A stretch of 64,000 nt of DNA from Bacteroidota bacterium (GTDB lineage Bacteria > Bacteroidota > Bacteroidia > Chitinophagales > Chitinophagaceae), in NCBI GenBank assembly GCA_037144255.1, contig JBAWXE010000001.1:24866-88865 (forward strand). Reading direction: 5' to 3'. The notes beneath the pieces were generated by a model. It worked only from the letters and a program-made list of their open reading frames with translations, made no database searches and was not told where the DNA came from. The position numbers were made by a program, and so were the translations under genes. Below, piece by piece: positions 1-64,000 of the stretch; within the stretch, counting starts at the first letter, position 1, and every line of letters begins with the position of its first letter.

Positions 1-446
1 GTTTTGCTACGCAAAGTGTACCTGTATATTTCATCCGTAGGCCCGTATGGGGGCTCTATTTCAGGCTTGATGCCATCTGGCAGATCTGCATTCATTATCC
101 TGCTCAATACTTGCTGCCGACCAAAAGCATCTTCTATATTATCTTCAAAGATGATGCGTATGTATGATAGACCAAATGACGAAACAGTTCTTAGATTTAC
201 TTTGTTCTGTACTGAATTTAATTCAGTTTCTAATGGTATAGTAATGAATTTTTCTACCTCTTCTGCACTTCTTCCGGGCCATTGTGTTATCACAATGATC
301 TGTGTATTCGTTACATCCGGAAAAGTTTCAATTGGTGTATTGTTATAGCAATAGAGTCCTATTACTGTCATCACTGCGGTAAAGAAAAAGATAAGATATC
401 TATGACGCAGTGAGAAATAGATGATTTGTTTTATGAACTTATTCAT
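1..446 (-). CDS. CusA/CzcA-family heavy-metal efflux RND permease, N-terminal ~148 aa only (gene runs off the left edge)
   Basis: Absent from the ORF track because there is no stop in the window. My reverse-strand translation from the ATG at 446..444 reads MNKFIKQIIYFSLRHRYLIFFFTAVMTVIGLYCYNNTPIETFPDVTNTQIIVITQWPGRSAEEVEKFITIPLE..., a typical CzcA/CusA N-terminus (TM1 plus start of the periplasmic loop). Same strand as, and downstream of, the adaptor and TolC genes. Confidence 0.8.
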   Translation of the reverse strand, partial: MNKFIKQIIYFSLRHRYLIFFFTAVMTVIGLYCYNNTPIETFPDVTNTQIIVITQWPGRSAEEVEKFITIPLETELNSVQNKVNLRTVSSFGLSYIRIIFEDNIEDAFGRQQVLSRIMNADLPDGIKPEIEPPYGPTDEIYRYTLRSK

Positions 447-530
447 AAATTTTAGTTTCTTTAAATTACAGTAGTATATCCCCGATGGGGTTGAATGATT
501 TGTACAATTAAAACTAAGACCTGGTTGTAG

Positions 531-1625
531 TTAGTTACTCAGCAGTTGATTGAAAATAAGTAGTTGATTTTTGGTAACTACTTTTTGCAATTCACTTACA
601 CCATCTTTGATGTATGTTTTCGCACCTACAGTTTTCAGAATGTTCACTTCTGCTATTTTTACGTTGTCTTTAGAATTATACACAACAACAAAGTTCTTTC
701 CATCTTGAGATATCAACGCAGATGTAGGTATGCACAGAGATCTTGATCCTTCCTCATTATTCACTATCACTCGTGCAAACATATCCGGTTTAAGCAGCAG
801 TTCATCGTTAGATAAGGTCACGCGCACACGCATAGCCTTACTCTGTGGGTCCAGCACCTCGCTTACCTTATCTATCTTACCTTGAAATATCTTATCAGGA
901 TAGGCCAGTGTGGTCACGCTTACTGGGTAGCCTTCTTTTACCTTTTGTATGTCAGCCTCATATACATTGGCATATACCCATACATTCTTAAGATTACTGA
1001 TAGTAAAAAGATAATCCCCCATATCTGCACGAATAAAAGACCCTGCTGTTATCTTCTTCTCTACTATATAACCATCCATAGGTGCTATCAGTACATACTG
1101 TCCACCTTCTGTGGTTTTACTGCCACCATTGATGTTCAGTACAGATTGTATTTTATTACGTGCAGATAGTGCTTTCTGGTAGTTCTGTTTTGCCTCATTA
1201 TACTCACGTTCACTGCTAATACCATTTTTGAATAACGACTCCGTATTTTCCATAGCCCTTTTCGCTATCGATACATCTGCGTTCGCACTGCTCAAGTCAC
1301 TATAATTACCGGCTATATCAGCACTTTTTACAGTGGCCAATACCTGCCCTTTACTTACTTTATCCCCCAGTGATACTTTAGCATCTACCACCTGCCCACT
1401 ATTACGTGGGTATATCTTTACTATATTATTCTCATTAAAGCTCACTTCCCCGCTCAGGGTTACTTCATCGCCTATATTGCAGTTATGTACTGTGTCAATG
1501 CTTATCATGTGCATCATGGTATCACTTAGCACAAAGCCTTTGCTGGCTTCTGCTTTCTTCTCTTCATGACTGCAGGAGCTAAGTATTGTTACTGCTATAA
1601 GTGCTGCTGCTATTATTGGTTTCAT
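531..1625 (-). CDS. Efflux RND periplasmic adaptor subunit (HlyD/CzcB-like), lipoprotein
   Basis: 364 aa. Lipobox LSSC. Biotinyl-lipoyl-like hairpin (GDKVSKGQVLATV), coiled-coil segment and beta-barrel region. Lies between the TolC-like and RND genes. Confidence 0.85.
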   Translation of the reverse strand: MKPIIAAALIAVTILSSCSHEEKKAEASKGFVLSDTMMHMISIDTVHNCNIGDEVTLSGEVSFNENNIVKIYPRNSGQVVDAKVSLGDKVSKGQVLATVKSADIAGNYSDLSSANADVSIAKRAMENTESLFKNGISSEREYNEAKQNYQKALSARNKIQSVLNINGGSKTTEGGQYVLIAPMDGYIVEKKITAGSFIRADMGDYLFTISNLKNVWVYANVYEADIQKVKEGYPVSVTTLAYPDKIFQGKIDKVSEVLDPQSKAMRVRVTLSNDELLLKPDMFARVIVNNEEGSRSLCIPTSALISQDGKNFVVVYNSKDNVKIAEVNILKTVGAKTYIKDGVSELQKVVTKNQLLIFNQLLSN

Positions 1626-1654
1626 TGTATATTTAATGTTTTTGAAATGATTGA

Positions 1655-2971
1655 TTAGTCTATTATAACGTCTATTCCCACAATGTCATTCAGTTCTTCC
1701 TTTGCCATTCTCAGGTTCAGTGTTTGTTGCAATTCCTTCTGGCGTATATCTTCATAATCATTGAAATAATCCAGAAATTCCAGCAAGCTTATCTGCCTTT
1801 TGTTATAGCTCTCTACTATATTGCTATATAGCTGGTAGTACTCTTTATAGAAGTCCTTACTCTGTCCATTGCTCAGCATAATGGTAGTACGCAGTTTCTG
1901 ATACGCGTTCAGCACATCATTCTTCAGTTTTATCTCAGCTTCTTGCATGTTGGCCTCCTCTGCCTTTGTTAGGAACTTAGCAGATTTGATATTGCCCTGA
2001 TTCCTGTCTAGCAAGGGCAGTGGCAAGGATATAGCCAAACCAAAATAGTTAGGTGCATAGTTTGCATTCTGGTCAAACTCCGGACCCAATGTCAAGTCAG
2101 GTACTGCCAGTGCTTTTTGCAATCTCACATTCTCCGTTTGGTATTGCAGTTGGTATACTTCCAATTGGTAATCTGTATTATTACGTTTGGCAGAGTCCAG
2201 CAATTTGGTAATACTCACATCTGGTATAGTGGCATTTTCATGGTCAGGCAACAAAGGCTGTATAAATGTATTACCACTTATTTGCAACAGTGATTTCAGT
2301 TCGGCCTGTGTATCATCCAGTTCCTTTTCATTATCGGTCATATCCTGTTGCAGGCTCACTAGTAGTGCCTGTATACGCAGATATTCTTTCTTGGCCACAT
2401 TACCGGCGTTGAACTGGGCTTCCATGGCATGCAGCAGTTTGTTCAGTTGCTCTTGCGACTGTGCATACAGTTTAGCATTGCCCTGCAATTGTGCCACTGT
2501 ATATAGGTCCTTCAGCAATTCAGCACGCAGGCTTCGCATCGTACTTTTGAACTGCCATTCGCTGATGCTCACATTCGTTTTGGCTAGGTCCACTTGCTTA
2601 CGGCGTTTGCCTGCTGTTTTGATCAATTGTTGTATTTGCACGTAGAATTCTCCCACTGGTATTGAATTACCTGCACTATCGTGTGTGGTCGTATGTTGAA
2701 AGAATTTGCCATCTCTGTACAGGTTCTGGTCTGTGTTCAGCATGGGGTTATCCCATTTTCTGGCTTGTTCCACCAATGCCTTACTCGATTGTATGTTGTA
2801 ATATCCTGCCAGCAAGCTCAGGTTCTTATCCAGAAACAATTTTTCCGCTTGTTTCACATCCATACGCAGCGTATCAGGCTGCATAGATGTTTGTGCGTCA
2901 GTTATATTGGGGTGCAATAAGCATATGCAACATACGATGCTGATACTTTTTGCAAGCATTTTTATTGGCAT
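1655..2971 (-). CDS. TolC-family outer membrane efflux protein (CzcC-like)
   Basis: 438 aa. Signal peptide, two-fold repeated coiled-coil/beta architecture. First gene of the three-gene efflux operon. Confidence 0.8.
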   Translation of the reverse strand: MPIKMLAKSISIVCCICLLHPNITDAQTSMQPDTLRMDVKQAEKLFLDKNLSLLAGYYNIQSSKALVEQARKWDNPMLNTDQNLYRDGKFFQHTTTHDSAGNSIPVGEFYVQIQQLIKTAGKRRKQVDLAKTNVSISEWQFKSTMRSLRAELLKDLYTVAQLQGNAKLYAQSQEQLNKLLHAMEAQFNAGNVAKKEYLRIQALLVSLQQDMTDNEKELDDTQAELKSLLQISGNTFIQPLLPDHENATIPDVSITKLLDSAKRNNTDYQLEVYQLQYQTENVRLQKALAVPDLTLGPEFDQNANYAPNYFGLAISLPLPLLDRNQGNIKSAKFLTKAEEANMQEAEIKLKNDVLNAYQKLRTTIMLSNGQSKDFYKEYYQLYSNIVESYNKRQISLLEFLDYFNDYEDIRQKELQQTLNLRMAKEELNDIVGIDVIID

Positions 2972-3039
2972 GCTATGGTATTATTTGTATGATGATGAAT
3001 GACCCTTTTTTCAAAAAGGAGTGTATGTTCGGCCATTGA

Positions 3040-3426
3040 TTATCCCAACTTCGGAGGAGGTGGATTGATCTCCTCAAAAAATTGATATTGATATTTTTGA
3101 GGAATATTCGGTGTTGGCTTTTCTAGTTCTGAATAGGAAAGATGCATATCCTCTGCATCGATATTACAGCAAGGGATACTGTTATGATGGTTGAATTTTA
3201 TTTTTCTATTGCCGTTATTTTCACTCTTGATATGCTCTTGCTTTTTATGGGTATCTGCATTATCGATACTGTACCCATAGTTGCCTTGTTGGGTAATACT
3301 TACCTCTCCATCTTCCAAATCAAAACTTGCCATATCTGTTACCTCAGTATGTACACTTACTATAAATAAGTGTAATACCAGAAACAGGCAGCAACCTCTT
3401 GATATATAAAATATGAATCTGCGCAT
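3040..3426 (-). CDS. Small secreted/membrane-anchored hypothetical protein upstream of the efflux operon
   Basis: 128 aa with a hydrophobic N-terminus. His/Asn-rich middle (HKKQEHIKSENNGNRKIKFNHHN), CC pair, PPPP tail. 68 bp upstream of the TolC-like gene on the same strand. Confidence 0.45.
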   Translation of the reverse strand: MRRFIFYISRGCCLFLVLHLFIVSVHTEVTDMASFDLEDGEVSITQQGNYGYSIDNADTHKKQEHIKSENNGNRKIKFNHHNSIPCCNIDAEDMHLSYSELEKPTPNIPQKYQYQFFEEINPPPPKLG

Positions 3427-3730
3427 AATGCTAATAGACTCTGCAAATTACCTAATGCAGTAATAAAGGATTGTTAAATGTTCACTAACTTGGGTATGTA
3501 TCAGTGAAATAATATCAAACGGATTTGATACACATTGTTATAGTGGCTATTCATATTATTGCAATCTATACTATCAATAAGTATACTGTAGAATGAGTAT
3601 TATTAGTTTCTGCTAAGCACTATATTCCTTAATGTTATGATAATCTGTTTTGCTTTATCGTTGCGATTATTCATTGTTTTTTTGCCTAAACAATTTTCTA
3701 TCAATAGCAAACAGATAATTATTTTATATA

Positions 3731-4897
3731 ATGAAAAAAAACTCTATCGCATTTACTCTCTTTTTGGCAACCATGTATATAGTATTATCAAGCGATATGG
3801 ATGGTGCGGCTCACCATGGTCATGGTAATCTTACTGGTAGTCCTACTGGTGCTGTAGGTCATTGCCAAACAAGTAGTTGTCATGGTGCTAATAACGCACT
3901 TACCATCGTTCAGCTACAAGTTTTAGATACCTCTACCATGTTGCCTATCACTACCTATAACGCATTACAATCCTACCTTGTAACAATTACAGGAAACGAT
4001 ACTGACGTAGCTACCGTTTTACCTGGTTTTGGCTTTCAGGCTTCTACAGTTTTAGGCAATCACACACAGGCAGGTACTTATATCATTCCTTCCAATCTGG
4101 CTAGTAGTATTCATACATATCCATGTGGTAGCACTACTGTAGTAGAACATACTATTGTTTTACACCCCACAAGTGCTAATAGCAATAGATATGCTATTCA
4201 GTTCTATTGGCAAGCACCACCACCTGCCAGCGATAGTGTAACATTCTATTCTGTGTTGAATGCTGTTAATGGGGATGGTGGAAAATCAGGCGATTATCCT
4301 AATGCTGCTCCCAATGTAACTATTTACGAAGATGCATCTACTGCTACTTGTGGCATCCCTACAAATATTGCCGATTCTTTGGTCTCTCCTACCTCTGCAT
4401 TCTTATATTGGACATCAGTACCCGGCGCTATAACTTATAATATACAGTACCGTCCGGTAGGTACTTCTACCTGGAGCAATACTACCGCTACCACCAATTC
4501 AAAAACTATAACAGGGTTAACGCCATCTACTACTTACGAGTTTAGTGTTCAGACAGTATGTTCAGGCAGCCCTAGTTTGTTTAGTCTTTCAAACGATACA
4601 CTCACCACATTGATCAGCAATGGAGTATCTGTCATCAATAATAACATGAGCGACTTTTCAGTATTCCCTAACCCCTCATCTGTCGATGCCAATATTGCAT
4701 ATCACCTACTTACACCTCAGAGAATAAGCATTGCAGTGTACGATATTTTGGGCAATAAAGTAGCACAACCGGTAGATAAGGAAATGCAAAATGTTGGTGC
4801 GCATACATACAAATTAGCAGTTCCTGCTGCTGGTGTATACTTTGTTAGCATGCTATCTGGCAATACTGCATATACTCGTCAGTTTGTAAAACTCTAA
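3731..4897 (+). CDS. Secreted protein with FN3 domain and T9SS type A C-terminal sorting domain
   Basis: 388 aa with a signal peptide. HHGHG and CQTSSCH motifs near the mature N-terminus. FN3-like segment (LYWTSVPGAITYNIQYRPVGTSTW...TTYEFSVQTVC). C-terminal FPNP...VYDILGNKV...GVYFV sorting-domain pattern. Confidence 0.8.
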   Translation: MKKNSIAFTLFLATMYIVLSSDMDGAAHHGHGNLTGSPTGAVGHCQTSSCHGANNALTIVQLQVLDTSTMLPITTYNALQSYLVTITGNDTDVATVLPGFGFQASTVLGNHTQAGTYIIPSNLASSIHTYPCGSTTVVEHTIVLHPTSANSNRYAIQFYWQAPPPASDSVTFYSVLNAVNGDGGKSGDYPNAAPNVTIYEDASTATCGIPTNIADSLVSPTSAFLYWTSVPGAITYNIQYRPVGTSTWSNTTATTNSKTITGLTPSTTYEFSVQTVCSGSPSLFSLSNDTLTTLISNGVSVINNNMSDFSVFPNPSSVDANIAYHLLTPQRISIAVYDILGNKVAQPVDKEMQNVGAHTYKLAVPAAGVYFVSMLSGNTAYTRQFVKL

Positions 4898-5022
4898 GGT
4901 CATGCACAGGAAGAGTTTATGATCTATTTATAGCTAATTCCTTGCTCATCTCCTCCCATTTTCATACCTTTGTAGGGTACAAAGTTCGCATCTTTTTTCT
5001 TCTTATGCGTTCTTTTTCAGGT

Positions 5023-5115
5023 CGGTAATTATTCGGTAAAGGATCGGTAATAAACCGGAAACCAATCGGTAATTTTCGGTAAATGATCAGTAAATTTTCC
5101 GATAGAAACCGGTAA
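5023..5115. repeat. Phased direct-repeat array: 9 CGGTAA-type boxes at 10-12 bp spacing
   Basis: Box starts at 5023, 5034, 5045, 5056 (CGGAAA), 5067, 5077, 5088 (CAGTAA), 5100 (CGATAG) and 5110. Near base-for-base homologue at 45664..45744. Confidence 0.85.
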
Positions 5116-5152
5116 TATTTTAGCCGCATCCACAACAAATCTCCGATTATCT

Positions 5153-5606
5153 AATGTTACAATGTAACCCAAATGTAACTTTTGAAATCACACAACTGAT
5201 TGATTATCAACTATATAAACTACACCTGTAACCAAAAAAATTTTCCAAGTGAATGTAACATTTCAATTTATTTATATGCATATTTTTGAGCAAAAACCAT
5301 CCCTAAGGGATTGCATATTTATAGGAAAATTAAAAAGCAACTTCATCCGTTGCGGATGGTATCGCATATTCAAAAAACAAATGTTACATTGAAAAGCAAA
5401 TGTAACATTTGTAATCTCACAACTAATTGATTATCAAACACTCAAACTTCCCACTTACCATAAAAAATTTTCCAAGAGAATGTAACTTTTGATTGTATTT
5501 ACGTACACCATTCACAACAACCCTATCCCGAAAGGATTACATATTTATAGAAAAGTAGAAAAATATCTCCACCCGATGCCGTAGGTATCGCATATCAAAT
5601 TCCACA
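5153..5606 (+). repeat. Tandem duplication (period ~227 bp) of a non-coding unit: ~100 bp TGTAAC/TTGATTATCAA module plus a hairpin-bearing spacer
   Basis: Landmarks recur at +226/227 bp. TTGATTATCAA at 5200 and 5427. GAATGTAAC box at 5251 and 5478. CATATTTATAG at 5314 and 5540. Hairpins at 5299..5311 and 5525..5537. No ORF of 60 aa or more. Confidence 0.8.
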
Positions 5607-5653
5607 CATTCACCACATTGACGCATTACACACATTGTCACATTGCTCACATT
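5605..5653 (+). repeat. Short tandem repeat, 6 x CACATT(G)nn with 8-9 bp period
   Basis: CACATT (once CGCATT) starts at 5605, 5614, 5622, 5631, 5639 and 5648. Ends 33 bp before the Nif3 ATG. Confidence 0.75.
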
Positions 5654-5685
5654 CCCCTATCTTGCATATCCCTTAAAGCGCTCAT

Positions 5686-6786
5686 ATGTTAGTAAAAGAT
5701 ATCATTCAGGCCATAGAGCAGTTCGCACCCTCCACCTATCAGGAAAGCTATGACAACTCAGGTCTCCAGGTCGGCGATACCCATGCCACAGTTACAGGTA
5801 TACTCCTCAGTCTGGATATTACAGAAGCTATAGTAGATGAGGCTATAGAGCGTCGTTGTAATATGATAGTGTCCCATCACCCACTATTATTCTCCGGACT
5901 CAAACGCATTTCGGGCAACAACTATATAGAACGTATTGTACATAAGGCCATTAAGCACGATATCCATTTATATTCAGTCCATACCAATCTGGATAATGTA
6001 CGCGCTGGTGTCAATGCAGCTTTTGCAGCCCGCCTCGGCTTGCAGAATACCCGCATACTAGCCCCCATGCAGGGCACCTTACGCAAATTATATACATATG
6101 CCCCTGTAGATGTGGCAGAAAAGATCCGACAGGCACTTTTTGCCGCCGGTGCAGGTAATATAGGTGAGTATACAGAATGTAGTTTCAGCTCCGAGGGCGA
6201 CAGTACTTTCAAACCCAGCCTACATGCCAATCCTTTTATTGGTCAGGCTGGTGGCCCTACCGAAAATATTCGCGAGGTAAAGATCGAGGTCATCGTTCCA
6301 CTTCATAATGAAAGAGCAGTACTTAAAGCCCTGTTCGATACTCACCCATATGAGGAGGTTGCCTACGAAATGGTACAACTCCTCAATGAGAACCAAGATC
6401 TAGGTGCAGGTATGATAGGTAACTTACCACAGGCTTTAGATGAAACTGCTTTCCTTTACTTCCTGAAACAACAAATGAAACTTTCTTACATTCGTCATGC
6501 CCCACTATTGGGTCGTCAAATAAAAAAAGTAGCTATTTGTGGGGGCTCCGGTAGTTTCTTACTCAAAGATGCCATGAGGGCAGGTGCTGATATCTTCATA
6601 ACAGGAGATTTTAAATATCATCAATTTTTCGATGCCGATGGGCGTATTGTCATTGCCGATATTGGCCATTACGAGAGCGAGCAATTCACCGTAGAATTAT
6701 TGGCAACGATACTTAACGAAAAATTCCCTAATTTTGCCATTCTTTTATCAATATTATCAACGAATCCTGTAAATTATTTTTGCTGA
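5686..6786 (+). CDS. Nif3-like dinuclear metal centre protein (YbgI/GTP cyclohydrolase 1 type 2 family)
   Basis: 366 aa. N-terminal YDNSGLQVGD and SHHPLLF motifs, central PII-like insert, C-terminal GHYESE motif. Confidence 0.85.
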   Translation: MLVKDIIQAIEQFAPSTYQESYDNSGLQVGDTHATVTGILLSLDITEAIVDEAIERRCNMIVSHHPLLFSGLKRISGNNYIERIVHKAIKHDIHLYSVHTNLDNVRAGVNAAFAARLGLQNTRILAPMQGTLRKLYTYAPVDVAEKIRQALFAAGAGNIGEYTECSFSSEGDSTFKPSLHANPFIGQAGGPTENIREVKIEVIVPLHNERAVLKALFDTHPYEEVAYEMVQLLNENQDLGAGMIGNLPQALDETAFLYFLKQQMKLSYIRHAPLLGRQIKKVAICGGSGSFLLKDAMRAGADIFITGDFKYHQFFDADGRIVIADIGHYESEQFTVELLATILNEKFPNFAILLSILSTNPVNYFC

Positions 6787-6787
6787 T

Positions 6788-7546
6788 ATGGCTGCAACAG
6801 TTAAAGACTTTTCGGTTGAAGAAAAACTGATCTCCGTCCTGACATTACAAAAGATCGACTCTAAAATAGATGAGATACAAACCCTCAAGGGCGAATTGCC
6901 TATGGAGGTGAAAGACCTGGAAGACGAGGTAGAAGGTTTGAATACCCGTTTGGCCAATATTGATGCAGAAGAAAATAGCATCAATGCGTTTATCGAAGCT
7001 AAAACAGCTGCGAAGAAAGAAGCTCAGGCACTGATCAAGAAATACGAAAAACAGCAGGATAACGTAAAGAATAACCGTGAGTTCGAAGCCATCAATAAAG
7101 AGATGGAAATGCAGGAACTGGAAGTGCGCTTGAATGAAAAACATATTAAGGACGCTAACTACGAACTGAAAGATCGCGCTAATCAACGTATCAAGACTCA
7201 GGATAAGATCGATGCTGTAGATGCAGTATTGAAAGTAAAGAAGGCTGAGCTGGAAAAGATCATCGCAGAAACAGAAAAAGAAGAAAAACAATTACAAGTA
7301 AAATCTGACGCTGCTAAAGAAAAAGTAGATGCTCGTTTGCTAACAGCTTACGATCGTATTCGCAAAAGCTATAGCAATGGTTTGGCAGTAGTGCCTATCA
7401 TGCGCGATTCTTGCGGTGGTTGCTTCAACGTCATACCTCCTCAACGTCAGTCAGAGATCCGTCAACACAAAAAGATCATTGTTTGCGAACATTGCGGACG
7501 TGTATTGGTGGATACAGACCTGAATGATGGTGTTAAAGTAAAGTAA
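6788..7546 (+). CDS. Coiled-coil protein with C-terminal C4 zinc ribbon (COG1579-like)
   Basis: 252 aa. Long charged coiled coil, then CGGC...CEHCGR. Starts 1 nt after the Nif3 stop, a commonly seen Nif3/Zn-ribbon pairing. Confidence 0.75.
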   Translation: MAATVKDFSVEEKLISVLTLQKIDSKIDEIQTLKGELPMEVKDLEDEVEGLNTRLANIDAEENSINAFIEAKTAAKKEAQALIKKYEKQQDNVKNNREFEAINKEMEMQELEVRLNEKHIKDANYELKDRANQRIKTQDKIDAVDAVLKVKKAELEKIIAETEKEEKQLQVKSDAAKEKVDARLLTAYDRIRKSYSNGLAVVPIMRDSCGGCFNVIPPQRQSEIRQHKKIIVCEHCGRVLVDTDLNDGVKVK

Positions 7547-7570
7547 ATATGTAAGCTCGATATTGGTATA

Positions 7571-7597
7571 AAAAGGAGCTCTCATGGGCTCCTTTTT
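7571..7597 (+). terminator. Rho-independent terminator after the Zn-ribbon gene
   Basis: AAAAGGAGC-TCTCATGG-GCTCCTTTTT hairpin with a T-run. Confidence 0.7.
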
Positions 7598-7729
7598 ACA
7601 TAGTATAAGTATAAAATATATCCTCCATTCCCACTCGTTTTGCTACCACTCAATGAACATTTTGACGTAGGTTTGCGTAGTTTTTTAACAGGAATACTTA
7701 GTCTCTCTAAATAACAAATTGTACTTCTG

Positions 7730-8473
7730 ATGAAGATTTTAGTTTGTATCAGTCAGGTGCCGGACACCACTACCAAGATCGCCTTTAGCGATAACAATAC
7801 TCATTTCAGCACACAGGGTGTTACGTTCATCATCAATCCTTGGGATGAATGGTATGCACTCGTTCGCGCTTTGGAATTGAAAGAAGCAGGCGTTGCAACT
7901 GCTGTACATCTGGTTACAGTAGGTAAGGCCGATACTGAGCCTGTTATCCGCAAGGCTTTGGCCTTGGGTGGCGACGAGGCAATCCGTATCGATTGCGATA
8001 GCAACGACACTTACTTGGTAGCTGCACAAATTGCAGAATTCGCAAAGACAGAAAATTATGATCTGGTACTCTGTGGTAAAGAATCTATAGACTATAACAA
8101 TGGTACTGTAGGTGCTATGCTGGCAGAATTGCTGGATATGAACTTTATAGGTTTCGCTTCTAAGCTGGATATAGCAGGTACTGTAGCTACAGTAAGCCGC
8201 GAAATAGAAGGTGGTGAAGAAGTAGATACTTGCAGCTTGCCATTAGTAGTTTCTTGCCAGAAAGGTATGGCAGAAGCTCGCATACCTAATATGCGCGGTA
8301 TCATGGCTGCTCGTACCAAGCCGCTGAAAGTAGTAGCACCTGCTGCTATCGATGCGCTTAGCACTATAGTATCTTACGAAATGCCTCCTGCTAAGACCGG
8401 TGTAAAACTGATCAACGCAGAGAACATGGACGAACTGGTAAGTCTCTTACACAGTGAAGCAAAAGTTATTTAA
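7730..8473 (+). CDS. etfB: Electron transfer flavoprotein subunit beta
   Basis: 247 aa. MKILVCISQVPDT start and overall EtfB pattern. Followed directly by etfA. Confidence 0.9.
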   Translation: MKILVCISQVPDTTTKIAFSDNNTHFSTQGVTFIINPWDEWYALVRALELKEAGVATAVHLVTVGKADTEPVIRKALALGGDEAIRIDCDSNDTYLVAAQIAEFAKTENYDLVLCGKESIDYNNGTVGAMLAELLDMNFIGFASKLDIAGTVATVSREIEGGEEVDTCSLPLVVSCQKGMAEARIPNMRGIMAARTKPLKVVAPAAIDALSTIVSYEMPPAKTGVKLINAENMDELVSLLHSEAKVI

Positions 8474-8498
8474 TCATACACTACTAACTACACATACA

Positions 8499-9476
8499 AT
8501 GTCTGTAATAGTTTTAGCCGAACATACACAAGGTGGTTTCAAGAAAAAAACATTAGAGCTGGTGCAATATGCATCAGCAATAGCACAAAGCCTCAGTACA
8601 ACTGTTACTGCAGTAGCTATGGGTACTGTCAGCGATGCAGAAATGCAATCACTGGGTCAGTCTGGTGCAGCCAAAGTACTGCACATAGCAGATGCTCGTT
8701 TAGATGCTCTTAATTCTCGTGCATATACAAAAGCACTGATAGCTGCTGCACAAAAGGAAAGTGCTAAAGTAATAGTAGCTGCTCACGATGTGACAGGTAA
8801 AGCTGTTGCACCACGCGTAGCTGCTAGCCTCAAGGCCGGTCTGGTTGCAGGTGCGGTTTCTTATCCAGATCTGTCAAAAGGTTTTGTGATCAAGAAGAAC
8901 GTATTTGCGGGTAAGGCATTTGCTTATGTAAATATCACCAGCGATCTGAAAGTGGTAACTCTGATGCCTAACACTTTCCCGGTTAAGAAAGGAGAAGGCA
9001 CTGCATCTGTAGAGAAACTGGATGTTGCATTTGAAGATAAAGACTTCGCAGTAAGTGTGAAGGAAGTGAATAAAGTTACGGGTGCTGTTCCTTTGGGCGA
9101 AGCTGAATTGGTAGTATCAGGAGGCCGTGGTATGAAAGGCCCTGAGAACTGGGGTGTACTGGAAGATCTGGCAGCTGCACTAGGTGCAGCATTAGCTTGT
9201 TCTCGTCCTGTAGCCGATTCTCATTGGCGCCCACATCACGAACATGTTGGTCAGACAGGTGGTACTATCCGCCCTAATCTGTATATAGCTGTAGGTATCT
9301 CTGGTGCAATACAGCATCTGGCAGGTGTCAATGGTTCTAAGTCCATCGTTGTTATCAACAAAGATCCTGAGGCTCCTTTCTTCAAAGCCGCAGACTATGG
9401 TGTTATAGGCGATGCTATGGAAGTAGTACCGCGTCTTACCGCTGCAGTTAAGAAATTCAAAGACACGCATAATTAG
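8499..9476 (+). CDS. etfA: Electron transfer flavoprotein subunit alpha
   Basis: The track ORF starts at 8454 and overlaps etfB. The ATG at 8499 (MSVIVLAEH...) is the canonical EtfA start. C-terminal FAD-binding segment PELYIAVGISGAIQHLAG-like. Confidence 0.9.
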   Translation: MSVIVLAEHTQGGFKKKTLELVQYASAIAQSLSTTVTAVAMGTVSDAEMQSLGQSGAAKVLHIADARLDALNSRAYTKALIAAAQKESAKVIVAAHDVTGKAVAPRVAASLKAGLVAGAVSYPDLSKGFVIKKNVFAGKAFAYVNITSDLKVVTLMPNTFPVKKGEGTASVEKLDVAFEDKDFAVSVKEVNKVTGAVPLGEAELVVSGGRGMKGPENWGVLEDLAAALGAALACSRPVADSHWRPHHEHVGQTGGTIRPNLYIAVGISGAIQHLAGVNGSKSIVVINKDPEAPFFKAADYGVIGDAMEVVPRLTAAVKKFKDTHN

Positions 9477-9501
9477 TAGCACTCTGTTAGTCATAAATAA
9501 T

Positions 9502-9526
9502 AAAGGCAACCGATCTGGTTGCCTTT
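9502..9526. terminator. Bidirectional terminator hairpin between convergent etfA and the redoxin gene
   Basis: AAAGGCAACC-GATCT-GGTTGCCTTT, flanked by A/T runs on both sides. Confidence 0.7.
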
Positions 9527-9549
9527 ATTAGTCTTAGTATGTTGTTATA

Positions 9550-10044
9550 TTATTTGCTTAGTTCTTTTACTTTGGCATAGAGTTCTTCTTCGCCGCCTTC
9601 TTCGTAGCCGGTATGCATCCATGCTACCTTGCCTGTCTTATCTACAATGATGGTAAATGGTACAGACTGAAAGTTCAGAGAGCGTTTCAGGTCAGAATTA
9701 GGATCTATAAAATAAGGAAAATCCCATCCTTGTGATTTGGCATAGCTCCGTACCAGACCTTCAGCCCGAGACTCATCTATAGATACCGTCATGTAGTTGA
9801 AATCGGTCTCTTTCTTCCAAGTAGGCATCTTGTCGCGTATGTTCTTGATCTCCTTCTTGCAAGGTACACACCATGTAGCCCAGAAACTTACTACGGTTAC
9901 CTTACCATTTGTAAAAGCAGTATTGAATGCTACCTTTTTGCTGGTATTCACATCCTTTATCTGTGTATCAGGAAGTTCTGAAGTTTGGGCATGTGCAGCA
10001 GAGAACATGAACAAGCTTGCTACGATCGTGATTAATTTTTTCAT
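9550..10044 (-). CDS. TlpA-family thiol-disulfide oxidoreductase (secreted thioredoxin-like)
   Basis: WATWCVPCKKE CxxC motif. Start placed at the ATG at 10044 (MKKLITIVASLFMFSAAHAQ signal peptide) rather than the track start at 10092. Confidence 0.85.
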   Translation of the reverse strand: MKKLITIVASLFMFSAAHAQTSELPDTQIKDVNTSKKVAFNTAFTNGKVTVVSFWATWCVPCKKEIKNIRDKMPTWKKETDFNYMTVSIDESRAEGLVRSYAKSQGWDFPYFIDPNSDLKRSLNFQSVPFTIIVDKTGKVAWMHTGYEEGGEEELYAKVKELSK

Positions 10045-10143
10045 GTATATAAGTATGTGTATTTTACTAAATAAGGGCAAATATGTTGCCATTTATTGCT
10101 AAAGATTCTAATTTCGGTAAAATTTTAAACATTTTAGCATTTA

Positions 10144-11736
10144 ATGAAAAAAATAGCTCTTTTATTTTCGTTATCGTTAATAGCTGTTTCCGTTGTCAAG
10201 GCGCAGGGTACTCTTTCAGGAGACCTGATGATGAATACTAATTTCTTTCAGCGAGATTCTTCTATCAAGGCGGCTAATAACCCACTGTATGATAATTACT
10301 TGAGTGGAGGAGAAGCATGGCTGGGACTACGCTATAGTTATAAAGGATTTACAGCTACTATACGTGCGGATGTTTTTAACAATTCTAATTTGAAGGACCC
10401 ACAGAATGCCATGAGTGGTTTTGGACTGGGTGCATGGACTCTGAGTAAAGAATTCAAAGACCTGAAAATAACTGCCGGTTATATATATGACCAAATAGGT
10501 AGTGGTATACTGTTCAGGGCATATGAGGACAGGGGCCTGCTGATAGATAATGCCTTGGTAGGTGTGCATCTGAAATACAAACTCAACGAACATATAATTC
10601 TAAAAGGGTTTACCGGACAACAGAAGAATGTATTCAATCGTTACGAGCCTATAGTAAAAGGTATCAGTGCAGAAGGTGATTACAGTATAGGTAAGTTACA
10701 CCTATTGCCTGGGGTTGGTGCTATCAACCGTACGATAGATCAAACATCTATGGAAGCTATTACTTCTACTATCAATGGTTATGCTCTAGGCGATCGTTTT
10801 GAGCCTATGTACAATATGTATGGCTATACATTCTACAATACATTGAATATAGGCGACTTCTCATGGTATGCAGAAGGTTCTTACAAAACACACGAAGCTA
10901 TTATTGGTCTGGATGGCCAGCTACATGACCACGATGGTAATGTAGAATATACTACCCTAGGCTATGCACGTAAAGGTATAGCACTGAATGTAACAGGTAA
11001 GCGTACCGAGAATTTTGTGATGCGTACATCTCCTAACGAAAAGCTATTATTGGGCATACTTAATTGGCAACCATTAGTATCACATATAAGGGCACAAAGA
11101 TTGATGGCACGTTATACACCGGCATCGCAGGATATTTCAGAACAAGCAGCAGGGGCAGACCTATTACTAGCTCCTAATGAAACCACCTCATTTATTATCA
11201 ACTATACGTATATCAATACATTGGATAATGTAAAATTGTATCGTGAAACTTATCTGGAAGGTGAGTATCGTGGTATAGACAAATGTATACTCCAGGGTGG
11301 GTTGCAAATATTAGAATACAATCAGAAAGTGTATCAGGTAAACTCTGCCAAGACCATTGTAAATGCTGTGACACCTTTTGCTGAGTTCACCTACCGTATC
11401 AATAGCAAACAATCTATCAGAACAGAGTGGGAATACATGAGCACCAAACAAGACTACGGTTCATGGATATTCGGATTGCTGGAATTCAATGTGGCACCTA
11501 AATGGTCATTCTCGGTTTCTGATATGTATAATATAGACCCATATACTGATGGATTGAAATTGCCATCCAGTGAAGGGAAACATTATTATAACTTCTTTGC
11601 AGCATATACCAAAGGGCCTCACCGTTTTACAATAGCATATGTAAAACAAGTGGATGGTATCAATTGTACGGGAGGTGTTTGTCGTTATGAACCGGCATTC
11701 AGCGGTATAAGAACAGGTATAACATCCAGCTTCTAA
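10144..11736 (+). CDS. Putative outer-membrane beta-barrel protein (possibly DUF6029-like)
   Basis: 530 aa. Signal peptide, alternating beta-strand pattern, aromatic C-terminal residue (…GITSSF). Divergent from the TlpA-like gene. Confidence 0.55.
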   Translation: MKKIALLFSLSLIAVSVVKAQGTLSGDLMMNTNFFQRDSSIKAANNPLYDNYLSGGEAWLGLRYSYKGFTATIRADVFNNSNLKDPQNAMSGFGLGAWTLSKEFKDLKITAGYIYDQIGSGILFRAYEDRGLLIDNALVGVHLKYKLNEHIILKGFTGQQKNVFNRYEPIVKGISAEGDYSIGKLHLLPGVGAINRTIDQTSMEAITSTINGYALGDRFEPMYNMYGYTFYNTLNIGDFSWYAEGSYKTHEAIIGLDGQLHDHDGNVEYTTLGYARKGIALNVTGKRTENFVMRTSPNEKLLLGILNWQPLVSHIRAQRLMARYTPASQDISEQAAGADLLLAPNETTSFIINYTYINTLDNVKLYRETYLEGEYRGIDKCILQGGLQILEYNQKVYQVNSAKTIVNAVTPFAEFTYRINSKQSIRTEWEYMSTKQDYGSWIFGLLEFNVAPKWSFSVSDMYNIDPYTDGLKLPSSEGKHYYNFFAAYTKGPHRFTIAYVKQVDGINCTGGVCRYEPAFSGIRTGITSSF

Positions 11737-11814
11737 AGCTTAATGCTATAAAAGTGCTTATTTTTGTTGAACGGTTCCTTATGGAGCCGTTCTTGTTTAC
11801 AGATACTACACATC

Positions 11815-13410
11815 ATGTTACGAACAGATTTTTTAGTGATAGGTTCAGGTATAGCGGGGTTGACATTTGCAGTGAAAACTGCCAAACGTTTTCCGGATAA
11901 GACCATAACGATACTGACCAAAGCCAATACTGATGAGACCAATACGAAATATGCACAAGGTGGAATTGCGGTAGTGAATGATCCACAGGATAGTTTTCAA
12001 AAGCATATCCAAGATACACTGATAGCCGGAGATGGGCTGTGCAATGCGAAGATAGTAGAGATAGTAGTAAAAGAAGGACCAAATGGGGTGAATGAGATCA
12101 TAGAATGGGGAGCGAGATTTGATAAAGACCCTGAAGGTGACTATATGAGAGGTAAGGAGGGAGGACACTCAGAGTTCAGAATACTGCATCATAAGGATAT
12201 CACAGGGTTTGAGATAGAGCGGACATTGGTAGAAGAAGTAAAGAAATATCCAAACATACAGATATACAATCACTGGTTTGTAGTAGATATCATCACACAA
12301 CATCATTTGGGTTATCTGGTAACCAAATCTGCACCTGATATTGAATGTTATGGTGTGTATGCGCTGAACCTTAAAACAAGAAAGACGGAGAAAATATTAT
12401 CGCGCATTACAGTAATGGCATCGGGTGGTACCGGACAAGCATACCGTACTACAACTAACCCACGAATTGCCACAGGGGATGGTATAGCCATGGTATACCG
12501 TGCCAAGGGGCGTATAGAGAATATGGAATTTATACAGTTTCATCCTACAGCACTCTATGAGGCAGGTGTGAGCCCGTCGTTCCTTATTACAGAAGCTGTA
12601 AGAGGAGACGGTGGAATACTGCGCAATAAAGAAGGAGAAGCGTTTATGGTGCGCTATGATGAGCGTGCTGATCTGGCACCACGCGATGTAGTTGCAAGAG
12701 CTATAGATAGTGAAATGAAGCGAACAGGTACAGAAAATGTGTATCTGGACTGCAGGCATATGGATGCAGATAAATTCAAAGCACATTTCCCTAATATTTA
12801 CGAGAAATGCAAAAGTGTAGGGATAGATGCATTAGAGCAGATGATACCTGTGGCACCCGCAGCACATTACTGCTGTGGAGGTGTGAAGACAGATGAGTAT
12901 GGTCATACTTCCATCAAACGTTTATATGCGTGTGGAGAGTGTGCCAGTACCGGGTTACATGGTGCTAACAGATTAGCCTCAAATTCATTGTTAGAAGCAT
13001 TGGTTTTTGCTAATCGTATAGCAGTGGATGCAGCTAATAGCATAGATGTTACTAAATTTAAATATGAGATACCTGACTGGGATGCCAAAGGTACTGATGA
13101 CCCTAAAGAAATGATATTGATAACGCAGAGCCTGAAGGAACTGCAACAAGTAATGAGTGACTATGTGGGGATAGTGCGCAATGATGTGCGATTGGAACGT
13201 GCTATCAGACGTATAGATCTGCTACATGAGGAAACTGAAGAACTGTATAAGACCACTATATTGTCGCCACAGCTGTGTGAACTGAGGAATCTGATCACAA
13301 TAGGTTATCTAGTAGTGAAGGAAGCGCAATTCAGAAAAGAAAGCCGGGGTCTGCATTTTAATACAGACTACCCGGATAAAAGTCCATTGCTTCAGAATAT
13401 TGTATTATAA
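11815..13410 (+). CDS. nadB: L-aspartate oxidase
   Basis: DFLVIGSGIAGL FAD motif. HPTAL, RGDGG and C-terminal SRGLH motifs. The ATG at 11815 is preferred over the TTG at 11764. Confidence 0.9.
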   Translation: MLRTDFLVIGSGIAGLTFAVKTAKRFPDKTITILTKANTDETNTKYAQGGIAVVNDPQDSFQKHIQDTLIAGDGLCNAKIVEIVVKEGPNGVNEIIEWGARFDKDPEGDYMRGKEGGHSEFRILHHKDITGFEIERTLVEEVKKYPNIQIYNHWFVVDIITQHHLGYLVTKSAPDIECYGVYALNLKTRKTEKILSRITVMASGGTGQAYRTTTNPRIATGDGIAMVYRAKGRIENMEFIQFHPTALYEAGVSPSFLITEAVRGDGGILRNKEGEAFMVRYDERADLAPRDVVARAIDSEMKRTGTENVYLDCRHMDADKFKAHFPNIYEKCKSVGIDALEQMIPVAPAAHYCCGGVKTDEYGHTSIKRLYACGECASTGLHGANRLASNSLLEALVFANRIAVDAANSIDVTKFKYEIPDWDAKGTDDPKEMILITQSLKELQQVMSDYVGIVRNDVRLERAIRRIDLLHEETEELYKTTILSPQLCELRNLITIGYLVVKEAQFRKESRGLHFNTDYPDKSPLLQNIVL

Positions 13411-15210
13411 CATGGCAACCTTGCCATTGGAGGCAGGTGCGTGTTTATCTTTTCTTTCACCTATTTGCTGACGCCACATAGCATAGTAGAGACCTTTCTC
13501 TTGCAATAGGTCATTGTGTGTGCCGGTCTCTATAATATTACCTTGTTCCAGTACATAGATACGATCGGCATGCATGATGGTAGAAAGGCGGTGTGCAATC
13601 AGGATAGTGATCTGCTCTCGTGCCTTAGATATTTCTTTTACAGTACCGGTTATTTCTTCTTCCGTAATAGAGTCTAATGAACTTGTAGCCTCATCAAAAA
13701 TCAATAATTTAGGATGACGTAGCAGGCTACGAGCTATACTCAGACGTTGTTTTTCTCCACCACTCACTTTCATGCCACTTTCGCCTATCAAGGTATCAAG
13801 GCCTTTATCTGCACGACTGAGGAGGCTATGACAAGCTGCTTTATGTAGTGCATCGAACATCTCTGCATCGGTAGCATCCGGTTTTACAAAAGACATATTT
13901 TCTCTGATGGTGCCAGCAAATAACTGTGTATCCTGTGTAACGAAACCTATTTGACTGCGTAGATGATCGAAGATGATATCGTGACCATCAATGCCATTGT
14001 ATAATATCCTTCCTTCTTTAGGACGGTAAAGGCCTACCAATAGTTTAACAAGGGTTGTTTTACCGGAACCAGAGGGGCCTACGAAAGCAATTGTTTCACC
14101 TTGTTTGACACTGAATGAGATATTCTCTAATGCATTTTGAGATGCACTCTGATGTTTGAAACCTACGTTCTCATATTGCAAGGTGTCTATACTACCTAGT
14201 TCGGTAGGGTGATCAGGAGTAGCCTCGGGCGGACGCTGCATAAGATTGTGGTAATTATTGATACTGGCTTCTGCTTCGCGATAGCTAAGCAGTATATTAC
14301 CTATTTCCTGTAATGGGCCGAAGATGAAGAAAGAGAATATCTGCATGGTCACTAATTCATGTGGCTGCATACTATCCTTAAATATCAACCACATCAGCAA
14401 GAAAAGGATGAACTGGCGGAGCGTATTGACAATAGTACCTTGTAAGAAGCTGATACTACGAATTCGTTTTACCTTTGTCAACTCGAGTCCAAGAATCTTA
14501 TGAGTATTCTGATTCAATCTATTGACCTCTTGCTGGGTAAGGCCTAGGCTTTTCACCACCTCTATATTACGAAGGCTCTCAGTAGTAGCACCTGCGAGAG
14601 AGGTAGTGCGTTTCACTATCTCCTTCTGGATGATCTTGATCTTCTTACTGAAAACATTAGTAACTGTTGTTAGGAGCGCAATACCTACCAGATATGCCAA
14701 AGGCACGCTCCAGTGGATATAGATACCGGCATATACAAATACAAAGCCAACACCTACAACAATGGCAAACAATGCATTCAGAAAGTAGTTAATGAATTTT
14801 TCGGTATCTGTTCGCACTTTTGTTAGAATGCTGAGTGTTTCTCCACTGCGTTGATCTTCAAAATCCTGAAAAGGTAGTTTCATAGCATGTTGCAGACCAT
14901 CGGTAAAAATGCGGGCACCAAATTTTTGGTTGATCACATTGGCAAAATAATCTTGAAAATTTTTGGCAATACGGCTGACCATAGCAGTACCCATAGACAT
15001 GAATAATATCATCAGTACGCTCCATCCATAAGTGTTCCATGGAATGTTGATGCCTTTCTTTTTATTGTCTACAAAATCCTCAGCTATCTTGATGATCTTT
15101 CCAAAAAGGATGGGATCAATGAGGGAGAAGATGGTGTTGATAGTAGCCAGCACCAAAGTGAGGACTATTAGCCACCTATATGGTTTTAAATATTTTAATA
15201 AGAGTTTCAT
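13405..15210 (-). CDS. ABC exporter, fused permease/ATPase (MsbA/MdlB type)
   Basis: 601 aa. Six-TM N-terminal domain. Walker A GPSGSGKTT, signature SGGEKQR, Walker B LLIFDEATS. Confidence 0.9.
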   Translation of the reverse strand: MKLLLKYLKPYRWLIVLTLVLATINTIFSLIDPILFGKIIKIAEDFVDNKKKGINIPWNTYGWSVLMILFMSMGTAMVSRIAKNFQDYFANVINQKFGARIFTDGLQHAMKLPFQDFEDQRSGETLSILTKVRTDTEKFINYFLNALFAIVVGVGFVFVYAGIYIHWSVPLAYLVGIALLTTVTNVFSKKIKIIQKEIVKRTTSLAGATTESLRNIEVVKSLGLTQQEVNRLNQNTHKILGLELTKVKRIRSISFLQGTIVNTLRQFILFLLMWLIFKDSMQPHELVTMQIFSFFIFGPLQEIGNILLSYREAEASINNYHNLMQRPPEATPDHPTELGSIDTLQYENVGFKHQSASQNALENISFSVKQGETIAFVGPSGSGKTTLVKLLVGLYRPKEGRILYNGIDGHDIIFDHLRSQIGFVTQDTQLFAGTIRENMSFVKPDATDAEMFDALHKAACHSLLSRADKGLDTLIGESGMKVSGGEKQRLSIARSLLRHPKLLIFDEATSSLDSITEEEITGTVKEISKAREQITILIAHRLSTIMHADRIYVLEQGNIIETGTHNDLLQEKGLYYAMWRQQIGERKDKHAPASNGKVAML

Positions 15211-15217
15211 ACGTTTA

Positions 15218-15225
15218 CAAAGGTA
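15218..15225 (-). promoter_or_regulatory. Bacteroidota -7 box TACCTTTG, 7 nt upstream of the ABC exporter ATG
   Basis: The reverse complement of CAAAGGTA matches TAnnTTTG. Confidence 0.4.
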
Positions 15226-15301
15226 ATGGTTATCTGTACTGAACTACTAAAGGTAACTTAAGTCTTTTCTATAATGCAATTAGTAAAGTAGATGAAGTAG
15301 G

Positions 15302-15730
15302 CTATCGAGGTCTATTTGGGAATAATGTCATGAGCATTTGGCCAACTTTCTTATCGATAGGCAAGCTGAAAGTATCAGGTTTGAGTTCATATATATCCAG
15401 CCAGTATGTTATTTCGCCATCTATGTTATTGGCAATATTATCTAGAGAGGAATTACTAGTAACCCAATAATAGATACTGATAATTTGAGAACCATCAAAA
15501 GCGGACTGTTGGAAATAGTCGGTTGTATAAAAATGATCTAATACTTCAATATCCAAACTCAATTCCTCCATCCATTCTCTTTTCAGGCAGTCAATAGTGC
15601 CTTCGCCCATTTCCATACCACCACCCGGGAACTTGATGAACTTATTTCCTTTTATCAATTCTTCATTTACTAATATCTTATTGTTGTGTAATAAGATACC
15701 GTATACTCGAATGTTGAAATGCTTGGTCAT
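15302..15730 (-). CDS. NUDIX hydrolase
   Basis: 142 aa. Nudix box GGGMEMGEGTIDCLKREWMEELSL. Confidence 0.8.
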   Translation of the reverse strand: MTKHFNIRVYGILLHNNKILVNEELIKGNKFIKFPGGGMEMGEGTIDCLKREWMEELSLDIEVLDHFYTTDYFQQSAFDGSQIISIYYWVTSNSSLDNIANNIDGEITYWLDIYELKPDTFSLPIDKKVGQMLMTLFPNRPR

Positions 15731-15735
15731 AGCTA

Positions 15736-16455
15736 TTAATTAATATTTAAGCCAATAGTAAGCCCTACCCATGGTTTACCCTGATATATCCAGAATACCT
15801 TGTTTTTATCCAGCAGGTGGTCAACACCAGCTGCAATGCCAAAAGATATGCTATGTACACCTGTCATTACAGATACACCAGATATGAGTAACAAGCCTTC
15901 ATATTCAATATTGATCTTGTTATTTGTTACCCATTCGTTCATTGGTGTATTGCCAAATCCGGAGAACATACCAACACTATAACCCATATGCTTTACATCC
16001 CGTTTGTAGACATTGAGTGGCGTGCGAGTATAATCTAAACGATATTTATCTGCACGATACCCGAAATATAGAACACCATTATAAGTTGAGAGTAACTGGT
16101 TGGGAAATCCATTATTGTAAGGTCTGTATTTGAAGGCGATGGTCTGAATATCTATATCAAATGAAGGTTTATAGAAAGTATGGTAGTATTTGTCGCCTTT
16201 GTATTTTTTGAGTGTGGTACTGTAGATGGTTTTTTTATTCCGGTCTAAGACCAGACTGTCATTGATGTAAGTGGCAGGGTAGGCAACTGTTGTATCTTCA
16301 TTGGGAGAAGTAATATATACTTTGTCTTTAGATAATATCTTGGTGTAGTAGATCCCATCTTCGAAATTATATTTAGAAGAGTGGTATGCGCCGGCACAGC
16401 TACTGAGACATATTATGCCAGCTAAATAAATTAATAATACAGGTCTTCTAGGCAT
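15736..16455 (-). CDS. Hypothetical lipoprotein
   Basis: 239 aa. Lipobox LSSC. Tyr-rich and Gly-rich C-terminal half. No recognised domain. Confidence 0.5.
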   Translation of the reverse strand: MPRRPVLLIYLAGIICLSSCAGAYHSSKYNFEDGIYYTKILSKDKVYITSPNEDTTVAYPATYINDSLVLDRNKKTIYSTTLKKYKGDKYYHTFYKPSFDIDIQTIAFKYRPYNNGFPNQLLSTYNGVLYFGYRADKYRLDYTRTPLNVYKRDVKHMGYSVGMFSGFGNTPMNEWVTNNKINIEYEGLLLISGVSVMTGVHSISFGIAAGVDHLLDKNKVFWIYQGKPWVGLTIGLNIN

Positions 16456-16497
16456 GGGAATAGTTTAATAGAATAAACTTACCTAAAAGTACGGCAA

Positions 16498-17439
16498 TTA
16501 GAACCAACGTTTCTTATAAAAATACCAACTAGTGACAACGGATATGATAATAGACAAGAATACCGCTACATAGAAGCCTTCCATAGTATTCTCAGTAGGG
16601 AAATGTACATTCATGCCAAAGAATGCTGCTACCAATGCAGGTACAGAAAGAATGATAGTGATGGCTGTGAGGCGTTTCATCACTATGTTCATATTGTTGT
16701 TAATAATGCTAGCAAAGGCATCCATGGTACTGCTGAGGATATTAGTGTAAGTGTTGGCCATTTCAAGAGCTTGAGAGAACTCTACGATCAAATCGCTTAA
16801 AAATTCTCGTTCTTCTTCGTCGCAATTGAGAAAGTTGGTACGTTCCATCTTCATTAGTAACAATTCATCAGAGCGTAGTGCTGTAATAAAATAAACGAGA
16901 CTTTTTTGTACCCGCATCAGATACAGTAACTCTACATTACGATTTGAATCGTAGAGTTTTTGTTCCAACATATTGCGACGGTGGTTGATATCTTTTAGCA
17001 CTTGCATGAAATCCATTACCACTTTCTCGAAAATTTTCAGTACCATCATATTTGGTCTTTCGGGATGGCGTTTGGCAAAAGTGGTAAGGAAACGACGAAT
17101 GGCTACATTTTCAAAGGAATTAACTGTTACTACCTGACTATGTTGTGTGATGATGATGGAAATAGGAATAGTGATATAGTCGGCATCACTTTCATTGAGT
17201 GATTTATTCTCCACCGGTGTTTTGAGTACTATGAGTTTTACGCCATCTTCCATTTCGTAGCGGGCGCGCTCTTCAATATCCAAAGAATCGGTAAGGAAGT
17301 CGTGAGGTATATTGAGAGCAGAAGAGAGGTTATCTATCTCAGATTCGTTGAAAGGAGGTGTAACATTGATCCAGTTGGCTCCTTCTGCTTGTTCTATCTC
17401 CAGCGTCTTCTTGTTGATATTTTTATAGAATTGTACCAT
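16498..17439 (-). CDS. corA: CorA-family magnesium/cobalt transporter
   Basis: 313 aa. C-terminal two TM helices with the FFGMN motif. Confidence 0.85.
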   Translation of the reverse strand: MVQFYKNINKKTLEIEQAEGANWINVTPPFNESEIDNLSSALNIPHDFLTDSLDIEERARYEMEDGVKLIVLKTPVENKSLNESDADYITIPISIIITQHSQVVTVNSFENVAIRRFLTTFAKRHPERPNMMVLKIFEKVVMDFMQVLKDINHRRNMLEQKLYDSNRNVELLYLMRVQKSLVYFITALRSDELLLMKMERTNFLNCDEEEREFLSDLIVEFSQALEMANTYTNILSSTMDAFASIINNNMNIVMKRLTAITIILSVPALVAAFFGMNVHFPTENTMEGFYVAVFLSIIISVVTSWYFYKKRWF

Positions 17440-17568
17440 GGGTCATTTTTTTGACAAAATGTGAAATATGTTCAATAAAGGCATATGAGACCTTTGTAGT
17501 ATGAAGATAAACAGCTTAAAATTAAAAGTTTAGACTAAGTAAGAGTACTGTATTTGAGGCATCTTTAT

Positions 17569-17576
17569 TACTTTTG
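17569..17576 (+). promoter_or_regulatory. Bacteroidota -7 box TACTTTTG upstream of fbp
   Basis: Matches TAnnTTTG, 30 nt before the ATG at 17606. Confidence 0.35.
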
Positions 17577-17605
17577 CATTATCTTTTTTAGTAAAACAGT
17601 TATAT

Positions 17606-18631
17606 ATGAATTCTCTACGCAAATTAATGACTCTGGATGAGTTTACTATTCAGGAGACGAGACAGTTCCCTCAGGCTACAGGTGAGTTATCATCGCTGTT
17701 GCGCGATATAGGTCTGGCGTGTAAGATCATCAACAAGCAAGTGAACAAAGCAGGATTGGTAGATATATTGGGTAAGCATGGTGCTACCAATGTACAAGGT
17801 GAAGAGCAAATGAAGTTGGATGTATTCTCTAATGAGACCCTTATCAATGTGTTGAAGAATAGTGCAGATTGTGCAGGTATAGCATCTGAAGAAAATGACG
17901 ACTGTGTATGTTTTGAAGATACGTATTCTGCTAACTCTAAGTATGTAGTGTTATTTGACCCATTGGATGGATCGTCCAATATAGATGTAAATGCATCGAT
18001 AGGTACAATATTCTCTATTTATCGTCGTGTGAGTGAAGTAGGTAAGCCTGTAACTCAAGAAGATTTTCTGCAACCGGGTAATAAGCTGATGGCTGCGGGG
18101 TATGTAATATATGGCTCCAGTACAATGATGGTATATGCTACAAAGCTGAGTGTAAATGGATTTACGCTCGAACCATCAATAGGTGAATTCTGTTTATCTC
18201 ACCCAAATATGAGATGTCCGGAAAAGGGGAAGATATACTCTATTAATCAAGGAAATACAAATAAGTACAATGATAATCTGAAAGCATACTTGGATTATTG
18301 TATGGGTGTGAATAAGGAAGAAGGTCGTCCATATTCTCATCGTTATATAGGGTCAATGGTGGCTGATATGCATCGTACTTTGATAAAGGGAGGTATTTTT
18401 ATGTATCCGGCAGATAGCAGCTCACCTAAGGGTAAACTGAGATTGCAGTATGAGTGCAACCCTATGGCTTTCCTGATGGAAGCAGCAGGCGGAACAGCTA
18501 CAACAGGTACAGGAAATATACTGGATGTGATACCTACAGAATTGCATCAACGAGTGCCTATCTATATAGGGTCAAAGAATATGGTAGCTAAGGCTATGGA
18601 ATATGTGGGTGAGAAAGCAAGTGTAGCCTGA
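17606..18631 (+). CDS. fbp: Class 1 fructose-1,6-bisphosphatase
   Basis: 341 aa. [10 protein letters not shown] metal-binding motif and [15 protein letters not shown] motif. Confidence 0.9.
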
Positions 18632-18653
18632 TTATTTTGATATTGATATTTTC

Positions 18654-18682
18654 AAAGCCCGGCTCTATCCGGGCTTTTTTTA
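18654..18682 (+). terminator. Rho-independent terminator after fbp
   Basis: AGCCCGG-CTCTAT-CCGGGCT followed by T7. Confidence 0.8.
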
Positions 18683-18725
18683 TTAAGTTGCAATCATATT
18701 CATTCCCTTTTTCAAATTAATATCC

Positions 18726-20150
18726 ATGAAAAAAGTACTTTCATTCTTATCCATAATGCTAATGGCTGCGAATACTTTGCAGGCGCAAAATAAATTCATA
18801 GGTAGCTGGCAGGGATCACTGAACGTAGGTAAAGAACTACGTCTAATATTCAATATAAAAGCTGATGAAAAAGGTGTTTATTCAGCTACTATGGATAGCC
18901 CAGACCAAGGTGCGACAGGAATTCCGTGTAGTGGGGTAAGTATACATGGAGATAGTATATCTGTGGAGATGGTGAAAATAAGAGGTGTATTTGATGGGGT
19001 GATGCAAGATGCCAATAACATTAATGGTAAATGGACACAAGCAGGGAATTCATTGCCTATGAAAATGAAAAGGATGGAAAAGCCATTGACGCTTAACAGA
19101 CCCCAAACACCACAGGCACCCTTTAATTACATAATCGAAGATGTTGTATACCCCAATAAGGATAAGACCATGGAGTATGGTGCTACGATCACCATACCTA
19201 AGGGAAAAGGGCCTTTCCCGGCGCTAGTAATGATAACAGGTTCCGGCCCACAAAATAGAGACGAAGAATTGTTTGGCCATAAGCCATTTGCTGTAATCGC
19301 TGACTATCTGACCAATCATGGATATATAGTGCTGCGAGTAGATGACAGAGGTATGGGTAAAACCACCGGTAAATTCAGAGGATCAACAAGTGCTGATTTT
19401 GCTAAGGATGTAAATACCAGTGTGGACTATTTAAAGACGAGAAAGGAAGTAGATGTTAAAAAAATAGGATTGATGGGACATAGCGAAGGAGGAATGATAG
19501 CCCCTATGGTAGCTAGCGAAAGGAAGGATATTGATTTTATTATACTAGAGGCTGGGCCCGGGGTGAAAATTGCACAGCTGATGGAAGAGCAGAATGCCGC
19601 AATATTGGGTAAAACGGGAAAGCTAAGTGAGGATGCAATTGCAAAATATAGTTTGTTATACAGAAATATTGCTAAGGATATTGTAAATGCAAAAGATAGT
19701 ATAGAGGCAAGGAAGGTCATTAATAGGGATGTAGATGCCTGGAAAACTACTACTGCGAAAGAAATAGTAGAATCTACAACAGGTATTACTGATGAAGACT
19801 CTCAGGCATCGTTTGTAGATGGTTTTATGGAGATATATACTGATGCATGGTTTCGTTATTTCTTTAGTTTCGACCCACAGGTGTACCTGAGAAAATTATC
19901 TTGTAAAGTATTGGCACTTAATGGCGATAAGGATATACAAGTACTATCTAAATCAAGTATCCCCGGTATTCGCGAATCGCTGGCTAAAAGCAAGAGTAAA
20001 GTGTATGAAGCAAGAGAAATACCTGGATTGAACCATTTGTTCCAACATTGTAAAACATGTACTGTAAACGAGTATGGTCAGCTGGAAGAGACATTTGCAC
20101 CGGAGGTACTGGGTATGATAGTAGATTGGTTAGATAAAAATGTTAAATAG
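18726..20150 (+). CDS. Secreted alpha/beta hydrolase (S9-like serine hydrolase)
   Basis: 474 aa. Signal peptide and nucleophile elbow GHSEGG. Confidence 0.75.
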   Translation: MKKVLSFLSIMLMAANTLQAQNKFIGSWQGSLNVGKELRLIFNIKADEKGVYSATMDSPDQGATGIPCSGVSIHGDSISVEMVKIRGVFDGVMQDANNINGKWTQAGNSLPMKMKRMEKPLTLNRPQTPQAPFNYIIEDVVYPNKDKTMEYGATITIPKGKGPFPALVMITGSGPQNRDEELFGHKPFAVIADYLTNHGYIVLRVDDRGMGKTTGKFRGSTSADFAKDVNTSVDYLKTRKEVDVKKIGLMGHSEGGMIAPMVASERKDIDFIILEAGPGVKIAQLMEEQNAAILGKTGKLSEDAIAKYSLLYRNIAKDIVNAKDSIEARKVINRDVDAWKTTTAKEIVESTTGITDEDSQASFVDGFMEIYTDAWFRYFFSFDPQVYLRKLSCKVLALNGDKDIQVLSKSSIPGIRESLAKSKSKVYEAREIPGLNHLFQHCKTCTVNEYGQLEETFAPEVLGMIVDWLDKNVK

Positions 20151-20154
20151 CATA

Positions 20155-21924
20155 TCAAAGCACTACAGCTTTTTGTTTTTCTACAGCTGTATATAGTTTG
20201 TAATAAGCACCTTTTTCTGCTATTAAAGAGGAGTGATTCCCTCGTTCAATGATCTCACCTTTGTCCATAACGATAATCTGATCGGCCTTGCGAATGGTAG
20301 ATAAACGATGTGCAATGACAATAGATGTACGCCCTTGTATCAGGGTGTCGATGGCTTTTTGAATCAGTTGTTCACTTTCACTATCTACCGATGAAGTGGC
20401 CTCATCCAGTATAAGGATAGAAGGATTGTATAATAGCGCACGTGCAAAAGATACTAATTGCTTTTGGCCCTGAGACAATGTATTGCCCCGCTCCATGATA
20501 TTGAAATTGTAGCCACCTGGTAATTGCAAAATGAAATCGTGCAATTCCAGCATTTTGGCTACTTCTTCTACTTTTTCTAATGGTATTTCAGGATTGCGAA
20601 GCGTAATATTGTCATATACAGTACCTGAGAACAGGAAAACATCTTGCAATACAATGCCTATATGCTGGCGTAACTGGTAGATGTCATATTCATTTAGATC
20701 GTGCCCATCTATACGAATATGTCCATTGTCTATTTCATACAGACGATTCAATATACTGATGATAGATGTTTTGCCTGCGCCTGTATGGCCTACCACAGCC
20801 ATTGTTTGCCCAGCTTCCAGATCAAATGAGATCCCCTTCAATATTGGTGTACCTTTTTTGTAGCTGAAATGTACATTGTCAAATGTGACACTTCCTTTAA
20901 TAGTTTCGGGTGCGTAGCTACCATTACCTTGTAAATTTTCTTTACTATCCAGTACGTTGAATATCCTGTCTCCGGCTACCATACCCATTTGTAACACATT
21001 GAACTTATCGGCCATCATACGTAATGGACGGAACAGCAAATTCAAGTACATAATGAATGCTGTGATAACACCCGGTTGTATTTGATAATGCAGGATACGA
21101 ATTGCTCCACGCCATGCCAGCAAGCCCATAGATACTGCCAGTATAACTTCTACAATAGGGAAAAATACAGAATAAGCGAAAATAGATCTGATATTGGCAC
21201 TGCGATGCTCTTTGTTGATCTCTTTGAATTTCTTCATTTCCTGATCCTCGGCAGCAAATGCCTGTACCAAATACATACCTGTTATATGCTCTTGTGCAAA
21301 TGCATTGAGTTGTGCTACAGCGTTACGCACACGCTGAAAGGATTTGTTCACACTTTCCTTAAAAACGTAAGTAGCTATAACTAATGCAGGGAATGTAGTC
21401 AGGCAAATCAATGTTAGTTTCCAGTCGGTAAACAACATCACAGTGATAATAGCAATAATGGTGAGTATATCACTCATGATAGGTATGATACCATCTGAGA
21501 AAACATCGTTTACAGATTCTATGTCATTGATAGTTCTTGTAGTCAATGTACCTATAGCTGTACGATCGTAGTAAGATACATCCTGAAACAATATTTTTTT
21601 AAATACAGCTTTGCGCATATCATTCACGGCTGTTTGTCCCAGCCAATTAACACGATACAAAAACCAAAATCTAAGTCCGCTTTCTACCAGTAATACCACC
21701 AATTGCATCACACAAGCCCATATCAGCCCTTCTAATAAATGCCCTTTTATATCAATGTCTACAGATCGTTGAATAAGCAAAGGCCTTAAAGGCGATAACA
21801 TAGCTAAGATCACAGACAGTGTTACAGACAGATACACACTCTTTTTGTATGGGCGTGTAAAAGAGAATATGCGCTTGAGCAGCTGCATATCAAATATTTT
21901 CTTCTTGGTAGTGTCTTGTGTCAA
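20155..21924 (-). CDS. ABC exporter, fused permease/ATPase
   Basis: 589 aa. Walker A GHTGAGKTS, signature LSQGQKQL, Walker B ILILDEATS. Confidence 0.9.
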   Translation of the reverse strand: MTQDTTKKKIFDMQLLKRIFSFTRPYKKSVYLSVTLSVILAMLSPLRPLLIQRSVDIDIKGHLLEGLIWACVMQLVVLLVESGLRFWFLYRVNWLGQTAVNDMRKAVFKKILFQDVSYYDRTAIGTLTTRTINDIESVNDVFSDGIIPIMSDILTIIAIITVMLFTDWKLTLICLTTFPALVIATYVFKESVNKSFQRVRNAVAQLNAFAQEHITGMYLVQAFAAEDQEMKKFKEINKEHRSANIRSIFAYSVFFPIVEVILAVSMGLLAWRGAIRILHYQIQPGVITAFIMYLNLLFRPLRMMADKFNVLQMGMVAGDRIFNVLDSKENLQGNGSYAPETIKGSVTFDNVHFSYKKGTPILKGISFDLEAGQTMAVVGHTGAGKTSIISILNRLYEIDNGHIRIDGHDLNEYDIYQLRQHIGIVLQDVFLFSGTVYDNITLRNPEIPLEKVEEVAKMLELHDFILQLPGGYNFNIMERGNTLSQGQKQLVSFARALLYNPSILILDEATSSVDSESEQLIQKAIDTLIQGRTSIVIAHRLSTIRKADQIIVMDKGEIIERGNHSSLIAEKGAYYKLYTAVEKQKAVVL

Positions 21925-23013
21925 TTAAGCTTCGTCTTTTACACTCATTAAATAGGCTTTGATAAAGTCGTCTATCTCACCATCCATCACAGGTTGTACA
22001 TTGCCTACTTCATAATCTGTACGGTGATCCTTAATCATTTTATATGGGTGGAAAACATATGAACGTATCTGTGATCCCCATTCTATTTTCTTTTTACTTG
22101 AATTTGCTGCATTCTTTACAGCTTCGCGTCTTCTCAATTCCTCTTCGTATAGGCGGCTTTTCAGCATCTTTAAAGCCTTCTCACGATTCTCGCCCTGTGT
22201 ACGTGCTTGTTGGCACTCTACTATAATACCGGAGGGAGTATGTTTGAGTCTTACTGCTGTTTCTACTTTGTTCACGTTCTGCCCGCCTTTACCTCCTGCA
22301 CGGTAGAACTCCCATTCTACATCGGAGGGGTTTACCTCTACTTCTATACTGTCATCTACAAGAGGGTATACATATACAGATGCAAAAGAAGTGTGCCTGC
22401 GGGCATTAGAATCGAAAGGAGATATGCGTACCAATCTGTGTACGCCACTTTCAGATTTTAATAAACCATAAGAAAAAGCTCCATCAAATTCTATAGTAGC
22501 TTGTTTGATACCGGCCCCATCGCTGTATTGCACATCTATTTCAGATACTTTCCATCCCTGTTTTTCGCCATACATACGGTACATACGTAGTAGCATCTCT
22601 GCCCAGTCCTGACTTTCGGTGCCACCTGCACCCGAATTGATGACCATTACTCCGGGCATCTCATCCTCCGGTTCATTCAATGTAGATTTGAATTCCAGTT
22701 CGTCTATTTCTTTTTGGGCTTTATTGTAGGCTTGTTGTGCTTCTTCTTCAGTAGTTTCTCCTTCTTTCCAAAATTCGAATAATATAGCAAAGTCTTCAAC
22801 AGCAGTATCTACTTTATTGTATAGATCCATCCAAAATTGATCGACCTTTATTTCTTTCAGTATACCTGTGGCACGTACATTATCATCCCAAAAACCCGGA
22901 GAAAGGGTGAGTTGTTTGTCACTTTCTATTTTGGCAGCTCTATCATCTATACGTAAGAAACGATGTAATTTTTGAACACGTTCCCGCATTTCTTTCAGGT
23001 ATTCCTGGGTCAT
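21925..23013 (-). CDS. prfB: Peptide chain release factor 2 (single uninterrupted frame)
   Basis: 362 aa with SPF and GGQ motifs. The N-terminus is in frame. The region equivalent to the E. coli shift site reads CGT TTC TTA CGT ATA GAT, so there is no CUU UGA. Confidence 0.9.
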
Positions 23014-23021
23014 AACGGAAG

Positions 23022-23029
23022 CAAAGGTA
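23022..23029 (-). promoter_or_regulatory. Bacteroidota -7 box TACCTTTG, 8 nt upstream of the prfB ATG
   Basis: The reverse complement of CAAAGGTA matches TAnnTTTG. Confidence 0.4.
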
Positions 23030-23105
23030 ATTAATAAGTGAGTGTAGAAGGATGAATAGACCTGATACGGCGATCATCAAAAAGTATATAATATAGTTAG
23101 CGTCG

Positions 23106-23624
23106 TCAATCCAGGTCCACAGCAGGTTCTTCAACCGGTATCTCTTTTACCTTGAAGGTGAAATTGCGTTGGGAAATATAGCTGTATACTGCTACTATGG
23201 CAGCTGTACAAATTTTAGACGGGGTAGGGAACATGCCACATATTACCACGAAGAACTTAATAAACAGGTAATTCAATAATATACAGGAAGCTACTAATAC
23301 TGCATAACGGAATAATTGTATACGACCATGTAGGTTTGATTCTGGAAAAACAATGTATTTGGCAAGTACAAAACCTGATGGAAAACTAATGCTGAATGAT
23401 ACCATGAATGCGGCAATAGGAGCTGTAATGATCAGTGAACCTACATGTACATCTAGTTCATGAAATACATAATGATAACTGATAAAGTATATAAGAATAT
23501 CGAGTACAGTATTAGAGCCTCCGCATACTATGTAGCGGAAAGTCTTAGTATCTATCCATTTGGCGAAAGGCTTATGGAAGAAATCAATAAACTGTAAAAC
23601 GTTATGTCTTATAGCTGTAATCAA
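23106..23624 (-). CDS. GtrA-family membrane protein
   Basis: 172 aa, four TM helices. FRYIVCGGSNTVLDILIYF is a GtrA-like opening. Confidence 0.7.
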   Translation of the reverse strand: MITAIRHNVLQFIDFFHKPFAKWIDTKTFRYIVCGGSNTVLDILIYFISYHYVFHELDVHVGSLIITAPIAAFMVSFSISFPSGFVLAKYIVFPESNLHGRIQLFRYAVLVASCILLNYLFIKFFVVICGMFPTPSKICTAAIVAVYSYISQRNFTFKVKEIPVEEPAVDLD

Positions 23625-23696
23625 ATTATCATGATATTAAAAGACAAATTTAAGATTTAAACGCGAAAATCTGTATTAGAGTATTCTATTGCTATA

Positions 23697-24116
23697 TTAA
23701 CTTCCTGATTCTTCATCACCAAAATGTACTAATGTAGCAAATGTAATATGGAATATATTGGCATATGCTTGTATCACAGCAGGACTTAGTTCTTTGAAGG
23801 CAGATGGATTTAAGTGTTTTTTCACTTGCCATTCCCATTTACCTAGTTCCAGCGCAACATTGGCAATATCCATTGAATATTTTTCCATGTAGTAAGCTAT
23901 GGGGCTTAGTTCTCCGGCCTTTACTTTAGCTTCTATTTCAGCTAATGTGTTGCCATTATTATCCCAAGACGTCTGCTGGGCGATTTGCTGGGCTTGCTGT
24001 CCGATGACAGGTATTTCTACATAGTTTCCGTCTTCGCCTATGGCATATATTAATTTTGGCTTTGGGTTGCCATCATTAAAATTTTGTGATCCCTGCGGCA
24101 TTTCATTTATACACAT
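23697..24116 (-). CDS. Hypothetical protein (possible HTH-containing)
   Basis: 139 aa, no signal peptide and no recognised motif. The start may be the internal Met (MPQGSQ). Confidence 0.4.
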   Translation of the reverse strand: MCINEMPQGSQNFNDGNPKPKLIYAIGEDGNYVEIPVIGQQAQQIAQQTSWDNNGNTLAEIEAKVKAGELSPIAYYMEKYSMDIANVALELGKWEWQVKKHLNPSAFKELSPAVIQAYANIFHITFATLVHFGDEESGS

Positions 24117-24292
24117 AGCTGCAAGTAGATTTTACGTTTTTGTGAAAATAGGATAAAAACCATGGGATATTTTTATAAGATATTCACGCTATGTGGATTA
24201 CGTGATTCCGGGTTATATTATTTTAATGATAACGAATAAAAAGTGGCCTCTTGAAATGAGAAAATCGTTTAATTGCATAAAAATGTAAGCAT

Positions 24293-24787
24293 ATGTCATT
24301 AAGTAAATCCCTGATAGCAGAACTGAAAAGTGAAGCTGCTAAGACCAGAAAGATGCTGGAACGAGTACCTATTGAAAAGAACGACTGGAAACCACATGAA
24401 AAATCTATGAGTTTAGGCAGGTTATCTACACATGTTGCAGAGGTCACTTCGTGGGTAGTGAAAACAATGGATGCGCCTGAGCTTGATTTTGCGAAGGAAG
24501 TATACAAGCCTGTAGTGGCTAATAGTACTGTGGAATTGTTGAAAATACATGATGATAATGTGGCAAAGGCTATTGCGTCATTAGAAACTGCATCCGATGA
24601 TGAATTCAATAATAATTGGACCTTACGCAATGGAGAACAAAAATACTTTGAACTACCAAGGAAAGTAGTTCTACGCGATTACTCTTACAATCACTTGTAT
24701 CATCATCGTGGTCAGTTATCGGTATATCTTCGTTTGTTAGATGTGCCAATACCGGGTATGTATGGTCCTACAGCTGATGAAAGATAA
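24293..24787 (+). CDS. DinB-family (four-helix bundle metalloenzyme-like) protein
   Basis: 164 aa with His residues in DinB-like positions (STHVAE..., YNHLYHHRGQLSVYLR). Confidence 0.75.
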   Translation: MSLSKSLIAELKSEAAKTRKMLERVPIEKNDWKPHEKSMSLGRLSTHVAEVTSWVVKTMDAPELDFAKEVYKPVVANSTVELLKIHDDNVAKAIASLETASDDEFNNNWTLRNGEQKYFELPRKVVLRDYSYNHLYHHRGQLSVYLRLLDVPIPGMYGPTADER

Positions 24788-24812
24788 AATGTGATAAATG
24801 AAATTCAAATAG

Positions 24813-24838
24813 AAAAGCCAGCTTATTGCTGGCTTTTC
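24813..24838. terminator. Bidirectional terminator between the DinB-like gene and pfkA
   Basis: AAAAGCCAGC-TTATT-GCTGGCTTTT. Confidence 0.75.
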
Positions 24839-24856
24839 TATTGTATGGATATACTT

Positions 24857-25846
24857 TTAAACAGATAATTCTCTAATCATTTCCAGCATATCAGTGCTGA
24901 TAACTGTATGTTTTTTTACTGCTTTATCAAATGGGGTATATGCGACCTGATCGTTCATTATGCCTATCATTACTTGTGTCTTACCTTCTCTCAGTGCCAT
25001 AACTGCCCCGTGCCCCAGGCGGCTGGCCAATATCCTATCTGCACAACTGGGAGAGCCCCCACGTTGTATGTGACCTAAAATGCAAGAGCGGATGTCCTTT
25101 AATGGGAATCGCTGTTGTATATGAGCTTGTATCTCTTTAGCACCACCAAAATCATCACCTTCAGCTACTACCAGAACGTGAACTGTTTTCTTTCGGCGTT
25201 CATCCTGATCTATACGGTTCAGTACATCGTCAATATTAGTTTTGGTTTCAGGTATCAGTATGTCTTCAGCACCGCTAGCTATACCACTATACAATGCTAT
25301 GTAACCGGCATCGCGACCCATCACTTCTATGATGAATAGTCTGTCATGTGCTTCTGCGGTATCTCTTATTTTATCAATAGCTTCTACAGCAGTATTTGCT
25401 GCAGTATCAAAACCAATGGTGAAATCTGTGCCTGCCAGATCTTTATCAATAGTGCCTGGAATACCTATGCCCTGGATATTATATCTTTTGAAAAACGCAT
25501 CAGCACCACGAAAGGTGCCATCGCCACCTATCAATACCAATCCCTCAATGCCATGTTTTTGTATTTGCTCATAGGCTTTTTTCATCCCATCTTCAGTCAT
25601 GAACTCTTTGCTTCGGGCTGTTTTCAAGATCGTCCCTCCCCGTTGTATGATGTTGGATACATCTGTAGTTAGGAGTCGGGTAATATCCCCTTCTATCATT
25701 CCCTGATACCCTCGGTGAATACCATAGGCTTCCATCCCATGGCATATGGCAGTACGCACTACTGCCCTGATGGCAGCATTCATGCCCGGGCTATCACCGC
25801 CGGATGTCAATACTCCTATTTTTTGTATTGGTTTACTCATATTCAT
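24857..25846 (-). CDS. pfkA: ATP-dependent 6-phosphofructokinase
   Basis: 329 aa with GGDSPGMNAAIR, GGDGT, GIPGTIDKD and MGR motifs. Confidence 0.9.
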   Translation of the reverse strand: MNMSKPIQKIGVLTSGGDSPGMNAAIRAVVRTAICHGMEAYGIHRGYQGMIEGDITRLLTTDVSNIIQRGGTILKTARSKEFMTEDGMKKAYEQIQKHGIEGLVLIGGDGTFRGADAFFKRYNIQGIGIPGTIDKDLAGTDFTIGFDTAANTAVEAIDKIRDTAEAHDRLFIIEVMGRDAGYIALYSGIASGAEDILIPETKTNIDDVLNRIDQDERRKKTVHVLVVAEGDDFGGAKEIQAHIQQRFPLKDIRSCILGHIQRGGSPSCADRILASRLGHGAVMALREGKTQVMIGIMNDQVAYTPFDKAVKKHTVISTDMLEMIRELSV

Positions 25847-26019
25847 GGATATATACGAAAGTTACGGAAACTTGCCGAACCTTATAGCACTACAAGGATA
25901 ATAGATTTGTAAGGTTCCATAATTGAGGGGGATATTAAATAATTACCATTTTTTTCGTTCTGATACCAGAGATATACTTCTTACATTCGTGTGTAATTTG
26001 TGCAATTCGACCAAGCCTA

Positions 26020-27111
26020 ATGCCGCGAATATTTAGAAATATTTTTACTCTTTGTTGTTTATTATTTGGTACCCTAGCCTCTGTGGCTCAGGGTCAATGG
26101 CCGTCTCCGGAAGCACAGCATAAATACAATGAAGCCCATGAACTACTTGTAAATGGTAATGTAAAACAATCAATAGTGCTGTTTCAACAAGTGCAAAAAG
26201 TGGCACCATACATGACTGTAATATACAGAGATCTGGGTCAGGCATATTATTTAACTGCCAAGTATGAAGATGCTATTGCTACCTTAGAATCCATCATTAA
26301 AAGCAAACAAGCCGATGAACAAAGTTATCAGATAATGGTAGCTTGTATGGCTGCAGCAGGTGAAAGAAAGAAAGCTATTTCTGTGTTAGAGAATGGTATT
26401 ACTCTATACCCGCATTCTGGATTGTTATATCATGAGCTGGGTAAAATATATGAAGAAGAACATAATGAAGAAGAGGCTATCAGTAATTGGGTAAAAGGAA
26501 TAAGAGTGGCACCTGCATACAGACTTAATTATTTCGAACTGGCACATGCCTATTTGGAAGAAGAAGACCTGATATCTGCTTTATTGTACGGAGAAGCTTT
26601 TGTGAACATGGAAATGAAAACCAACAGAGCGGACGATGCACGTAGAATGATGGTAACGGCTTACCGCAAACTCTTTTTCATGCCGGATAATGTGACCCCC
26701 AAATATGGAGAAGGATTTGCAATGCCTGCCGCCATTAATTTTAAAGAGACAGTTAAAAATACTTTGATCAGTGCAGCAGGTGTGATGGATGATGGTATGA
26801 ATATTGAAAATCTAATCATGCTCAGAGCCAGATTTGTAATGGACTGGGAAATTAAATATGCAAAAAAATACCCTGTGAACCTATTTGCCTATCAGGATAC
26901 TCTTTTAAGAAATGGTTATTTTGATGCATATAATCAATGGTTATTGGGTAAAGCGGTGAACAGAACTGACTATGAACAATGGGAGAAATTCCATAGCAGC
27001 GCCATAGCACAATTTGAAGTTTGGTCTGAAATGCATCCTTTAAAGGTTACTCTAACCGATTTTTGCGAAGATAAAGACACCAAAAACTCTTCAGAAAAAC
27101 ATAAGAAGTAA
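26020..27111 (+). CDS. Secreted TPR-repeat protein
   Basis: 363 aa. Signal peptide and several 34-aa TPR-like repeats. Confidence 0.6.
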   Translation: MPRIFRNIFTLCCLLFGTLASVAQGQWPSPEAQHKYNEAHELLVNGNVKQSIVLFQQVQKVAPYMTVIYRDLGQAYYLTAKYEDAIATLESIIKSKQADEQSYQIMVACMAAAGERKKAISVLENGITLYPHSGLLYHELGKIYEEEHNEEEAISNWVKGIRVAPAYRLNYFELAHAYLEEEDLISALLYGEAFVNMEMKTNRADDARRMMVTAYRKLFFMPDNVTPKYGEGFAMPAAINFKETVKNTLISAAGVMDDGMNIENLIMLRARFVMDWEIKYAKKYPVNLFAYQDTLLRNGYFDAYNQWLLGKAVNRTDYEQWEKFHSSAIAQFEVWSEMHPLKVTLTDFCEDKDTKNSSEKHKK

Positions 27112-27202
27112 TATAAAAGTTAAAATCTTTTATGACTACTTGTAAAGCCCGCAAATAAGCTACTTTTGCTTACTTGATATTTTTCATATTTATTTTGATC
27201 TC

Positions 27203-28606
27203 ATGCCGCTTTATTTTAGACGATTGTCCTTGTTAAATATATTGAGAACCGGATTGTTGGGTTGTTTCTTATTAGTTAGTACTTATTCCTTTGCGCAGCA
27301 AACCTCCTCGGCCGATAAGATCATTGTAGTGGTGGGTAAACGCATCATTCTGAAATCTGAATTGGGAGTGCAGGCTGCTCAGATGAGAGCTCAAGAAGGT
27401 GCAACAGAGGTGGTTTCAGATTCTATTTACTGTAATTTATTGCAAGGTCTCATAGTACAAAAGATACTGGAAGAACAAGCTGAGCGTGATAGTGTAGTAG
27501 TAAGTGAGGAAGAAGTAGAAGGTACTTTAGATAATCGTATACGCTATTTTACACAAATGTATGGCTCAAAGGAGAAAATGGAACAAGCTACCGGCAAAAC
27601 CATTTATCAGCTAAAAGAGGAAAATCGAGAAATATTCAAAGGGCAATTGCTGGCAGAAAAAGTACAGAATACACTTTTACAGTCTGTAAAGATAACCCCT
27701 GCTGAGATCAAGGCTTTTTTTGATAAAATACCTAAGGACAGTCTGCCCTTTTTCCCTGCCACAGTAGAAGTGGGGCAGATAGTAATTGCTCCACCTGTTA
27801 GTCCTGAGCTGGATGAACTGGCACGGAAAGATCTGGAAGATATACGTAAGCAGATAGTAGTAGATGGTAAGAGTTTTGAGACCATGGCTAGCTTTTATAG
27901 CGAAGACCCCGGTAGCAGAGACAATGGAGGGGATCTGGGCACTATGGGTCGTAATGATTTTGTACCTGAATTTGCAGCTGCTGCCTTTAAACTGCAAAAC
28001 GGAGAGGTATCTCAAGTAATCAAGACAAAATTTGGGTACCACATCATACAAATGGTAGAACGTAAAGGAGATCAGGCACATTTGCGACATATATTGAAAC
28101 GCCCTAAACTTACTTCTGCTGATTTCCAGAAATCACTTACCAAATTAGACAGTGTAAGAGCTGACCTGATAACTGGCAAAATCACTTTTCAGGAAGCTGT
28201 AGGTAAATATGCTACGGACGATGCTTCAAAACGTAATGGTGGTATGATAACAGACCCTACTACCGGTTCTACTGCGTTAGAAATCGATAAATTAGATCCA
28301 TCGATGGCATTAATGGTGGATAGTATCAAGGTGGGGGCATTTTCACAACCTCAGATATTTGCAGATGCATCTGTTGGGGAAAGATCTTGTCGTATAGTAT
28401 ATATGAAAGGCCGCACAGAACCGCATAAGGCAAATCTGAAAGATGATTATAGCAAAATACAGCAGATAGCACTTTCTCAAAAACAAGGAAAGAAGCTAGA
28501 ACAATGGCTGAAAGATAAATTACCTACATATTATATTAAGATTGATCCTGAATATCAGAATTGCAATGGTTTTAAAATGTGGCTCACTGAATCCTCTTTT
28601 AAATAA
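27203..28606 (+). CDS. SurA-like periplasmic peptidyl-prolyl isomerase (parvulin type)
   Basis: 467 aa. Signal peptide, SurA N-terminal chaperone-like region, parvulin motif FGYHIIQ. Confidence 0.8.
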   Translation: MPLYFRRLSLLNILRTGLLGCFLLVSTYSFAQQTSSADKIIVVVGKRIILKSELGVQAAQMRAQEGATEVVSDSIYCNLLQGLIVQKILEEQAERDSVVVSEEEVEGTLDNRIRYFTQMYGSKEKMEQATGKTIYQLKEENREIFKGQLLAEKVQNTLLQSVKITPAEIKAFFDKIPKDSLPFFPATVEVGQIVIAPPVSPELDELARKDLEDIRKQIVVDGKSFETMASFYSEDPGSRDNGGDLGTMGRNDFVPEFAAAAFKLQNGEVSQVIKTKFGYHIIQMVERKGDQAHLRHILKRPKLTSADFQKSLTKLDSVRADLITGKITFQEAVGKYATDDASKRNGGMITDPTTGSTALEIDKLDPSMALMVDSIKVGAFSQPQIFADASVGERSCRIVYMKGRTEPHKANLKDDYSKIQQIALSQKQGKKLEQWLKDKLPTYYIKIDPEYQNCNGFKMWLTESSFK

Positions 28607-28764
28607 AGTGTAACATTATTTAATATATTATTTATTATATTTGTAAAGTAACTTGCACAATTGAAATGCTTTTACTGTTAGAAATTAATATTTTATTAAT
28701 GATTTTATATTTCAACCCTTTGATTTATATTTACAACCATTAATTAAATGTCATTTCCCGTTTT

Positions 28765-30471
28765 ATGAAAAAAATGATTCTGTTTTTACTGTCATTGGTT
28801 AGTGCAGGAGTTGCTTTCGGCCAGACTACCTATCCTAGTTGGGATCCTACTGGGGTGACCGGCTGTATTGGTCGTTGGAATTTTACATCTGTAACCGGTG
28901 TTTTGGTTAATAGTTTGAATGATAAAAGCGGGAATAATAATAACGCTACCCCATATAATCTGATAGGTGCTAACGGTTTCCGTGGTTTGGCCAACAGAGC
29001 GGTAACATTCAACGGAGCATCCAGCTATGCTGATGTACCTAGTAGTGCTACATTATCTCCTACAACAGCAGTTACCATGGTAGCGCTGGTTAATTTTAAT
29101 GATTTCTATCATGGTAGTTGCCAATTCTCTCAGATATTGGCTAAAGGATATGGACTTTCAGGTTCTCCATATTATGATAATGGCGTTTATGGCTTAAGTG
29201 TATCTGATGATGTTTTTGATAATGGTAACTGTTCTAACTATGATGCAGCACACCAACAGCTGATAGCTCAGGTAGGAAATAATATATATACCCCTACTTT
29301 AGGTAATTATGTTACAGTTAATAACTGGTATTTGATAGCAGCTACTTTTAATGGTAGTACGGTTTCTTATTATCAAATACCAATGAATCCTGCTTCTTAT
29401 GTATCTGCAGTGACACCTATATATACCAGCACACTTACTAACCCTAATGCATTAAGTGCTAATGGTTTACCACTTACTATCGGTAAAGATGGTAGTGCTT
29501 CATTCTCTAACTGGTTCAACGGTACTATTGATGAGGTAGCTTTATTCAATAAGGCATTGACTGTAAGCGAAATGCAATCAGTCTATGATTTCTTATGGAG
29601 TATGGTTCTAGTAAAACCTGTACCTACTGCTATGTGTCCTGGTTCAACAGTGCCTGTTACATACATAGCGAATGATACATTACCTTCCACTTTTCCTGCA
29701 AATATATTCTCAGTTCAGTTATCAGATGCTACAGGTAGCTTTACATCGCCAATAACTATTGGTACCGTTACCAGCACAGTATCAGGTACTATTTCTTGTA
29801 CAATACCTGCAGGTACTCCTTCTGGTGTAGGATATCGTATCCGTATCGCATCTAGTAATCCTGCTTTTATCTCTAAGGATAATGGTTCAGATATTACTAT
29901 TGATAACTCAATGCCAGCTACTCCTGTTGTTACAATAACTGCAACTCCTTCTACTCACGTAAATGCAGGACAAATTGTAACATTCAATTCAAGTGTGACA
30001 CCGGTAGCACCTAATCTTACCTATCAATGGAAAAAGAATGGTGTGAACATTCCGGGTGCAACATCTTCATCATACTCTACCACCAACTTCCTAAATACTG
30101 ATATCATTACTTTAGATGTTACTAACAATACCAATTGCAATACAGCATTGGGTACAAGTAACGGACTAGTAATGGTGGTTACTACTTCTGTAGGAAATGT
30201 AAATGGTTCAAATTCTGATATTGTATTGTACCCTAATCCTAATACTGGTTCTTTTGTAGTAAATGGTACTATCAGTGGTGTTGCTGATAATTCAGTAAGT
30301 ATTGAAGTGATCAACGCATTAGGTCAGGTTATTTATAACGATAACGCACAATTACATAACGGACAATTGAACAAACAAGTTTCTTTATCACAAGTGCCTG
30401 CAGGTATGTATATGCTTCGCATAAAAGCCGAAGGTCAGACAAAGGTTACTCGTTTTTCTATTGATAAGTAA
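28765..30471 (+). CDS. LamG (concanavalin-like lectin) domain protein with Ig-like repeats and T9SS C-terminal sorting domain
   Basis: 568 aa with a signal peptide. LamG-type segment ending NGTIDEVALFNKALT. FSVQLSDATGSF...GYRIRIAS repeat. C-terminal YPNPNTGSF...GMYMLRI sorting domain. Confidence 0.75.
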   Translation: MKKMILFLLSLVSAGVAFGQTTYPSWDPTGVTGCIGRWNFTSVTGVLVNSLNDKSGNNNNATPYNLIGANGFRGLANRAVTFNGASSYADVPSSATLSPTTAVTMVALVNFNDFYHGSCQFSQILAKGYGLSGSPYYDNGVYGLSVSDDVFDNGNCSNYDAAHQQLIAQVGNNIYTPTLGNYVTVNNWYLIAATFNGSTVSYYQIPMNPASYVSAVTPIYTSTLTNPNALSANGLPLTIGKDGSASFSNWFNGTIDEVALFNKALTVSEMQSVYDFLWSMVLVKPVPTAMCPGSTVPVTYIANDTLPSTFPANIFSVQLSDATGSFTSPITIGTVTSTVSGTISCTIPAGTPSGVGYRIRIASSNPAFISKDNGSDITIDNSMPATPVVTITATPSTHVNAGQIVTFNSSVTPVAPNLTYQWKKNGVNIPGATSSSYSTTNFLNTDIITLDVTNNTNCNTALGTSNGLVMVVTTSVGNVNGSNSDIVLYPNPNTGSFVVNGTISGVADNSVSIEVINALGQVIYNDNAQLHNGQLNKQVSLSQVPAGMYMLRIKAEGQTKVTRFSIDK

Positions 30472-30494
30472 TTAGATAGTATTTCATAATACTG

Positions 30495-30558
30495 TACTTC
30501 CTAATGGTGGTGTAACATTTCATCTGAAATCACATTCCCGTTAGGAAGTATTTTTTTT
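30495..30558 (+). terminator. Long-loop terminator-like hairpin after the first LamG gene
   Basis: 10 bp stem TACTTCCTAA/TTAGGAAGTA enclosing a 36 nt loop, followed by T8. Confidence 0.55.
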
Positions 30559-30650
30559 ATTAGAATTTGCACTTATATTATCAGAAGAAATTGACCGAAT
30601 TGTATTGTGTATTCATTGCAGAATGCATCTTGAGATTTAAAAATTACTTT

Positions 30651-31310
30651 ATGTCATTGAGGAATATTTTTTCTACATATACTCCCAAATACAATTTTCT
30701 AAAGAAAGCTGTAAAGGATACTCCTTTTACAATGCTTGATATTGGTGCTGGGAATCATTCGCCTTCTAAGACAAAAGAGTTATTCCCTAATTGTATTTAT
30801 TATGGATTGGATCTTAATAAAGAATATTCTTATTCAGATACTGACATAAATATTATGACAGGTTTTTATGAAATGGACCTTACAAAACTTGACTTTGACA
30901 TAATTCCAGATAAATTCTTTGATTACATCAATATTGCTCATGTTATTGAACATCTATATAACGGTGATGTGGTTATTGAAAAGTTGAGTACAAAACTCAA
31001 AAAAGGCGGGCATATTTATATTGAATATCCAGGTAAGAAAAGTACTACACTACCTTCCATGAATGGATCACTTAACTTTTATGATGATGAAACGCATGTT
31101 AGAGTTTATTCTTACAATGAAGTGGCTTCAGTATTAGAAAAGGTTGGTTTTGAAATATTATCTAAGGGGATGAGACGTAGTTGGTTCTATATCGCAGTAA
31201 TTCCATTTAGAGCTTTGGGATATTTGATAAAAGGTCAAAAATTACCCGGGAATATATTTTGGGACCTTTTAGGTTTTGCAGAATTTGTTTATGCCAAAAA
31301 GAATACATAA
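30651..31310 (+). CDS. Class I SAM-dependent methyltransferase
   Basis: Motif I MLDIGAGNH. ATG at 30651 (MSLRNIF...) is preferred over the TTG at 30567. No signal peptide. Confidence 0.75.
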   Translation: MSLRNIFSTYTPKYNFLKKAVKDTPFTMLDIGAGNHSPSKTKELFPNCIYYGLDLNKEYSYSDTDINIMTGFYEMDLTKLDFDIIPDKFFDYINIAHVIEHLYNGDVVIEKLSTKLKKGGHIYIEYPGKKSTTLPSMNGSLNFYDDETHVRVYSYNEVASVLEKVGFEILSKGMRRSWFYIAVIPFRALGYLIKGQKLPGNIFWDLLGFAEFVYAKKNT

Positions 31311-31348
31311 TATTGTCTAATAATATTTAACTATAAATTATTTTTTCT

Positions 31349-33004
31349 ATGAAAAAGCTAATTGTACTAATGGGCTTGCTATCTATAACAGTAGTAGCAA
31401 AAGCTCAAACTAATTATCCATCAGGTGTTAGCGGTTGTATTGCTCGATGGAATTTTTCTTCTAGTGGCACCATAACATCTTTGTTTGATGCAAGTGGTAA
31501 TAATAATAGCGCTAACACAACTTCAGCATTAATTGCAGCACCCGGATTTAGAAATTGGATCAATAAAGCTGCAAAATTTGATGGTAATAGTAGTTATGCT
31601 TCTTTACCGAGCAACACTATGTTGTCCCCAACGCAAATTACAATGTTAGCATTGGTAAAAATGAATGGTTTCTATTCAGGTTCTTGCCAAGGTAATCAAA
31701 TAATCATTAAAGGATATACTGGATATGATAATGGTGTATATGGATTGAGTTTTTCTGACAATATTTACGATGGTAGTTGTAGTGTTTTCGACCCCCTACA
31801 TGAACAGTTAGGTCCAACATTAGGCCCTGTCGGCTCTCTTTCAGGTGTATACCCACCTCCAGGCAATTATATTGATACTACTAAATGGTTCTTTGTAGCT
31901 ATAAGTTATGATGGCAACATTGCTAAATTTTATCAGGTTGTTATGGATACGACTATTTACTCTTCAACAATAACTCCTTATTTCACAACTAATAGCTTAA
32001 ATACTCCATTGGGTACCAATACAATGGATTTGGCAATTGGAAGAACTTTTTATGGACCAGATCCATATTGGTTCAATGGTGTGATGGATGAGGTAGTCAT
32101 ATTTAATAGAGTATTAGCTGATTCTGAGGTTCATTCTGTGTATGATTATTTATGGAGGGTTGTTAATATAGACCAACCGGTTACCCCAACTAATATATGT
32201 TCTGGTGATACTTTGCATGTGCATTATGCAGTAAAAGATACTATGAATGCTGGGAATATTTTTACCGTACAGTTGTCTGATGGTAACGGTAGTTTTGCAT
32301 CTCCTGTTGTAATTGGAGCAGTTACATCTACACTGTCTGGTATGATAAATTGTCCAGTGCCAACAAGTACTCCAACAGGTACTGGTTATCGTGTTCGAAT
32401 TGTTTCAAGTTCTCCATATTTTATTTCAAAGGATAATGGAGTTAATATTAGTATTGCTAATTCACCAATAACCCCGACTGTAGTAGTTGCTGCCAACCCT
32501 TCGCTCTCAGTTACTACAGGTACCTTGGTCACTTTTACAGCTAATACTAATATGAGTAATGCCACATTTCAATGGCAGGTCAATAATGTAAATGTGGGAA
32601 CTAATAGCAATTCATATAGTTATATTCCTTTTGACGGAGATCAAGTATTATGTTCTGTAACAGTCCTGAGTGGGTGCTATACAGTATACGAAGATTCTAA
32701 CAAAGTATCTATGCATGTTTATTCAGGTATCAACAATATCAATAAAGGTGTTGACCAAATCTCTATCTACCCAACCCCTAGCAATGGTTCTATTACAGTA
32801 AGTGGTTTGCTTTCAATCATGGATAAGCTAGTATCTTTAGAGGTAATCAATACAATGGGGCAAGTAGTATATACTGAAAAGATAATTGTCAATAATTCAG
32901 TCTTGGATCAAAGGGTATCGTTGAATATTCCTGCAGGTTTGTATATTTTACGCATTAGCTCCAGTCAAAAAGTGATCAATACTCAGTTCACAATTCAGAA
33001 ATAG
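31349..33004 (+). CDS. LamG domain / T9SS sorting-domain protein, paralogue of 28765..30471
   Basis: 551 aa with the same architecture as its paralogue (NGVMDEVVIFNRVLA, FTVQLSDGNGSF...GYRVRIVS, YPTPSNGSI...GLYILRI). Roughly 40-45 percent identity to the paralogue by eye. Confidence 0.75.
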   Translation: MKKLIVLMGLLSITVVAKAQTNYPSGVSGCIARWNFSSSGTITSLFDASGNNNSANTTSALIAAPGFRNWINKAAKFDGNSSYASLPSNTMLSPTQITMLALVKMNGFYSGSCQGNQIIIKGYTGYDNGVYGLSFSDNIYDGSCSVFDPLHEQLGPTLGPVGSLSGVYPPPGNYIDTTKWFFVAISYDGNIAKFYQVVMDTTIYSSTITPYFTTNSLNTPLGTNTMDLAIGRTFYGPDPYWFNGVMDEVVIFNRVLADSEVHSVYDYLWRVVNIDQPVTPTNICSGDTLHVHYAVKDTMNAGNIFTVQLSDGNGSFASPVVIGAVTSTLSGMINCPVPTSTPTGTGYRVRIVSSSPYFISKDNGVNISIANSPITPTVVVAANPSLSVTTGTLVTFTANTNMSNATFQWQVNNVNVGTNSNSYSYIPFDGDQVLCSVTVLSGCYTVYEDSNKVSMHVYSGINNINKGVDQISIYPTPSNGSITVSGLLSIMDKLVSLEVINTMGQVVYTEKIIVNNSVLDQRVSLNIPAGLYILRISSSQKVINTQFTIQK

Positions 33005-33015
33005 TGTCGTTAAAG

Positions 33016-33060
33016 TATAAAAGAGAAAGGGCATCTATAAGATGCCCTTTCTCTTTTATA
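33016..33060. terminator. Bidirectional terminator, 20 bp perfect stem
   Basis: TATAAAAGAGAAAGGGCATC-TATAA-GATGCCCTTTCTCTTTTATA between convergent genes. Confidence 0.85.
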
Positions 33061-33062
33061 CT

Positions 33063-36000
33063 TTAGCTCAATAGGAAAGCTATATCGTCTCTTGTTAGTC
33101 GTTTTAGGAAAGCATTATCATCGGCTACCAGTTCGCTAGCCAAAGTACGTTTGCGTTCCTGCAATATCAGCATCTTCTCCTCTATGGTGTCTTTACAGAT
33201 AAGTCGGTATGCAAATATGTTCTTTGTTTGCCCAATACGGTGTGTACGGTCAATAGCTTGTTGTTCTACAGCTGGGTTCCACCATGGGTCTACAATGTAG
33301 ACATAATCTGCTGCGGTAAGGTTCAGACCTATACCTCCTGCCTTAAGTGATATCAGGAATACACGACAGGAATCATTATTCTGGAATTGTTGAATGTTAC
33401 GTTCTCGTTCCATAGAGGATGAGCCACCATCGAAGTAAGCGTATGGTATACCATGTTCCTCCAGTTTTTGTTTGATAAGCGCAAGCATGCCTAAGAATTG
33501 AGAGAACACCAATGCTTTATGGTTGCCTACGTTCTCTACTATCTCACGTACCAGTTCATCTAACTTAATTGAGTAGTTGGCAAACCTTTCTTCTTCATTC
33601 AGTATGGCTGGAGAGTCGCATATCTGTCTTAGTTTGGTAAGACCTTGTAAAATATGCATATGAGAACGCTCAATGCCTTTCTCATCAATTACTCCTAGTA
33701 TTTGCTCTTTATAAGTATTGCGGTAGGCATCGTAGATCTTTCGTTGATCTGTACCCATTTCACAATACAGAATAGTTTCTGTTTTTTCAGGTAGGTCTTT
33801 GGCTACTTGTTCTTTGGTACGGCGTAGCAAGAATGGATAAATAAGTTTTCTGAGTTGTTGCTTAGTTTCTTCTTCCTGAAATTTATCAATAGGAGTAGCA
33901 AACTCATTCATGAAAAATTCCCTACTACCCAGCATGCCGGGGTTTAAGAAGTTCATTTGTGAATACAAGTCAAAAGTATTGTTTTGTACTGGGGTACCAC
34001 TTAGTGCTAGTCTATTCTTGCTATTCAATAGTAAGGCAGCTTTTGCTACTTGCGACTGCGGATTCTTGATAGCTTGCGATTCATCCAATACTACATAGTC
34101 AAGAGGGAATTCCTTGAATAATTTAATATCGCTACGCATCGTGCCATAAGTAGTGATGATCACATCGCTTTCATCAAAAGAGCTAAATGCTGCACTACGT
34201 TTAGGGCCATGGTGTATGATATGAGTAAGATTAGGAGTGAATTTCTTGATCTCATTCTCCCAGTTATACATCAGGGTAGTAGGGCATACCACCATGAATT
34301 TGGCTTCAGGGTTATTATTCTTATAGTGTTGGAAGAAGGCTAGTGTCTGTACTGTTTTACCAAGACCCATGTCATCGGCCAAAATACCACCCCAACCGGC
34401 TTCTTTCAAAAATGTCAGCCATTGGAAACCACCTAACTGGTAAGGGCGCAGGGTAGCTGTCAGTTGCTCAGGAGGAGGTATGTTGCTATAGTCACTGGTT
34501 ATTATTTCGCTCAGTCGTTCTTTCTTGGCTTCCAATTCTGCTTGTAGTGCATCTTCATCTACATCTTTCAATAATTCATCCAATACGCTGAAGTGAAATT
34601 TCTTGAGGCGCAATTTATTGCCTTTTGCCTCTCCCATTTTCACTAACAACCCATATTTTTTAAGCCACTCTTCCGGCAACAAGCCTATAGATCCATCGTT
34701 CAGTCTAACATAATTCTGACGTTGAGCCAAAGCTTTCTTGACCTCTACTATAGATACTATCTGTTCTCCAAATACAACCTCAACAGATGCATCGAACCAA
34801 TCTATACCACTACTAACTTGTACACGTGTATCTGGCTTGTAAGTGCTGATACGCAGATTTTTTAGCCCCTCGGTACCAAATATTTGCACATCCCACTCAC
34901 GCATGATATCTGTAAAACGGAAGAACCAGTTGTTGGCTAGTACAGATGTTGCAGGTAAATAGAAAAAATGTTCTTTATTGTTTTGTTGTATGTCTGTATG
35001 TAAATGACGGAGCATATGCAGGAACTCTAGTTCTGCAGGCTCATTGCGTTGCACCACCTTTACTATACCATTATGGGGCTGTATCACATTGCCAAAGAAA
35101 CCCCATTTTAGCTCTATGCCATTATAATTGAATGCAGGTTGTAATACCAGCATTTGTTCACGTTCTTGTAAATGTAGTTGATAGCTAGGTTTTGTTTTAT
35201 CTACATGCTCTACCATTTCTTCTGAGAAATGCACATGGGCTATTTGGCTCCATTGCATCACTTTGTTTTTCAAAAAATCTGGCCATTCATTATCAGCAAT
35301 ATGCATATTGCCATCAGGTAAGAATGCTTCTACCATAGCTACTTCTGCTGCATATGCTGCACAGAATAAACGATCGCCGTACATCAACAATGCACCATTC
35401 AGCATTTTTACATCTTCAAAAGGTATGGCAAAACCTTCTATCGCCCATTGTAGGGATATGCTATATGAATTGTCTTCTTTTTTGACATGTAGTTGCGGGT
35501 GAACAGGTTTGCCCACAAATGCAACCGGTTGTATATTAGTAGATGAGATGTTCTTTCCTTTTGTCTTTATAAAACAAAGGGAATGGTCTGAATATCTATC
35601 AAATAATTTATGATACTTAGGTAGTAGATATTCCCATGCCTGATCTCGCACATCCTGAGTAGAATCTTCTTTTAATACAGATTCATAATCATCTAAAAAA
35701 TCACCAAAAGGTAGGTTCTTTCGTAAGTATTTCAGTATTTCTTCAGGTGTAAATTTCCTTACTATTGGTAGCAGGTCTCTTTCCTCTTCTTTGTATCTGG
35801 CTGGGTTGATGTATTGGTTCAGTTGCAATAATTCTATCGCACCACTAAATTTATTCTCATTTTCCACCGCATAGCCGGCTACCAGTGCCACATTTACATA
35901 TGGGTACCAGTTTACTTGAGTATCAACAACAATGCCCAATCTTTTTTCTTCCTCCAGTACTTCTACAGCTGTAGATACCGTTTTGTAGGTATCAGGAGTA

Positions 36001-36791
36001 TTTACCTTTTTAATACTTGGGTCTAATACTCGCAGAAATGGTTTTCCGTCTTCGTATGTAAAAGTGAACTTGTCTGTAATATCATCACTTATACTGTAGC
36101 CATATTGGCGTAGTAGTTTGTTCTTTTGCTCATCCCAGTTCTTCATCGTCTGAAAATACTGAGCACCATGTTCTTTTAATATATGTATGAATAGAGCAGC
36201 TTTATGAGTACATAATGGGAATCCCTTTTCGCTACAAGCGCAGGATGTGTCAAAGTAACGTTCTTCATTTTGCTTGATCACTACTCTATAGGTAGTTTCG
36301 CCATCTACAATATCAGCTTCTATTTTTTCATTTTGATTTAGTACAATACTTGCTTTTTTCTTTGCTACTAGTAATTCGGCAGCTGATAATATCTCTGCAG
36401 ACGCATATACACGCAATATCTGCATATTTACCTGACGCATCCGCACCACAGTGTGTTTCTGGTCATAACTCACATCCGTGTTTTCAAAGAAACCACTTTG
36501 CATGATGTCATTGAGTTGAAAAAGTGCAGCTACTTCATGGCGGCAAATATCCCCCAGATTATAAGGGCATTGACAACGTACTGATATCTCTTTTGGAGTA
36601 GAGAATTTGGATACTGTTACTGTATAATAGTTTTGATACAGGTCATTACGTACCCGGAACCGTACTTGTTCCAATAAATGATCGACATCTAATAAGGAAA
36701 CACCTGCGGTGTAAAAAATCTTTTTACCCCGGCGAATTACCTCTTCAGTGCCATGGTTGTATACGTATCTTAATATGGGTGGTAATGACAT
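33063..36791 (-). CDS. SNF2-family helicase/translocase with two N-terminal SWIM zinc fingers
   Basis: ATG at 36791 (MSLPPILRY...). SWIM motifs CQCPYNLGDICRH and CACSEKGFPLCTH. SNF2 motifs ILADDMGLGKT, DESQAIKN and QAIDRTHRIGQ. Confidence 0.85.
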   Translation of the reverse strand: MSLPPILRYVYNHGTEEVIRRGKKIFYTAGVSLLDVDHLLEQVRFRVRNDLYQNYYTVTVSKFSTPKEISVRCQCPYNLGDICRHEVAALFQLNDIMQSGFFENTDVSYDQKHTVVRMRQVNMQILRVYASAEILSAAELLVAKKKASIVLNQNEKIEADIVDGETTYRVVIKQNEERYFDTSCACSEKGFPLCTHKAALFIHILKEHGAQYFQTMKNWDEQKNKLLRQYGYSISDDITDKFTFTYEDGKPFLRVLDPSIKKVNTPDTYKTVSTAVEVLEEEKRLGIVVDTQVNWYPYVNVALVAGYAVENENKFSGAIELLQLNQYINPARYKEEERDLLPIVRKFTPEEILKYLRKNLPFGDFLDDYESVLKEDSTQDVRDQAWEYLLPKYHKLFDRYSDHSLCFIKTKGKNISSTNIQPVAFVGKPVHPQLHVKKEDNSYSISLQWAIEGFAIPFEDVKMLNGALLMYGDRLFCAAYAAEVAMVEAFLPDGNMHIADNEWPDFLKNKVMQWSQIAHVHFSEEMVEHVDKTKPSYQLHLQEREQMLVLQPAFNYNGIELKWGFFGNVIQPHNGIVKVVQRNEPAELEFLHMLRHLHTDIQQNNKEHFFYLPATSVLANNWFFRFTDIMREWDVQIFGTEGLKNLRISTYKPDTRVQVSSGIDWFDASVEVVFGEQIVSIVEVKKALAQRQNYVRLNDGSIGLLPEEWLKKYGLLVKMGEAKGNKLRLKKFHFSVLDELLKDVDEDALQAELEAKKERLSEIITSDYSNIPPPEQLTATLRPYQLGGFQWLTFLKEAGWGGILADDMGLGKTVQTLAFFQHYKNNNPEAKFMVVCPTTLMYNWENEIKKFTPNLTHIIHHGPKRSAAFSSFDESDVIITTYGTMRSDIKLFKEFPLDYVVLDESQAIKNPQSQVAKAALLLNSKNRLALSGTPVQNNTFDLYSQMNFLNPGMLGSREFFMNEFATPIDKFQEEETKQQLRKLIYPFLLRRTKEQVAKDLPEKTETILYCEMGTDQRKIYDAYRNTYKEQILGVIDEKGIERSHMHILQGLTKLRQICDSPAILNEEERFANYSIKLDELVREIVENVGNHKALVFSQFLGMLALIKQKLEEHGIPYAYFDGGSSSMERERNIQQFQNNDSCRVFLISLKAGGIGLNLTAADYVYIVDPWWNPAVEQQAIDRTHRIGQTKNIFAYRLICKDTIEEKMLILQERKRTLASELVADDNAFLKRLTRDDIAFLLS

Positions 36792-36892
36792 TTGAAAATT
36801 GCACAGTTCAAAAAAGGCAACTCCAAAGATACCGAAAAACAAGTGGATAACGCACAAAAATTGTGGTTAAATCCGGGTTAAAGAAAGATGTT

Positions 36893-38089
36893 TTATAAGA
36901 ACAAGTGAAATATGAAATAAACAATACCTGCTATTAGTGCACTTACCGGTATGGTAAGTATCCATGCCCATAATAAATTGATGGTGACTCCCCAGCGTAC
37001 TGCTGATAATCTTTTAGTAGCACCCACACCTATTATAGATCCTGTTATAGTGTGTGTTGTACTTACCGGTATTTTTAGATTTTCTGTAAGGAACAATGTT
37101 ATCGCACCTGCTGTTTCTGCAGCCACACCCTCAAAAGGTGTTACTTTAGTAATTCGTGTCCCCATGGTCTTAATGATCTTCCAGCCACCACTCATAGTAC
37201 CTAATGCTATGGCACTATAACAAGCTAATGGCACCCATATAGGCATCTGATCGAAAGTTGTTATTTGCTTACCTGCAATTAATGCCACTGTAATGATACC
37301 CATCACTTTCTGAGCGTCATTACCACCATGACCAATACTGAATGCCGCAGATGATACCAATTGTAATCGCCTCAGCATCACTGACGATTGTGCTACATTC
37401 AAACTACCTGCTATCATAGTGAAAATACTCATCACAAATATAATAGCTCCTAATAATAGCCATTTAAAATTCTTCGTATCCATGATCACATTCATATAGT
37501 ATGCGGAATAGTGACCTTTCAGTTTGTCAGGGCTGAATTCCATCATTTGCGATAAAAAGTAGGCTACTAGTGCCATCACTCCTAATGAAATTAATTTGGG
37601 TACAATGCTCTTACGAAATGAATTGATGAACCATAACGAAATGATATAGGCCATCAACATACCTAACAATGGTGCCAGTATGATAAAACTCAATGTCTTC
37701 AATACCGGTTCAGGATTGATAGAATGTATGCCTGCATGCGCAATAGCTGCACCTGCAAAACCACCTATCAATGTGTGCGATGAACTCGATGGTATGCCAT
37801 ACCACCAGGTAAATAAATTCCAGAAAATGGCTGCCAGTAAGCCAGATGTAATTACAGGTAGTGTAATGAAATCTTCTTTTACTGTCTTGGCTATCGTATT
37901 CGCTACGCCATGGTCTTTGAATATAAAAAAGGCCACAAAGTTGAACATCGCTGCCCAAAGTACTGCCTGAAATGGCGATAATACTTTAGTAGAAACAATA
38001 GTTGCTATTGAGTTGGCCGCATCATGAAAACCATTGATATAGTCAAATATCAGCGCCAGTACTATAATGATAATGAGCAAAATGGACAT
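36893..38089 (-). CDS. PiT-family inorganic phosphate transporter
   Basis: 398 aa, polytopic. N- and C-terminal GFHDAANS / GGNDAQK PiT signature repeats. Confidence 0.85.
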   Translation of the reverse strand: MSILLIIIIVLALIFDYINGFHDAANSIATIVSTKVLSPFQAVLWAAMFNFVAFFIFKDHGVANTIAKTVKEDFITLPVITSGLLAAIFWNLFTWWYGIPSSSSHTLIGGFAGAAIAHAGIHSINPEPVLKTLSFIILAPLLGMLMAYIISLWFINSFRKSIVPKLISLGVMALVAYFLSQMMEFSPDKLKGHYSAYYMNVIMDTKNFKWLLLGAIIFVMSIFTMIAGSLNVAQSSVMLRRLQLVSSAAFSIGHGGNDAQKVMGIITVALIAGKQITTFDQMPIWVPLACYSAIALGTMSGGWKIIKTMGTRITKVTPFEGVAAETAGAITLFLTENLKIPVSTTHTITGSIIGVGATKRLSAVRWGVTINLLWAWILTIPVSALIAGIVYFIFHLFL

Positions 38090-38107
38090 AGATAAGAGTT
38101 GCTCGGT

Positions 38108-38755
38108 TTAAGCATATTTGATAATGATAGACTCAATGGCATTTGCTGCATCTTCACATTTGTCGGTCACAGTTTCCAGCATTTGGTACAAATCTTTTTT
38201 CTTAATGATCTCCACTGCGTTGATATTTGACGAGAACAGTCCCATCATCGCTTTATCCAACAGGTCATCACCTTCATTTTCCAAACTATTGATCAGCACA
38301 CATGCTTCTGTTATCGCACGCAGATCTTTCATATTACGTAGCTCATGCACTGCTGTATTCAATGTCTTTACAGATTTCAGTATGATCTCTCCAAAACCAT
38401 AGGTTATCTCATCCTTATCCAGAATGTCATAATTCACCATTCTCTTAGATGCACCCCATATATAGTCGGCAATATCATCAAGCGATGTAGCCATATAATG
38501 GATATCTTCTCTGTCAAATGGGGTGATAAAATTCCTGCCTAATTCTATGAATATTTGATGGGTAGATACATCATTCTTATGCTCCAATTCCTCCAGAGCT
38601 TTCAGCATCGCTCTGCGCTTTGATATATCAGATTCATTTAATGCTTTCATGAATCCTTCTGCCATGTCTACCAATGTGCTGCTAACTTCTTCAAAAAGGC
38701 TGTAAAAAACCCTGTCTTTAGGCATGAACAGCTTTATAAAGGAACCAAGTGCCAT
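38108..38755 (-). CDS. DUF47-family (PhoU-like) phosphate transport regulator
   Basis: 215 aa, helical. Immediately upstream of the PiT gene, which is the usual pairing. Confidence 0.75.
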   Translation of the reverse strand: MALGSFIKLFMPKDRVFYSLFEEVSSTLVDMAEGFMKALNESDISKRRAMLKALEELEHKNDVSTHQIFIELGRNFITPFDREDIHYMATSLDDIADYIWGASKRMVNYDILDKDEITYGFGEIILKSVKTLNTAVHELRNMKDLRAITEACVLINSLENEGDDLLDKAMMGLFSSNINAVEIIKKKDLYQMLETVTDKCEDAANAIESIIIKYA

Positions 38756-38871
38756 AACTTTCTATCAGTTTAAGGACACAAAAGTATTGCTCCTATGCCG
38801 CAGAACATAAAAATAATATAGAATTAATAATTTAGTAACCTTTGGGTTAAAGTAATATCGTATCGATCGGT

Positions 38872-39927
38872 TTATTGTATCCTGACTCTGGGATCTATAC
38901 GGCTGTAAAGGATATCCGTACACAAATTTACTATTATAAATATAAGTGCTGTCAATAATACAGAGCCCATTACCATTGGAAAATCAAATTTGTCCAGTGC
39001 ATCTACTGTTATTTTACCCACTCCCTTCCATCCAAATATATACTCTATGAAAAAGGAGCCTGCTAACAATTCTGCCAGCCAACCCGATATAGCAGTGATT
39101 ACCGGGTTCATGGCATTAGGAAGCGCATGTCTGAAAATCACTTTACTGGTAGATAAGCCTTTAGCGTATGCGGTGCGTATATAGTCTTGTGATAATGTGT
39201 CTAATAAGGCACTTCTGGTTAGTTGGGTAATAATGGCCAATGGTCTAATGCCTAATGCTATTGCCGGTAATAGTAGATTCTTAATAGCTAAGTGCTTCCC
39301 GGTAAATGGATCATATTCCCACAGGCTGCCCGTCATATTCAGCCCTGTAATATTATGCAGCAAGTACCCAAATACATATGCTATCAGCAACCCTGCAAAA
39401 AATGAGGGCATCGATATGCCAGCTACACTGGCAGCAATAGCACTTGTGTCCATCCATGTATTCTTTTTTAGAGCAGCCAGTATGCCCAATAATATACCTA
39501 ATATACTGGCTAGGGTCATAGCGCTGAGTGCTAATACTACTGTGCCCGGCAATGCCTCTCCCAATACCGCATTCACTTCTCTTTTGGTACGGTAAGAACG
39601 CCCCAGATACGGCCATTTGCCAGCAAGGCAATATTGCCCCAATGGCACCAGCCTTTGGTAATGATATGTTTGTTCTGCAGTCTTGTTATTAGGGTAAACA
39701 CTCAGTGGTGATAGATCATTCAGGTATAGAAAGTACCGTGCCACTAATGGCTTGTCCAGATTCATTTCGTGACGTATATTCTCAAGCGTTGCCAGATCGC
39801 TACGCTGACCCATCGTCAGTCTCGCCGGGTCCCCAGGCAATACATTGAACAATACAAACACTACAGTGACCACCCCCCACAGCACCAATAGGCTGTACCT
39901 GATGCGCCGTGTCAGTAAGGCTAACAC
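38872..39927 (-). CDS. ABC transporter permease (DppB/OppB-like)
   Basis: 351 aa, six TM helices, EAA-loop region (YIRTAYAKGLS). GTG start overlaps the upstream stop (TAGTG). Confidence 0.75.
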   Translation of the reverse strand: MLALLTRRIRYSLLVLWGVVTVVFVLFNVLPGDPARLTMGQRSDLATLENIRHEMNLDKPLVARYFLYLNDLSPLSVYPNNKTAEQTYHYQRLVPLGQYCLAGKWPYLGRSYRTKREVNAVLGEALPGTVVLALSAMTLASILGILLGILAALKKNTWMDTSAIAASVAGISMPSFFAGLLIAYVFGYLLHNITGLNMTGSLWEYDPFTGKHLAIKNLLLPAIALGIRPLAIITQLTRSALLDTLSQDYIRTAYAKGLSTSKVIFRHALPNAMNPVITAISGWLAELLAGSFFIEYIFGWKGVGKITVDALDKFDFPMVMGSVLLTALIFIIVNLCTDILYSRIDPRVRIQ

Positions 39928-41060
39928 TAATTGATCTTCAGTTTTTTGTTCTCAAAAGCTATGTTCTTTGGATAATCGCAGAAACTCCATTTACCACGCA
40001 CTGTTCCTTGTTCTAGTAGCATCAGCCCCGGATTGCTGCGCATAGCTGTTTTGCTTACCGTTACATCTACCACATAGTAAGGCATATCACCCAGTTTCTG
40101 TGCTGCATGAAACTCCTTGGCAGTTTTCTCATTGCATGAGTATACTGCATAGAAAGGTATGTTCAGTCTTACGGTCATTTCATACAGTTTGCGCAGCTTA
40201 TCCATATTATCTGTACGTGCATGCTCAGGGTCTTTGATAAAATAAACGAAAGTATAACCTGCTGTTGTCAGTATCTCTTTGGTATGATCTCCTCCTTGAT
40301 AGTCTGATATAGCAAAGTCTTTGATCTCTGCTTCTGCATTCCCCTTACTTATCAGCTTATCTTTTCTGTCCACAAATTTCCAGGTGCTATCTTGCCAAGG
40401 GTAATTGCTCATAGTAAATTCTTTCTTCACGCCATCCTTTTCATATATCATCACAGTCTCGTACTTATCTGGTATGGCACCTGCAGGTATCTGCATTTTT
40501 TCAGAGATGTTATTGCTTACTTTATAAGGTAGGCAATCATGTACCGGTAAATGCTCCAATACATACCACTGCATACCGAACGAGAAGAACGTTAGTAATA
40601 TCATCAGTGATGTACCTATGTAATTATTGCTGAATAAAGGTTGTACACGTTTGCGATATACAAACAGTATCAGTATCATTACCAATAATGCCACATCTTT
40701 ATAGAAGGTAGCCTCGTTCGATATCTTGATACAATCACCAAAACAACCACACTCTTTTATTTTACCTGAGTATAAAGCAAATGCCGTAAGGAAAGTGAAA
40801 AATGCTATCAATAATAAGGTAAAGAATGAGAATAGTCTGAAAGCATATCCCAATAATATAGCCACACCTGCCATTAGCTCAAAACCTATCATCAGTATAG
40901 AGAATGCCAGCGCATAATGACTGAAGAAGGTCATATGTAGCACTTCAAAGAATTCTTCCATTTTGTAGCTTAGGCCCAGTGGGTCATTGGCTTTCACCAA
41001 TCCCGAGAAGATAAATAGTACACCTACTACTATTCTTAATAACCAAAGGAAATACTTCAT
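39927..41060 (-). CDS. DoxX/MauE-like membrane protein with C-terminal thioredoxin-fold-like domain
   Basis: 377 aa. Four or five TM helices and a CGCFGDC motif. Soluble C-terminal half lacks CxxC. Confidence 0.6.
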   Translation of the reverse strand: MKYFLWLLRIVVGVLFIFSGLVKANDPLGLSYKMEEFFEVLHMTFFSHYALAFSILMIGFELMAGVAILLGYAFRLFSFFTLLLIAFFTFLTAFALYSGKIKECGCFGDCIKISNEATFYKDVALLVMILILFVYRKRVQPLFSNNYIGTSLMILLTFFSFGMQWYVLEHLPVHDCLPYKVSNNISEKMQIPAGAIPDKYETVMIYEKDGVKKEFTMSNYPWQDSTWKFVDRKDKLISKGNAEAEIKDFAISDYQGGDHTKEILTTAGYTFVYFIKDPEHARTDNMDKLRKLYEMTVRLNIPFYAVYSCNEKTAKEFHAAQKLGDMPYYVVDVTVSKTAMRSNPGLMLLEQGTVRGKWSFCDYPKNIAFENKKLKIN

Positions 41061-41123
41061 AAGGTAGTATGTTTTGCTATGATAATATGACGTGAATTTA
41101 CTGAATAGAATGCTATAGAATTC

Positions 41124-41699
41124 TTAATTCTCACTCATTTTTATAAGTGCAAATATGGCATAGTTGATGATATCGCAAAAATTGGCTTCAGGCCCTTCAG
41201 ATACCAGTGTCTGTCCGTCATTGGCCAATATCTGTTTAATGCGCAGCAGCTTTACCAGTATCAGGTCCACAAACGATTGCTGAGACATATCTCTCCATGC
41301 CTCGCCATAGTCATGGTTCTTTTGCAGCATCAGGTCCTCTACTTCTTTGGCTTTCAGCTCATACCATTGTTTGGCATCGTCCACACTCAGTTCTATGTCA
41401 GCATCTACGGGTAGGGTAGCCTGTATCAGTGCTATAATGCCATAGTTCACTATCCCTATGAACTCACTATCTATACCGTCCTCTATCTGTTGCTTGCCTG
41501 TTTCCTGTATCTGGCGTATGCGCCATGCCTTTATATATATCTGATCTATTATAGATATAGGTCTCAGTACTCTCCACGATGTACCGTAATCTTTGGCTTT
41601 TTTCACATATAGATCCCTGCATTGTGATACTATACTGCGATATTGCCCTAAAGTATGTGCCATTTGTTCAGAAATGTTGGTGCTTACACTATCCTGCAT
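41124..41699 (-). CDS. DUF1599-like protein (two internal repeats)
   Basis: 191 aa. Repeats KDYGTSWRVLRPISIIDQIYIKAWRIRQI and HDYGEAWRDMSQQSFVDLILVKLLRIKQI. Divergent from folP, as is typical in Bacteroidota. Confidence 0.7.
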   Translation of the reverse strand: MQDSVSTNISEQMAHTLGQYRSIVSQCRDLYVKKAKDYGTSWRVLRPISIIDQIYIKAWRIRQIQETGKQQIEDGIDSEFIGIVNYGIIALIQATLPVDADIELSVDDAKQWYELKAKEVEDLMLQKNHDYGEAWRDMSQQSFVDLILVKLLRIKQILANDGQTLVSEGPEANFCDIINYAIFALIKMSEN

Positions 41700-41713
41700 T
41701 TTCTTTGTATACG

Positions 41714-42565
41714 ATGAATTCCAAAAATACGCTTTTACCTATACAAACCACGCTGCAAAGTCGGGGTAAATTATTGGATCTTTCCCGCCCTCGGGTCATG
41801 GGTATACTCAATGCTACACCTGATAGTTTTTTTAATAAGGGGCAGAAAAGCAGTACCGACGAGCTTTTGCATCAGGCAGAGGCTATGCTGGTTCAGGGGG
41901 CTACTATATTAGATATAGGTGGGGCATCTACCCGCCCCGGTGCACCCGATATTCCTGTAGATGAGGAGTTGCGTAGGGTATTACCATTAATTACTGCCAT
42001 ACATCAACGTTTTCCTGATGTGTGGCTGTCTGTCGATACTTTTCATGCTGATATTGCTCTTGCTACTGTTGATGCAGGGGTATCTATTATAAACGATGTC
42101 AGTGCTGGTCGCTTTGATGCATCTATGATACAAACAGTTGCACAATTGCAAGTGCCATATATAGCCATGCATATGCAGGGTACTCCCAATACCATGCAGT
42201 ACGATCCTCAATACGCCGATGTAGTAACAGAGGTGCGCGATTATCTAAGGGATATTACCACGCAATGCACTCAAGCGGGTATTGCAGATATCATCATCGA
42301 TCCCGGCTTTGGCTTTGGTAAAACTGTAGAACATAATTTTAGCCTCCTACGCTCACTGCATACATTCCGCATTTTAGGTAAGCCTATCCTGGCTGGCATA
42401 TCCCGTAAATCTATGATCTGTAAAGTGCTGAAGGTAAATCCTGAAGAAGCACTCAATGGTACTACTGCACTACACATGGTAGCCTTGCAGCAAGGTGCTA
42501 ACATACTACGTGTGCATGATGTAAAAGAAGCTGTAGAAGTTATCAAACTCTACGAACAGTTATAA
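41714..42565 (+). CDS. folP: Dihydropteroate synthase
   Basis: ATG at 41714 (MNSKNTL...). MGILNATPDSF, DIGGASTRPG and pterin-binding motifs. The track ORF start at 41579 lies inside the divergent gene. Confidence 0.9.
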   Translation: MNSKNTLLPIQTTLQSRGKLLDLSRPRVMGILNATPDSFFNKGQKSSTDELLHQAEAMLVQGATILDIGGASTRPGAPDIPVDEELRRVLPLITAIHQRFPDVWLSVDTFHADIALATVDAGVSIINDVSAGRFDASMIQTVAQLQVPYIAMHMQGTPNTMQYDPQYADVVTEVRDYLRDITTQCTQAGIADIIIDPGFGFGKTVEHNFSLLRSLHTFRILGKPILAGISRKSMICKVLKVNPEEALNGTTALHMVALQQGANILRVHDVKEAVEVIKLYEQL

Positions 42566-42571
42566 AACACA

Positions 42572-42597
42572 AAGCCCTCTCCTAATGGAGAGGGCTT
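42572..42597. terminator. Hairpin between convergent folP and the DUF2752 gene
   Basis: AAGCCCTCTCC-TAAT-GGAGAGGGCTT. Confidence 0.7.
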
Positions 42598-42626
42598 GTA
42601 TCAATTATTTATTCAGAGTTATTATA

Positions 42627-42977
42627 TCACTCTGTTGTAGTTTCCTGCAATTCGTTTTCAACTTTCTTGATAGCACGATATTTTAAAATAGCTTTCCTGA
42701 AATCTACAACCAATAAACCGCTTAATATAGGCAATACAATAAAACACTTACTGTTGTATTGTTCTGCTTGTCTCCAGTCCAGATGTATCAAATGCATACA
42801 GGCTCTTGTCATACCACATCCCCAACAATGATAGCCGGATAATTTTGTGAATAGGCAGATATCCTGTCCTCTATCAAAAAAATCCAAAGGGAGTATGAGT
42901 AGTATAAGAGGAAAAATGGCCAAAGCAATTGCTTTGGCCAAATGAAATTTACTTTTTGTGTATAGTTTACTAAACAA
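42627..42977 (-). CDS. DUF2752-like small membrane protein
   Basis: 116 aa with a CWGCGMTR motif and TM helices. Confidence 0.65.
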   Translation of the reverse strand: MFSKLYTKSKFHLAKAIALAIFPLILLILPLDFFDRGQDICLFTKLSGYHCWGCGMTRACMHLIHLDWRQAEQYNSKCFIVLPILSGLLVVDFRKAILKYRAIKKVENELQETTTE

Positions 42978-42980
42978 TTC

Positions 42981-43409
42981 TTATAAAGTTTGACTGTAAG
43001 AACCATCCTTAGGTTTCAGATCTCCTGTGATGATACGGATAAGATCTATCAATGCCCAAAGGCCGCATCCGCCACCTGTAAGCAATTGAACAACACCTTG
43101 CCATGTATATCCAAGATAAAAACGATGGATACCCAAACCTCCAACAAGAAGACAAAGTATTAAGGCAATAACTTGACTCTTGCCACCACCAGAGCCTGCT
43201 GGGGCAGTAGCATTTGCTGCTGTAGCATCATTAAAGCTTTTTACAGCTTCTTGAGACTGTTGCTCAGATAAATTTTGAGATGTGTTTCCTTCTTTTACAG
43301 AAGTCATCTCTGTCTTTTGGTTAGCGATAGGGAACGCTGCGTATCCCATAGTGCCGCCGATCATTGATAGAATAATGATCGCAAAAACGATTTTTAGGTG
43401 TTTTTTCAT
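42981..43409 (-). CDS. TM2 domain-containing membrane protein
   Basis: 142 aa. GGLGIHRFYLGYTWQGVVQLLT is the TM2 signature. Confidence 0.75.
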   Translation of the reverse strand: MKKHLKIVFAIIILSMIGGTMGYAAFPIANQKTEMTSVKEGNTSQNLSEQQSQEAVKSFNDATAANATAPAGSGGGKSQVIALILCLLVGGLGIHRFYLGYTWQGVVQLLTGGGCGLWALIDLIRIITGDLKPKDGSYSQTL

Positions 43410-43459
43410 AATTTACAGTTTTTTGTAAATATATAAGCTTTGTTTCCCAAAATCAATAT

Positions 43460-44347
43460 ATGAGACTAAAATATTTTGCTGTATTTTTTTTGCTTGTAAT
43501 ACAGTCTGAGTTGATTATGGCGCAGACACAAAATTTAATCTTTATTGGAGTTGCTAAGGTCAAGGGTAGTGTGTCATATAGTTATAAATTACAATTTACA
43601 GACTCTGCAAATAAAATATACGGCTATTCTGTTACAGATGTAATGGGGCCTAATGAAACGAAGACTGAAGTATTGGGTACTATTGATAATGATAAACAAA
43701 AGCTTTCGTTCAGGGAACGTAAGATCATATACACTAAGTCTAAAGAATCTAAAGACAATTTCTGCTACTTACATGCCGATCTGAAAATTACCAATATAAA
43801 GGGAGCTACTGCTCTCAAAGGCCATTTTACAGGTTATAAAGAAGATGCTAAAACTGTATGCGCAAAAGGTGAACTCCTATTATTCAGTGCAAACGATGTA
43901 TTAGATCAGTTATTAAAGATAGCACCTAAAAGAGATTCTGTGGAAAAGGCGGATAGTAGCAAAATTGAGCACAGGGAAAACAGTAACATTACGAATGTGA
44001 TAAAACTGGCACCCGGAAAAACTTTCGATTTGCATTGTCCTTCTAATACTTTGAATCTAGAAGTATGGGATGATAAGAATATCGATGGTGATATTATTAC
44101 CATCATGCAGAATACTAAGTATATTTTGCAAAACTATACCCTGCAACGAGATCATAGATTATTACACATCGATCTCTCAGCCAATCAAACAGATACTTTA
44201 AAGGTGATAGCCATCAACGAGGGCTCAGAACCTACCAATACTGCTCGTATAAAAATTACTTCAGGCAATATGACTCAGTATATAGATGCCACCACCACTA
44301 TCAGCACGCCCGTATATATATACTTGAAACAGGATAGCAGAAAGTAG
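43460..44347 (+). CDS. Secreted hypothetical protein
   Basis: 295 aa. Signal peptide, no recognised domain. Confidence 0.45.
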   Translation: MRLKYFAVFFLLVIQSELIMAQTQNLIFIGVAKVKGSVSYSYKLQFTDSANKIYGYSVTDVMGPNETKTEVLGTIDNDKQKLSFRERKIIYTKSKESKDNFCYLHADLKITNIKGATALKGHFTGYKEDAKTVCAKGELLLFSANDVLDQLLKIAPKRDSVEKADSSKIEHRENSNITNVIKLAPGKTFDLHCPSNTLNLEVWDDKNIDGDIITIMQNTKYILQNYTLQRDHRLLHIDLSANQTDTLKVIAINEGSEPTNTARIKITSGNMTQYIDATTTISTPVYIYLKQDSRK

Positions 44348-44420
44348 TCATTTTTTTTTCACAGACAATTTTATGCTTTGTGGATGTTTTAAGCGAGGTA
44401 TATCAAGCGTCAAACGTGAT

Positions 44421-44909
44421 TTAATTTTCAGGATGAGCTATTTTGTTATCACGCATCGCTTGGTTGATCATTTTTATGAGTTTGGCATGTAGTGGTTTGT
44501 TGATCATAAACTTGCCGCTGCTTTTTGAGAAGAATTGACCAAATCCAGCCATACAAACTATACTGTCCTTACTGTTCCTATTTATTATTTCAGCCCTTAC
44601 ATCAATACTTGTTATTGCTGAATTATCTTTGAATAGATTAAACAGGCTGTCAATTTCAATATAATCTTGAGAATTTTCTTTTACAATAATTTTTCTTTTT
44701 TCATCTGTGTAAGATGTTATAAAGGCATTACAACTGATATCAATAAATGTTTCCATTCCAGGGTCCATATATTGAATGACAATCTCTTTTGTTGTTCTTT
44801 GTTTATTCTTTAGTGTATCAGCATGAGTAGATTTATCATTTTGCACATTTGGGTTATTACATCCTAATATGGCAATTATTGAACAAAATAGTATCATGCT
44901 CCTTTTCAT
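44421..44909 (-). CDS. Hypothetical lipoprotein
   Basis: ATG at 44909 (MKRSMILFCSIIAILGCNN lipobox) is preferred over the TTG at 44930. Confidence 0.45.
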   Translation of the reverse strand: MKRSMILFCSIIAILGCNNPNVQNDKSTHADTLKNKQRTTKEIVIQYMDPGMETFIDISCNAFITSYTDEKRKIIVKENSQDYIEIDSLFNLFKDNSAITSIDVRAEIINRNSKDSIVCMAGFGQFFSKSSGKFMINKPLHAKLIKMINQAMRDNKIAHPEN

Positions 44910-44919
44910 AGGCTCAATA

Positions 44920-45510
44920 TTAACATCCAAATCTAATATCTATTAGCAACTTATTACCCTTTCTCCATCTTACCCATCCGCTCATTCCTTTTGCAGGGCA
45001 TTCATTACAGGCTGTATTACATTCTACATAGCACCATTCACCCTTTACTCGTTTTATAGTATAGGTATTAGTATTGTTTTCTGCTATCAATGTGTGCGAT
45101 GTACTATCAGTGTATAAAGAAGTGTTTTTATCCAGTTTCAGTATCATGCCTTTCAGGTACACCTGCCAGGGCATATAGCTTACTTGCTCTCCGGCTACAT
45201 TTCTTAGTATCAGTACTACTCGGTTATTTACCAGCACTTTATAATACTTATCGGCAGTCTCTACACAGTCTAGTATCAGTATGTTTTTATCAGGGTAGTA
45301 GTACCTGCTATGTACATTGCCGCTACTTACACCAGTATGTTTTATACAGCTATATACTTCACCGCTTACCTCATACAGTACCACACTATCCTTGCTACTC
45401 ATTTTCTCCAGATCTACTTTCACTACACCATTCTTCAGTGTACCCTGTGCATATCCGTTTACCGCGTATATGTAGAATAATATAATGATGGCAACTGTGC
45501 GAATGCTCAT
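44920..45510 (-). CDS. Secreted hypothetical protein, Cys-rich SH3-like C-terminus
   Basis: ATG at 45510 (MSIRTVAIIILFYIYAVNGYAQ). C-terminus GEWCYVECNTACNECPAKGMSGWVRW. Confidence 0.45.
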   Translation of the reverse strand: MSIRTVAIIILFYIYAVNGYAQGTLKNGVVKVDLEKMSSKDSVVLYEVSGEVYSCIKHTGVSSGNVHSRYYYPDKNILILDCVETADKYYKVLVNNRVVLILRNVAGEQVSYMPWQVYLKGMILKLDKNTSLYTDSTSHTLIAENNTNTYTIKRVKGEWCYVECNTACNECPAKGMSGWVRWRKGNKLLIDIRFGC

Positions 45511-45663
45511 AATATCAGAGTCGATGAATATTTTCACCAAAGATATACTGCCGATGCTACACATTATTTCCTTTGGAAAAGCCGACCTTTTTTCGTACTT
45601 TTACCATGCCTGCAAGACGTATTTTTTTCCTTTCATACGTCCTTTATATTGCAAAAATATCAT

Positions 45664-45744
45664 CGGTAATTATTCGGTAACGATCGGTAATAAATCGGAA
45701 ATCCATCGGTAATTTTCGGTAATCAGTCGGTAAAGATTCAGTAA
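45664..45744. repeat. Second phased CGGTAA array (8 boxes, 10-11 bp spacing)
   Basis: Box starts at 45664, 45675, 45685, 45696 (CGGAAA), 45707, 45717, 45728 and 45739 (CAGTAA). Collinear with 5023..5115. Confidence 0.85.
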
Positions 45745-45781
45745 CTATTTTAGCTATACCCACAACACATTGTCGATTACC

Positions 45782-45895
45782 AAATGTTACACTGTAACCC
45801 AAATGTAACCTTTGAATTCTCACAACTCACTGATTATCAACCACTCAAACTTCTCGCTAACCATAAAAAAGTTTTTAAGAGAATGTAACCTTACG
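45782..45895 (+). repeat. Third copy of the TGTAAC/TGATTATCAA module
   Basis: AAATGTTACACTGTAACCCAAATGTAACCTTTGAATTCTCACAACTCACTGATTATCAAC...GAATGTAACC aligns with 5153..5265. Confidence 0.8.
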
Positions 45896-45925
45896 TTTTT
45901 TTATAGATGTCAATTCAATACTTTT

Positions 45926-46516
45926 ATGAACATACTCAATATGAATACCATGTCTTTAATTAAAAATAGATCCTGCTTATTTATTATTTGTATTTGTTTC
46001 CTTTCTATTAACTCACTTGCACAGGATAAACAGAAAGTTTTTCAAATGCACGATAATGAATTTATTGAAGCGCGTTTGGGTAAAGTTTTTCCTGTAAATG
46101 AAATTCTTACATCAATCACTGGAGAATTAATTGATCTGAAAAACCTCCACGAACCTTTAATTGTTTTCTTAGGTTTTTGGGGTTGTCATCCTTGTGAATT
46201 TGAATTGCCCATATTAGCCAAAGTATCTAAGATGGGAAAATATAAAAACTATCATTTTGTATATATAACTAAGGACAGGCTTAACAACTTCGAAAAAGAA
46301 TTATCCTCAATGCATTTAGATAGCTTAGGGAATATTAAAGTTGTTTGTGGCCAAGATACAATGATACATAAACGTAAATTGGATAACGGTTACCCTACAA
46401 TGTATTTTATTAATTCAGATTATACAGTTTCACATATAGAAACAGGTGGTAATACTAAGGGTGAAGAAACAGTAGTACTAGAACCTTGGAGTAAAGAATT
46501 GGATAAATTGAAATGA
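45926..46516 (+). CDS. Secreted thioredoxin-like (TlpA/redoxin family) protein
   Basis: WGCHPC CxxC motif. Signal peptide MSLIKNRSCLFIICICFLSINSLAQ. Candidate ATGs at 45926, 45941 and 45950. The track start at 45812 lies inside the repeat module. Confidence 0.7.
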   Translation: MNILNMNTMSLIKNRSCLFIICICFLSINSLAQDKQKVFQMHDNEFIEARLGKVFPVNEILTSITGELIDLKNLHEPLIVFLGFWGCHPCEFELPILAKVSKMGKYKNYHFVYITKDRLNNFEKELSSMHLDSLGNIKVVCGQDTMIHKRKLDNGYPTMYFINSDYTVSHIETGGNTKGEETVVLEPWSKELDKLK

Positions 46517-46530
46517 TTTCAAATACCCCA

Positions 46531-46636
46531 TGTAACCCAAATGTAACTTTTGAATCCACACAACTCATTGATTATCAACTATTCAACTTCCCCTGTAACC
46601 TTAAAAAATTCTCTCAGAATGTAACTTTTGAATTTC
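46531..46636 (+). repeat. Fourth copy of the TGTAAC/TTGATTATCAA module
   Basis: TGTAACCCAAATGTAACTTTTGAATCCACACAACTCATTGATTATCAAC...GAATGTAACTTTTGAA begins 15 bp after the redoxin stop. Confidence 0.8.
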
Positions 46637-46702
46637 AGCTCGCTCAACATAAATTTAACTAAGCCATAAACGCTCTTCACCTTTTTTCTACTCATTACAC
46701 TA

Positions 46703-46710
46703 TACATTTG
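46703..46710 (+). promoter_or_regulatory. Bacteroidota -7 box TACATTTG upstream of the S1/P1 nuclease gene
   Basis: Matches TAnnTTTG, 18 nt before the ATG at 46728. Confidence 0.4.
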
Positions 46711-46727
46711 TACCACAAACAATACTT

Positions 46728-47495
46728 ATGCATCGCATCTCTCTCATATTCATAGCTTTTATATTAATATTTGCCACACCATTGTCATCATTTGCCTGGG
46801 GCAAAAAAGGCCATAATCTCGTGGCCGATGTAGCTGCCCGTTATATGGATGATGCTACCCGCAAAAAAGTACAACATTATCTGGGTTCCACCACTTTCGA
46901 CGAGGCCAGTACTTGGATGGACGAGATGCGCTCCGACCATAGTTACGATTACATGAAACCATGGCATTATGTAGATTTCCCTAAAGGGAAATTATATAAT
47001 GCCAATACTGAGGAAAATCTGGTGAATGAACTGAACAAGGTGATTGGCGAACTGAATAATAAGAGCAAACTCTCTGATGAACAGATAAAAACGGACATAC
47101 TCATACTTTTCCATCTCGTAGGCGATCTGCATCAACCTTTACATGTAGGTTATGCTGATGATAAAGGCGGTAATGCGATCAAACTTACTTTTATCGACAA
47201 AGCAGATAATCTGCATTGGGTTTGGGACAATGGTATCATAGAAAATAAAAAGGTTATTCTTTCAGATGTAGTTAGGGAGGAGGCAAATTATACCCCTGCA
47301 CAACTGGAACAGCTCAAAAAGATCAATATCGAGAATTGGGTAAATGCTGAACGTCCTTTATTGACCGCAGTATACGATTTCAACAATAATACCATCGATC
47401 AGGCTTACGTAGATCGCAATATTAAGACAGTAGAAACACAATTATTTATAGCCGGTATCAGACTGGCAGCCATTCTGGAGCAAGCATTCAAATAG
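46728..47495 (+). CDS. S1/P1-family secreted nuclease
   Basis: 255 aa. The mature N-terminus WGKKGH and the HLVGDLHQPLH and NLHWVWD motifs are typical zinc ligands of S1/P1 nucleases. Confidence 0.85.
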   Translation: MHRISLIFIAFILIFATPLSSFAWGKKGHNLVADVAARYMDDATRKKVQHYLGSTTFDEASTWMDEMRSDHSYDYMKPWHYVDFPKGKLYNANTEENLVNELNKVIGELNNKSKLSDEQIKTDILILFHLVGDLHQPLHVGYADDKGGNAIKLTFIDKADNLHWVWDNGIIENKKVILSDVVREEANYTPAQLEQLKKINIENWVNAERPLLTAVYDFNNNTIDQAYVDRNIKTVETQLFIAGIRLAAILEQAFK

Positions 47496-47646
47496 ATAAT
47501 TGCAAATAATATATATGTGTATGTCAGTAAGCTATTGCTTATTATCAATATATTTTATAATTTAGCTGTCTATACATCCTTTCCTATTATTAGACTTTCG
47601 GCTATATAAGCACGAATACGTTTTTGATAATAATGCGTAAGATTTG

Positions 47647-48621
47647 ATGAGACATTCTACTAAGCAGGATTTTGAAATGATACTGGAAAGTATTACCGAC
47701 GGCTTTTTTATACTGGATAGGTCATGGCGATTTTCCTATATGAACTCCGCTTTTGAACGCATGTACCATTTTCGTAGAGAATTGTACATAGGTCGGGAAT
47801 ATTGGGAAGTGTTCCCTAAGTCTATGGAGCGTTCCTTCGGACCTCAATTCCATAAGGCAGTGAAGGAGCAAATGTCCGTTCACTTCGAAGAATTCTCTCC
47901 TACTTTACAAAAATGGCTTTCCGTAAAGGCATACCCATTTCATGACGGATTGGCAATTTATTATAGAGATATTTCAGAAGAGAAAAAGGCTCGTGAAAAA
48001 ATAAAGGCTGATGAACACAACATGCGTCTGCTCATTAATAATACAGACGATCCTATTTGGGCCATTGATGTCAGTGCTAATATTATTCTATGTAATAATG
48101 CATTTAGTAAATGGATAGCTCACTTTATAGGCACAGAGTTACATAAAGGCGATAATGTACTTTCTTCAGAGTTTGGCAGGGCCTACATGGATAAGTTTGA
48201 GACTTGCTACAAAATGGCATTGGCAGGTAAGACATTTAGAGCAGTAGAAGATGTTATTATAGATGGCGAAAGAAAGTTCACTGCCATTCGTTTCCATCCT
48301 GTATACGATAGCAATGAAGTAATGATAGGTGTCAGTTGTTTTGCCCGAGACATTACCGAACAAAGAGAATATCTGGACAAAATAGAAGCTCAGAACAAAA
48401 CATTATTAGAGATAGCAGCAATAGAATCTCACAAGGTAAGAGGCCCTATAGCCAATATTCTTGGCCTGTTACAACTACTGAACAATGATGATATAACCGA
48501 CCCAATCAATAAGCAGGTGATAGAGGGTATCACTACTGTTACAGAAGGTCTGGATGAGATCATCACAGATATTGTTCGTAAATCCAACAGTATCTCTAAC
48601 AGATTAGGTATAGACAATTAG
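47647..48621 (+). CDS. Tandem PAS-domain protein with a HisKA-like helix but no ATPase domain
   Basis: Two PAS-like segments, then ESHKVRGPIANILGLLQLL (H-box-like). The protein ends about 60 aa later. Confidence 0.65.
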   Translation: MRHSTKQDFEMILESITDGFFILDRSWRFSYMNSAFERMYHFRRELYIGREYWEVFPKSMERSFGPQFHKAVKEQMSVHFEEFSPTLQKWLSVKAYPFHDGLAIYYRDISEEKKAREKIKADEHNMRLLINNTDDPIWAIDVSANIILCNNAFSKWIAHFIGTELHKGDNVLSSEFGRAYMDKFETCYKMALAGKTFRAVEDVIIDGERKFTAIRFHPVYDSNEVMIGVSCFARDITEQREYLDKIEAQNKTLLEIAAIESHKVRGPIANILGLLQLLNNDDITDPINKQVIEGITTVTEGLDEIITDIVRKSNSISNRLGIDN

Positions 48622-48622
48622 C

Positions 48623-49777
48623 CTACCCAAGCATCGGGTGTCGTTTGAATTCCTTACTCCTATCAAACAGATAACGATAGGTAGCTAGTCTTCGACTACG
48701 ATGTGTGCCAAGGTTCTCTGCAATGTTGATCATCTTAGGGTTGAAGTCGCCAATCCATTGCATTTCGTAGTCGTCATATTTAGGCGGGTGCTGTACTACT
48801 TTGGCTGCTTCTACTATTATATAAGCATCCACACCCTTACCCTGAAACTCCGGTATGACACCAAATACAAGCCCCACAAAACGGCTACACTTACCAAACT
48901 TCTGCATCCATAAGAAGCGCAGTTTCTCCAGCAAGCCGAATTTACCATTCAGGTGTTTGAAGAATTGGTTCAGATCGGGTAAGTTTACCCAAATGGCAAT
49001 AGGTTCGTGCTTGTAATAGGCAAACCAAATGATGTTCCTATCCATTACAGGTTTCATCTTTTGGAACATCTTCAGCACAGTACGTTCGTCCAGGCTCTTA
49101 CCGCCACCATGGCCGGCCCAAGCTCTGTTGTATACATGTGTGAAGTCTTTGGCATATTTACGCAGCTCTGATTTATTGATCCGTTCTGCTCTGTAATCTG
49201 TATCCTTGGCTATTTCTGCATGTCGTGTTTGATATTTATCAGGTAGTGTGTCCTGCACCTTCATACCGAAGCATACCTGATTGAAGTAGACTTGAAAGCC
49301 ATAGTTCTCAAACAGTTGTTGGTAGTAAGGGGCATTATAGTTCATGCAGTATAGAGGCTCAAAGAAGCCCTCAACCAGTAAGCCCCACCAGCGGTCGCGC
49401 TCACCAAAGTTGATGGGGCCATCCATAGCTTCCATGCCACGCTCTTGCAGCCATTGTTTACAATGATCGAATATAAAGTTGGCAGCTACCTGATCGTTCA
49501 CACACTCAAAGAAACCGAAACCACCTGTGGGCTGTTCCATCTTGTATTGCTTATTCACAAATGTGGCCACACGGCCTATGGCCTTATTGTTATCATCTCT
49601 CAGTATCCAGCGTACACATTCCCCTTTCTTGAAGAACTTGTTCTTAGTAGTATCAAATACCTCCTCTATATCCTTATCCAATGGACGGACCCAGTTCTTA
49701 TCATCTCTGTATAAGTCTACGGCTATTTGCAAGAACAGTTGCTTATCGGCAGCTGTGCTTACTTCCTGCATGTGCAT
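48623..49777 (-). CDS. Conserved hypothetical protein, possibly GNAT-fold acyltransferase-like
   Basis: 384 aa. The EFQGKGVDAYII segment fits the GNAT Q/RxxGxG/A motif. Confidence 0.4.
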   Translation of the reverse strand: MHMQEVSTAADKQLFLQIAVDLYRDDKNWVRPLDKDIEEVFDTTKNKFFKKGECVRWILRDDNNKAIGRVATFVNKQYKMEQPTGGFGFFECVNDQVAANFIFDHCKQWLQERGMEAMDGPINFGERDRWWGLLVEGFFEPLYCMNYNAPYYQQLFENYGFQVYFNQVCFGMKVQDTLPDKYQTRHAEIAKDTDYRAERINKSELRKYAKDFTHVYNRAWAGHGGGKSLDERTVLKMFQKMKPVMDRNIIWFAYYKHEPIAIWVNLPDLNQFFKHLNGKFGLLEKLRFLWMQKFGKCSRFVGLVFGVIPEFQGKGVDAYIIVEAAKVVQHPPKYDDYEMQWIGDFNPKMINIAENLGTHRSRRLATYRYLFDRSKEFKRHPMLG

Positions 49778-49832
49778 GTGCTATCTGCTTTTGGGGCTTT
49801 AAGATACGGAATTATGAAAAGCCATGAGCAGA

Positions 49833-50474
49833 CTAGCCCAGTTTCTTCAAATAATCCAGTACTTCGGCCTTAGAGTATTCCTTGGGATTGAGCTGTTGGC
49901 CATATACTTTGTTGATATAATATACCAGCCTCTTCTTAGGAAATGTGGTCCAGAAGGTATTCATATCCTCTATCTTGTTGTTGTAGGCTACTTTCATATC
50001 ATCCAGTTTTATGCCACGGTGGCTATAATCGAAAGTATAGGAATAGTCGTAGAGGCTGAGTTTGCCGGTATATACCAGCCTGTAAAATGTGTTTTCCTTA
50101 GCATCGAATTTGGTGAGGAACAGGCGTTGGTTATCCTTATCGGTAAGGTATAGGGTATGCAAGTTGGTATCTATGAGCTTGTATTTGGTGCCGGTACCTG
50201 CGGCATTAGTGATGGTTACTGTTTCCCCTTTTATATATAATGTGCCTCGTAATGTATCGTTGTTGTATACCGCGTAACCATTGTAATTCGTTTTGCGTAT
50301 TTCATCAAATTTGTTGAAGTAATTATGGCTATGGGATGTAATTAACAAATAGCCACCACCGCCATGTGCGCATGTGTGGCCGCTATGCGCGCAGGCATGA
50401 GCGGCGGAGAATGTAAAACCCGCCATGGGGGATAGTATGAGAAGACAAATAAGGATAATGGTTAGCGTTTTCAT
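49833..50474 (-). CDS. Secreted hypothetical protein with N-terminal His/Cys cluster
   Basis: ATG at 50474 (MKTLTIILICLLILSPMAG...). Mature N-terminus AAHACAHSGHTCAHGGGG. Confidence 0.5.
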   Translation of the reverse strand: MKTLTIILICLLILSPMAGFTFSAAHACAHSGHTCAHGGGGYLLITSHSHNYFNKFDEIRKTNYNGYAVYNNDTLRGTLYIKGETVTITNAAGTGTKYKLIDTNLHTLYLTDKDNQRLFLTKFDAKENTFYRLVYTGKLSLYDYSYTFDYSHRGIKLDDMKVAYNNKIEDMNTFWTTFPKKRLVYYINKVYGQQLNPKEYSKAEVLDYLKKLG

Positions 50475-50598
50475 ATGCTGTTTTTTACAAAAATGAATAA
50501 GTGCCAGTTTGACCAAAATTAGACAACTTAGTTTAATGGCAGATTTTAGCAAAGCATATTTAGGGTTTCTTTTTGATTTTTGATTAGATTGCTGTCTT

Positions 50599-52632
50599 AT
50601 GCAATGGCTATTCGTAATTCTGGCTGTGCTTTTGTCGTTAGGAGCAGGTTATTGGGTGTATCGCGCTGATAAGAAGCGAGCAGTGCCCTATCCGTGGATC
50701 ACATCCTTACTTCGCACATTGGTGGTATTCCTTACTTTACTGTTACTGGTGATGCCTGCCATCACTATATCGCGCAATGAAGTGCAGAAGCCTGTGGTAT
50801 TGTTCCTGCAGGATGATTCGCGCTCTATAGCACAGGCACTGAAAGCGGATACTACTACATACCGCAAGAATGCAGAAGCATTACTGGCCAAACTAAGCGA
50901 CAAGTACAGAGTGGTGAAATGGGGTTTTGGTAATACAGTAACAGCAGATAGCCTGTATCACTACAAACAATCGGCTACAGATATAGCTACTGCACTGAGC
51001 AGGGCGCAAGAGTTCTACGGGCAACAAAATCTGGGAGCTATCATACTGGCTACAGACGGGCATTTCAACGAAGGTGCTAATCCGCAATACCAGAGCTTAT
51101 CGCTGCACAATCCTGTGTACACAGTAGCACTGGGCGACAGTGCCGCAGAAAAGGACCTGCGCATCACACAAGTATATGCCAATAAGAGAGTATCGCTGAA
51201 TAGCCAGTTTGAGATAAGAGGAGATATGGTGGCTACACTGTGCAAGGGCTATCAGAATGATGTGCGCCTGCAAGAAGTAGATGGAAGCATACTAGGCAAT
51301 AGTGCATTGAACATCATCAGTGATAGGTACGATCATTCGGTATCGTTTACTGTAAAGGCAGAGAAAGCAGGTTTACATCATTATATCATCAGTGTGCCGG
51401 TGGCAGATGGTGAGCAGAATGTGGCCAATAACCGCAGAGATGTATTTGTAGAAGTAGTAGACGAGAAGAAGAATATACTGATAGTATCAGCAGCACCTCA
51501 CCCCGATGTGAATGCTATAAAAGAAGCCCTGAGCAGCCTGGAAGGATATACGATAACAGTAAAGACGATAGATAATTTCCCTGCATCGCTGAGCGAGTAT
51601 AATGTAATCGTACTGCACGGGCTACCCTCTGTGAACAGTAATATAGTACCGCAACTACAGGCTGCTAAAAAGCCTACATGGTATATACTGAGCAGCCAGA
51701 CAGGAGTAGCTAATATAGCAGCATTGCAAAAGCCGGCTACATTGAATATAAGCCAAGGACAATTGCAAGATCAGTTTGCTACACTGAATACAGCTTTTAC
51801 AGGATTTACACTGCCACAGAAAACACAAGCGGTGATGGATAAGATGCCACCGCTCGGTATGCTATCAGGTAATATACAAGCTATGCCCGATGCTATGGTC
51901 CTCTTTCGCCAGCGTAATAATGCCACACAGCCGGTATGGATGCTGAAACAAGGTGCAGTGCCTACAGCAATGCTGGCAGGTGAGGGTATATGGCGCTGGA
52001 GACTGTATGAGTACAGGCAGTTTGGACAGCATACGGTAGTAGATGAGTGCATCAGGCAAACAGTTTCATTTCTCTGTGCTACTAATGAAAAACCTTTTCG
52101 TGTGGAGCTGCCTAAGTATGTATGGAGCGACCAGGAATCTATAACACTGAATGCCTACCTGCTGAATGCCAATAATGAACAAGTAAATACACCCGAAGCA
52201 CAACTGGCCATAACAGACAGTGCCGGGCGCAAACAAAACTACTCGCTGGAAAGAGCGGGGAATGCCTACCGCATAAATATAGGTGTATGGGCAGGTGGTA
52301 CTTATACCTATACCGCGCATGTAAACTATGATGGTAAGGAACATGCAGTGAACGGGAGTTTTGTAGTGGAGAGCGTGCCACTGGAACTGATGGAGACAGG
52401 TGCTGACTACTCCCTGCTATACGGGCTGGCTAAAAAGTACAGCGGTGCGTTTGTACCAGCTAAAAATATCTCTTATCTGTATGACAGCATTAGCCATAAT
52501 ACGAGCATAAAACCTGTGATACAAACCAATACGGAGACCGTACCTTTGGTAGACTGGAAATGGTTCTTCTTCCTGATACTAGCCATAGCTGTGGGAGAAT
52601 GGCTGCTACGTAAATACTGGCTGGCACAGTAA
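50599..52632 (+). CDS. Large membrane protein with an N-terminal double-TM (BatA-like) anchor and a C-terminal TM helix
   Basis: 677 aa. The two-TM N-terminus followed by VVLFLQDDSRS is reminiscent of the Bacteroidota aerotolerance/vWA-like family. C-terminal TM helix. Confidence 0.45.
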   Translation: MQWLFVILAVLLSLGAGYWVYRADKKRAVPYPWITSLLRTLVVFLTLLLLVMPAITISRNEVQKPVVLFLQDDSRSIAQALKADTTTYRKNAEALLAKLSDKYRVVKWGFGNTVTADSLYHYKQSATDIATALSRAQEFYGQQNLGAIILATDGHFNEGANPQYQSLSLHNPVYTVALGDSAAEKDLRITQVYANKRVSLNSQFEIRGDMVATLCKGYQNDVRLQEVDGSILGNSALNIISDRYDHSVSFTVKAEKAGLHHYIISVPVADGEQNVANNRRDVFVEVVDEKKNILIVSAAPHPDVNAIKEALSSLEGYTITVKTIDNFPASLSEYNVIVLHGLPSVNSNIVPQLQAAKKPTWYILSSQTGVANIAALQKPATLNISQGQLQDQFATLNTAFTGFTLPQKTQAVMDKMPPLGMLSGNIQAMPDAMVLFRQRNNATQPVWMLKQGAVPTAMLAGEGIWRWRLYEYRQFGQHTVVDECIRQTVSFLCATNEKPFRVELPKYVWSDQESITLNAYLLNANNEQVNTPEAQLAITDSAGRKQNYSLERAGNAYRINIGVWAGGTYTYTAHVNYDGKEHAVNGSFVVESVPLELMETGADYSLLYGLAKKYSGAFVPAKNISYLYDSISHNTSIKPVIQTNTETVPLVDWKWFFFLILAIAVGEWLLRKYWLAQ

Positions 52633-52667
52633 GGGAATATTGATAAGTTGTATTAATCTATGATGCA

Positions 52668-53210
52668 ATGAAAAAGTTGTTTGTATTTTTATCAGTAAGC
52701 ATAGTACTGACAGCGTGCAAAAACACGCCTAGCGGAAGCACCTCTAATGCAGACAGCATTAAAGTACCTATAAACAAAACAGACTCCTCACAAAACGCTA
52801 TTGCTGATACTGAAAATGATTTTGCAGACTATTATGTTGCTATAGTTGATAAGGGTTATGACTATTATGCACTTGACAGATTGATGTATAGCATCGGTAA
52901 TGCTTTGCATATGAAAGTAGATACACTGGGACGGTACTATAATGCAATAAAAAAGGAGATAGTATTGCCGGAAAATGATGAAGATGAAATGTACAGAGGT
53001 GAGTATTACCCAAGAAGAGATGGTGATGATTTCTTGAGTATCGAGCGTACGACCCTGTATGATAGTACTGAAAAAGAAGGTAATATGTGCCTAGTGGCAG
53101 GTTTATTTACCAATAAGCAAAGTGCTGACTCTGTACTGCAAGCGATAAAGCCTATAAGTGGTAATGGTTATGTAGTCAAGGCTAGTATTTATATGGGATG
53201 TTTACATTGA
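52668..53210 (+). CDS. Hypothetical lipoprotein (possible SPOR-like C-terminus)
   Basis: 180 aa with lipobox LTAC. C-terminal LVAGLFTNKQSADSVLQAIK...GYVVKA resembles SPOR. Confidence 0.4.
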   Translation: MKKLFVFLSVSIVLTACKNTPSGSTSNADSIKVPINKTDSSQNAIADTENDFADYYVAIVDKGYDYYALDRLMYSIGNALHMKVDTLGRYYNAIKKEIVLPENDEDEMYRGEYYPRRDGDDFLSIERTTLYDSTEKEGNMCLVAGLFTNKQSADSVLQAIKPISGNGYVVKASIYMGCLH

Positions 53211-53261
53211 GTACACTTCTGTCGAGCTAATAATAACGGATAAATATTTAATCGACTGATT

Positions 53262-53939
53262 ATGTTTTATGTGTATTCGCTTTTATTCCCAATATTAATA
53301 CTAGAGGTTAACTATGTATTGAAACCTCCGAAGGATAGGAGCTTTCCTGCTCATATACATACTTTGCTACGTGTGTTGCTTTGTGAATGGGTGTACACAT
53401 TTCTTATCTATTATATGGAGCTTGCAGAAAAGATAAATTCAGGATGGATATTCTATACACTGTGTTTTTTCTTAGCGCCAATAACTGTAATTATTTTATT
53501 GATAAAACTGATTTTCTGGGTTAAAAATAAAAAAACGCTCCAGAATAGCGAAGCAATAAATAAGTCTGATTCAATGATGAGTATAATTAATGAATATAGT
53601 GATAAAGGTTATTATATAGCTTTGTTAGACGCAGTTAACTGCCCTACCTTAAATTCATTTGTTATACAAATTGGTGTAGCATTCCGTTTCCCTAGTTACT
53701 ATGGTAAGAATATGAATGCATTAGATGAGTGTATTAATGACCTCGACTGGCTAGAGGAGAAGAACTATGTATTGGTAGTATCACATTCTAAATTATTTCT
53801 TGCAAAAGAAACAAAGAAATTAAGAGAAGAAATGTGGCAATTACTTGAAAAGGTGAGATTTGAATGGGCTTCTGTGCCTAACTATGATGGCGAAGATATG
53901 TATAGAGAGAAAGCAGACTTTGTTATTATAAGACAGTAA
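53262..53939 (+). CDS. Barstar-like immunity domain with an in-frame N-terminal extension predicted to be membrane-spanning
   Basis: 225 aa. N-terminal ~95 aa is hydrophobic. C-terminal FPSYYGKNMNALDECINDL matches the barstar core LPEYYGENLDALWDCL. Internal ATGs at 53574 and 53577 would give a stand-alone barstar of about 120 aa. Confidence 0.65.
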   Translation: MFYVYSLLFPILILEVNYVLKPPKDRSFPAHIHTLLRVLLCEWVYTFLIYYMELAEKINSGWIFYTLCFFLAPITVIILLIKLIFWVKNKKTLQNSEAINKSDSMMSIINEYSDKGYYIALLDAVNCPTLNSFVIQIGVAFRFPSYYGKNMNALDECINDLDWLEEKNYVLVVSHSKLFLAKETKKLREEMWQLLEKVRFEWASVPNYDGEDMYREKADFVIIRQ

Positions 53940-53958
53940 TATTTATGCGAGAGTTATT

Positions 53959-55347
53959 TTACACCAAATGTCCTTCCCACCTAATACATTTTTCGGGGTA
54001 GCTGGCAGCGTGCTTGTATATAAGGTTGCGTATATAGTCGTTGTCCTGATAAGGTTCCAGTTGTTCCTGTAGTGCATCTATATTCTTCAGTGCCTTATCA
54101 GAATTGATATATCCCATACCATAAAAGCTACCTTGTTTTATCAGTATGCAGCTTTGCTCGGCCTCGCTACGGCCCATATCTACTAATGCAAAAGTGGGTA
54201 AGTGTTTCTGAATCCAGCTAATGGCCTGCGCTACTTTTTCGTTATATACCTCTGGTGTAGCAGTAGCCATACAAGTAGTACCTGTGCATGTGTCAGCAGC
54301 CTCGCCATTACTACAATCGGCATCTTTGGCAATATTGCATAAGCGGGCACACAGGCCAAACTCTGTAATGAGCTGTCGCAGCCAATGATGCCCTTCGGCA
54401 ATGGTATTGAAAGTATATACAGGTTTGAAGTGCTCTTTGTGTTTGTCTATAGCTAGTCGCAAATAACCTTGTCTGTCCTCGTAAGCAAAGAGGCCGAACT
54501 TAGGATGATAGCCTTTCTGACTGCGATTGTGTGCAGGCCATAGTTTGCGTATCTCTGTACTCTCCAGAATATGTGCCATCAGATCGGTAGCACAGGGTTT
54601 GTAAGTGATACGGAATATCTCCCGCAGGAAATCCTGTTTTTGTTTATTGGTCTTGTTGTTAGAGAAATGGCTTTTGATACGCTTCTGTAAATTTTTGGCC
54701 TTGCCTACATATATCACCTTGCCGGTAGCATTGTAGAAATAGTATACCCCCGGTGTAGCGGGTAAGCCGTCTACCTGTTCTACAGGTACATTAGGTGGCA
54801 GGTACTGTTCGCGGTTACGACCTTTGAGCATATCCAGCACGGCATTGTCCTTGTCGCGTTCCATAAGGTAAGTGAACAGATGTGCAGTAGCCATAGCATC
54901 GCCACCTGCACGGTGCCTATTGCCATGTGTGATCTCTAACTGATGGCAGAGCTTACCCAAACTATAGCTTTTAAGGCCAGGTACTATCTTACGACTAAGG
55001 CGGACGGTACATAATTTCTTTACATCCCAATCGTAACCCGCACGTTGTAGCTGGTACTTGATAAAAGAGTAATCGAAATTGACATTATGAGCTATGAATA
55101 TCTTATCGTGCAGTAGCTGGTATATCTGCTCAGCCACCTCATCGAAAGTAGGGGCATTAGCTACCATATCGTTGGTAATGCCTGTAAGACCCTGAATGAA
55201 GTACGGTATGGGTTGTTGAGGGTTGATGAGCGTTTCGTACAGATGCAGTATCTCCTGTCCATCGTGAATGACGATAGCTATCTCGGTAATGCCATTGCCT
55301 GAGGCCTGGCCACCTGTGGTTTCGATATCTACTACTGCATATAACAT
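53959..55347 (-). CDS. DnaQ-like 3'-5' exonuclease fused to a GIY-YIG (Cho/UvrC N-terminal-like) nuclease
   Basis: 462 aa. Exo motifs VVDIETTG, AHNVNFDYSF and HRAGGDA. GIY-YIG motif GVYYFYNATGKVIYVGKAKNLQKR. Cys cluster afterwards. Confidence 0.8.
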   Translation of the reverse strand: MLYAVVDIETTGGQASGNGITEIAIVIHDGQEILHLYETLINPQQPIPYFIQGLTGITNDMVANAPTFDEVAEQIYQLLHDKIFIAHNVNFDYSFIKYQLQRAGYDWDVKKLCTVRLSRKIVPGLKSYSLGKLCHQLEITHGNRHRAGGDAMATAHLFTYLMERDKDNAVLDMLKGRNREQYLPPNVPVEQVDGLPATPGVYYFYNATGKVIYVGKAKNLQKRIKSHFSNNKTNKQKQDFLREIFRITYKPCATDLMAHILESTEIRKLWPAHNRSQKGYHPKFGLFAYEDRQGYLRLAIDKHKEHFKPVYTFNTIAEGHHWLRQLITEFGLCARLCNIAKDADCSNGEAADTCTGTTCMATATPEVYNEKVAQAISWIQKHLPTFALVDMGRSEAEQSCILIKQGSFYGMGYINSDKALKNIDALQEQLEPYQDNDYIRNLIYKHAASYPEKCIRWEGHLV

Positions 55348-55438
55348 CTGTGCGCCTCAAATTGACTTAGCCGATGACAAGGCTAAGTATTGCTAAGTTA
55401 AGTTAAGAATCAACACAACAGATGGATATGTTGATATA

Positions 55439-55466
55439 AAAAAGCGGACCTCGTAAGAGGTCCGCC
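55439..55466 (-). terminator. Rho-independent terminator after hpf
   Basis: GCGGACCTC-TTAC-GAGGTCCGC followed by T6 on the minus strand. Confidence 0.8.
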
Positions 55467-55497
55467 TGAGATATAAATATATGGTAAGATGATATGG

Positions 55498-55797
55498 TTA
55501 TACCATCGCTTTTTCTTTTTGACGTTTTATCTGTGTGACCATAGAGTTGAAGGCAAGGTCGAAAGATTCTGCGAAATTTTTGCTTTCGTGCTTTACAAAG
55601 AGTGTATGTTTTGGTATCGTCACTTTTATCTCAGCCACTTTATCCTTTATCTGGTGCACTACATTGTCGAGGATCAAAAATACTTCTACACTGAGTATTT
55701 GGTCGTGGAAGGTGGAGAACTTTTGTACTTTTTCGTTTACATGTTCCATCAATTTAGTGTCTGCATCAAAATGCACGGTACGGATTTGCACATTCAT
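55498..55797 (-). CDS. hpf: Ribosome hibernation promoting factor / RaiA family
   Basis: 99 aa. The MNVQIRTVHFDADTKLMEHVNEKVQK pattern is typical of short HPF. Confidence 0.85.
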   Translation of the reverse strand: MNVQIRTVHFDADTKLMEHVNEKVQKFSTFHDQILSVEVFLILDNVVHQIKDKVAEIKVTIPKHTLFVKHESKNFAESFDLAFNSMVTQIKRQKEKAMV

Positions 55798-55825
55798 AAT
55801 TGAACTGTTTAAAAGGTTAACTTAT

Positions 55826-56716
55826 TTACCCACGGGGATGATTGAGTTTATGTATCTCCTTGAGTTTATCTATATTATTATGCGTATAAACTTGTGTGGC
55901 TGCCAGGCTGCTATGGCCCAAGAGGTCTTTTATAGCCTGTATATTGGCGCCGTTATTCAATAAGTGTGTAGCGAAAGTGTGACGCAATACGTGCGGGCTT
56001 CTTTTTTTGAGAGTAGAGGTCATGGTCAGGTATTTTTTGACCACCCTGTATACATAGCCTGCATATAAAGGTTCGCCACTTTCTAGTACTAACAGGTGTT
56101 TATCGTCATTGGCTATGAGTTTCTTTTTTTCAGTGATATAATTTTTTATTTTGTCCAGTAGCACTGGGCTTACCGGTACTAAACGTTCTTTGTTTCCTTT
56201 ACCTAATATACGAATTTGTTTGAGGCTCCATTCTATGTCTGTTTCTTTTAGTTGCAACAACTCAGAGCGACGCATTCCAGTTTGGTAAAGCAAATCGCAT
56301 ACCAATCTTTCTGTATTGCCTTTAAAACCTTCATCAAATTGCAATTCTTCCATCAAATGCTCTGTTTCGCTTTCCTTCATGAACACAGGTAAGCGTTCAG
56401 GCAGGCGCAAGGCATGCATTTGTCTAACGGGGTTTTTGTCAACTAATTGTCGACGCAATAAATATTTATAAAATGAATTTAGCGTGGAGATCTTTCGGTT
56501 GATGGTACGAGCGGATTGTTTGTCATCTTTGAGAGATGCTAACCAGCTACGAATGTGAAAATGTTCTATTTGTTTTGCGTCTTGACAATCGAACTGATGG
56601 AGCATGAAGGCTTTGAATTGCTCCAGGTCATTTGTATAAGCTGTTAGGGTGAGTGGAGAATATCTTCTCTCAAACCTAAGGTACTGCAGAAAAACCGCTT
56701 GCCATTGCTCTAACAT
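55826..56716 (-). CDS. XerC/XerD-family tyrosine recombinase
   Basis: 296 aa with the catalytic pattern R...HVLRHTFATHLL...GHSSLAATQVYTH. Sits between rpsU and hpf. Confidence 0.85.
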   Translation of the reverse strand: MLEQWQAVFLQYLRFERRYSPLTLTAYTNDLEQFKAFMLHQFDCQDAKQIEHFHIRSWLASLKDDKQSARTINRKISTLNSFYKYLLRRQLVDKNPVRQMHALRLPERLPVFMKESETEHLMEELQFDEGFKGNTERLVCDLLYQTGMRRSELLQLKETDIEWSLKQIRILGKGNKERLVPVSPVLLDKIKNYITEKKKLIANDDKHLLVLESGEPLYAGYVYRVVKKYLTMTSTLKKRSPHVLRHTFATHLLNNGANIQAIKDLLGHSSLAATQVYTHNNIDKLKEIHKLNHPRG

Positions 56717-56721
56717 AGAAA

Positions 56722-56761
56722 TACCTGCTATTGTAAATATACAAATTTACAATAGCAGGTA
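56722..56761 (-). promoter_or_regulatory. 17 bp perfect intercistronic hairpin between rpsU and the recombinase gene
   Basis: TACCTGCTATTGTAAAT / ATTTACAATAGCAGGTA with a 6 nt loop. Its base lies 5 nt from the recombinase ATG. Confidence 0.6.
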
Positions 56762-56790
56762 CAAATCTTATTTATGAGAATAAGTTAGGA

Positions 56791-56988
56791 TTAATCCTCG
56801 AATTTTCCGGCTGCCATTTGTTGGCGGTATACGGCTTTCAGAACTTCAGTACGGCGTCTAATAGATGGCTTAGTGAAAAACTGACGGTCACGTAATTGAT
56901 TGAGAATGCGCGATTTTTCATACTTTTTCTTGTATTTCTTAAGCGCTTTGTCAATGTTTTCGCAATCTTTTGAATCTATGATCAACAT
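56791..56988 (-). CDS. rpsU: 30S ribosomal protein S21
   Basis: 65 aa, basic. KALKKYKKKYEKSRILNQLRDRQFFTKPSIRRR. Confidence 0.9.
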   Translation of the reverse strand: MLIIDSKDCENIDKALKKYKKKYEKSRILNQLRDRQFFTKPSIRRRTEVLKAVYRQQMAAGKFED

Positions 56989-57137
56989 AATATTATACCC
57001 CCTTTTGGTCTTTGAGGACTGCGAAGTTAGGAACTTTTTTTATTTGAACAAAAGTTTTTAGGGACTAAGCTGAAAACTGAATAATTTTGGGTGTAATATT
57101 ACGTTATATACGTACAAGTGGCCTTAAGGGCAGTCAT

Positions 57138-57659
57138 ATGATTAAAAAAATACTATTTATTTTGTGTAGTGTGCTTGTATTGTACTCTTGTCAGAAGTGG
57201 CAGGATAAGCCTGCAGCAGATCCGCACCTGAGTAATAAGTATTGTAATGACCCTACGGCAGTGAATTATAATTGGGGTTTCCCGGGTACGCCGGATAATA
57301 CGGTATGTTACTATCCTACTGATGTATTCAAGGGCACTTATACCTTTAAGGATTCTGTTTACCTGCCGGATGACTCATTGGCTTTTGTAAAGTCATATAC
57401 CCTGAATGTAATAGCCATCAACCATGTGAATATGGCTGTGATGGGCTTTTGCGGTACATCAGACTCGCTGAAATTCACAGCAGGCAAGTATGGTATGGCC
57501 ACCGCGGATACGAACGCTGTAAGTGGCCAGTTCTTTTGTAGGCAACTAGATACCCTGACCGGTAATCTGGTAATAGATAGTGCAGGATTTCAGATCAGTT
57601 TCAAGGTGCAGAGCGACACCGGATATACCATACATAGCGGTCAGGCTATAAAACAATAG
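57138..57659 (+). CDS. Hypothetical lipoprotein
   Basis: ATG at 57138 (MIKKILFILCSVLVLYSCQK lipobox). Confidence 0.5.
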   Translation: MIKKILFILCSVLVLYSCQKWQDKPAADPHLSNKYCNDPTAVNYNWGFPGTPDNTVCYYPTDVFKGTYTFKDSVYLPDDSLAFVKSYTLNVIAINHVNMAVMGFCGTSDSLKFTAGKYGMATADTNAVSGQFFCRQLDTLTGNLVIDSAGFQISFKVQSDTGYTIHSGQAIKQ

Positions 57660-57668
57660 ATTTACAAC

Positions 57669-58256
57669 ATGTTTACCGGCATTATAGAAACAATGGGTAC
57701 TGTATCTGAGATCATAACTTCGGGTACGAATGTTGATTTTTGGATAGAAAGTCTGATCACGTCTCAAATGAAAGTAGATCAGTCTGTGGCGCATAATGGA
57801 GTGTGCCTGACTGTTGTGGAAATATCGGGAACCAAATACAGAGTAACGGCAGTAGCGGAGACCATAGCCAAAACCAATCTGGGTAAATGGAAGGCGGGTG
57901 ACCTAGTGAATATGGAACGATCGCTGAAAGTGGGGGATAGACTGGATGGGCATTTTGTACAAGGGCATGTGGATGCCAGAGCTACCTGTATAGAAAAGCA
58001 GACAATAGATGGTAGTTGGTTATTTCGTTTTCGTTTCTCTGTTGCATTTGCAGCATTAGTAATAGAAAAGGGTTCCATATGTATCAATGGAGTAAGCCTT
58101 ACGGTATTTAATGTAGGTAAAGATGAGTGTACGGTTACTATTATTCCCTACACATACGAACATACTAATTTCCAAAACATAGAAGAAGGCTCCATTGTAA
58201 ATATAGAGTTTGATGTACTAGGTAAATACCTGCTTAGGAAACAAGAAGTGGGGTAA
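57669..58256 (+). CDS. ribE: Riboflavin synthase (alpha chain)
   Basis: 195 aa. MFTGIIE start and two lumazine-binding repeats (GVCLTV / GVSLTV). Confidence 0.9.
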   Translation: MFTGIIETMGTVSEIITSGTNVDFWIESLITSQMKVDQSVAHNGVCLTVVEISGTKYRVTAVAETIAKTNLGKWKAGDLVNMERSLKVGDRLDGHFVQGHVDARATCIEKQTIDGSWLFRFRFSVAFAALVIEKGSICINGVSLTVFNVGKDECTVTIIPYTYEHTNFQNIEEGSIVNIEFDVLGKYLLRKQEVG

Positions 58257-58260
58257 TCTT

Positions 58261-59640
58261 TTACCAGAATTTATCTTTTTTGGATGCGCCATCGAAGTGT
58301 TCTTCTTTGTCTTCTTCTTTAATATTTTTTCCGAATACCAAATTCATACCCATACGCAGGTTCATATTTTTACTATCCAGTGGTGTTACAGCAGCCCACC
58401 AATTGTCAGTAGCAACATACCATTGCATATTTAGGAACTGTAAAATTACAGCACCGCCCACGTTGAAAGTGGATGTGGACTTTGCAGTATAGGATAATGC
58501 ACCTGTAAAATGATTGCCGAGTTTCAATTGATAACAAAGGGTGCCTGCATAAATGATTTGATCATTGAAACGAGTACCGCTGAGCTGTAATCCAAACAAA
58601 TTGTGTTTTGTATTGTAATTAACTGTAGTGAAGAAATTATAAGGTAATGTGGTAGCGTAAGAACTATTGTTTTCTGCAAATTTGATCAGCTTTTTTAGTG
58701 AGTCTGTAAGATTTTGGGATGAGACGATATCAGTGTTGCCTTGAAAAAAGCTCTCAGCGTGGAAACCATCAAATGTGAATGCTGCTGGTCCGGCAGTATA
58801 ATTATGTATGTTGCTGGTCCAGTTGATATAACCCAGATCATTGATGCCTGCTGATAAACTTAATTTAGGAGTGATCTCATATTTGGCCCCTAAGTCTATT
58901 GCATAACCCTTGTTCTTATTATTCATGATATAATCAGCACCGAAATAACCATCCTTTTTATCGTTACTATCAGGTATTCCACTCATCTGAACATTCATAT
59001 TAGCAGTTGCTGTGAGCTGATAATAAGATGGATCTGTATATAATTGTATGGAAGTGGTTTTACTATTAATGTTTGTCTTTCCAAATAACATTTTGGGACT
59101 GAGTCCAATTGTTAAGTTGCCAAATCGTTTAGATAAGTGTAAAGCATATTCGCGATAATAGGTGGCATTGATTCCGAAATTGCCTATGTTCAAAGTTTGT
59201 CCAATATAGTGACCATTACCATACCATAATAGTTTGAAAAAATCGTTGGGGTAGGCAAATTGAAAATCTAATTTATCATTGATAGACAATCCGGCAGAGA
59301 ATCCATGTGAAGCATAGTTGAATGAGAAAAGAGAGACTGAGGCACCAAATGCCAAGAAATTCTTACTATCCAATTTATCAATCAGTTTACCTAGATCTAC
59401 GCCCATAGTATTGTTATCTACCCTATGGAATACATCATGGTAGCTGAAGCCAGTATTATATATATACATAGATACAGAAGAGAATACAGGTAGCCCAACT
59501 GAAACTTTTGCATCGGTCTGATTACTGGCATTGAACCACTGAGATTCTTGTAATTGTGGCAAGAATTTTAAGGTATAAGAATCTTGGCAGAAAGATGTAA
59601 TTGGTAAACAACAGCAAAGGAATATGAGTAGTTTTTTCAT
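58261..59640 (-). CDS. Putative outer-membrane beta-barrel protein
   Basis: ATG at 59640 (MKKLLIFLCCCLPITSFCQ). Alternating beta pattern. Lys/Glu-rich tail ending in W. Confidence 0.5.
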   Translation of the reverse strand: MKKLLIFLCCCLPITSFCQDSYTLKFLPQLQESQWFNASNQTDAKVSVGLPVFSSVSMYIYNTGFSYHDVFHRVDNNTMGVDLGKLIDKLDSKNFLAFGASVSLFSFNYASHGFSAGLSINDKLDFQFAYPNDFFKLLWYGNGHYIGQTLNIGNFGINATYYREYALHLSKRFGNLTIGLSPKMLFGKTNINSKTTSIQLYTDPSYYQLTATANMNVQMSGIPDSNDKKDGYFGADYIMNNKNKGYAIDLGAKYEITPKLSLSAGINDLGYINWTSNIHNYTAGPAAFTFDGFHAESFFQGNTDIVSSQNLTDSLKKLIKFAENNSSYATTLPYNFFTTVNYNTKHNLFGLQLSGTRFNDQIIYAGTLCYQLKLGNHFTGALSYTAKSTSTFNVGGAVILQFLNMQWYVATDNWWAAVTPLDSKNMNLRMGMNLVFGKNIKEEDKEEHFDGASKKDKFW

Positions 59641-59650
59641 AAAGTAGTTT

Positions 59651-61228
59651 TTATAAGCTAGTTGAGACATTTAACATGAAACGAAATCCCAATTTGATGT
59701 TGATGTTGTCAGATGAATGTATCTGCACAGAATTAGTGCCACTGCTTTTTAAGTTTCCACGTATAAAACCGTATCGGACCTTAGAAGCCATGATATGGTA
59801 CCTATCGTGGTCGTAAATGAAATCGCTGGTGGCTAATGTGCTGCCATTTACTACCCCAGATGAATTGACAGGTGCCTGAGGTATGAGATTGTTAGTAGGT
59901 GTTATCAGTGAATCGAGAATATTATATGCACTATCTGCAAAATATAATTGTATAGAAGCATATACAGGGAAGGCATTATTGACCAACATCTTGAATTCTG
60001 CTTTTTGCAGGATATTGGTGTCCTTTGGCAAAGACATTTTTAAGGTATCCTGTAGAGAGAATTCTATGATCTTGAACCATGCAGGTAATTCTGCATCAGC
60101 ACTGAGCGAGATAGTGCTTTGATCTGTAATAAAATTGTAAGGCATTCCGCCCCCCGGATTAATATCGATATGCCCAACATAGATCACCTGATTAGGTGCC
60201 GGGTTAAATATATTTTGGATAGTACTATTGGTACTATCTACCGTATAATTACTAGTATCTGTAGACCCTATAGATGTTGCGCCAGCCACTGAGATAGGAG
60301 AGATGTTCATATTTACATATACACCGTGATTTGTGAGACCATATAAGCTATCGAACTGCGCAGATACACCTAATCCTAATGAATTGGCGAATGCCAAATG
60401 TAGTTTGGGATTTTTTAAATATATCTGAGCAGTAAGAGTATTATTAAATACAGCAACATTTATTGTATCGTGCGGAATAGGAATGGAATAATGACCTAAA
60501 GTACCATCAATAAAGCTATACTTGATATTAGTAAGATCGATAGCTGCTGAAAGAGAATCTGTTGAGCTGTTGATGCTTTGGCCAGAGCCATTAATTACAT
60601 AGTTGATCTTATAGGCCATGTAATTGCGAGTAGTATTACCATTTGTGAGATCTATAGTGTAATTAGACAAATCTATGGATACATCACTAGTAGAACTTGG
60701 ATAAGAAATATTAGCATTTATATTTAATGCGCTACCACTAGTATTAATAATGTTAGGAAAAGAAAGTTGTAATGATATGTTCTGCCTGTATGTAGAAGCT
60801 AAATGAAAATTGAGGGTACCAGCTTTAATCTTAATATGCTCTAGTTGAGCGCCACTAGTATCAGTATAGCTGAAATGATTTGAAAACGAATCGCTTACAG
60901 TGCCTGTAAAACTAGGTATGGATAATGGAGTATGTAAACTGATAGGGCCTGAACTATAACTCTGGTTGGGAATAAAAATATAATCTGATGCTTTTGCTGA
61001 GAACAGTTTACCATCATAATGCAAAGAATACAAACCAGTAGAATCTTCAGTTACTACATTATTGCTTTTAACTAAGTTCTTTAAGGTTAGCTGTGCATTC
61101 AATAATGGGAATGCCCAATCGGGTGTCCAGTTGTCAATTTTCAAATTATTAAAAGCAAAGTCAGATTTCTTGATACAGCTAATACCTAGAACAGAGGTAA
61201 CTAAAATGAAGTAGTATATTCTTTTCAT
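59651..61228 (-). CDS. Hypothetical lipoprotein, Ser/Thr/Asn-rich
   Basis: 525 aa with lipobox GISC. 10 bp upstream of the beta-barrel gene. Confidence 0.5.
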   Translation of the reverse strand: MKRIYYFILVTSVLGISCIKKSDFAFNNLKIDNWTPDWAFPLLNAQLTLKNLVKSNNVVTEDSTGLYSLHYDGKLFSAKASDYIFIPNQSYSSGPISLHTPLSIPSFTGTVSDSFSNHFSYTDTSGAQLEHIKIKAGTLNFHLASTYRQNISLQLSFPNIINTSGSALNINANISYPSSTSDVSIDLSNYTIDLTNGNTTRNYMAYKINYVINGSGQSINSSTDSLSAAIDLTNIKYSFIDGTLGHYSIPIPHDTINVAVFNNTLTAQIYLKNPKLHLAFANSLGLGVSAQFDSLYGLTNHGVYVNMNISPISVAGATSIGSTDTSNYTVDSTNSTIQNIFNPAPNQVIYVGHIDINPGGGMPYNFITDQSTISLSADAELPAWFKIIEFSLQDTLKMSLPKDTNILQKAEFKMLVNNAFPVYASIQLYFADSAYNILDSLITPTNNLIPQAPVNSSGVVNGSTLATSDFIYDHDRYHIMASKVRYGFIRGNLKSSGTNSVQIHSSDNINIKLGFRFMLNVSTSL

Positions 61229-61376
61229 AATTGAGTTTGTTTGAGATATATAATGACAGTTTAATTACTGTCAAATAATTATAGAGCTGAATGGTATTAC
61301 TAAAAATACTACAATTAGTATGCCATACAATATACATTTTTTTTAGATGTGCATGGGGTAAAGTCTACAGAAAATG

Positions 61377-61405
61377 AAAAAGGATGCCTATAAGGCATCC
61401 TTTTT
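61377..61405 (-). terminator. Rho-independent terminator after the VOC gene
   Basis: Perfect palindrome AAAAAGGATGCCTTATAAGGCATCCTTTTT. Confidence 0.8.
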
Positions 61406-61425
61406 CAAGAACAATTTTGTGAAAA

Positions 61426-61809
61426 CTAGTTTTGTGAATGTAAGGCTACTTTGTTGCCTTCAGAATCAACAAAGAATGCCATATGCCCTATTTCTGGACT
61501 GATATTGGTCTTGGGCATTATTATTTTACCACCAGAGGCTTCAATTTTTGCTATAACTGGGCTCATGTCAGGGTTGGCATTAAGGTAAATAACGCTTCCG
61601 TCCATTGAAGGCTTGTGCATAGGGCTTTGGCATAATCCGCCGGAAGCTTTACCATTACCGTTTTCGCCGGGGAAGAAAGCCATTTCCATACCCATCATAC
61701 TGGTAGTATCCATTGTGATACTGAAGATGTTTTCGTAGAATGCTTTAGCACGTTTGATATCAGTTGCCGGTATTTCAAACCAGTTCAACGCATTTGTATT
61801 TTTGTCCAT
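61426..61809 (-). CDS. VOC (glyoxalase/bleomycin-resistance fold) family protein
   Basis: 127 aa. WFEIPATDIKRAKAFYENIF opening and C-terminal FFVDSEGNKVALH. Confidence 0.8.
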   Translation of the reverse strand: MDKNTNALNWFEIPATDIKRAKAFYENIFSITMDTTSMMGMEMAFFPGENGNGKASGGLCQSPMHKPSMDGSVIYLNANPDMSPVIAKIEASGGKIIMPKTNISPEIGHMAFFVDSEGNKVALHSQN

Positions 61810-61891
61810 AACGAGTTTTTTGGAATATAAATATAGTCTAAATAGCTGTATGGAATTGTTATTAAATGATGAACATTATATATGTGAAATA

Positions 61892-62548
61892 TTACTTTGA
61901 TGGCTTGCCCAGTATATCAGAAATGAAAATTCCTTTTTCAGCATCTACAGACATAGTATGCCATGCCCCAAACATTCGGGAATCGGGCATGGTGGAATCT
62001 GTTTGTAAGTAAACCAGTTGCCAAAGGAATTGTTTGCGAAAATGGACATAATGGAGGGTTATTTGGGGTTTATCCAAGGTTCTCATACCTTTTTTAGTGG
62101 CGGTATCTATTGCTTCTTCTTTTGTAATGAAATGACATTCTTCACCTTTGAGCATATAGTCCGGTATGATATTCAGGTCGCGAGCAACGTTGAGTTGTAA
62201 TTTGTTGTCTAGGTCTAAGGATACTACACCGGTAACTGTATTGTATTCGGGGCAATGTGGATAACTGTATTTGACATTATAGCGAACAAAGATGTTCTGT
62301 ACTTTTCCTCGGGTAGAAAAATCGGTGTCTAATACAGACCATTCGGCTTCTTTTTTTCGTTGACCTTTATAGTTGTAATAAGTATGAGGATCGTAAGTGC
62401 AGCGTTTGAAAATAGACTCTCCCACCAAAGATCGCATTATACTATCTGCATTATGGCGTACTTGTTCGATAGTGTATTGTTGACCCATAGAAAAGAAGGG
62501 GCAACCAACTATTAAAACTAGAAATATAATGCGAAATAATGAAGACAT
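61892..62548 (-). CDS. Secreted hypothetical protein
   Basis: 218 aa. Signal peptide. Possible PepSY-like segment (ITKEEAIDTATKKG). Confidence 0.45.
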   Translation of the reverse strand: MSSLFRIIFLVLIVGCPFFSMGQQYTIEQVRHNADSIMRSLVGESIFKRCTYDPHTYYNYKGQRKKEAEWSVLDTDFSTRGKVQNIFVRYNVKYSYPHCPEYNTVTGVVSLDLDNKLQLNVARDLNIIPDYMLKGEECHFITKEEAIDTATKKGMRTLDKPQITLHYVHFRKQFLWQLVYLQTDSTMPDSRMFGAWHTMSVDAEKGIFISDILGKPSK

Positions 62549-62607
62549 AATTGACAGTTATTGGAAATAAAGTTACTATCGGTTATGTAAATATCGAGGG
62601 TTATTAA

Positions 62608-63306
62608 TTATATAATTTGAATGATGTCCTTTAAGTTTTGAACTTCATAAGTAGGTTTTCTATTATGAGGGATAGCAAGAGGATTAAAGTATACCTGATC
62701 GATACCGGCATTCTGTGCGCCCATTACATCAATTTCCAAAGCATCACCTATCATGAGGCTGAATTCAGCAATAGAACCCGTAGTATTCAAAGCATATTCA
62801 AATATCTCCGGATGAGGTTTCATACTATTACTTTTTTCTGAAGTAATGACCTGAGAAAAATAGGAAGCGATACCTGAATATTGCAGTTTTTGCCATTGGG
62901 TTGTTTCAAAGCCATTGGTAATTAAATGCATATCGTAGCGTCCTTTACAATGCTCTAAAAGTGCCTTGGTATCAGGTATCAGTAAGGTTTGGGTAGGTAG
63001 TATTTCCAAATATGCTGCACTCATTTCATAGGCCAGAGCAGTATCTGTTACTTTGAGATCGAGCAGTGTAAGCCACATACGTTTCCAACGTAATTCCTCA
63101 CGTTTAATAAATCCATTGCGAAAGCGTTCCCATAATCTGTCGTTGTGAACGACATAAATATCGTAGAAGGTCTTAAAGTCTGTAATGCCACGATCTTGCA
63201 GTTTGTATTCTTTGAATAACTGCTGTAAAGTGAGTTCAGAGTTCTTATCAAAATCCCAAAGGGTATGATCGAGATCGAAGAAAAGATGTTTATATACTTT
63301 AGCCAT
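62608..63306 (-). CDS. HAD-superfamily hydrolase (YjjG-like subfamily IA)
   Basis: ATG at 63306 (MAKVYKHLFFDLDHTLWDF). DxD motif, later ITNG and GDALEIDVMGA motifs. Confidence 0.8.
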   Translation of the reverse strand: MAKVYKHLFFDLDHTLWDFDKNSELTLQQLFKEYKLQDRGITDFKTFYDIYVVHNDRLWERFRNGFIKREELRWKRMWLTLLDLKVTDTALAYEMSAAYLEILPTQTLLIPDTKALLEHCKGRYDMHLITNGFETTQWQKLQYSGIASYFSQVITSEKSNSMKPHPEIFEYALNTTGSIAEFSLMIGDALEIDVMGAQNAGIDQVYFNPLAIPHNRKPTYEVQNLKDIIQII

Positions 63307-63373
63307 CTGAAAGTAGGAATAAAAGCAAAGAGCCACCGTTAACGGCGGCTCTAAAAAAAGAGTATGCTCAATA

Positions 63374-63694
63374 TTATTTTTTACGATAGTATATCTTATC
63401 ATCAAAGAACTCATTTACAGACTGTAACGCAGGGTTTGCCATACGTTCGTAAATGCGAGATATTTCGATTTGTTCTTTGTTTTCGTGGATCTCTTCCAGA
63501 TTATCACCATGGACAGTAAATTCATCCAATTTGCGATGTAATTCTTCCTTCATAGTAACTGAAAGTTGATTTGCACGTTTAGCCATAACAGCAATAGATT
63601 CGTACAAATTTCCTGTCTTATCTTTTATCTTGATAACATCACGGGTTTCAACCAATGTGTTAACAGAAGCGAGTGATCTTTTACTTGTGCTCAT
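63374..63694 (-). CDS. rpoZ: DNA-directed RNA polymerase subunit omega (Bacteroidota long form)
   Basis: 106 aa. NLYESIAVMAKRANQL matches the omega core. Confidence 0.7.
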   Translation of the reverse strand: MSTSKRSLASVNTLVETRDVIKIKDKTGNLYESIAVMAKRANQLSVTMKEELHRKLDEFTVHGDNLEEIHENKEQIEISRIYERMANPALQSVNEFFDDKIYYRKK

Positions 63695-64000
63695 TGCGTA
63701 TTTTTTTAATTTTTAAATCGGTCAGAGTATATAATTTTTCTGCTTCGTGCAGGTATTTCGATTTTGGATAACCTTCTACCAGTTCATGATAAGCATTTAA
63801 AGCTATTGCAAAGCGTTCTTCCTGTTTTTCAAGAACACTGGCTTTGCCATAGTTATAAAACGACTTAATGATCATAAATTGATAGAAGTCACTGCTAGCA
63901 GATTCCGGAAAGTTACGTAATACGCTTTTATAAGCAATGCCAGAGGCCTTAAATTGATTGATATTAAAGTAAAGTTTAGCGGCATCTGCCTGTTTCATCT
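63681..64000 (-). CDS. bamD: Outer membrane protein assembly factor BamD, C-terminal part (runs off the right edge)
   Basis: TPR-like helices. The bamD-rpoZ order with a 14 nt overlap is typical. Confidence 0.7.
   Translation of the reverse strand, partial: MKQADAAKLYFNINQFKASGIAYKSVLRNFPESASSDFYQFMIIKSFYNYGKASVLEKQEERFAIALNAYHELVEGYPKSKYLHEAEKLYTLTDLKIKKIRNEHK

What the first reader, a model, noticed from the sequence alone, without database searches (positions are those of the whole stretch)
5023..5115. Helically phased CGGTAA iteron array, present twice in the window
Nine CGGTAA-type boxes start at 5023, 5034, 5045, 5056, 5067, 5077, 5088, 5100 and 5110, giving intervals of 11, 11, 11, 11, 10, 11, 12 and 10 bp. 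A near base-for-base copy with eight boxes lies 40 kb away at 45664..45744, with intervals of 11, 10, 11, 11, 10, 11 and 11 bp. A period of about 10.8 bp places every box on one face of B-DNA. Known arrays with this geometry are cooperative protein-binding sites, for example the 11 bp iterons of the plasmid R1 parC centromere bound by ParR, and RHH or Rep iterons. If the region is transcribed, tandem short motifs could instead act as an RNA-binding-protein sponge, as in TRAP or CsrB-type RNAs. Neither copy is coding, and no partition, replication or transposition gene lies nearby. I do not recognise the motif from any described Bacteroidota element.
Basis: partly seen in the sequence, partly recalled or inferred. 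Interest (0 to 1): 0.72.

Follow-up and report, generated by a model that had tools for sequence, protein, structure and literature searches.

The report
Phased CGGTAA boxes in repeated promoter cassette
The two CGGTAA arrays are real and conserved, and each is one module of a roughly 300-bp promoter-plus-leader cassette that a narrow group of Chitinophagaceae has placed in front of unrelated genes; the arrays most likely bind a protein on one face of the DNA, but no partner is known.

Summary
YCGGTAA boxes with a 10-11 bp period lie at 5022-5115 and 45663-45744, far beyond chance.

They are not a stand-alone duplication. Each array sits 57-92 nt downstream of a Bacteroidota-type promoter (TTG, N19-21, TAnnTTT[G/A]). 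Each also lies upstream of a conserved, unstructured ~105-bp 'module d', which occurs four times in the window.

A pattern scan found four more arrays with the same architecture in a related organism (metagenome Ga0194037). They lie upstream of unrelated genes (rpsL-rpsG, an S1/P1-type nuclease, NHL-like secreted proteins).

- Across 49 units, box positions carry 1.2-2.0 bits and spacers 0.05-0.5 bits.
- Intervals are 11 (32), 10 (10) and 12 (1), mean 10.8 bp.
- Between the two window copies, box cores differ at 2/48 positions and other positions at 17/40.
- The cassette faces the downstream gene in 9 of 9 intergenic regions.
- It is absent from NIF3 loci of relatives at ~70% NIF3 identity.
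- There is no Rfam, plasmid or phage match, and no par, rep or tnp gene nearby.

Best reading (about 0.4): a cooperative protein-binding operator within a propagated promoter cassette. Rivals are an RNA-level repeat, a selfish mosaic repeat, and curvature alone. It is not a plasmid centromere or an origin. Function is untested.

The parts
4942..4972 (+). Promoter-like site P1 of copy 1: TTG (4942-4944), 20-nt spacer, -7 box TACCTTTG (4965-4972). The inferred start site is near 4977.
   Evidence: Read directly from the sequence; motif scan. The same arrangement precedes all six arrays. The -7 box consensus and its -12 to -5 position come from PMC9723704.
4987..5009 (+). Small inverted repeat CGCAT / ATGCG with a 13-nt pyrimidine-rich loop, between P1 and the array.
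   Evidence: The counterpart in copy 2 has a different stem sequence (GACGTAT / ATACGTC). Support is weak to moderate (z from -1.0 to -3.4 in four of six copies).
5022..5115 (+). Array 1: nine YCGGTAA-type boxes (six exact), with intervals of 11, 11, 11, 11, 10, 11, 12 and 10 bp.
5116..5152 (+). Conserved spacer after the array (TATTTTAGC...CCACAACA...CGATTA).
   Evidence: Alignment of the two window copies.
5153..5259 (+). Module d, copy 1. It contains GTTAC-N3-GTAAC, then GTAAC-N6-GTAAC (11-bp spacing), CACAACT.A.TGATTATCAAC, an A-run, and GAATGTAAC.
5377..5486 (+). Module d, copy 2, part of a 227-bp tandem duplication. It has no array of its own.
5595..5654 (+). A second short-period repeat, (T/A)CACATT with a period of 8-9 nt, just upstream of the NIF3 gene.
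   Evidence: The same motif flanks arrays and modules in L117-L119.
45572..45603 (+). Promoter-like site P1 of copy 2: TTTG (45572-45575), 20-nt spacer, -7 box TACTTTTA (45596-45603).
45616..45641 (+). Inverted repeat GACGTAT / ATACGTC with a pyrimidine-rich loop.
   Evidence: z = -2.3.
45663..45744 (+). Array 2: eight boxes (six exact), with intervals of 11, 10, 11, 11, 10, 11 and 11 bp.
45745..45782 (+). Conserved spacer after the array.
45783..45889 (+). Module d, copy 3. It ends 51 nt before the ATG at 45941 of an orphan secreted protein.
46530..46625 (+). Module d, copy 4, without an array. It ends 102 nt before the S1/P1 nuclease gene (46728).

Best explanation
WHAT IT IS (shown). The CGGTAA array is one optional module of a lineage-specific, multi-copy, modular cassette. 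The cassette lies in intergenic DNA immediately upstream of unrelated chromosomal genes and always faces the gene. Its order is:
- a Bacteroidota sigma-A-type promoter (TTG/TTTG, N19-21, TAnnTTT[G/A]);
- a short inverted repeat with a pyrimidine-rich loop;
- 7-9 YCGGTAA boxes, each followed by a variable 3-4-nt A/T-rich spacer, with a 10-11 bp period;
- a conserved spacer;
- one or more copies of the unstructured ~105-bp module d.

HOW IT MOST LIKELY WORKS (inferred). The boxes are recognition sites for a sequence-specific DNA-binding protein. This protein loads cooperatively, one subunit or dimer per helical turn, along one face of about 90 bp of intrinsically curved DNA. The array starts about 45 nt downstream of the inferred start site of the cassette promoter. 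The resulting filament would therefore act as an operator or roadblock that sets how much transcription from that promoter reaches the downstream gene. Spreading the cassette to many genes would put unrelated genes under one regulator.

A 7-bp conserved box plus an A/T-rich 4-bp spacer in tandem direct repeats is the geometry used by OmpR/PhoB-type winged-helix regulators. It is also the geometry of ParR-type ribbon-helix-helix proteins on R1 parC, whose iterons double as the operator. Which protein binds here, and whether it represses or activates, is unknown.
For: Selection on the boxes.
- In 49 units from six arrays, box positions carry 1.2-2.0 bits and spacer positions 0.05-0.5 bits.
- Between the two window copies, the box cores differ at 2/48 positions and other positions at 17/40, p = 1.3e-5. 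The boxes are therefore selected and are not just recent slippage products.

Spacing.
- Intervals are 11 (32 times), 10 (10 times) and 12 (once), mean 10.79 bp, in two or more organisms.
- The indel between the window copies is 10 bp, about one helical turn.

Curvature.
- Predicted bends are 65-92 degrees per ~100 bp for five arrays, against 32-35 +/- 18 degrees for shuffles.

Coupling to a promoter.
- All 6 arrays lie 57-92 nt downstream of a -7 box that has a TTG at the proper distance.
- This organism does use that promoter type: the motif is enriched 3.4-fold in intergenic DNA and lies 8-35 nt before start codons (consensus from PMC9723704).

Other support.
- Module d has further DNA-site-like features: GTAAC-N6-GTAAC at 11-bp spacing, and the palindromes GTTAC-N3/4-GTAAC and TTGATTATCAA.
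- The array region has no conserved or unusually stable RNA fold.
- Precedent: the 11-bp iterons of parC are operator sequences and the DNA is strongly curved (PMC2241845).
Against: - No candidate binding protein was identified. The window encodes no response regulator, no ribbon-helix-helix protein and no obvious transcription factor next to either array.
- The downstream genes form no coherent regulon: NIF3, an orphan secreted protein, nucleases, NHL-like proteins and rpsL-rpsG.
- The array is not at the position where OmpR/PhoB-type activators work. It lies downstream of the -7 box and at least 180 bp from the gene start.
- The distance from promoter to array (57-92 nt) and from array to module d (82-137 nt) is not fixed.
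- One cassette (L115) works without any array, at least structurally.
- Position downstream of a promoter and strict strand orientation fit an RNA-level role equally well.
- The curvature estimate uses wedge parameters recalled from memory.
- Only six arrays from two or three uncultured organisms are available.
Confidence: 0.4

Rival explanations
1. RNA-level repeat. The cassette promoter transcribes the array as part of a long 5' leader or a non-coding RNA. The 7-9 single-stranded UCGGUAA motifs then recruit or titrate a multimeric RNA-binding protein. The logic resembles TRAP, HutP or CsrB, but with a different motif and spacing. The effect would be on stability, termination or translation of the downstream message.
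For: - Every array is 57-92 nt downstream of a canonical -7 box, and the whole cassette is co-oriented with the downstream gene in 9 of 9 intergenic regions.
- An inverted repeat with differing stems but a similar pyrimidine-rich loop lies between promoter and array.
- The sense strand is G-poor, like other transcribed intergenic regions of this genome.
- The array and module d are predicted to be largely unstructured and therefore accessible.
Against: - A 10-11-nt period has no special meaning for RNA, and it equals the DNA helical repeat. Known RNA-binding repeat systems use 5-6-nt periods (TRAP) or motifs in hairpin loops (Csr); neither is seen here.
- Many downstream genes have their own proximal -7 box, for example 46703 before the nuclease gene, so a long leader is not needed.
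- There is no Rfam match.
- No transcription data are available.
Confidence: 0.25
2. Selfish or neutral mosaic repeat. The array is a minisatellite-like module of a BIME/BOX/MITE-like intergenic repeat family that spreads by recombination or transposition. It has no function of its own, and box uniformity reflects concerted evolution.
For: - The cassette is modular, with variable content. L115 lacks the array.
- Module d occurs alone or in tandem.
- REP-like hairpins are inserted inside module d in L115-L117.
- An extra module (GAGAGATCTCCTGAGCATTTGCAAT) flanks the array in L117.
- There is a 227-bp tandem duplication in the window.
- Module d is framed by a short inverted repeat, AATGTTACA...TGTAACATT.
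- The family is confined to a narrow clade and is absent from NIF3 loci of ~70%-identity relatives, where the intergenic region is only 35-166 bp.
- The closest relative (93% NIF3 identity) has a different module content at the same locus.
Against: - Neutral slippage or gene conversion would homogenise spacers as well as boxes, yet the spacers are nearly random while the boxes are nearly invariant.
- Copies in different organisms are as similar as copies within one genome (75-89%).
- Orientation is 9/9 toward the downstream gene, with no inverted copies in 64 kb, which is not expected of a freely inserting element.
- No target-site duplications or long terminal inverted repeats were found around the whole cassette.
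Confidence: 0.2
3. Structural DNA element only. The phased alternation of CGG with A/T-rich runs makes a static bend or an easily wrapped segment. This modulates the neighbouring promoters, like an UP element or curved-DNA effect, without a dedicated sequence-specific protein.
For: Predicted curvature is about two standard deviations above shuffles in all five arrays tested. The spacers are A/T-rich.
Against: Curvature needs only phased A/T tracts. It does not explain near-invariance of C2, G4, A6 and A7 across 49 units. The array lies downstream, not upstream, of the nearest promoter-like site.
Confidence: 0.1
4. Plasmid-type centromere (parC/ParR-like) or replication-origin iterons, the analogy offered by the first reader.
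For: There are 11-bp direct repeats in series of 7-9 with predicted curvature, as in R1 parC (PMC2241845).
Against: - No parM/parA/parR or rep gene is present anywhere in the 64-kb window, and the setting is ordinary chromosomal housekeeping.
- There are at least two arrays in 64 kb, and four more on separate contigs of a relative, each in front of a different gene.
- Each array is a single cluster, not two clusters flanking a promoter.
- No similarity to any plasmid or phage record was found.
Confidence: 0.03

Closest known systems
R1 parC centromere/operator bound by ParR (ribbon-helix-helix)
   Same: Tandem direct 11-bp repeats in series; intrinsically curved DNA; the repeats are also the operator of an adjacent promoter; about one dimer binds per repeat (PMC2241845).
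   Different: parC has two sets of five repeats flanking the promoter, sits on a plasmid, and lies next to parM and parR. Here a single set of 7-9 boxes lies downstream of the promoter. It is chromosomal and dispersed before unrelated genes, and no par genes are present.
OmpR/PhoB-family response-regulator operators (pho boxes; Streptomyces PhoP direct repeat units; B. subtilis PhoP TT(A/T/C)ACA repeats). Described from my own knowledge.
   Same: Head-to-tail direct repeats of a conserved 6-7-bp core plus an A/T-rich 4-5-bp spacer, with 10-11 bp centre-to-centre distance. Multi-unit operators also occur in that family.
   Different: Those boxes normally overlap or abut the -35 region of the regulated promoter, and their regulons are functionally coherent. 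Here the boxes lie after the -7 box and the genes are heterogeneous. No response-regulator gene lies nearby, and the motif TCGGTAA is not a described pho box.
Mosaic intergenic repeat families (E. coli BIME/REP, pneumococcal BOX A-Bn-C, Neisseria Correia elements) and 'promoter propagation' / putative mobile promoters. Described from my own knowledge.
   Same: Multi-copy, intergenic and modular, with variable module number. Some members carry promoters and alter expression of the adjacent gene. Homologous upstream regions lie before non-homologous genes.
   Different: Those families are built from hairpin-forming palindromes or have terminal inverted repeats, and they insert in both orientations. 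This cassette is largely unstructured, is strictly gene-oriented (9/9), and contains a helically phased box array that those families lack.
Protein-titrating or protein-recruiting RNAs with repeated short motifs (CsrB/RsmZ, the TRAP-binding trp leader, HutP sites). Described from my own knowledge.
   Same: Many copies of a short motif at regular spacing on one strand, downstream of a promoter.
   Different: The motif is not in hairpin loops. The period is 11 nt rather than 5-6 nt. There is no Rfam match, and CsrA/TRAP-type partners are not known in Bacteroidota.

Membership tests
Type II plasmid partition centromere (parC/ParR) | Tandem ~11-bp direct iterons bound cooperatively | tested here: inconclusive
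   The repeat geometry is present. Binding cannot be tested in silico.
Type II plasmid partition centromere (parC/ParR) | Adjacent parR and parM (or parA/parG) genes, with iterons in two clusters flanking the par promoter | tested here: not met
   Pfam scans of all larger ORFs of the window found no partition proteins. Each array is a single cluster downstream of the promoter-like site.
Type II plasmid partition centromere (parC/ParR) | Located on a low-copy plasmid or prophage replicon, one site per replicon | tested here: not met
   The context is chromosomal housekeeping (NIF3, ETF, RF-1, PFK, FBPase). There are two arrays in 64 kb and four more in a relative. No plasmid or phage similarity was found.
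Replication-origin iterons (Rep-binding) | An adjacent rep gene, an A/T-rich unwinding element and DnaA boxes, with iterons usually 17-22 bp | tested here: not met
   No rep gene is present. The unit is 11 bp. Only 7/9 matches to the DnaA box were seen by eye. Multiple dispersed copies also argue against an origin.
OmpR/PhoB-type response-regulator operator | Direct repeats of a 6-7-bp core plus an A/T-rich spacer with a 10-11 bp period | tested here: met
   The 7-nt core carries 1.2-2.0 bits per position. Spacers are A/T-rich and variable. Intervals are 10-11 bp in 42 of 43 cases.
OmpR/PhoB-type response-regulator operator | Boxes overlap or abut the -35 region of the regulated promoter, and the regulon is functionally coherent | tested here: not met
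   The arrays start 57-92 nt downstream of the -7 box and end at least 180 bp before the gene start. The downstream genes are heterogeneous. The PhoU/PHO4 operon in the window has no boxes upstream.
OmpR/PhoB-type response-regulator operator | A cognate winged-helix response regulator that binds the boxes | not testable with these tools
   No Trans_reg_C protein is encoded in the window. The rest of the genome is not available.
Protein-sponge or leader RNAs (CsrB, TRAP, HutP types) | The region is transcribed on the motif-bearing strand | not testable with these tools
   Only a promoter-like site upstream of all six arrays is available as evidence. There are no expression data.
Protein-sponge or leader RNAs (CsrB, TRAP, HutP types) | Motifs presented in hairpin loops (Csr) or as triplets separated by 2-3 nt (TRAP) | tested here: not met
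   The folds are not more stable than shuffles (z = -1.9 and -0.5), and the boxes are not in recurrent loops. The period is 11 nt.
Any Rfam family | A match at or near the gathering score | tested here: not met
   There were no hits at gathering thresholds in the window or in L115-L120. Only chance-level hits appeared with the E-value threshold.
Mosaic intergenic repeats (BIME/REP, BOX, Correia, MITE) | Multi-copy, intergenic, modular with variable module content | tested here: met
   There are 13 module-d copies and 6 arrays, with different module combinations per locus.
Mosaic intergenic repeats (BIME/REP, BOX, Correia, MITE) | Hairpin-forming units or terminal inverted repeats with target-site duplication, inserted in either orientation | tested here: not met
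   Module d has no consensus structure. Only a short 9-16-nt inverted repeat frames module d, and none frames the cassette. Orientation is 9/9 toward the gene.

The most novel reading that the evidence does not exclude
A narrow Chitinophagaceae clade has propagated a promoter cassette carrying a 7-9-box, helically phased operator in front of unrelated genes, including rpsL-rpsG, NIF3, secreted nucleases and T9SS-type secreted proteins. One still unidentified oligomerising DNA-binding protein would then coat about 90 bp just downstream of each start site and co-regulate them. That would be a dispersed, iteron-style global regulatory system not described in Bacteroidota, and an observable case of regulon growth by promoter propagation.
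Probability: 0.25. Interest if true: 0.7.

Novelty: new variant of a known kind. Interest (0 to 1): 0.55.

Why it matters
Iteron-like arrays of many helically phased boxes are known mainly from plasmid centromeres, plasmid origins and a few operators. It is unusual to find them dispersed on a chromosome, embedded in a copied promoter cassette in front of unrelated genes. No such arrangement has been described for Bacteroidota, whose transcriptional regulation is poorly charted. If a binding protein exists, the family would show how a regulon can grow by copying a ready-made promoter-plus-operator module. It would also supply a compact, portable regulatory part for Bacteroidota genetics. If no partner exists, the family is still a clean example of a new modular intergenic repeat with strong box-specific constraint, which would need another explanation.

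Tried and rejected
1. Genome-contig scan with TCGGTAA(N3-5)x3.

2. Viral contig scans. Module-d core hits were chance-level (nhmmer E > 7e-4, partial). CGGTAA arrays there are perfect repeats in unrelated contexts.

3. Orthologous-locus tracing through NIF3 homologues. This was informative only negatively: relatives at ~70% identity have short upstream regions without the family. One contig had no DNA available.

4. S12 homologue search. The hits were too conserved and had heterogeneous gene calls, so they were no use for fetching rpsL upstream regions.

5. Search with the orphan protein at 45941-46516. It returned only itself.

6. Small-ORF reading of module d and of the minus strand of the arrays. 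Rejected, because frames are broken by indels, other copies contain stops, and substitutions show no synonymous bias.

7. Module d as a structured RNA. Rejected: zero consensus pairs in 12 copies.

8. Module d as a sigma-A or ECF promoter.
- The plus-strand GTAACnTTTG is one base off the -7 consensus.
- TGTAAC-N16-CGTC occurs in only a few copies.
- A perfect minus-strand -7 box, TACATTTG, is present in the four window copies, and TACCTTTG at the same place in L118. It is lost where a hairpin element is inserted. This point is left open.

9. DnaA box, sigma-54, IHF, Fur/Zur and KorB resemblances were checked by eye. Only partial matches were found, so none was pursued.

10. Literature searches by motif returned nothing relevant.

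11. Fixed helical phasing between promoter, array and module d was not found; the distances vary.

Full report
OBSERVATION

Exact CGGTAA occurs at 5023, 5034, 5045, 5067, 5077 and 5110, and at 45664, 45675, 45685, 45707, 45717 and 45728. The remaining listed boxes are one- or two-mismatch variants: CGGAAA, CAGTAA and CGATAG. TRF finds both arrays with period 11, and also 21-22. In 500 first-order Markov simulations of the 64-kb window, no run of three exact boxes at 10-12 bp spacing occurred. Neither region is coding. Only short ORFs overlap the arrays, and indels between the copies break their frames.

THE ARRAYS ARE PART OF SOMETHING LARGER

Aligning the two loci shows homology (81% identity) over about 310 bp, from about 4960 to 5275 and from about 45570 to 45900. 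The shared order is as follows.

- (i) A promoter-like site of the Bacteroidota sigma-A type. Copy 1 has TTG 4942-4944, a 20-nt spacer and TACCTTTG 4965-4972. Copy 2 has TTTG 45572-45575, a 20-nt spacer and TACTTTTA 45596-45603.
- (ii) A short inverted repeat with a pyrimidine-rich loop. The stems differ between copies: CGCAT/ATGCG versus GACGTAT/ATACGTC.
- (iii) The array.
- (iv) A conserved spacer.
- (v) A ~105-bp 'module d'. It contains GTTAC-N3-GTAAC, then GTAAC-N6-GTAAC, CACAACT.A.TGATTATCAAC, an A-run, and GAATGTAAC.

Module d occurs four times in the window (5153-5259, 5377-5486, 45783-45889, 46530-46625). Two of these copies have no array. All four are on the plus strand, upstream of plus-strand genes: NIF3 at 5686, an orphan secreted protein at about 45941, and an S1/P1 nuclease at 46728.

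RELATIVES

A metagenome scan with a module-d pattern returned five contigs (L115-L119), all from one sample, Ga0194037. None overlaps the window's genes. Their S12 protein is closest to Chitinophagaceae/Chitinophagales sequences.

- Four of the five contigs carry a CGGTAA-type array of 7-9 boxes upstream of module d.
- In each, a well-conserved promoter (aacaaataTTTGtt, N21, TAT[A/C]TTT[G/A]) lies 57-92 nt upstream of the first box.
- The fifth contig, L115, has the promoter, the post-array spacer and module d, but no array.
- The downstream genes are rpsL-rpsG (L118), an S1/P1-type nuclease (L116), NHL-like secreted proteins (L117, L119) and a Cys-rich protein (L115).

With L120, a sister organism with 93% identical NIF3, nhmmer finds 13 module-d copies. 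They occupy nine intergenic regions, always facing the downstream gene.

NIF3 loci of relatives at ~70% identity have upstream regions of only 35-166 bp and no family member. The NIF3 homologues place the window in Chitinophagaceae, near Flavipsychrobacter-like lineages. The family is therefore confined to a narrow clade, as far as these data reach.

EVIDENCE THAT THE BOXES ARE CONSTRAINED

- Across 49 units from the six arrays, the seven box positions (Y-C-G-G-T-A-A) carry 1.2-2.0 bits each. The spacer positions carry 0.05-0.5 bits and are A/T-rich.
- Between the two window arrays, box cores differ at 2 of 48 positions. The other positions differ at 17 of 40 (Fisher p = 1.3e-5).
- Intervals are 11 bp (32), 10 bp (10) and 12 bp (1), mean 10.79.
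- The only larger indel between the window copies is 10 bp.

Slippage or gene conversion alone would homogenise spacers too. Something reads the boxes and cares about their spacing.

DNA OR RNA?

For DNA:
- The period equals the helical repeat.
- A 7-bp core followed by an A/T-rich 4-bp spacer, in head-to-tail repeats, is the geometry of winged-helix response regulators. It is also that of ParR on R1 parC, where the 11-bp iterons are also the promoter's operator and the DNA is strongly curved (PMC2241845).
- A wedge-model calculation predicts bends of 65-92 degrees per ~100 bp for five arrays, against 32-35 +/- 18 degrees for shuffles (the parameters were recalled from memory).
- Module d adds more DNA-site-like motifs: another 11-bp-spaced GTAAC pair and two palindromes.
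- Neither the array nor module d has a conserved RNA fold.

For RNA:
- All six arrays lie downstream of a canonical -7 box. This genome clearly uses that box: TAnnTTTG is enriched 3.4-fold in intergenic DNA and lies 8-35 nt before start codons. The consensus and its -12 to -5 position come from PMC9723704.
- The cassette is strictly gene-oriented.
- The sense strand is G-poor, like other co-directional intergenic regions.
- A small hairpin with differing stems lies between promoter and array.

No transcription data are available, so this question remains open. I weigh the helical period, and the lack of any RNA precedent for an 11-nt period, as favouring DNA.

WHAT IT IS NOT

- There is no Rfam match.
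- There is no similarity to plasmid or phage records.
- Pfam scans of essentially all ORFs of the window show ordinary chromosomal genes and no partition, replication, transposase or response-regulator gene. The only recombinase is a XerC/D-like gene at 55826-56716.
- A centromere or origin reading is contradicted by the multiple dispersed copies in front of different genes.
- A classical MITE or REP reading is contradicted by the lack of structure, the lack of cassette-level inverted repeats, and the 9/9 orientation. The modular, plastic composition does resemble mosaic repeat families and 'promoter propagation'.

CONCLUSION

Shown:
- a real, conserved, helically phased box array;
- box-specific constraint;
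- membership in a dispersed, gene-oriented promoter cassette restricted to a narrow Chitinophagaceae clade.

Inferred, with confidence of about 0.4:
- the boxes are a cooperative protein-binding operator lying just downstream of the cassette promoter.

The rivals are an RNA-level repeat (0.25), a selfish mosaic repeat with no array function (0.2), curvature alone (0.1), and a plasmid-type centromere or origin (0.03). The finding is a new variant of known kinds (iteron-style operators and mosaic intergenic repeats), with no sequence relative in the libraries searched.

Noticed in passing
window 5170, 5397, 45800, 46538 (minus strand): The conserved CCCAAATGTAAC of module d reads TACATTTG on the minus strand, a perfect Bacteroidota -7 box pointing back toward the array (L118 has TACCTTTG at the same place). 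It could drive antisense transcription through the array, convergent with the cassette promoter. It is lost in copies where a hairpin element is inserted.
   Followed up: partly
L118 ~6680 (minus strand) and L119 277-290, 498-511; window 5156-5168, 45786-45798: The Ga0194037 copies have a perfect 14-bp palindrome, GTTACACGTGTAAC. The extended TGTTACACGTGTAACC matches the parS consensus TGTTNCACGTGAAACA (recalled from memory) at 13 of 16 positions, with symmetric mismatches. The window copies have a 13-bp version (GTTAC-N3-GTAAC), one base shorter.
   Followed up: no
window 5595-5654; L117, L118, L119 around the arrays; L191 6624-6656 and 10293-10335: A second short-period repeat, (T/A)CACATT with a period of 8-9 nt, accompanies the cassette. 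Similar 8-nt repeats (ATGTGATG, CATTATCA) occur in intergenic DNA of a more distant relative that lacks the CGGTAA family.
   Followed up: partly
window 5116-5342 and 5343-5569: A 227-bp tandem duplication contains module d plus a 71-bp unit with two small hairpins (5299-5369 and 5525-5595). On the minus strand these hairpins are followed by T-runs and were flagged as terminator-like.
   Followed up: partly
L115 ~9230 and ~9500, L116, L117, L119 ~400-440: A REP-like hairpin, TCCCGAAC(N4-5)TTCGGGA, recurs many times in the Ga0194037 organism. In L115, L116 and L117 it is inserted inside module d, between CCCAAATG and GTAAC.
   Followed up: no
L115 ~9110, L116, L118, L119 ~25-40: The cassette promoter of the Ga0194037 organism overlaps a perfect 14-bp palindrome, AACAAATATTTGTT, that contains the -33 TTTG. 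This is a possible separate operator.
   Followed up: no
L117 1355-1400, 1535-1580, ~1760: Another module (GAGAGATCTCCTGAGCATTTGCAAT, with the palindrome GAGATCTC) occurs three times in one intergenic region and flanks the array on both sides.
   Followed up: no
window 3731-5685 compared with L121, L189-L191 and the contig of P0010: Relatives have the order OEP, a 128-aa gene, then NIF3, with only 35-166 bp before NIF3. The fn3/T9SS gene (3731-4897) and the 788-bp repeat-filled intergenic region are a lineage-specific insertion.
   Followed up: partly
window 33011-33065: A perfect 26-bp inverted repeat with a 3-nt loop lies between the convergent genes 31349-33004 and 33063-36857. It is probably a bidirectional terminator.
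   Followed up: no
L005, L089, L097 (Acutalibacteraceae MAGs); L164, L174, L181 (viral contigs): Unrelated TCGGTAA tandem arrays with a 10-11 bp period exist in Firmicutes MAGs and in viral contigs. They are mostly perfect repeats with different flanks, and some look like plasmid or phage iterons. They have no homology to the cassette described here.
   Followed up: partly
window, whole: Even outside the two arrays, CGGTAA is more frequent than dinucleotide shuffles predict: 39 occurrences against 16.4 +/- 4.4 expected. This may reflect codon usage.
   Followed up: no

What the first reader, a model, noticed from the sequence alone, without database searches (positions are those of the whole stretch)
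5153..5606. Tandemly duplicated ~227 bp non-coding unit built from a ~100 bp module seen four times in the window
One ~100 bp module recurs at 5153..5265, 5380..5494, 45782..45895 and 46531..46636. Its layout is GTTACA-N12-TGTAAC, then CACAACT, then the perfect palindrome TTGATTATCAA, then CTGTAACC-A-rich, then GAATGTAACnTTT. All four copies have the same orientation and sit upstream of + strand genes (Nif3-like, redoxin, S1/P1 nuclease). At the first locus, module plus spacer is duplicated head to tail with landmark offsets of 226-227 bp, and there is no ORF. Each spacer keeps a small hairpin (ATCCC-TAA-GGGAT at 5299..5311 and ATCC-CGAAA-GGAT at 5525..5537) and GCATAT boxes. The first spacer also has CATCCG-TTG-CGGATG at 5344..5358. 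Module 1 is followed by a good -7 box (TATTTTTG, 5281..5288). Unit 1 could therefore drive a small RNA covering the hairpins. The modules could also be a shared operator/promoter cassette defining a regulon, or a MITE-like element.
Basis: partly seen in the sequence, partly recalled or inferred. Interest (0 to 1): 0.62.

Follow-up and report, generated by a model that had tools for sequence, protein, structure and literature searches.

The report
Repeat-built promoter cassette module, Chitinophagaceae
The duplicated 227-bp stretch is two copies of a roughly 100-bp non-coding DNA module that occurs about 59 times in this lake bacterium, always as one ordered part of a repeat-built cassette that begins with a textbook promoter and sits between unrelated genes; the family looks undescribed and its function is unproven.

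Summary

M is not a four-copy curiosity. nhmmer finds 59 copies in this 3.0-Mb Chitinophagaceae MAG. M is one block of a strictly polar mosaic:
- P, a conserved canonical Bacteroidota promoter (TTTG-N21-TAtcTTTG), 40 copies
- a hairpin stuffer or B unit
- I, an array of CGGTAA repeats phased at 11 bp, 33 arrays
- M, then a hairpin unit (A, B or C), then M again
- H, CACATT repeats, followed by a gene

None of 47 multi-module loci mixes strands. I precedes M in 24 of 24 loci, and P comes first in 39 of 40.

M has no RNA consensus fold, no terminal inverted repeats and no neighbouring integrase. Genes downstream are unrelated (rpsL, groES, aspS, gcvT, NIF3, S1/P1 nuclease). About a third of cassettes face the 3' end of a convergent gene.

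The window's spacers are C units, which are REP-like hairpins. One of the five copies, together with an inverted 18-nt hairpin, flanks the genome's only IS200-like Y1 gene.

Two other genera have P and the palindrome TTGATWATCAA combined with different short repeats.

Best reading: M is a DNA-level protein-binding module of a portable promoter-leader cassette. The sRNA, MITE and regulon readings are not supported.

The parts
4941..4972 (+). Degenerate P module (promoter) of locus 1: CTTG, 20 nt, then TACCTTTG (-7 box at 4965-4972). CTCCTCCCATTTTCATACCTTTG is homologous to the P consensus CTACCYCCATTTCGTATCTTTG.
   Evidence: Read against the 40-copy P family. It falls below the nhmmer threshold, so the assignment is by eye.
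5017..5115 (+). I module: array of (T)CGGTAA repeats phased at 11 bp.
   Evidence: (D3). There are 33 such arrays in the genome, and the spacing is 11 bp in 130 of 175 steps.
5131..5151 (+). Core-like motif CACAAC-N8-GATTATC between I and M1.
   Evidence: Read and compared with the core CACAAC-N3-TTGATTATCAA.
5154..5266 (+). M1: module copy 1. Layout: ATGTTACA, TGTAAC-N5-TGTAAC, CACAAC, TTGATTATCAA, TGTAACC plus an A-tract, AATGTAAC.
   Evidence: C1:30028-30128 = window 5163-5263, E = 9e-19.
5297..5373 (+). C1: C-type REP-like hairpin unit. It holds ATCCC-TAA-GGGAT, GCATATTTATAG, CATCCG-TTG-CGGATG and GTATCGCATAT.
   Evidence: There are five full copies in the genome, and one abuts the Y1 transposase gene.
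5380..5494 (+). M2: module copy 2. Its 5' end forms a 14-8-14 inverted repeat at 5377-5412.
5523..5599 (+). C2: second C-type hairpin unit. It holds ATCC-CGAAA-GGAT, ACATATTTATAG, CGATGCC-GTA-GGTATCG and GCATAT.
5605..5653 (+). H module: six CACATT/CGCATT repeats at 8-9 bp spacing, ending 33 bp before the NIF3-like ATG (5686).
   Evidence: 10 such arrays in the genome. Pfam DUF34_NIF3 for 5686-6786.
45572..45603 (+). Degenerate P module of locus 2: TTTG, 20 nt, then TACTTTTA.
   Evidence: One search compared. Assigned by eye.
45651..45781 (+). I module of locus 2 (CGGTAA array plus the core-like CACAACACATTGTCGATTACCAA).
   Evidence: E = 7e-37.
45783..45895 (+). M3: module copy 3. It ends about 30 bp before the CxxC ORF at 45926-46516.
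   Evidence: E = 5e-22.
46531..46636 (+). M4: solo module copy 4. It starts 15 bp after the stop of the CxxC ORF and ends about 90 bp before the S1/P1 nuclease gene (46728-47495).

Best explanation
The 227-bp tandem unit is two consecutive [M + C] pairs. They lie inside a roughly 750-bp intergenic region made entirely of repeat modules, in front of the NIF3-like gene: P' - hairpin - I - M - C - M - C - H.

**Shown**
- M is a strictly oriented, intergenic module of about 100 bp with no RNA structure. There are about 59 copies in this 3.0-Mb genome.
- M is always co-oriented with the CGGTAA arrays and with the P promoter module where these occur in its locus, and it always lies downstream of them.
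- The family is lineage-specific and sits in front of unrelated genes.

**Inferred**
- M works as DNA. It would be a protein-binding platform made of phased TGTAAC direct repeats (TGTAAC-N5-TGTAAC, an 11-bp register), the palindrome TTGATWATCAA, an A-tract and a second TGTAAC pair.
- Transcription that starts at P would run through this platform, so an unknown binder could modulate read-through into whatever lies downstream.

**Spacers.** The C spacers between the M copies are a separate component. They are REP-like hairpins of the kind that flank the genome's single IS200-like Y1 (HUH) gene.

**Spread (inferred).** The cassettes spread and reshuffle as modules. Likely routes are recombination between modules, segmental duplication with paralogous genes, and possibly single-strand events catalysed by the Y1 enzyme. 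TIR-type transposition is not involved.
For: **Copy number and placement**
- There are 59 nhmmer hits, and all are intergenic by crude ORF calls apart from one flagged overlap.
- All modules together cover 0.75% of the genome.

**Grammar**
- 0 of 47 multi-module loci mix strands, and I precedes M in 24 of 24.
- P is the first module in 39 of 40 P-bearing loci.
- P matches the Bacteroidota sigma-A consensus: -33 TTTG, 21 nt, -7 TAnnTTTG. The consensus itself is from established knowledge.
- Both window loci keep a P-like box.

**DNA rather than RNA**
- RNAalifold predicts 0 pairs on either strand, and the mean MFE z-score is +0.24.
- Rfam has no hit.
- Conservation is patterned: TGTAAC, CAA, ATCAA and AATGTAAC are nearly invariant while the rest varies.
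- TGTAAC occurs 167 times on the element strand against 13 GTTACA.

**Lineage-specific addition**
- M is absent from 40 relatives and from 300 family genomes, apart from weak hits.
- The intergenic region upstream of gcvT is 538 bp here, against mostly under 250 bp in 23 relatives, which carry almost no TGTAAC there.

**Architecture kept across genera**
- P, TTGATWATCAA and arrays of other short repeats recur in genera g83 and g132.
- The same genome also has ATGCAM and AGCACA arrays phased at 11 bp downstream of P. A shuffled control gives 0 arrays.

**C unit and the Y1 gene**
- The genome has a single Y1_Tnp gene (96 bits).
- It is flanked by a perfect 18-nt inverted hairpin repeat, and the 3' copy lies inside a full C unit.
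- There are only 5 C units in the genome, and the other four are embedded next to M.
- One C copy shows a compensatory change in the hairpin stem.

**Arrays change**
- One assembly holds a 264-bp M-containing unit, between 84-bp identical repeats, that two other assemblies lack.

**Other**
- Ten paralogous T9SS cargo genes have their start facing a cassette.
Against: - There is no transcript data of any kind. The only run found is the source DNA metagenome.
- No binding protein has been identified, and no small DNA-binding gene recurs next to cassettes.
- 11 of 31 P-bearing cassettes, and 13 of 40 M loci, point at the 3' end of a convergent gene, where a gene promoter makes no sense.
- In tandem gene pairs the element is co-directional in 10 and anti-directional in 9.
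- About 20 of 59 M copies have the first TGTAAC pair split by the 54-nt INS insert. That is hard to square with an essential dimer site.
- Mobility is inferred, not shown. No empty site could be found because synteny with the nearest genera is broken.
- Copies are old, with a mean core identity of about 59% including flanks.
- The link between Y1 and M itself is adjacency only. Roughly 3-4% of genes neighbour a cassette by chance.
- Two P assignments in the window are by eye.
Confidence: 0.5

Rival explanations
1. The family is purely selfish or neutral mosaic repeat DNA, like REP/BIME or BOX elements. M would be a linker module that hitch-hikes with REP-like hairpins (A, B, C, INS), amplified by the Y1 HUH enzyme or by recombination. 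It would have no role in regulating neighbouring genes, and the promoter-like P would be incidental or would serve the element.
For: - Orientation relative to genes is close to random in tandem gene pairs (10 against 9), and six loci lie between convergent genes.
- Neighbouring genes are unrelated.
- Many copies sit at contig ends and break the assembly.
- Insertions are nested: INS lies inside M and inside A.
- The Y1 gene is flanked by the C hairpin.
- A and B carry CGTC 5' of the palindrome, as in the CGTC-tagged REPs reported in Bacteroidetes (PMC3733652).
- The element strand is the C-rich strand in 29 of 41 loci (p = 0.012). The replication component of the skew is negative in 21 of 31 loci (Wilcoxon p = 0.027). 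This is the bias expected for single-strand transposition.
Against: - M is not palindromic, and the modules never alternate in orientation as REPs do in BIMEs.
- The motif-specific conservation inside M, and the retention of P plus the palindrome across genera with different iterons, argue for selection on function.
- Copy numbers of the hairpin units are low (5-32).
- Subclass 1.2 Y1 proteins are not known to have REPs (PMC6006769).
Confidence: 0.22
2. The cassettes are independent non-coding RNA genes. P would drive a long RNA whose repeated hexamers (CGGUAA, UGUAAC, AUGCAC and others) titrate RNA-binding proteins in the manner of CsrB. M would be part of that RNA.
For: - P always lies upstream and points into the arrays.
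- A third of cassettes have no gene to serve.
- In the window locus there is almost nothing terminator-like on the + strand, while four such sites lie on the - strand.
- The 454-nt unit folds better than shuffles, z = -3.2, because of the hairpins at 5299-5311, 5344-5358, 5377-5412 and 5565-5581.
Against: - The exact 11-nt period matches the DNA helical repeat and has no obvious meaning in RNA.
- At least five different hexamers would need as many binders.
- M has no structure or covariation.
- There is no RNA evidence and no Rfam family.
Confidence: 0.12
3. M1 would supply a -33 element and TATTTTTG (5281-5288) a -7 box, producing a small RNA that covers the spacer hairpins.
For: - TATTTTTG fits TAnnTTTG.
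- The spacer hairpins are conserved between the two units and in three further loci.
Against: - The -7 box is present only after M1. Unit 2 and the other C-type loci (C43, C150, C22) lack it.
- M1 has TTTC, not TTTG, at the -33 position.
- The hairpin-plus-T-run geometry is on the minus strand.
- Rfam gives nothing at a significant E-value.
Confidence: 0.03
4. The modules are site-specific recombination sites that bracket mobile gene cassettes, either integron- or attC-like or lox/FRT-like through the 14-8-14 repeat in M2.
For: - The CxxC ORF at 45926-46516 is exactly bracketed by M3 and M4.
- M2 has a perfect 14-8-14 inverted repeat.
Against: - None of the five tyrosine recombinase genes is adjacent to any M or I locus.
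- The ORF-between-modules layout is essentially unique. Other tandem M copies are 190-310 bp apart with no ORF between them.
- The 14-8-14 repeat is specific to M2, and only 7-10 of 59 copies keep any GTTACA arm.
Confidence: 0.04
5. M is a classical MITE, a non-autonomous DDE transposon remnant.
For: It is short, non-coding, intergenic, multi-copy and breaks the assembly.
Against: - There are no terminal inverted repeats. Both ends of M are direct TGTAAC motifs.
- No consistent target-site duplication appears at solo copies.
- Order and polarity among modules are strict.
Confidence: 0.02

Closest known systems
Putative mobile promoters (PMPs; Matus-Garcia, Nijveen & van Passel 2012; PMC3575422)
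   Same: Homologous non-coding upstream sequence is reused in front of non-homologous genes within one genome. For example, M3 is 89% identical over 108 nt to a copy on contig C104. The way these sequences spread is unknown.
   Different: PMPs are mostly pairs with about 92% identity. Here there is a 40-60-member, multi-module family with fixed order, phased iteron arrays and REP-like hairpins. A third of the copies serve no gene.
Enterobacterial BIMEs / REP-RAYT systems (Nunvar 2010, PMC2817692; Bertels & Rainey 2011, PMC3116915)
   Same: Both are intergenic mosaics of short hairpin units plus non-palindromic linker motifs. A single-copy Y1 HUH gene is flanked by its own hairpin in inverted orientation. 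The linker could bind a host protein, as the RIP/RIB IHF site does: 26 of 59 M copies match WATCAANNNNTTR.
   Different: - All modules are co-oriented here. REPs alternate in BIMEs.
- M is not a palindrome.
- Hairpin copy numbers are 5-32, not hundreds.
- The Y1 protein belongs to subclass 1.2 (DHIH / WQ / YIKNQKEHH), for which no REPs are described (Table 1).
- E. coli RAYT (4ER8) is not among the PDB sequence hits.
CGTC-tagged palindromic repeats (Di Nocera et al. 2013, PMC3733652)
   Same: The A and B units carry CGTC just 5' of the palindrome (…CCGTCATTGCGGCCCCCGAGCCGCAAT; …GGCCGTCATTTC…). This class was reported in Bacteroidetes and has no dedicated transposase.
   Different: This concerns only the spacer units, not M. 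The window's own C units lack the tag.
Pneumococcal BOX elements (boxA-boxB(n)-boxC)
   Same: Both are modular, polar, non-coding intergenic repeats with a variable number of internal modules. This comparison rests on my own knowledge.
   Different: BOX elements fold into stable RNA structures and carry no promoter module or phased hexamer arrays.
R1 parC / omega-type iteron operators, and Pho-box-type direct repeats of OmpR-family regulators
   Same: Short direct repeats in an 11-bp register lie next to a promoter. This is the geometry used by ribbon-helix-helix or winged-helix proteins that bind one face of the DNA. This comparison rests on my own knowledge.
   Different: Those are single loci with a known partner gene nearby. 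Here there are dozens of chromosomal loci, at least five hexamer types and no partner gene.

Membership tests
REP / BIME (RAYT-associated) | Repeat unit is a 20-40 nt imperfect palindrome | tested here: not met
   M has no palindromic fold. The feature is met only by the spacer units A, B, C and INS.
REP / BIME (RAYT-associated) | REPs alternate in orientation within a BIME | tested here: not met
   0 of 47 multi-module loci mix strands.
REP / BIME (RAYT-associated) | A single-copy Y1 transposase gene is flanked by the cognate repeat in inverted orientation | tested here: met
   This holds for the C unit only. There is one Y1_Tnp gene, flanked by the 18-nt inverted repeat ACGATGCCGAAGGTATCG, and the 3' copy lies inside a C unit.
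REP / BIME (RAYT-associated) | GTAG or CGTC tetranucleotide tag at one end of the palindrome | tested here: inconclusive
   CGTC precedes the hairpin in A units and in most B units. It is absent from C and INS. It was not counted systematically.
IS200/IS605 insertion sequence (for the Y1 gene) | Several identical copies, each with subterminal hairpins on one strand | tested here: not met
   The gene is single-copy, and its flanking hairpins are inverted. The motifs DHIH / WQ / YIKNQKEHH place it in subclass 1.2 (PMC6006769, Table 1).
MITE | Terminal inverted repeats and a target-site duplication | tested here: not met
   Both M ends are direct TGTAAC motifs, and the flanks of solo copies share no consistent duplication.
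Known RNA family (Rfam 15) | Match at or above the gathering score | tested here: not met
   There were 0 hits in the whole window. The best sub-threshold hit is GP20-a at 20 bits against a threshold of 47, E = 0.88.
Integron attC / tyrosine-recombinase core site | An adjacent integrase, and repeated gene cassettes bracketed by the sites | tested here: not met
   None of the five PF00589 genes is next to an M or I locus. Only one ORF is bracketed by modules.
Putative mobile promoter (PMP) | At least 80% identity over at least 50 nt upstream of non-paralogous genes in one genome | tested here: met
   M3 matches the C104, C1:30243, C79, C13 and C43 copies at 81-89% over 106-113 nt. Their downstream genes are unrelated. 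The PMP window of -150 to -50 from the start codon was not enforced.
Bacteroidota sigma-A promoter (for module P) | -33 TTTG and -7 TAnnTTTG about 19-21 nt apart | tested here: met
   The consensus TTTG-TTACCCCCTACCYCCATTTCG-TATCTTTG occurs in 40 copies. Activity cannot be tested with these tools.
OmpR/PhoB-type direct-repeat box (for TGTAAC-N5-TGTAAC) | Two direct hexamer or heptamer repeats in an 11-bp register, bound by a winged-helix dimer | tested here: inconclusive
   The geometry is present in 23 of 59 copies exactly and 29 of 59 with one mismatch. INS splits it in about 20 copies. No regulator has been identified.

The most novel reading that the evidence does not exclude
A clade of Chitinophagaceae may have an undescribed, modular cis-acting system. 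It would consist of a constant strong promoter (P), a constant palindrome (TTGATWATCAA) and interchangeable arrays of hexamers phased at 11 bp. The hexamers seen so far are CGGTAA, TGTAAC, ATGCAM and AGCACA in this genome, and GGAAAT, TGTCCG and AAAGTCAA in other genera. Each array type would be read by its own factor, either on DNA as a phased nucleoprotein filament downstream of the start site, or on the transcript as a protein sponge. The units would be copied around the chromosome, in part by a subclass 1.2 Y1 HUH enzyme whose function is so far unknown.
Probability: 0.15. Interest if true: 0.8.

Novelty: new variant of a known kind. Interest (0 to 1): 0.55.

Why it matters
**What it would add, if the reading holds**
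- About 0.75% of a streamlined 3-Mb genome consists of ordered, promoter-bearing repeat cassettes. They stand in front of core genes such as rpsL, groES, aspS and gcvT.
- That would be a clear example of promoter propagation. It could explain how a lineage rewires expression without transposons of the usual kind.

**Open questions it makes testable**
- Subclass 1.2 Y1 (IS200-like) proteins of Bacteroidota and Cyanobacteria have no known substrate. This locus links one of them to a repeated hairpin unit, which can be tested.
- Similar phased arrays keep turning up in uncultured phyla. This locus offers a defined set of phased DNA arrays with which to look for their binding proteins.

**Limits**
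- All the evidence is computational.
- It comes from one draft MAG.

Tried and rejected
**Searches that gave nothing**
- Rfam, by E-value on the locus and by gathering score on the whole window, returned nothing usable.
- An exact-pattern scan of 185k species genomes with the M 5' motif gave 0 hits.
- The CGGTAA x3 pattern gave mostly chance hits, and none of them carried M.
- The metagenome scan hit only Ga0194037, which is the MAG's own source at 100% identity. It therefore provides no independent relatives.
- The run search found one DNA run and no RNA.
- Laying contigs on the locus showed no variants or joints.

**Ideas tested and dropped**
- Empty-site test: the pckA-gcvT adjacency that holds an I-M block here is not kept in any of 24 relatives. 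Only the length of the intergenic region could be compared.
- Regulon idea: rejected after Pfam annotation of the downstream genes.
- Recent tandem duplication as the general origin of M-M arrays: rejected. Neighbouring copies are no more alike than random pairs (0.593 against 0.588). The window's own pair (77%) may still be an old local duplication, because both units share the rare C spacer.
- IHF-site reading of the core: weakened. The TTR part of WATCAANNNNTTR is not kept in genus g132.
- ECF-type promoter (TGTAAC-N16-CGTC): it fits only M-B junctions, not the window's copies.
The only recurrent neighbours are NHL/T9SS paralogues.
Full report
**1. Observation**

The sequence is as described.
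- The repeat finder returns the four + strand copies (D2) and the head-to-tail unit with 227-bp (D1) and 226-bp (D4) offsets.
- A profile of the four copies scores them at E = 1e-27 to 3e-32.
- The hairpins, the GCATAT boxes and TATTTTTG (5281-5288) are all present. The only ORF in the unit is a 47-codon GTG frame.
- Two things were missed. At both loci the homology continues about 130 bp upstream as a block of (T)CGGTAA repeats (D3). The family is also far larger than four copies.

**2. Genome-wide picture**

The window is C1:24866-88865 of a 3.0-Mb, 205-contig MAG. It comes from a lake-water metagenome.

Iterated nhmmer finds 59 M copies. Many are in pairs or triples 190-310 bp apart, and many lie at contig ends. 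Profiles for the sequences around them define further modules:

| Module | What it is | Copies |
|---|---|---|
| P | Promoter-like module | 40 |
| I | CGGTAA arrays | 33 arrays, 208 repeats; spacing 11 bp in 130 of 175 steps |
| A | Hairpin unit | 17 |
| B | Hairpin unit | 32 |
| C | Hairpin unit | 5 full copies |
| INS | 54-nt mini-element | 25, about 20 of them nested inside M between TG and TAAC |
| H | CACATT repeats at 8-9 bp | 10 arrays |

Two more 11-bp-phased arrays also occur: ATGCAM (8 arrays) and AGCACA (6 arrays). A shuffled genome gives no such arrays.

The grammar is strict.
- None of 47 multi-module loci mixes strands, and I precedes the first M in 24 of 24.
- P is the first module in 39 of 40 P-bearing loci.
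- All modules together cover 0.75% of the genome.

**3. Module P**

The P consensus is (tatcgaaac)AAATATTTGTTACCCCCTACCYCCATTTCGTATCTTTG. It contains the Bacteroidota sigma-A elements: -33 TTTG, 21 nt, then -7 TAnnTTTG. The consensus itself is established knowledge.

Both window loci keep a degenerate P upstream of the I array, assigned by eye:
- 4941-4972, with TACCTTTG
- 45572-45603, with TACTTTTA

The full layout of locus 1 is therefore P' - hairpin - I (5017-5115) - M1 - C1 - M2 - C2 - H (5605-5653) - 33 nt - ATG of a NIF3-family gene (Pfam 281 bits). The whole 790-bp intergenic region is built from repeats.

**4. What M is not**

- **Not a structured RNA.** RNAalifold finds no pairs on either strand, and the mean MFE z-score is +0.24. 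Rfam is empty.
- **Not a MITE.** Both ends are direct TGTAAC motifs, and there is no consistent target duplication.
- **Not an integron-like site.** None of the five tyrosine recombinase genes is adjacent. The ORF bracketed by M3 and M4 is a one-off.
- **Not a regulon marker.** Downstream genes are GroES, RpsL, AspRS, GcvT, an ABC ATPase, DinB, GNAT, NIF3 and two S1/P1 nucleases.
- **The TATTTTTG box does not recur.** The other C-type loci lack the box that follows M1.

**5. What M looks like**

Conservation is patterned.
- TGTAACC, AAATGTAAC, CAA, (TTG)AT.ATCAA, TGTAACC plus an A-tract, and AATGTAAC are nearly invariant. The stretches between them vary.
- TGTAAC occurs 167 times on the element strand against 13 GTTACA.
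- The first two TGTAAC motifs are 11 bp apart in 23-29 copies.
- The palindrome TTGATNATCAA is present with two or fewer mismatches in 52 of 59 copies.

This is the signature of protein-binding DNA. No partner is known, so the step from pattern to binding is inference.

**6. Orientation and neighbours**

Codon scoring confirmed that the convergent ORF calls are real genes.
- The gene downstream of an M locus is co-directional in 27 cases and convergent in 13.
- For P-bearing loci the counts are 20 and 11.
- Among loci with both flanks known, 11 are divergent, 6 convergent, 10 tandem co-directional and 9 tandem anti-directional.

The cassette cannot simply be "the promoter of the next gene". 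It behaves like a self-contained unit dropped into intergenic DNA, with a mild bias.

Ten paralogous NHL/T9SS genes have their start facing a cassette. Some of the spread is therefore segmental duplication.

**7. The spacers and the Y1 gene**

- The genome has one Y1_Tnp gene (C22, 153 aa).
- Its motifs DHIH, WQ and YIKNQKEHH match subclass 1.2 of Quentin et al. 2018. That subclass is low-copy, found in Bacteroidetes and Cyanobacteria, and has no REPs or IS ends described (PMC6006769, Table 1).
- The gene is flanked by a perfect 18-nt inverted hairpin repeat. The 3' copy is part of a complete C unit.
- Only five C units exist. Two are the window's spacers, and those in C43 and C150 also sit between M copies.
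- One copy keeps the second hairpin through changes on both sides of a pair.
- Homologues of the Y1 gene occur at 1-3 copies in 19 of 41 relatives, several of them flanked by inverted repeats.

The tie between Y1 and M itself is adjacency only.

A and B carry CGTC 5' of the palindrome, like the CGTC-tagged REPs reported in Bacteroidetes (PMC3733652).

The element strand is the locally C-rich strand in 29 of 41 loci (p = 0.012). After the coding-strand effect is removed, the skew is negative in 21 of 31 (Wilcoxon p = 0.027). This suggests a replication-linked orientation bias but does not establish it.

**8. Dynamics**

- Tandem neighbours are no more alike than random pairs, so arrays are generally not recent local duplications.
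- At C18 the JGI contig holds M-spacer-M(INS). The MAG and a Logan contig hold a single M there. The difference is a 264-bp unit between 84-bp identical repeats.
- This could be unequal recombination or assembly collapse. Contig-level data cannot tell them apart.

**9. Distribution**

- M is absent by BLAST from 40 relatives. A sequence model gives only weak hits in 300 family genomes.
- One of those genomes, G082 (genus g83), has several M-like elements. They have ATGTAAC/ATGTAAG or AAAGTCAA repeats, then CACAA-N-TTGATWATCAA-YACTTA.
- The P pattern occurs 34 times here and 0-2 times in most family genomes. It occurs 7 and 4 times in two genomes of genus g132 and 4 times in a second g83 genome.
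- In those genomes P is again followed by a leader hairpin, by arrays of other short repeats and by AATTGATAATCAAT.
- The constant parts (P and the palindrome) and the variable parts (the iterons) are thus older than this genus. The expansion is specific to this genome.
- Upstream of gcvT the intergenic region is 538 bp here, against mostly under 250 bp in 23 relatives (two reach 400-500 bp). Those relatives carry almost no TGTAAC there.

**10. Verdict**

M is one module of a lineage-specific, polar, promoter-bearing mosaic repeat. The nearest described concepts are putative mobile promoters (PMC3575422) and BIME/REP-RAYT systems.

I consider it most likely (0.5) that M acts as DNA, as a binding platform inside a transcribed leader. 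The rivals are:
- inert selfish repeat, 0.22
- ncRNA or sponge gene, 0.12

Function and mobility remain inferred.

Noticed in passing
genome contig C22:10428-10925 (locus L153 1129-1626, minus strand): This is the genome's only Y1_Tnp (IS200-like, subclass 1.2) gene. It is flanked by a perfect 18-nt inverted hairpin repeat and a C-type unit. The subclass has no described substrate.
   Followed up: partly
about 20 M copies genome-wide, e.g. C17:4145-4202 and C54:9814-9872; also inside an A unit at C16:6894-6944: A 54-nt mini-element (INS) with three arms that can form two alternative hairpins (TTCGGG / CCCGAA / TTCGGG). It is nested between TG and TAAC of M and also occurs solo, with 25 copies in all.
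   Followed up: partly
L128 4081-4444 versus genome contig C18:13120-13310: The JGI metagenome contig has two tandem M copies, the second carrying INS. The MAG and a Logan contig have one. The difference is a 264-bp unit between 84-bp identical repeats, which may be a population variant or an assembly collapse.
   Followed up: partly
genome contigs C2, C3, C8, C15, C26, C44, C49, C101 (ATGCAM) and C5, C17, C19, C24, C90, C108 (AGCACA): Two more families of hexamer arrays phased at 11 bp, with 5-10 repeats each. Several were checked and lie downstream of P and the TTGATTATCAA core.
   Followed up: partly
window 5605-5653 and nine other loci: CACATT/CGCATT repeats at alternating 8- and 9-bp spacing (module H). 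They usually form the last module before a start codon.
   Followed up: no
window 45926-46516: The ORF called a redoxin has a WGCHPC (CxxC) motif but no Pfam match at E <= 1e-3.
   Followed up: no
window 5299-5412, minus strand: Four of the five terminator-like sites (hairpin plus T-run) in the locus are on the minus strand, against 0.5 sites expected by chance. The cassette could therefore stop antisense or convergent transcription.
   Followed up: no
ten cassette loci (C7, C9, C15, C21, C25, C43, C45, C54, C120, C169): Paralogous NHL-repeat / T9SS cargo genes have their start facing a cassette. Four lie downstream of it and six are divergent from P.
   Followed up: no
L213-L221 (genomes G245, G131, G307) and L145, L196-L202 (G082): Other Chitinophagaceae genera carry P-like promoters followed by arrays of different short repeats (GGAAAT, CGGAAAA, GGATAAAAA, TGTCCG, AAAGTCAA) and the same palindrome.
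   Followed up: partly
C5:23570-23658, C18, C110, C120, L128 4230-4260: A further recurring sub-module, GTAAACCTATTTCAGGACGAGGCA, lies between cassette modules.
   Followed up: no
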